A stretch of 28,727 bases of DNA from NCBI GenBank assembly GCA_964016885.1, contig CAXHJY010000475.1, forward strand, positions 1 through 28,727. The letters are read 5' to 3'. Source of the stretch: Eledone cirrhosa. Lineage: Eukaryota. Shown piece by piece: positions 1-28,727 of the stretch (position 1 is its first letter; every line of letters begins with the position of its first letter). The position numbers were made by a program, and so were the translations under genes. Under the pieces are notes generated by a model. That model was not told the origin of the DNA and made no database searches. It saw only the letters and a program-made list of their open reading frames with translations.

Positions 1-418
1 TTTCTCATATCTCTCTATATCCCTCTCTCACTTTCTATCTTTCTCTGGAAGAAATCTGCTGTACTGAAGCCTGGAGAGGGAGGGGCTCCGCCGGGCTTAA
101 GATGTCCAAGAAACACTGTATATCTATACACCGCCTCTATGACTCTATCAGGAGTTACGTGACCATACATACATACATGGTAATACACTGTTGTTACGGT
201 AACAGTGATGTTATGTAGAAACATTCATAAAACTAATTTTCCTCTGACGAGAAGACATAAATCTCCAAAATGCAACATGATTATCTCCTAAGAGTTTCCT
301 GTGTACAGACGTGTTTATACTTCAATATTTACGCGGCAAAGATATTTAAAACGAAAATTAATTGTTGTATCTACTTTAAATTTAGCTTACATTTTCTTGT
401 ATACCATTATAATATTAA

Positions 419-1388
<970 letters not shown>

Positions 1389-1837
1389 TGGACGTCAAAC
1401 ACACACATGTACACACGTATATATAATTACATGTTTTTGCTGTCAGTTGTGTCAACACTCGAGTAAGTTTGATATAGTACAATCCCTCGCTCGTCGCTCA
1501 TTACTAGATCAGTCAACACTAAAAAAAATCTTATGTGGTATTACATGAAATATAATGCCTATGGTTCCCCCTGCCCCACTCCCCCTGCCCCACGCAGCCT
1601 GGCTAGACTCTGGCCATGCTGGGGCACTGCTTTGATTTACTCACGGCGTTTATAAACTGATTTTTTTAAAAATAAATATTATACATATATATATGTATAT
1701 ATATATATATATGTGTATATATATATATATATATATAAATATAAATATATATATGTATATATATACAAATATATATATATATGTATATATATATGTATAT
1801 ATATATATATATATATATAAATATAAATATATATATG

Positions 1838-1923
<86 letters not shown>

Positions 1924-1927
1924 TATA

Positions 1928-2130
1928 GTCGCCAAGGTTTCTTGGTGAGGAGGGTGACTTTGGACATCCTGCAGGACTAAAAACAAAACCTGTCAAAGGG
2001 CAAAGGAGCTCTTAAGAGTCAATGGCCATCCAAAATCACTGGGAGAGATGACCCCTTAGCCTTTGTCAAGGCAGAATTATAGAAGGAAAACTCTGATATA
2101 ACACCTGCAACCCTAATGGTATCCAATGAT
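1928..2130 (+). mobile_element. Probable RTE-type LINE 5'UTR-like fragment
   Basis: Contains AGAAGGAAAACTCTGATATAACACC (2081-2105), which resembles a motif I recall from invertebrate RTE 5' regions; lies just upstream of an RTE-like 3' end. Recall only. Confidence 0.35.
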
Positions 2131-2289
2131 GTTGACTTGTTCTTCTTTTTGGTAAATATTATCTTGGTTAAGAGAGTGGGACTGGCTTTGTGCAGTACCT
2201 TTGCTCACTATAAAAGCTTCACGGCACAGGCATTGCTTTATATCTGGAGATCTCTCTGCACTTGTCGTCACATGGTGCCATGGGCCCAG

Positions 2290-2452
2290 CACTATGTGTC
2301 AGTAATTGTCACAAGTGTAGTGTTTGTACCAGAGTTTTCAAGTCGCTGGCTGGACTAAAAAGCCACACTCGCTCGTTCAGCGCATCGGTAGGGGTTCTCC
2401 TACATGGATATAAAGTAGTGGCCGTACTCGAAAACGAGTTGGCAGCCACCAT
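2290..2452 (+). mobile_element. RTE-clade LINE 3' end with C-terminal zinc finger and terminal stem-loop
   Basis: Translates to CSVCTRVFKSLAGLKSHTRS (C-x2-C-x3-F-x5-L-x2-H, last His lost), typical of RTE ORF2 C-termini; followed by GTGGCCGTACTCGAAAACGAGTTGGCAGCCAC hairpin and a (TA)n tail. Confidence 0.65.
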
Positions 2453-2532
2453 ATATATATAGTGAAAAATTGAACGGGAACAAAACAGAGAGGCAGTACG
2501 AACAAAGGTTTATTAGTTTCACGCGCTTGAGT

Positions 2533-2559
2533 ATATAGATATATATATTTATATATATT

Positions 2560-2634
<75 letters not shown>

Positions 2635-2750
2635 ATGTAAAAGGTAAACAGAAATAACAACACAATCGGTACAGAGAGATAGACAGACAGACAGATAAAT
2701 AGACAGACAGACAGACAGATAAATAGACAGACAGACAGACAGACAGACAG
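2533..2750. repeat. (TA)n-(TG)n and (GACA/GATA)n microsatellites
   Basis: Direct inspection; another (CA)n at 3010-3106. Confidence 0.95.
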
Positions 2751-3009
2751 CTATTGTCATTGAATTAACGAAATCGAACAACTCTAGAAATATACCATTT
2801 ATAATAATCTCTCATACGTGATGCGTTTTATTGAACTCTTATTAAATCGATCAATGTTCAATGCCAGTTCATAAACTTCGATTAGTTCTCATGTAAAAGA
2901 AAATCAATCAAGATTCCTAACCATAAATTAACACAGCAGTTTTTATTCTGATACACTATGTTCAATATATTCAGCACCATCTTTAATAAATTTGACCCCT
3001 CCTCCTTCA

Positions 3010-3107
<98 letters not shown>

Positions 3108-3240
3108 TTCCAACATGGACGATTCATTGGGGAACCAGAGACCTTCATATCTCACAGTTAGAAATGACATCTTGTCAGAGTCCGGCCTAGTAACATTTTC
3201 ATCACCGCGATAATTTGCTCATGCTTTCTAGAGTAATTTT

Positions 3241-3279
<39 letters not shown>

Positions 3280-3444
3280 ATATTGAGAAACACACAGATA
3301 CATGCGGACACACACATATACATGAATATATCCACATCCATCCTTGAGTTAATGGTGCCAACCTTAACCGATGTTGCTCTATGAATAACTGGGACAAACC
3401 AATCCGAATGGATTAGACTGAACCAGTATCAGAGCTAAAAGCAC

Positions 3445-3817
3445 ATTATGAAGAGAGAAGAAACATTTAGATATAATTAGTAATAAGATGTATCATACCT
3501 AAACTGCTTCTAGATTCCTCGACTACGTAGTTTCGTGGCATAAACAAAAACAATACATCATAGAGATATAGAGCCTTTGCGAGGTCTGCCGACTTATCAA
3601 GAGGATACCTCGTTATACTAGCCTCAAGAGCACGTCTATATGATGTGAGATAGAATCCCAAAAGGCGGAGGGGGAGACAGTCACGTGATACAACGGTCAA
3701 GAAACAGAGCTAAGCCCCTTATAACCCCGAAAAAAATACCACAATCTCACAATCTAGAAGCAGTTTAGGTATGATACATCTTATTACTAATTATATCTAA
3801 ATGTTTCTTCTCTCTTC

Positions 3818-3822
<5 letters not shown>
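3445..3822. repeat. Perfect 72-bp inverted repeat with 234-bp spacer
   Basis: 3445-3516 is the exact reverse complement of 3751-3822; the right arm abuts (TA)n. Confidence 0.95.
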
Positions 3823-3893
<71 letters not shown>

Positions 3894-3992
3894 AAGATCG
3901 GAATTAAGAGTATTCCGCAGTTCACTGTAATAATAATAATAGTATTAGCTCAAAGAAAAAATAGAGAATTTCCTTCTGAGCTCAAATGCAAG

Positions 3993-4108
3993 TATATATT
4001 ACACAAAGAGAAGTGTGTTACACAGTGAGATGTGTGTAAAGAATTATTACGAGTGTTTTTACCGTTACTGACTCACTGTGTAACACACTTCTCTTTGTGT
4101 AATATATA
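3993..4108. repeat. 37-bp inverted repeat with 42-bp spacer (MITE-like fold-back)
   Basis: TATATATTACACAAAGAGAAGTGTGTTACACAGTGAG (3993-4029) versus its reverse complement at 4072-4108. Confidence 0.9.
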
Positions 4109-4178
<70 letters not shown>

Positions 4179-4184
4179 ATAAAT

Positions 4185-4246
4185 TTGAAGATCCCGTTAA
4201 GGGTGAAAGCAGCGATTCTTTGCTTAAACTTTAATCTGTTATTTTA

Positions 4247-4248
<2 letters not shown>
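4185..4248 (+). repeat. Degraded HHR-bearing repeat, copy 1 (copy 2 at 7916-7979)
   Basis: TTGAAGA-TCCC gttaa GGGT-GAAA-GCAG cgattct TTGC-TT; the 62-nt block 4187-4248 matches 7918-7979 with one mismatch. Confidence 0.6.
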
Positions 4249-4327
<79 letters not shown>

Positions 4328-4600
4328 ACCACTATTATAGACACCATATATATTTCCGTGGGTACCTAGTACCTACTGGGATATCTATATCATTTATCTA
4401 ATTCTCTTTAATGTAGAGAAAAAAAAATGGTGTATCATGCTGCTATTTCTAGCAGCATGAAATATCAGCGAGTCTATAATTCCCTGCTATTTCTAACGGT
4501 CCAATAAGTGTGTGGGTCATTTTAACAGCTTGATTCATTCACTGGGCAGAGGGTGATATATTTACATCTATACGGACTTATGTCTAGTAGATTTGGAAAA

Positions 4601-4680
4601 GCTATCTGAAGAGCTATATCTTTCCATTGGAAATTCTCTGAATTTCCAATCTTTTGATAAGCGAAACCGTCGGTCATGGC
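4601..4680 (+). ncRNA. Type I hammerhead ribozyme, intact core, GUC site
   Basis: Stem I GCTAT/ATGGC (extends via TCTAGT 4583-4588/ACTAGA 4681-4686); CTGAAGA 4606-4612; stem II GCT/AGC + TATC/GATA + ATTGGAAATTC/GAATTTCCAAT; GAAA 4663-4666; stem III CCG-T-CGG; predicted cut after C4675. Confidence 0.85.
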
Positions 4681-4750
4681 ACTAGAAGAGGTAAATATTT
4701 AAATCGTATTTTAATTTATTTAAAAGATTGTTTAATGTTTACTTGTTCCG

Positions 4751-4849
<99 letters not shown>

Positions 4850-4940
4850 ATATTATTCAAAATATTAACAAATGAAAAATATTCTCATAATCAAAATATA
4901 TATTTTATTACAACAATATGACCCTCCCCAAGTGTAACTA

Positions 4941-5008
4941 TATTTTATTATATATATTTCAAAGGTACTGTGTTGTTGCTTTTCAGTACGTCCTCATCAG
5001 ACAAAATA
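4941..5008 (-). ncRNA. Minimal type I hammerhead ribozyme, AUA site
   Basis: Minus strand: TATTTTGT-CTGATGA-GGACGTACTG[13 nt]CAGTACCTTT-GAAA-TATATA-TA-ATAAAATA; 8-bp stem I and palindromic stem III. Confidence 0.75.
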
Positions 5009-5236
5009 TATGATTTGATATATGACATACCGCTACGGTCTTGAATATTGAATTCCAGTATTGGCACTGATTTATTTCATCAAATCTGGAGTATAAATAA
5101 TATAACATCAAAAGATGATTAAAAGACTTCCATGTATTTTATTATGCGCATTTCAAAAACATTATTTTATTTTTTATATGTTGATTTAACACTTCACTGC
5201 TCGCAAGTGTTTTTTAAGCTTCATACCATGTCTCCC

Positions 5237-5307
5237 TATTTTATCTGATGAGAACGCAAATATCATCCCATGATGATATTTGTTTTTGAAATGCGCATAA
5301 TAAAATA
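5237..5307 (+). ncRNA. Minimal type I hammerhead ribozyme, AUA site
   Basis: TATTTTAT/ATAAAATA 8-bp stem I; CTGATGA 5245-5251; stem II includes perfect 11-bp CAAATATCATC/GATGATATTTG; GAAA 5288-5291; palindromic stem III ATGCGCAT; predicted cut after A5299. Confidence 0.82.
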
Positions 5308-5408
5308 CATGGAACTCTTAACTATCTTTTGATCTTATATTATATATATATATACTGCCAAAACTGGAATGAATCATCAGCACAGTTGTGGTATGTCAGA
5401 CATCAATT

Positions 5409-5474
5409 TATTTTATCCGAGGAGGACGTACTGATGAAACAATTCAGTACCTCTGAAATATATATAATAAAATA
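5409..5474 (+). ncRNA. Hammerhead ribozyme with U4-to-C core change (mirror copy of 4941-5008)
   Basis: TATTTTAT-CCGAGGA-GGACGTACTGA[9 nt]TCAGTACCTCT-GAAA-TATATA-TA-ATAAAATA. Confidence 0.65.
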
Positions 5475-5537
5475 TATTTGATCACACAAATGTCTATATT
5501 TATTAATATTTTGAAATAATATATATATGTATATATA

Positions 5538-5623
5538 TAGAAGTAGAAACACAACAATTAGTTCACCATACAGAGAACAATTCTTCTCTGTACGGTGAAC
5601 TAACTGTTGTGTAACCACTTCTA
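5538..5623. other. Long hairpin (29-bp stem, 6-nt loop)
   Basis: 5549-5577 pairs with 5584-5612 with two mismatches; outer TAGAAGT/ACTTCTA also pairs. Confidence 0.85.
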
Positions 5624-5677
5624 CCTAACTCGTCCCATGGACTGAGTGCTCTACCACTACGGATATTACCTTCCAGT

Positions 5678-5787
<110 letters not shown>

Positions 5788-5790
5788 TAC

Positions 5791-5842
<52 letters not shown>

Positions 5843-5866
5843 TACATATATACATGTTCACTGACA

Positions 5867-6063
5867 TCCAGAGTGTTGACACTGCACTCAGTGCTCCTGT
5901 GGGAGCCCCTACACAGACACACTAGAAGAGGGAGACCGAGGTTGACGTATGTTGATGCCCTAAGGACAGACACTGGTCTGTTGGAGATGCAGGACATGGC
6001 AGCGATAATGAGGGACAGCGACTGCTGGAGAGAACTCGTCCATGGATCTCGGGAATTTTAACC

Positions 6064-6068
<5 letters not shown>
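5867..6068 (+). mobile_element. RTE-clade LINE ORF2 C-terminal fragment (5'-truncated copy)
   Basis: [30 protein letters not shown]...[13 protein letters not shown] matches the RTE C-terminal W-x-P...RGRP...D...DR-x-x-W pattern; stop at 6061, then a (TA)n tail. Confidence 0.85.
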
Positions 6069-6100
<32 letters not shown>

Positions 6101-6181
6101 TGAACACCACAATATATAATTACTCCATTAGCAAAGGTTTCAGGACCCTAGACAATATTAACATACGTCTAGTCCGCTCAT

Positions 6182-6290
<109 letters not shown>

Positions 6291-6440
6291 CATATTTCAT
6301 CCTGAACTCGAAGCTGGTCAGCCAAACAGACAACAACTGGCCTTCACCGCCTTCGAGTTAAAAACATTTCTCTCTGTTTTTTTTTTAGCCTCTTGGATTG
6401 TGTTTACCATTATTCCTTTATTATATAACTTTTATGCTAT

Positions 6441-6502
6441 AAACACCTGAAGATGTCACCAGGATCTTACGGAACTTGGCCACTGAAATGTACATAGTTT
6501 TT
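6441..6502 (+). ncRNA. Minimal type I hammerhead ribozyme, eroded stems
   Basis: AAACAC-CTGAAGA (6447-6453)-imperfect stem II (CCAGG/CTTGG)-GAAA (6485-6488)-TGTACA-TA-GTTTTT; palindromic ATGTACAT stem III; AATAAA just downstream. Confidence 0.62.
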
Positions 6503-6558
6503 GCTATAATAAATCTTTGAAGGAATTTCACCAGTCCGGCCTCCTGTCATTTTACTCA

Positions 6559-6636
<78 letters not shown>

Positions 6637-6756
6637 GACGTAAAATAAGAAAATTATAAAAATTAACTTACTTACTAACATTTCATTCCAACTAATTAGT
6701 TTCTGAAAGGGAATAAACATGGTTTCCAAATGGAAAGCATGGAGAAGCCGTTTCGT

Positions 6757-6832
<76 letters not shown>

Positions 6833-7049
6833 TGTATATATATATATATATATATGTGTGTGTATATATATATATACATATATATATATATACATATGCC
6901 CCTGGATTTTCGACCAATGGATATTACTAACAATTGGAAAGACGAATGGAAAAATTGTTTCCTCGGTCCAATTTGACGAGTTTCACGCCAGTCATTAAGC
7001 GACTGTCGGTATATAAATATCTGTGTGTATGTGTGGTCTTCGGCATAGT

Positions 7050-7190
7050 TTCTGTCTACCAAATTTCCCTCACTATGCATTGCTCAATTAGAGGCTATAG
7101 TAAAAGACACTAATCCAAGGAACCACGCTGTGAGACAACCCAAAACCCCATAGTTCAATGACAACTACTCAACCACGCAGCTATGATTGC
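7050..7190 (-). mobile_element. Diverged tRNA-derived SINE (CORE-like, octopus-type) 5' half
   Basis: Minus strand: A-box-like TAGCTGCGTGG, degenerate B box, then CCTTGGATTAGTGTCTTTTACTATAGCC, resembling the CCTTGGGCAAGTGTCTTCTACTATAGCC segment I recall from octopus SINEs. Confidence 0.65.
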
Positions 7191-7204
7191 ATGTATGTAT
7201 ATAT

Positions 7205-7253
7205 GCTTCCTGAAGATTTCATCTGAATGAAACAGTACTAGTCCTGTAGAAGC
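7205..7253 (+). ncRNA. Type I hammerhead ribozyme, GUA site
   Basis: GCTTC-CTGAAGA (7210-7216)-T TTC atct GAA T-GAAA (7229-7232)-CAG tactagtc CTG-TA-GAAGC; 5-bp stem I; stem III loop holds palindrome ACTAGT. Confidence 0.75.
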
Positions 7254-7340
7254 TCCTTCTATGAAATAAAAAAAATTTACTCTGCCATGTATTGAGTACC
7301 TTACTTACTGTGGTTATCCCCGACTCAACCCGGGACCTAC

Positions 7341-7342
<2 letters not shown>
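7205..7342 (+). repeat. HHR-headed dispersed module A (other copies about 11010-11088 and 20112-20238)
   Basis: Shared body TACTCTGC(C/T)ATGTATTGAGTACCTTACTTACTGTGGTTA(T/C)CCCCGA..AACCCGGGA in all three copies, each followed by (TA)n. Confidence 0.85.
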
Positions 7343-7380
<38 letters not shown>

Positions 7381-7894
7381 ATAATAATAAATTTGAAGAC
7401 TAAAATCCAAAGAGGGCTCGATAAGGATAAATATATATTTTTATGTGTGTTTGGTGTATACGTTCGTATGTGTGAGGTACAGGCGTTGCGTGGGTTCTGT
7501 ATGTGCGTGCGTGTTTTTTTTTTTTTGTTTTTTTTGTACGTGCTTGTATTTGCATACCCATGGCGAGTGTTTTCGCCGCGTATGCTTGTGTATATGGATG
7601 GATGCCTGTTTTGTATATATTTAGTTTCAATTACCTCTGCATTTTATTTACTTTATTCTTAACTCTGAAGCCGAGAATCATTCGGTTTCCTAAATAGAAT
7701 ATTAGTCTACGACTTCATTTATACCATAAACGTGGTTTTGTCTTTGCGTGTAATTGTTTGCACCGCACCAAATAATGACGTATTATCTCCGGGTTTTTTT
7801 TAGTCCATTGCCAGGAACGTCTCCACGAACCAAAGTGTCGTCTTCCTGTCCTCCTTCGGTTGCAACGTTTTTTGAAATATTTACTTCTGCGTTC

Positions 7895-7978
7895 ACAGAT
7901 TGACTTTTTTAACTTCAGAAGATCCCGTTAAGGGTGAAAACAGCGATTCTTTGCTTAAACTTTAATCTGTTATTTTAA

Positions 7979-7979
<1 letters not shown>
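7895..7979 (+). repeat. Degraded HHR-bearing repeat, copy 2
   Basis: CAGAAGA-TCCC gttaa GGGT-GAAA...; flanks ACAGATTGA/TTAATCTGT can pair; near-identical to 4187-4248. Confidence 0.6.
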
Positions 7980-8015
<36 letters not shown>

Positions 8016-8070
8016 TATGTTATATATACATATTTATACGCATACATGTATGTATGTATGTATGTATGTA

Positions 8071-8128
<58 letters not shown>

Positions 8129-8322
8129 TACATACATACACACATATATATACATACGTATATATGTATATATATATATATATATATATTTATTTATTAT
8201 ATTATATATACATATATATATGTATATATAATATACATACACATATGTGTGTATGTGTATATATATATATATGTATATATTGTATTATATATGTGTATGT
8301 ATTTGTGTACACACACACAATG

Positions 8323-8445
<123 letters not shown>

Positions 8446-8850
8446 AAAATATACTAAACGTGCAGAATGACAATTGCTTCTTCGTATATAAAAACTTACA
8501 ATTGAAATGAGATAGCTTGCAGCTATTTGCTAAGTGTCTTTCATAGCGTCGATTAAGAAATAGAGAGATGTCGTGTTATTTAAATGTGTGTAAGATATTG
8601 TTGCTTCAATCAACCATTCATAATTATGAAGCAAGAATTACGAAGAGTGTCTACAGGAACTAAACATTTCTGAACATTTACTTAATCCGTTCCCATCTTG
8701 AATTTATCAATAATTTCACTGTAACATAGCCTGCAGTGTGCAGTGTATATTTCATTGTAAACTAAACTATCATATAGATAAAATTATAGCATATGGTTTA
8801 TATATATATATATATGTGTGTGTATGTGTATATGTATATATATACACATA

Positions 8851-8910
<60 letters not shown>

Positions 8911-8940
8911 TATGTAATAAACAACATAAGACAATTATTC

Positions 8941-8992
8941 CATTTACCAAAGGTTTCACGAAGCCAGATGTCTGAAATCGCTCATCAAAATG
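8941..8992 (-). ncRNA. Hammerhead ribozyme with C3-to-U change, GUA site
   Basis: Minus strand: CATT-TTGATGA-GCGA...TCGT-GAAA-CC ttt GG-TA-AATG; its 5' half is repeated in inverted orientation at 9023-9044 with intact CTGATGA. Confidence 0.62.
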
Positions 8993-9119
8993 AAAAATGT
9001 AATATGCATAGTAAATGTTTCCTTCTGATGAGCGATTTCAGACGTGTCTTTATGAATGTAGCTTACAGAGAGCACTCTCCTTTCCTTTACCCTTCTACGG
9101 AAATAATTCATATATATAT

Positions 9120-9308
9120 GAAAAAGTATGACCCCGACGGCAGAGCTCAAGCCGTTTCGACGGCTATTTCTGTCAAGAAATAGCCGTCGAAACGGCTTGA
9201 GCTCTGCCGTCAGGGTCATACTTTTTCCTATTTCCCACTCTACTACCCTAAGTATTGAGTACTTTGGTGCGTTATGGTCCACCTGGTCCCTTACCACATT
9301 TCCTTTGT

Positions 9309-9310
<2 letters not shown>
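9120..9310 (+). mobile_element. Fold-back module B, copy 1 (52-bp arms plus ~85-bp tail)
   Basis: 9120-9171 / 9176-9227 are inverted with one mismatch; tail CCCACTCTACTACCCTAAGTATTGAGTAC...CTTACCACATTTCC; flanked by (TA)n. Confidence 0.88.
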
Positions 9311-9354
<44 letters not shown>

Positions 9355-9480
9355 TATGTGTGTGTGTGTGTGTATATGCTTTCATTCTGAGCGTAGGTGA
9401 GAGAAAGCAGACGAACTGTAACGACAGTGAAATAGGGTATTGAAGAAGATGTGAGATGATACGATTTTTCTGAATCTTGA

Positions 9481-9768
9481 GTTAGTGTTGTCACTAATTA
9501 AAGCTAGCACACACTGACGAAGTGTAACAACACTGAAATACGATATTAACGTAGCTGTGCCATAACTTTCTAAATAACATTTTGTTAGTGTTGTCGGTGA
9601 TTAAAACTAGAACATACTGACGAAGTTTAACAACACTGAAATACGAGACAGCTTTCTAAATAACGTTTTATTAGTGCTGTCGCTGATTAAAGTTAGTAGT
9701 CACTGACAGGGTGTAACAGTACTGAAATACGGTATTAAGACAGCTGTGACATAACAGCTTTCCGAATC
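9481..9768 (+). repeat. Three diverged tandem units of ~86-103 bp, each with an HHR-like core
   Basis: Units start at 9481, 9584 and 9670 (TTAGTG.TGTC); each has CTGAC(GA/AG)..GT.TAACA..ACT-GAAATACG. Confidence 0.8.
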
Positions 9769-9799
9769 ATGTTGTGTTATAAAGCATAGTAATAATAAT

Positions 9800-9920
9800 A
9801 ATTGTTTCTACTTTAGGCACATTACCCCAGTTCGTTACTGGATTTGAACTCAGAATGTAAAGGGCCGTAACTCTATGCGTCAAAGCATGGCGTCCGACCC
9901 TCTACCGATACTGCCAATCC
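9800..9920 (-). mobile_element. tRNA-derived SINE, internally deleted
   Basis: Near-identical to the head of 26857-27039 (A box TGGCAGTATCGG, B box GAGTTCAAATCC) but lacks the central domain. Confidence 0.8.
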
Positions 9921-9934
9921 AAATAATAATAATA

Positions 9935-10088
9935 TAATTATTTCTACTTTTGGCACATGGCCAGCAATTATTCCAGTGTATTACTGGTACTTTATTTTAT
10001 CGACCCCTTAAGGATGAAAGGCAAAGTTAACCTTGACGGGATTTGAACTCAGACCGTAAAGAGCCGTAACTCTATGCTGCAAAGCATG
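9935..10088 (-). mobile_element. tRNA-derived SINE, 5'-truncated
   Basis: Minus strand GAGTTCAAATCCCG..GGTTAACTTTGCCTTTCATCCTT.AGGGGTCGATAAAATAAAGTACCAGT, same family as 26857-27039. Confidence 0.85.
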
Positions 10089-10205
10089 TATGATAGTTGG
10101 TTAGTTAGATATAAATATTTCAAACTATTCATCACCATATTTGAAATGAGGCTGACCAATGTCCAATTAACTGGGGCCATTATTGCCACGCCCTGCTCAT
10201 ACTAC

Positions 10206-10206
<1 letters not shown>

Positions 10207-10244
<38 letters not shown>

Positions 10245-10662
10245 CTCCTTCTTCCTCTGCCCCCCCCCCCCCACCCCTCCACCTCGCTCTGTCTCTCTCT
10301 CTTCCCCTTCTTTCTCTCTGTGCTCTCTCTCTCTCTCCCCTCTCTCCGTCTCTATCTGACTCCCTCCTCTTTCTCCCCATCACTCCCTCTCTCGGTCTGT
10401 GCCCACTCTCTCTCTCTCTCTAACTCCCTCCTGTCCCCTCCCCATCACTTTATCTCTCCCCATCACTCTCTCTCTCTCGGTCTGTCCCCCATCTCTCTCT
10501 AACTCCCTCCTGTCCCCTCCCCCATCACTCCCTCTCTCTGTCTCTCTAACTCCCTCCTGTCCCCTCCCCATCACTCCCTCTCTGTCTCTTTAACTCCCTC
10601 CTGTCCCCTCCTCATCACTCCCTCTCTCTCACTCTATAACCCCCCCCCCCCCATCTCTCTCT
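10207..10662. repeat. CT-rich polypyrimidine minisatellite
   Basis: Recurring CTAACTCCCTCCTGTCCCCTCCCCATCACT plus (CT)n. Confidence 0.9.
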
Positions 10663-10838
10663 CGGTGGAAAGAACCAATAACATTCTAGAAACAAAACAC
10701 GGGGTTCCCCTACTCAGCGTTCTTCTGCCAGTGTTGTCTCTGACTGCCACTGGAGGCACTGAATGGCTGCGTCATGGCTTAGGTGATCACAGCTTCATAT
10801 TGGTTGTGGCTGTTGTAGCGAAACAGGCATATATACAC

Positions 10839-10870
<32 letters not shown>

Positions 10871-10934
10871 ATCTGTGTATATGTGTATAATATGTCCTAA
10901 AATAAATACATACACATATATATGTATGTATGTA

Positions 10935-10966
<32 letters not shown>

Positions 10967-11009
10967 TTTTTTTATTTTATGATAAAATATTTTTTTATTT
11001 TATGATAAA

Positions 11010-11319
11010 ATAAAAAAATTTTTACTCTGCCATGTATTGAGTACCTTACTTACTGTGGTTATCCCCGACTCAACCCGGGACCTACGTATATATATAGATA
11101 TATTAAGAGAAAGTATGACTCCGACGGCAGAGCTCAAGCCGTTTCGACGGTTATTTCTGGACTAAAATGCTAAAATGACTTTAGTCCAGAAATAGCTGTC
11201 GAAACGGCTTGAGCTCTGCCGTCGGGGTCATACTTTCTCCTACTACCCACTCTACTACCCTAAGTATTGAATACTCTGGTGCGTTATGGTCCATCTGGTT
11301 CCTTACCACAATTCCTTCG

Positions 11320-11320
<1 letters not shown>
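11010..11320 (+). mobile_element. Module A body + short TA + fold-back module B copy 2
   Basis: A body 11010-11088; hairpin arms 11107-11166 / 11180-11239 with a 13-nt loop; B tail to 11320. Confidence 0.88.
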
Positions 11321-11376
<56 letters not shown>

Positions 11377-11412
11377 GAGAGAGAGAATTTCAAATTATAT
11401 ACACACACACAC

Positions 11413-11463
<51 letters not shown>

Positions 11464-11623
11464 GGGAGAGGTGTAATACATCAATTATTATATATAGAAC
11501 AAAGCACTCACTCACCCCAATATATATATACGCATATAAGTATGCAATTATATATAAGTACATACATAAAAACATAAACACACATACATATATATGTGAA
11601 TGTATTTATACACACACACGCAC

Positions 11624-11654
<31 letters not shown>

Positions 11655-11754
11655 TACATACACAAAACACGTATGTATATTCCTTAAGATATAGATGTAT
11701 TGCCTAAAGTAATATATAAAAATATATTTATATATATATAAGTATATTTATAAG

Positions 11755-11789
<35 letters not shown>

Positions 11790-12114
11790 AACAGACACAC
11801 TCACATATATGTATATACATGTGTATATATATATATATGTGTGTGTGTGTATATGTGTGATTGTGGTGTTCAATAACCAATAACTAATAAGATGAAGCAA
11901 TACTTTTTTCTCACGTGAGAAAAAATATTCCGTCTTACACGTAAAGAATATTCTTTTATCATTATCGACCTTCTTCAATATCGATCATTGTCAATATCGA
12001 TCAGAACTTTATTTTATTTTTATTTTTATTTTTGCCATGGAAACAACAACTCCCACCAGAAACATTGAACGCACCATTTTTTAAAATTATTATTATCATT
12101 ATTATTATTAAGAC

Positions 12115-12280
12115 TGTGGTGGATTGTCAGAATCGGGAGAGCAACGGACACCATGCTTTGCCGCATAGTGTTATGGCCCTTTACTGTCTGGGTTTAAATC
12201 TCTCCGAGGTTAGCTTTACTGTTCATCCTTACGAGGTAGAGAAAATAAAGTACCAGTCACGCACTGGGGTCAATTTCATC
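12115..12280 (+). mobile_element. Diverged tRNA-derived SINE running into the minisatellite
   Basis: TGGATTGTCAGAATCGG...GGGTTTAAATCTC.CCGAGGTTAGCTTTACTGTTCATCCTTACGAGGTAGAGAAAATAAAGTACCAGT...CTGGGGTCAAT aligns with the 26857-27039 family. Confidence 0.8.
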
Positions 12281-15200
12281 ATCAACACTACAACCATTAC
12301 CTCCACCGCCACCACTAACAACAACAACACCACCACCACCACCATCAACACTACAACCATTACCTCCACCGCCAACACTAACAACAACAACACCACCACC
12401 ACCATCTACACTACAACCATTACCTCCACCGCCACCACTAACAACAACAACAACAACACCACCACAACCATCAACACTACAACCATTACCTCCACCGCCA
12501 CCACTAACAACAACAACACCACCACCACCACCATCAACACTACAACCATTACCTCCACCGCCACCACTAACAACAACAACACCACCACCACCATCAACAC
12601 TACAACCATTACCTCCACCGCCACCACTAACAACAACAACAACACCACCACCACCACCATCAACACTACAACCATTACCCCCACCGCCACCACTAACAAC
12701 AACAACACCACCACCATCAACACTACAACCATTACCTCCACCGCCACCACTAACAACAACAACAACACCACCACCACCATCAACACTACAACCATTACCT
12801 CCACCGCCACCACTAACATCAACAACAACACCACCACCACCATCAACACTACAACCATTACCTCCACCGCCACCACTAACAACAACAACAACACCACCAC
12901 CACCACCATCAACACTACAACCATTACCCCCACCGCCACCACTAACAACAACAACAACACCACCACCACCATCATCAACACTACAACCATTACCCCCACC
13001 GCCACCACTAACAACAACAACACCACCACCACCACCACCAACACTACAACCATTACCTCCACCGCCACCACTAACAACAACAACAACACCACCACCACCA
13101 CCACCAACACTACAACCATTACCTCCACCGCCACCACTAACAACAACAACAACACCACCACCACCACCATCAACACTACAACCATTACCCCCACCGCCAC
13201 CACTAACAACAACAACAACACCACCACCACCACCATCAACACTACAACCATTACCCCCACCGCCACCACTAACAACAACAACACCACCACCACCACCACC
13301 AACACTACAACCATTACCTCCACCGCCACCACTAACAACAACAACAACACCACCACCACCACCACCAACACTACAACCATTACCTCCACCGCCACCACTA
13401 ACAACAACAACACCACCGCCATCAACACTACAACCATTACCTCCACCGCCACCACTAACAACAACAACACCACCGCCATCAACACTACAACCATTACCTC
13501 CACCGCCACCACTAACAACAACAACAACACCACCACCACCACCACCAACACTACAACCATTACCTCCACCGCCACCACTAACAACAACAACACCACCGCC
13601 ATCAACACTACAACCATTACCTCCACCGCCACCACTAACAACAACAACAACAACACCACCACCACCATCAACACTACAACCATTACCTCCACCGCCACCA
13701 CTAACAACAACAACAACAACACCACCACCACCATCAACACTACAACCATTACCTCCACCGCCACCACTAACAACAACAACACCACCACCACCACCACCAA
13801 CACTACAACCATTACCTCCACCGCCACCACTAACAACAACAACACCACCACCACCACCACCAACACTACAACCATTACCCCCACCGCCACCACTAACAAC
13901 AACAACAACACCACCACCACCATCAACACTACAACCATTACCTCCACCGCCACCACTAACAACAACACCACCACCACCACCACCATCCACACTACAACCA
14001 TTACCCCCACCGCCACCACTAACAACAACAACAACACCACCACCACCATCAACACTACAACCATTACCTCCACCGCCACCACTAACAACAACAACAACAC
14101 CACCACCACCACCACCATCAACACTACAACCATTACCTCCACCGCCACCACTAACAACAACAACAACACCACCACCACCACCATCAACACTACAACCATT
14201 ACCTCCACCGCCACCACTAACAACAACAACAACAACACCACCACCACCACCATCAACGCTACAACCATTACCCCCACCGCCACCACTAACAACAACAACA
14301 ACACCACCACCACCATCAACACTACAACCATTACCTCCACCGCCACCACTAACAACAACAACAACACCACCACCACCACCATTAACACTACAACCATTAC
14401 CCCCACCGCCACCACTAACAACAACACCACCACCACCACCACCATCAACACTACAACCATTACCCCCACCGCCACCACTAACAACAACAACAACACCACC
14501 ACCACCATCAACACTACAACCATTACCCCCACCGCCACCACTAACAACAACAACACCACCACCACCACCATCAACACTACAACCATTACCCCCACCGCCA
14601 CACCACCACCACCATCAACACTACAACCATTACCCCCACCGCCACCACTAACAACAACACCACCACCACCACCACCATCAACACTACAACCATTACCCCC
14701 ACCGCCACCACTAACAACAACAACACCACCACCACCACCATCAACACTACAACCATTACCCCCACCGCCACACCACCACCACCATCAACACTACAACCAT
14801 TACCCCCACCGCCACCACTAACAACAACACCACCACCACCACCACCATCAACACTACAACCATTACCCCCACCGCCACCACTAACAACAACAACACCACC
14901 ACCACCACCATCAACACTACAACCATTACCCCCACCGCCACACCACCACCACCATCAACACTACAACCATTACCCCCACCGCCACCACTAACAACAACAC
15001 CACCACCACCACCACCATCAACACTACAACCATTACCCCCACCGCCACCACTAACAACAACAACAACACCACCACCACCATCAACACTACAACCATTACC
15101 CCCACCGCCACCACTAACAACAACAACAACACCACCACCACCACCATCAACACTACAACCATTACCCCCACCGCCACACCACCACCACCATCAACACTAC

Positions 15201-18200
15201 AACCATTACCCCCACCGCCACCACTAACAACAACAACAACACCACCACCACCATCAACACTACAACCATTACCCCCACCGCCACCACTAACAACAACAAC
15301 AACACCACCACCACCACCATCAACACTACAACCATTACCCCCACCGCCACACCACCACCACCATCAACACTACAACCATTACCCCCACTGCCACCACTAA
15401 CAACAACAACAACACCACCACCACCATCAACACTACAACCATTACCCCCACCGCCACCACTAACAACAACAACACCACCACCACCACCATCAACACTACA
15501 ACCATTACCCCCACCGCCACACCACCACCACCATCAACACTACAACCATTACCCCCACTGCCACCACTAACAACAACAACAACACCACCACCACCACCAA
15601 CACTACAACCATTACCCCCACCGCCACCACTAACAACAACAACAACAACACCACCACCACCACCAACACTACAACCATTACCTCCACCGCCACCACTAAC
15701 AACAACACCACCACCACCATCAACACTACAACCATTACCCCCACCGCCACCACTAACAACAACAACACCACCACCACCACCACCATCAACACTACAACCA
15801 TTACCCCCACCGCCACCACTAACAACAACAACAACACCACCACCACAACCATCAACACTACAACCATTACCCCCACCGCCACCACTAACAACAACAACAA
15901 CAACACCACCACCATCAACACTACAACCATTACCTCCACCGCCACCACTAACAACAACAACAACAACAACAACACCACCATCAACACTACAACCATTACC
16001 TCCACCGCCACCACTAACAACAACAACAACAACACCACCACCATCAACACTACAACCATTACCTCCACCGCCACCACTAACAACAACAACAACAACAACA
16101 ACACCACCATCAACACTACAACCATTACCTCCACCGCCACCACTAACAACAACAACAACAACACCACCACCACCATCAACACTACAACCATTACCCCCAC
16201 CGCCACCACTAACAACAACAACACCACCACCACCACCATCAACACTACAACCATTACCTCCACCGCCACCACTAACAACAACAACAACACCACCACCACC
16301 ATCAACACTACAACCATTACCTCCACCACCACCACTAACAACAGCAACACCACCACCACCACCACCACCATCAACACTACAACCATTACCTCCACCGCCA
16401 CCACTAACAACAACAACAACACCACCACCACCATCAACACTACAACCATTACCTCCACCGCCACCACTAACAACAACAACAACAACACCACCACCACCAT
16501 CAACACTACAACCATTACCCCCACCGCCACCACTAACAACAACAACACCACCACCATCAACACTACAACCATTACCTCCACCGCCACCACTAACAACAAC
16601 AACAACACCACCACCACCATCAACACTACAACCATTACCTCCACCGCCACCACTAACAACAACAACAACAACACCACCACCACCATCAACACTACAACCA
16701 TTACCCCCACCGCCACCACTAACAACAACAACACCACCACCATCAACACTACAACCATTACCTCCACCGCCACCACTAACAACAACAACACCACCACCAC
16801 CACCACTACCATCAACACTACAACCATTACCTCCACCGCCACCACTAACAACAACAACAACACCACCACCACCATCAACACTACAACCATTACCTCCACC
16901 ACCACCACTAACAACAACAACAACACCACCACCACCATCAACACTACAACCATTACCTCCACCGCCACCACTAACAACAACAACAACACCACCACCACCA
17001 TCAAAACTACAACCATTACCTCCACCGCCACCACTAACAACAACAACAACACCACCACTACCATCAACACTACAACCATTACCTCCACCGCCACCACTAA
17101 CAACAACAACAACACCACCACCACCATCAACACTACAACCATTACCTCCACCACCACCACTAACAACAACAACAACACCACCACCACCATCAACACTACA
17201 ACCATTACCTCCACCGCCACCACTAACAACAACAACACCACCACCACCACCATCAACACTACAACCATTACCTCCACCGCCACCACTAACAACAACAACA
17301 ACACCACCACTACCATCAACACTACAACCATTACCTCCACCGCCACCACTAACAACAACAACAACACCACCACCACCATCAACACTACAACCATTACCTC
17401 CACCACCACCACTAACAACAACAACAACACCACCACCACCATCAACACTACAACCATTACCTCCACCGCCACCACTAACAACAACAACAACACCACCACC
17501 ACCATTACCTCCACCGCCACCACTAACAACAACAACACCACCACAACCATCAACACTACAACCATTACCTCCACCGCCACCACTAACAACAACAACACCA
17601 CCACAACCATCAACACTACAACCATTACCTCCACCGCCACCACTAACAACAACAACAACACCACCACCACCATCAACACTACAACCATTACCTCCACCGC
17701 CACCACTAACAACAACAACAACAACACCACCACCATCAACACTACAACCATTACCTCCACCGCCACCACTAACAACAACAACAACACCACCACCACCATT
17801 ACCTCCACCGCCACCACTAACAACAACAACACCACCACAACCATCAACACTACAACCATTACCTCCACCGCCACCACTAACAACAACAACACCACCACAA
17901 CCATCAACACTACAACCATTACCTCCACCGCCACCACTAACAACAACAACAACACCACCACCATCAACACTACAACCATTACCTCCACCGCCACCACTAA
18001 CAACAACAACACCACCACCACCACCATCAACACTACAACCATTACCTCCACCGCCACCACTAACAACAACAACAACACCACCACCACCATCAACACTACA
18101 ACCATTACCTCCACCGCCACCACTAACAACAACAACAACAACACCACCACCATCAACACTACAACCATTACCTCCACCGCCACCACTAACAACAACAACA

Positions 18201-20044
18201 ACAACACCACCACAACCATCAACACTACAACCATTACCTCCACCGCCACCACTAACAACAACAACAACACCACCACCATCAACACTACAACCATTACCTC
18301 CACCGCCACCACTAACAACAACAACACCACCACCACCACCATCAACACTACAACCATTACCTCCACCGCCACCACTAACAACAACAACAACAACACCACC
18401 ACCATCAACACTACAACCATTACCCCCACCGCCACCACTAACAACAACAACAACACCACCACCACCATCAACACTACAACCATTACCTCCACCGCCACCA
18501 CTAACAACAACAACAACAACAACAACACCACCACCATCAACACTACAACCATTACCTCCACCGCCACCACTAACAACAACAACACCACCACAACCATCAA
18601 CACTACAACCATTACCTCCACCGCCACCACTAACAACAACAACAACACCACCACCACCATCAACACTACAACCATTACCTCCACCGCCACCACTAACAAC
18701 AACACCACCACCACCACCATCAACACTACAACCATTACCTCCACCGCCACCACTAACAACAACAACAACACCACCACCACCATCAACACTACAACCATTA
18801 CCTCCACCGCCACCACTAACAACAACAACAACAACACCACCACCATCAACACTACAACCATTACCCCCACCGCCACCACTAACAACAACAACAACACCAC
18901 CACCACCATCAACACTACAACCATTACCTCCACCGCCACCACTAACAACAACAACAACAACAACAACACCACCACCATCAACACTACAACCATTACCTCC
19001 ACCGCCACCACTAACAACAACACCACCACCACCACCATCAACACTACAACCATTACCTCCACCGCCACCACTAACAACAACAACAACACCACCACAACCA
19101 TCAACACTACAACCATTACCCCCACCGCCACCACTAACAACAACAACACCACCACCACCATCAACACTACAACCATTACCCCCACCGCCACCACTAACAA
19201 CAACAACAACACCACCACCACCATCAACACTACAACCATTACCTCCACCGCCACCACTAACAACAACAACAACACCACCACCATCAACACTACAACCATT
19301 ACCCCCACCGCCACCACTAACAACAACAACAACAACACCACCACCATCAACACTACAACCATTACCCCCACCGCCACCACTAACAACAACAACAACAACA
19401 CCACCACCATCAACACTACAACCATTACCCCCACCGCCACCACTAACAACAACAACAACAACACCACCACCATCAACACTACAACCATTACCTCCACCGC
19501 CACCACTAACAACAACAACAACACCACCACAACCATCAACACTACAACCATTACCCCCACCGCCACCACTAACAACAACAACACCACCACCACCATCAAC
19601 ACTACAACCATTACCCCCACCGCCACACCACCACCACCATCAACACTACAACCATTACCCCCACCGCCACACCACCACCACCATCAACACTACAACCATT
19701 ACCCCCACCGCCACCACTAACAACAACAACAACACCACCACCACCATCAACACTACAACCATTACCTCCACCGCCACCACTAACAACAACAACAACACCA
19801 CCACCATCAACACTACAACCATTACCCCCACCGCCACCACTAACAACAACAACAACAACACCACCACCATCAACACTACAACCATTACCCCCACCGCCAC
19901 CACTAACAACAACAACAACACCACCACCACCATCAACACTACAACCATTACCTCCACCGCCACCACTAACAACAACAACAACACCACCACCATCAACACT
20001 ACAACCATTACCCCCACCGCCACCACTAACAACAACAACAACAA
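12277..20044. repeat. 7.8-kb minisatellite, unit ATCAACACTACAACCATTACC(T/C)CCACCGCCACCACT(AAC)n(ACC)m, ~57-66 bp, roughly 130 copies
   Basis: Direct inspection; constant 36-nt core plus two variable triplet runs; occasional 44-bp frame-breaking units. Confidence 0.98.
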
Positions 20045-20081
20045 CCAGTCAATTCATTTTCTTTTTGTTTATCTCGCACTA

Positions 20082-20111
<30 letters not shown>

Positions 20112-20112
<1 letters not shown>

Positions 20113-20255
20113 GATGATTTCCTGCGAATGAAACAGTTCTAGACCCGTAGAAGCCATTTCTATATTAAATATACATACTCTGCTATGTATTGAGTACCTT
20201 ACTTACTGTGGTTACCCCCGATTGAACCCGGGATAAACATATACATATATATATG

Positions 20256-20291
<36 letters not shown>

Positions 20292-20441
20292 TGAGAAAGT
20301 ATGACCCCGACGGCAGCCGTCGAAACGGCTTGTGCTCTGTCGTCGGGGTCATACTTTCTCCTATTACCCACTCTACTACCCTAAGTATTGAGTACTCTGA
20401 TGCGTTATGGTCCATCTGGTTCCTTACCATATTTCCTTCGT

Positions 20442-20443
<2 letters not shown>
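20112..20443 (+). mobile_element. Module A (HHR clipped at the C of CTGA) + TA + internally deleted module B copy 3
   Basis: TGATGA-TTTC ctgc GAAT-GAAA-CAG ttctagac CCG-TA-GAAGC at 20112-20154; B from 20293 lacks the hairpin centre. Confidence 0.85.
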
Positions 20444-20507
<64 letters not shown>

Positions 20508-20555
20508 GTAATAATATATAATATATAGTCTATATTATATATATATAGAGAGATA

Positions 20556-20614
<59 letters not shown>

Positions 20615-20665
20615 ATATATATAATATAATATATAGTCTATATTATACATATATATATAGAGATA

Positions 20666-20789
<124 letters not shown>

Positions 20790-21075
20790 GTGTATATATA
20801 ATAGAAATCCATGTCAAGATGTCTTACAATAGCAGCAAGCGAGATATATTCAATAGCAACATGCCATAATACACATTACATTGGCAACAATAGAGGAGAG
20901 AAGTGTGTATATATAACATGTATATAATATATATATAATATATAATATATATAATAGCAGCAGACCACAATATAGGCGTTATACTCGCATCATGCACCAA
21001 GTAGACAATATATACTTATGTAGTTACAGCACAGTACAGTGAAGGAATATATTAGTGTTTATATGTGTATATATG

Positions 21076-21145
<70 letters not shown>

Positions 21146-21298
21146 TGTCTTTATATATATACATATATATATATATGTCTTTATACGTATATATATATAT
21201 ATATATACATATATGTCTTTATATATATGACATGACACATAGATAATGGATATTACGTACGCAACATGCGTTAGGGCAATACATATATACATATATAT

Positions 21299-21725
<427 letters not shown>

Positions 21726-21858
21726 ATAGCATTACACGGTAAGACTTGTATCAATAGAAGTATACAGCAAGGCGTGCACAATATCTTCATGGTGTATATG
21801 TTGTATACAATAGCATCACACTGCATGAAGTTGTATACAATGTTTGTATATATGCATC

Positions 21859-21892
<34 letters not shown>

Positions 21893-22425
21893 TGTATGTA
21901 TATATGTATATATGTATGTATGTATGTATATATGTATGTAAATATGTATATATATATATATATATACGTATGTATATATGTATATATATATATATGTATG
22001 TATATATGTATATATATATATATATATATGTATGTATATATGTATATATATATGTATATATATTTGTATGTATGTTCTTCTGGTTTTATAATTTCACAAG
22101 TTTTACCAATAGAGAGAGAGTCGGTTTCTAACACAGACTCAAGACTCTCCCATTGGAATTTACACAACATCAACTAGGTAGATATGTATGCATGCACGTG
22201 TATGTAGATATGGATGTTATTGTATGTGTGGATGTGTATGTTTTGAGTTGTATGTGTGCATGTGTATATGTTTTGTATCTGTACATGTGTAATGCAGTTA
22301 TTAGATGCAACATTTTTGGAATGTTTTACATATTTTTACTATTCCATTAATCGATTAATGGACTGTACTTGTATGTATGTATGTATGTATGTATGTATGT
22401 ATGTATGTATGTATGTATGTATGTA

Positions 22426-22800
22426 GGCAAATATGTTTATCTTTCTCTTAATTTAGAGTACATTTTTGACCGGCCACCTTCCTGGTGGCAAGGTTGTAAA
22501 AGAAAACAAATTGTCATCCCTTGAATCGCAAGAATGTTTTGCAAATTTTGAACATGCCAGCTATCGCAGCCATTTGTAGTCTATGAATTAGGGAGCTGTG
22601 TTCTTCGTCCACAAATCCAAGTTCAGTTATACTTTGGTCCAAGCCGGTTAGTATATAACCTGTAGCTCCAATAATGATGGGTATGAAGCTAAAAGTGTAT
22701 CTTGGATACTGGATTTGCAAGTTCCTCATCAATGGTCCGTAGATGTCATCCTTCTCCTGTATTTTTCTTACAACATTGACATCAAGTGTGCAGCTGATCT
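22426..22800 (-). mobile_element. 3' end of an RLE-type non-LTR retrotransposon (R4/Dong-like)
   Basis: Frame open from 22800: ISCTLDVNVVRKIQEKDDIYGPLMRNLQIQYPRYTFSFIPIIIGATGYI...LQMAAIAGMFKICKTFLRFKG*, matching the K..Y..L and PII.GA.G motifs of the restriction-like endonuclease C-terminus; ~90-nt 3'UTR with GCCACC/GGTGGC hairpin; ends at (TACA)n. Confidence 0.82.
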
Positions 22801-22874
22801 GTATGTATATATATTTGTATGTATATATATATGTGTGTGTGTGTATCTATATATAAATAAATGTGTAAATACCT

Positions 22875-23722
22875 TTACACAAACACACATACATTCACAC
22901 AAACAAACATACATTTACACAAACATATACATTCACAGAAACAAACACACACACATACATTCACACAAACAAACATACATTTACACAAACATATACATTC
23001 ACAGAAACAAACACACACACATACATTCACACAAACAAACATACATTTACACAAACATATACATTCACAGAAACAAACACACACACATACATTCACACAA
23101 ACAAACATACATTTACACAAACATATACATTCACAGAAACAAACACACACACATACATTCACACAAACACATACATTTACACAAACATATACATTCACAG
23201 AAACAAACACACACGCATACATTCACACAAACACATACATTTACACAAACATATACATTCACAGAAACAAACACACGCACTTACATTCACACAAACAAAC
23301 ACATACATTTACATTCACAGAAACAAACACACACACATACATTCACACAAACAAACATACATTCACACAAACAAACATACATTCACAGAAACAAACACAC
23401 ACACATACATTCACACAAACAAACATACATTTACACAAACATATACATTCACAGAAACAAACACACACACATACATTCACACAAACAAACATACATTTAC
23501 ACAAACATATACATTCACAGAAACAAACACACACACATACATTCACACAAACAAACATACATTTACACAAACATACATTCACAGAAACAAACACACACAC
23601 ATACATTCACACAAACAGACACATACATTTACACAAACATATACATTCACAGAAACAAACACACACACATACATTCACACAAACACATACATATATTCAC
23701 ACAAACAACACAAACACACACA
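22875..23722. repeat. 66-bp AC-rich minisatellite (~13 copies) built from three ACATT(C/T)ACA(C/G)AAAC sub-repeats
   Basis: 22-aa periodicity in the pseudo-ORF ([22 protein letters not shown]). Confidence 0.95.
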
Positions 23723-23862
23723 GTGAGTGACGGGCGGAAATAGCTCAAATTTATGTATAGATTTCAACGCTATCGCTTTCATTATTGACGACACGGGGTC
23801 ACTAATGATATAAGAATGAAAGTGGAAATATTATAAGGGTGAGGGCAGAGGGTCGGGCGACC

Positions 23863-24032
23863 TGTGGGATGTTGTGGGTCGTTGTATGGCGTTGTGGAGT
23901 GTTGTGGGATGTTGTATGGCGTTGTGGAGTGTTGTGGGATGTTGTGAAGCGTTGTATGGCGTTGTGGGTGTGTTGTGGGAAATTGTAGGGTGTTGTATGG
24001 CGTTGTGGGGGTGTAGTATGGCGTTGTGGGGT
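23863..24032. repeat. Decamer GTTGT(A/G)NNNN tandem repeat
   Basis: GTTGTATGGC/GTTGTGGAGT/GTTGTGGGAT units. Confidence 0.9.
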
Positions 24033-24247
24033 GAGTAGGAGGAGAGAGGGGTCGGGACATGAACCCAAACAATACAATACCGGAAGCTATGTGATGTGGC
24101 CCGCTACCGGTTCTGAGAAAACACGCCCTATTAGCTGGAATAATAGCGGTTGTTAAAGGGTATATATACACAACAGAGTGTATAGAATGTAGTCTATTGT
24201 TGTATAAACAACGAAACAATATAATGAACACAGAACTAGTTACAATG

Positions 24248-24281
<34 letters not shown>

Positions 24282-24361
24282 TATATATGTTATATTCATG
24301 TGTGTATATATATATATATAATTTATATATATTTATATTATATATATCAATATTTGTGCAT

Positions 24362-25015
24362 CAACCACCACACTAACAACACAATCACAGCTATCCACAC
24401 ACAATACACACCACACCACCACAACACCACCACCACCACACAACACCACCACCACCACTACACCACACCACACCACCACCACCACCACCACAACACCATC
24501 ACCACCGCCAACACCACACCACCACCACCACCACACCACTACACCACCACCAACACCACACAACCCCACCACCACCACAAACACCACCAACACCACACCA
24601 CACCACAAACAACAACACAATCAATGCTATCCATACACAACCACCACCACCACCACCACCACGCCACAACACCACACCACCACCACCACCACCACAACAC
24701 AACACCACCACCACCACAACACCACCACCGCCACCACCACCACCAACACAACCACCACCACCACACCACTACACCACCACCAACACCACACCACCCCATC
24801 ACCACCACACCACCACCAACACCACACCACCACCACCACACCACACCACACCACCATCACCACCACAAACAACACAATCAGTGCTATCCATACACAACCA
24901 CCACCACCACACCAACACCACCACCACCAACACCACGCCACAACACAACACCACCACCACCACCACCACCACCACCACACCACCACCACACCACCACCAC
25001 CACCACCACCACACA
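24362..25015. repeat. Degenerate (CAC/CACAC)n tract
   Basis: Direct inspection; spacer ACAATCA..GCTATCCA.ACACAA recurs at about 24381, 24617 and 24874 (~245-bp period). Confidence 0.9.
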
Positions 25016-25350
25016 ATCCTTCGCTACTGTTAATATTGGTTTAGTGGTATATCAGAATAACGGAATACTTGTCACTTAGTTCTTAGCTGGAGGCGTTTGT
25101 GTTCGGTTTGTGTTCGTTTTTACTTTTGTTGGTCTTACAATATATTCTCTTGTGTTCTGTTGCACTTATATTCTCTGTCTGTCTGGCTGGTTGTCTGTCT
25201 GTCTGCCTGTCTGTCTGTCTATATCTCTATCTGTCTGTCTGTCTGTCTCTCTATATAGATAGATATACCTGAAACTTCTCTCCAGATCTTTTGTTGATTG
25301 AGTGTATATGTGTCTGTGTATGTATGTATGTATGTATGTATGTATGTATG

Positions 25351-25394
<44 letters not shown>

Positions 25395-25417
25395 CAATAT
25401 CTTAACACAAAATATTA

Positions 25418-25477
25418 TATTTTATCTGATGAAAACACACTAAAATGTTGTGCCCTTGAAATACATATAATAAAATA
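25418..25477 (+). ncRNA. Minimal type I HHR, same family as 5237-5307, eroded stem II
   Basis: TATTTTAT-CTGATGA (25426-25432)-...CACA/TGTG...-GAAA (25458-25461)-TACATA-TA-ATAAAATA; downstream ATACTCCAGAT is shared with the minus strand of 5084-5094. Confidence 0.65.
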
Positions 25478-25607
25478 AATATGGTATTATAAAGATATTT
25501 TCCATTTATTAATATTGTTCATACTCCAGATAAATCCTGTAGAGTGCTTAAAATCTGTTATAAAATTAACTTTGTTGAGTGATAATCAACAAACCATATA
25601 TCTCATT

Positions 25608-26176
<569 letters not shown>

Positions 26177-26178
26177 AA

Positions 26179-26456
26179 ATGGAAAACGAAGAATCAGCGA
26201 TACATCGGAACACAATTTACTACGTATTACAATTGTTTCTCCGGTGAACACCTTGAGGTGCGATCTGTTTGGGGATCGAACCTGACTCTGGATTCGCAAG
26301 TTCCTCAGATACGTCTAGTGATTTCTAAAAGAGGATTTGCTTCGAAGTCACTAGACGATTCACAAACAGATCGCACCTCGAGCCGTTCGCCGGAGAAACT
26401 ATTGTAATATGTTAATAAATTGTGTTTCGATACATCACTGATTCTTCGTTTTCCAT
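26179..26456. mobile_element. Fold-back/MITE-like element, ~100-bp imperfect arms with a nested hairpin
   Basis: 26179-26278 versus 26356-26456 (ATGGAAAACGAAGAATCAG / CTGATTCTTCGTTTTCCAT); inner CGTCTAGTGATTTC / GAAGTCACTAGACG. Confidence 0.8.
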
Positions 26457-26700
26457 ATTATTATTATACTCTGCTCTGAAGGAGCATAGAGTGCTCAACC
26501 GGCTTACCGCCTATGGACGCATCCAAGCAACCTTACTACATATATATATATATCCAGGGAGTGTAACTTGGAGTTACTGTAGGGTGAGCACTCGAAGTTT
26601 AGGTTCACTTCAGTGTGGAGGTGTAGAGCTAGACAGAGTGTATTATAGTGAAATAAGATAACAAGGACGATTGGTTACTCCTTCATTACGTACATTGGTT

Positions 26701-26785
26701 GGTGACGCACGTTTCGCCACTGACCAGCTCAAGGTTCGATCTGTATCGATCTGACCTGACTCTGTAATCTACGGCTCGTCAGACC
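26701..26785 (-). ncRNA. Type I hammerhead ribozyme, GUC site, large loop 2
   Basis: Minus strand: GGT-CTGACGA-GCC[54 nt]GGC-GAAA-CG tg CG-TC-ACC; canonical G10.1-C11.1; distal TACATT/AATGTA can extend stem I. Confidence 0.72.
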
Positions 26786-26792
26786 CCTTGTA

Positions 26793-26856
<64 letters not shown>

Positions 26857-26860
<4 letters not shown>

Positions 26861-27039
26861 GTTTCTACTTTTGGCACAACGCCAGCAATTACCCAGTGTA
26901 TTACTGGTACTTTATTTTATCGACCCCATAAGGATGAAAGGCAAAGTTAACCTCGGCGGGATTTGAACTCAGAATGACAAGGGCCGTAACTCTATGCGTC
27001 AAAGCATGGCGTCCGACCCTCTACCGATACTGCCAATCC
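26857..27039 (-). mobile_element. Near-full-length tRNA-derived SINE (Meta-domain-like centre)
   Basis: A box TGGCAGTATCGG, B box GAGTTCAAATCC, centre GGTTAACTTTGCCTTTCATCCTTATGGGGTCGATAAAATAAAGTACCAG; the Meta-domain naming is from recall. Confidence 0.85.
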
Positions 27040-27424
27040 ACTGATATATAATGTGCAGTATATATGTAACAAAAGAAAGAAATGGAACTTGAGGTGAGAA
27101 GATCTCTCCAACCAACCTTTCTATACCCCACTCTCAATATCATAGGCCCCCACCCCACCCACACACAGGGCCCTCTCTTCATGTCAAGTCTAGGCATGAA
27201 AGCCACAGATTCCACTATTGATTTCACTTGTACATACGTTGCAAATCAATATCGCTCATCTGGTTGATCTGATTTTCTTTAAGCAGATATATCTCAACAC
27301 CTCACACGTGTCGGCCATTAGGCCGTCTTTTTCTATTGTTGCTGTTACTGTTGTTGTTGTTGTTGTTGATACAGTTGTTGCTGCTGTAGTTGTTATTGTT
27401 GTTGTTGTAGCTGTTGTTGTTGTT

Positions 27425-28187
<763 letters not shown>

Positions 28188-28190
<3 letters not shown>

Positions 28191-28727
28191 GTAGTGGTGG
28201 TGGTGGTGGTGGTGGTGGTAGTGGTAGTGGTCGTGGTGGTGGTGATGGTGGTGATGGTAGTGGTAGTGGTGGTGGTGGTATTGGTGGTGGTGGTATTGGT
28301 GTTGGTGGTGATGGTGGTGGTAGTGGTGGTGGTGGTGATGATGGTGATGGTAGTGGTAGTGGTGGTATTGGTGGTGGTGGTGTTGGTGGTGGTAGTGGTG
28401 GTATTGGTGGTGGTGGTAGTGGTGGTGGTAGTGGTGGTGGTGGTGATGATGGTGATGGTAGTGGTAGTGGTGGTATTGGTGGTGGTGGTGTTGGTGGTGG
28501 TAGTAGTGGTATTGGTGGTGGTGATGGTGGTGGTGGTGTTGGTGGTGGTAGTGGTGGTATTGGTGGTGGTGATGGTGGTGGTGGTGTTGGTGGTGGTAGT
28601 GGTGGTATTGGTGGTGGTGATGGTAGTGGTAGTGGTGGTCGTGGTGGTGGTGGAGATGGTAGTGGTAGTGGTGGTAGTGGAAGTGGTGGTAGTGGTGGTG
28701 GTGGAGATGGTAGTGGTAGTGGTGGTA
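28188..28727. repeat. Degenerate (GGT)n tract, runs off the window end
   Basis: GGT with AGT/GAT/ATT variants. Confidence 0.95.

Follow-up and report, generated by a model that had tools for sequence, protein, structure and literature searches.

A type I hammerhead motif in a truncated repeat copy

The window, by which we mean the whole stretch of DNA analysed here, is a complete, microsatellite-rich contig of 28,727 nucleotides (28.7 kb) from the 3.0-Gb genome of Eledone cirrhosa. Its segment 4001-5000 has a GC content of 24%, microsatellites counted in, and holds a partial copy of a repeat unit between two (TA)n tracts. The features of this copy, with + positions counted from the ribozyme cut site, are as follows.

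4246 to 4324, no strand: left (TA)n target flank, read from the sequence
4325 to 4753, plus strand: 5'-truncated copy of a retrozyme unit of ~466 nt (unit positions 117-466, then 1-78, from the cut site), 96-98% identical to dispersed copies
4358 to 4384, plus strand: small hairpin (4358-4376) followed by the distal-fixed-end sequence; +172 is G4380 in the preceding unit turn
4583 to 4600, plus strand: 5' strand of distal stem I and 12-nt bulge, with GGAAA within the bulge at 4595-4599
4601 to 4680, plus strand: minimal type I hammerhead (stem I 4601-4605/4676-4680, stem II base 4613-4615/4660-4662, GAAA, stem III 4666-4674)
4621 to 4625, plus strand: UUUCC of the stem II internal loop, which is predicted to pair with GGAAA at 4595-4599 as a pseudoknot
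4626 to 4650, plus strand: 11-bp hairpin capping stem II, with compensatory pairs in sister families
4676 to 4753, plus strand: 78-nt post-cut segment ending at the proximal fixed 3' end, a likely RT start, with ATAT common to it and the target
4754 to 4853, no strand: right (TA)n target flank, read from the sequence

Judged from its sequence, the segment 4583-4686 is a genuine type I hammerhead motif, with a predicted cut after C4675. The core from C3 to A9 reads CUGAAGA (4606-4612, plus strand), G10.1 (G4613) pairs with C11.1 (C4662), GAAA occupies 4663-4666, and stem III joins ACC at 4666-4668 to GGU at 4672-4674 within ACCG-U-CGGU, leaving a 3-nt loop in the monomer. The GUC triplet at 4673-4675 places the predicted cut at 4675/4676. 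Proximal stem I (4601-4605/4676-4680) has 5 bp including one G-U, and is separated by the 12-nt bulge at 4589-4600 from a distal stem I of 6 bp (4583-4588/4681-4686). From its base, stem II comprises 3 bp, a bulged A, a further 4 bp, a 5x5 internal loop and, at its tip, a perfect hairpin of 11 bp (4626-4636/4640-4650) closed by a 3-nt loop. The motif thus has the type I core pattern (CUGANGA, GAAA and UH with A15.1-U16.1) and the type I layout, in which stems I, II and III surround the core and stem I is open. A preliminary description of this DNA had read the canonical core, the G10.1-C11.1 pair, the GUC site, the perfect hairpin extending stem II and the resumption of stem I past the bulge correctly, as confirmed by the sequence and a motif scan; its choice of this motif as the best-formed ribozyme also agrees with the scan, in which it ranked first across the window.

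Dinucleotide shuffles of 4331-5720 gave any strict hammerhead hit in 7 of 2000 cases, and in 0 of 2000 when stems I, II and III were required to have at least 5, 3 and 2 bp, respectively; the folding z-score of the motif is -2.07. Among the matches listed, no Rfam hammerhead model matched the motif at E <= 10, probably because stem II is unusually long.

The copy amounts to less than one turn of the unit (~435 nt), with one ribozyme and one cut site, rather than the two ribozymes that denote an "active" retrozyme copy in the portion of Li et al. 2026 used here. Window positions 2940-6074 are duplicated on the chromosome-scale contig C26 (G000:C26:2330642-2333942, locus L002), with 100% identity over the ribozyme region and 96-99% in the flanks; the window contig could represent an alternative haplotype. 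Directly past the cut site, the sequence AGGUAA (4689-4694, about +14) resembles a splice donor, and an acceptor-like UUUACAG occurs ~75 nt beyond it, at about +82 to +88; the pair resembles the short introns of the 5' regions of Penelope-like elements (PLEs), and the proximal fixed end lies inside it.

Copy number of the family and conservation of the ribozyme fold

The exact motif is found 174 times genome-wide, 299 times when sister families are included, and 198 times with an anchor pattern, while searches with reversed patterns returned 0 to 1 matches (0 against 174 and 1 against 299). A looser superfamily pattern yielded 1050 matches, against 3 in its control. Many of the best 40 candidates scored from a similarity search with 4325-4753 were 96-98% identical to the query. 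The unit, once mapped onto its natural form, is a circularly permuted repeat of 466-470 nt, and it also forms a 28-unit tandem array of 13.3 kb (C3:162.363-162.376 Mb) with (TA)n at start and end. The longest stop-free frame in the unit spans 58 codons, the array is free of ORFs, and the unit carries neither the RT nor the GIY-YIG ORF that would mark an autonomous PLE; no LTR layout was seen among 73 distinct loci. A SINE-like insert of 186 nt occurs twice in the tandem array (L091:2886-3070 and 5419-5600), which indicates that array growth proceeded partly by duplication after insertion. The family and its sister families are also present in three sequencing runs from one sample, of unstated kind, which have no bearing on expression. 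Young dispersed copies, array copies left out, displayed no A>G excess of the sort expected from RNA-editing scars (41 private A>G against 39 T>C, p 0.31).

Among 100 ungapped copies within 10 substitutions of 4583-4686, deduplicated by context only, 12 are identical to it and all others differ by at most 10 substitutions, so that the window motif is an ordinary family sequence. The view that the locus is a top candidate for retained activity is not supported as a property of this site: the sequence is common to the family, and the copy, having a single ribozyme, offers no second one in cis with which to form a dimer. The ribozyme is real, but the preliminary description took youth and family identity for locus-specific preservation.

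Sister families, retrieved by downstream sequence, stem III and bulge patterns, indicate which parts of the fold are maintained. In a 30-row alignment, whose rows are related and whose shuffle counts are not to be read as probabilities, pairing is kept in 92% of cells for proximal stem I, 93% for the hairpin and 99% for stem III, as against 67% for the distal extension. The core CUGA(A/U)GA was recovered in 132 of 144 distinct regions (with a regular expression allowing one change), and anchor-based inspection of these regions found stem I pair 2 as A-U, U-A or G-C and stem II pair 3 as U-A or C-G. Compensatory pairs in the hairpin across sister families include U-A/C-G, A-U/G-C and G-C/A-U, whereas stem III is nearly invariant and therefore carries no covariation signal. 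The best register of the distal stem I extension shifts from family to family (144 regions), and the meaning earlier attached to this extension is not supported, its pairing not being conserved in register.

The bulge does resemble the loop 1 contact it was first taken for, although a Watson-Crick pseudoknot is indicated and not the customary non-canonical interaction. Of 144 regions, a set partly selected on GGAAA, 119 carry both the GGAAA of the bulge and the UUUCC of the stem II loop; this count is anchor-based, because a one-base shift between families in the alignment made one pseudoknot column score poorly there. A distant family, whose period is 486-487 nt and whose ends lie near +76 and +188, has GAGAA along with UUCUC in 31 of its 33 rows (36 before the removal of 3 that belonged to other families); both sides of two pairs are thus changed, in what is a single evolutionary lineage. 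The pattern supports direct pairing of GGAAA (4595-4599) with UUUCC (4621-4625), which would form a Watson-Crick pseudoknot if the core is folded. The same strands may alternatively close a hairpin over the core, and the sequence alone fits either arrangement; the inference of a pseudoknot is further weakened somewhat by an upstream hairpin able to take up GAGAA in the distant family.

Folding models without pseudoknots favour the alternative: for the window sequence, the active monomer fold lies a predicted 3.6 kcal/mol above the minimum, the core-sequestering hairpin has p ~0.7 and stem III pairing p ~0.1, which likewise speaks against ranking this copy high for retained activity. The active fold lies above the predicted minimum in 6 of 6 family representatives, by 1.2-9.8 kcal/mol. 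For stem III, the computed energies are +0.4 kcal/mol as a monomer hairpin and -11.3 kcal/mol as an intermolecular duplex, values that would make cleavage in a dimer plausible, as the near-palindromic stem had initially suggested, and that match the dimer model as it appears in the part of Cervera and de la Pena 2014 (PMC4209133) considered here.

Two fixed insertion ends and a candidate partner

The array locus L046 was set aside at the outset; of 89 fetched loci, 73 distinct ones with 100 arms remained once overlaps had been merged and the duplicate of the window locus dropped. The 3' ends of these arms fall at +76 to +85 in 67 cases and at +171 to +198 in 27, with 6 elsewhere; 94 of 100 arms therefore finish at either of two fixed positions, roughly +78 or +172 from the cut. 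Because the locus query favours long arms, the ratio of proximal to distal ends is biased, while the two positions are unaffected. ATAT is common to the target and to both fixed ends. An apparent further class of ends at +137 was rejected as an artefact of an internal ATATAT run. Back-to-back pairs of arms (L043, L059 and L081 left out as complex or separate insertions) combine one end of each kind in 20 of 23 cases and include one irregular end in the remaining 3; none has the same end twice. Arms crossing two cut sites were found at 17 of 73 loci, and an arm of this kind implies a template longer than the cut monomer, either a circle or an uncut multimer. One example of a natural copy with two ribozymes is G000:C1:228871524-228874677. 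Exact one-turn copies, with 5-6 starts at +78, were not taken as evidence for circles, since ATAT microhomology gives equal hotspots elsewhere.

If cut RNA served occasionally as template, some copies should start at +1. The upstream C is missing in 11 of the 198 anchor matches; 6 of these are substitutions and 5 start at the cut site, 3 of them after (TA)n, where the AT may be target-derived, and 2 at inversion junctions. Among the 82 dispersed anchors on C1-C3 (the 100 listed out of 198 in total, less the 18 units of the array), starts within 0-2 nt of the cut number 4, where 0.85 would be expected (p 0.011; p 0.054 if one correction made by eye is left out). At least 4 starts also occur in 3 of 154 other 3-nt windows, all at TA-like microhomologies. 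This excess is suggestive of cut RNA sometimes templating insertion in vivo.

The arms bear the marks of PLE insertion, namely 5' truncation, an inverted second arm, two fixed 3' ends and a microsatellite target. In the parts of the literature drawn on here, PLEs are credited with truncation, inverted copies, a 30-40-bp tail and a microsatellite bias (Craig et al. 2021, PMC8557442), the tail is shown to reach from one internal RT start site to a second (Frangieh et al. 2024, PMC11167929), and mobilisation of retrozymes by PLEs has already been proposed (PMC7229834; 10.64898/2026.07.22.740005). The same genome holds an intact element with RT and GIY-YIG domains (Pfam) whose tandem unit measures 3127 nt. 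It shows the same layout, its two end sites lying near +123 and +163 in (TA)n and accounting for 24 of the 26 ends listed (with one locus entered twice). We infer that the retrozyme is moved in trans by PLE proteins. In a blastn comparison of the unit with 40 loci of or around the PLE family examined, only retrozyme copies matched, not PLE repeats; no autonomous element sharing unit sequence was found, one PLE family having been examined in depth.

A very young intact PLE lies in tandem at L127:519-6345 (G000:C2:200831000-200840000), many 900-codon frames occur genome-wide, and the pseudo-LTR of this element contains a minimal hammerhead-like motif with the core variant CCGAAGA. At L093:980-4046 (G000:C4:90839500-90846500), a retrozyme arm is fused without intervening (TA)n to a truncated PLE on the opposite strand. 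Both outer ends of this composite are in (TA)n and both are of the distal type; we rejected it as proof of a partnership between retrozyme and PLE, as two distal ends misfit a single co-insertion.

Proposed life cycle, alternatives and neighbouring repeats

With a probability of roughly 0.82, we consider the motif to be the hammerhead of a non-coding metazoan non-LTR retrozyme, of which the window holds a truncated copy, likely PLE-inserted. The features of retrozyme identity that can be tested in sequence are present, with cleavage, expression and circularity putative. As far as the relevant sections of Cervera and de la Pena 2020 (PMC7229834) and Li, Clavereau and Pollet 2026 (10.64898/2026.07.22.740005) go, metazoan non-LTR retrozymes are likewise non-coding, AT-rich tandem units with one type I hammerhead each, occurring as monomers, dimers and long arrays alongside PLEs; the 466-470 nt seen here compare with unit lengths of 150-450 in the former and 51-972 in the latter. 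Distinct from these known retrozymes are the very long stem II and the predicted Watson-Crick loop contact (the word "pseudoknot" is absent from PMC7229834), together with insertion traits that the same sections do not describe for retrozymes, namely arms in inverted orientation, a pair of fixed ends and targeting of (TA)n.

In the proposed cycle, tandem copies would be transcribed and their hammerheads would cut after GUC, likely with the help of palindromic stem III strands paired in a dimer and of the bulge-loop pseudoknot, and the unit RNAs would likely be circularised. A Penelope-like RT/GIY-YIG protein would then nick a (TA)n target, and reverse transcription would begin inside the RNA, at ~+78 on one target strand and ~+172 on the other, such two-strand priming yielding 5'-truncated arms, often back-to-back. 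The window copy, if transcribed, could be cut once without release of a unit-length RNA and is likely a dead-end offspring. For arms beyond one unit length, uncut multimeric RNA could equally serve as the source. Of 9 retrozyme dimers predicted in Xenopus, 8 failed to cleave in vitro, according to the part of 10.64898/2026.07.22.740005 cited here.

The resemblance to EN+ PLEs extends, in the excerpts of PMC8557442, PMC11167929 and PMC4209133 relied on here, to 5' truncation, partial tandems, an adjacent inverted copy, two fixed 3' ends past the hammerhead, microsatellite targeting and a palindromic stem III suited to dimers. By comparison with those excerpts, the present unit has no ORF, its ribozyme is full-size rather than of the minimal PLE type, and its tail of ~95 nt exceeds the usual 30-40 (PMC8557442), a difference that counts against a PLE partner; nor does it match the sequence of the one PLE family examined. 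An unlikely alternative is that the unit is the pseudo-LTR of an unseen autonomous PLE, its copies being the 5'-truncated ends of that element and its hammerhead a weak, protein-assisted PLE ribozyme. The PLE-like tail, inversions and (TA)n targeting would all be explained, the donor-like site at +14 and the acceptor-like site near +88 recall PLE 5' introns, and PLE copies are mostly truncated (PMC8557442, in the passages used). However, across 73 loci and 82 anchored copies, arms continue upstream into the unit, and in no case into an ORF of matching orientation, by-eye screens of L001-L092, L133-L202 and L245-L274 found no ORF continuous with the unit, and the 28-unit array is ORF-free.

It is quite improbable that the family spreads as described with a ribozyme mostly switched off or vestigial, uncut multimeric transcripts serving as templates. 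The predicted dominance of the core-sequestering hairpin over stem III pairing would fit such a course, as would the fact that merely 4 of 82 anchored copies begin at the cut site and the finding for the anole element PAc that uncut RNA is the main template (from the portion of PMC11167929 considered). Against it, families ~70% identical or less retain the core, the stems and the pseudoknot pair through compensatory changes, which implies that the fold of the ribozyme is under selection in master copies, and the excess of cut-site starts hints at cut RNA in vivo. Co-option of the window locus by the host as a functional ribozyme under selection is very improbable: the motif is intact there, but as the common sequence of a young family, so that intactness reflects youth, amid microsatellite-rich repeat DNA with no gene context seen.

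Going beyond the retrozyme reading itself, we tentatively propose, as a possibility we hold to be doubtful, that these families form a two-state hammerhead superfamily, in which a covarying Watson-Crick pseudoknot would aid multimer cleavage and a core-hiding hairpin would protect the circle, and whose scars would record Penelope priming on both strands, at sites ~95 nt apart, of circular or multimeric and sometimes cut linear RNA. [quoted passage not shown] 2011 (PMC3088659) used for comparison. Those pseudoknotted hammerheads resemble ours in this predicted contact, and U10.1-U11.1 variants occur both among them and in our sister families. They differ, to the same extent of that source, in that here a stem I bulge would pair with a stem II internal loop in an animal mobile repeat, and the pseudoknot strands may instead close a core-sequestering hairpin. 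If true, the two-state proposal would document the suggested retrozyme life cycle directly in genomic sequence and would supply an off-switch based on self-pairing, a feature that PMC7229834, in the sections at hand, did not detect in most retrozymes of animals.

Elements of this class have been described before, and taken singly the locus is unremarkable; what makes the family valuable is that it offers a compact, testable system for two questions on animal retrozymes. One concerns the inserting enzyme, for which the fixed start sites are assayable with the intact PLE protein of the same genome. The other is how a ribozyme may be on in multimers and off in circles, for which GAGAA/UUCUC provides a natural rescue control. 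Our literature search, which covered few subscription papers and no supplements, returned no paper on cephalopod retrozymes or retrozyme tails, although an earlier description is possible; the words "ribozyme" and "retrozyme" are absent from the main text of an octopus repeat annotation (PMC13282606).

Several other repeats occur in the window. Back-to-back arms at 4936-5161 (minus strand) and 5281-5479 (plus strand), ~76% identical, belong to a different hammerhead-bearing repeat, with motifs at 5000-4949 (minus), 5245-5299 (plus) and 5417-5466 (plus) that have an AU-rich stem I and a palindromic stem III; one core reads CCGAGGA, and parts of this repeat were found again in 15 other fetched loci. 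A minimal hammerhead at 25426-25469 (plus) is a relative of that family. Another GUC hammerhead, at 26782-26704 (minus), likewise has G10.1-C11.1 and an extended stem II, but its stem I is only 3 bp and it is truncated against (TA)n. At 8988-8945 (minus), a variant hammerhead with a U3 core (UUGAUGA), similar to motifs in L183 and L192, is adjoined by a 74-nt inverted repeat (8970-9043). Elements similar to the SINE-like array insert are found at about 26857-27040 (minus), 9932-10088 and 12119-12268. Finally, 12280-20043 is occupied by a CAC/AAC-rich tandem array of a 63-nt unit, with more than 110 copies and stop-free frames of up to 1607 codons, a candidate satellite or mucin-like repeat.
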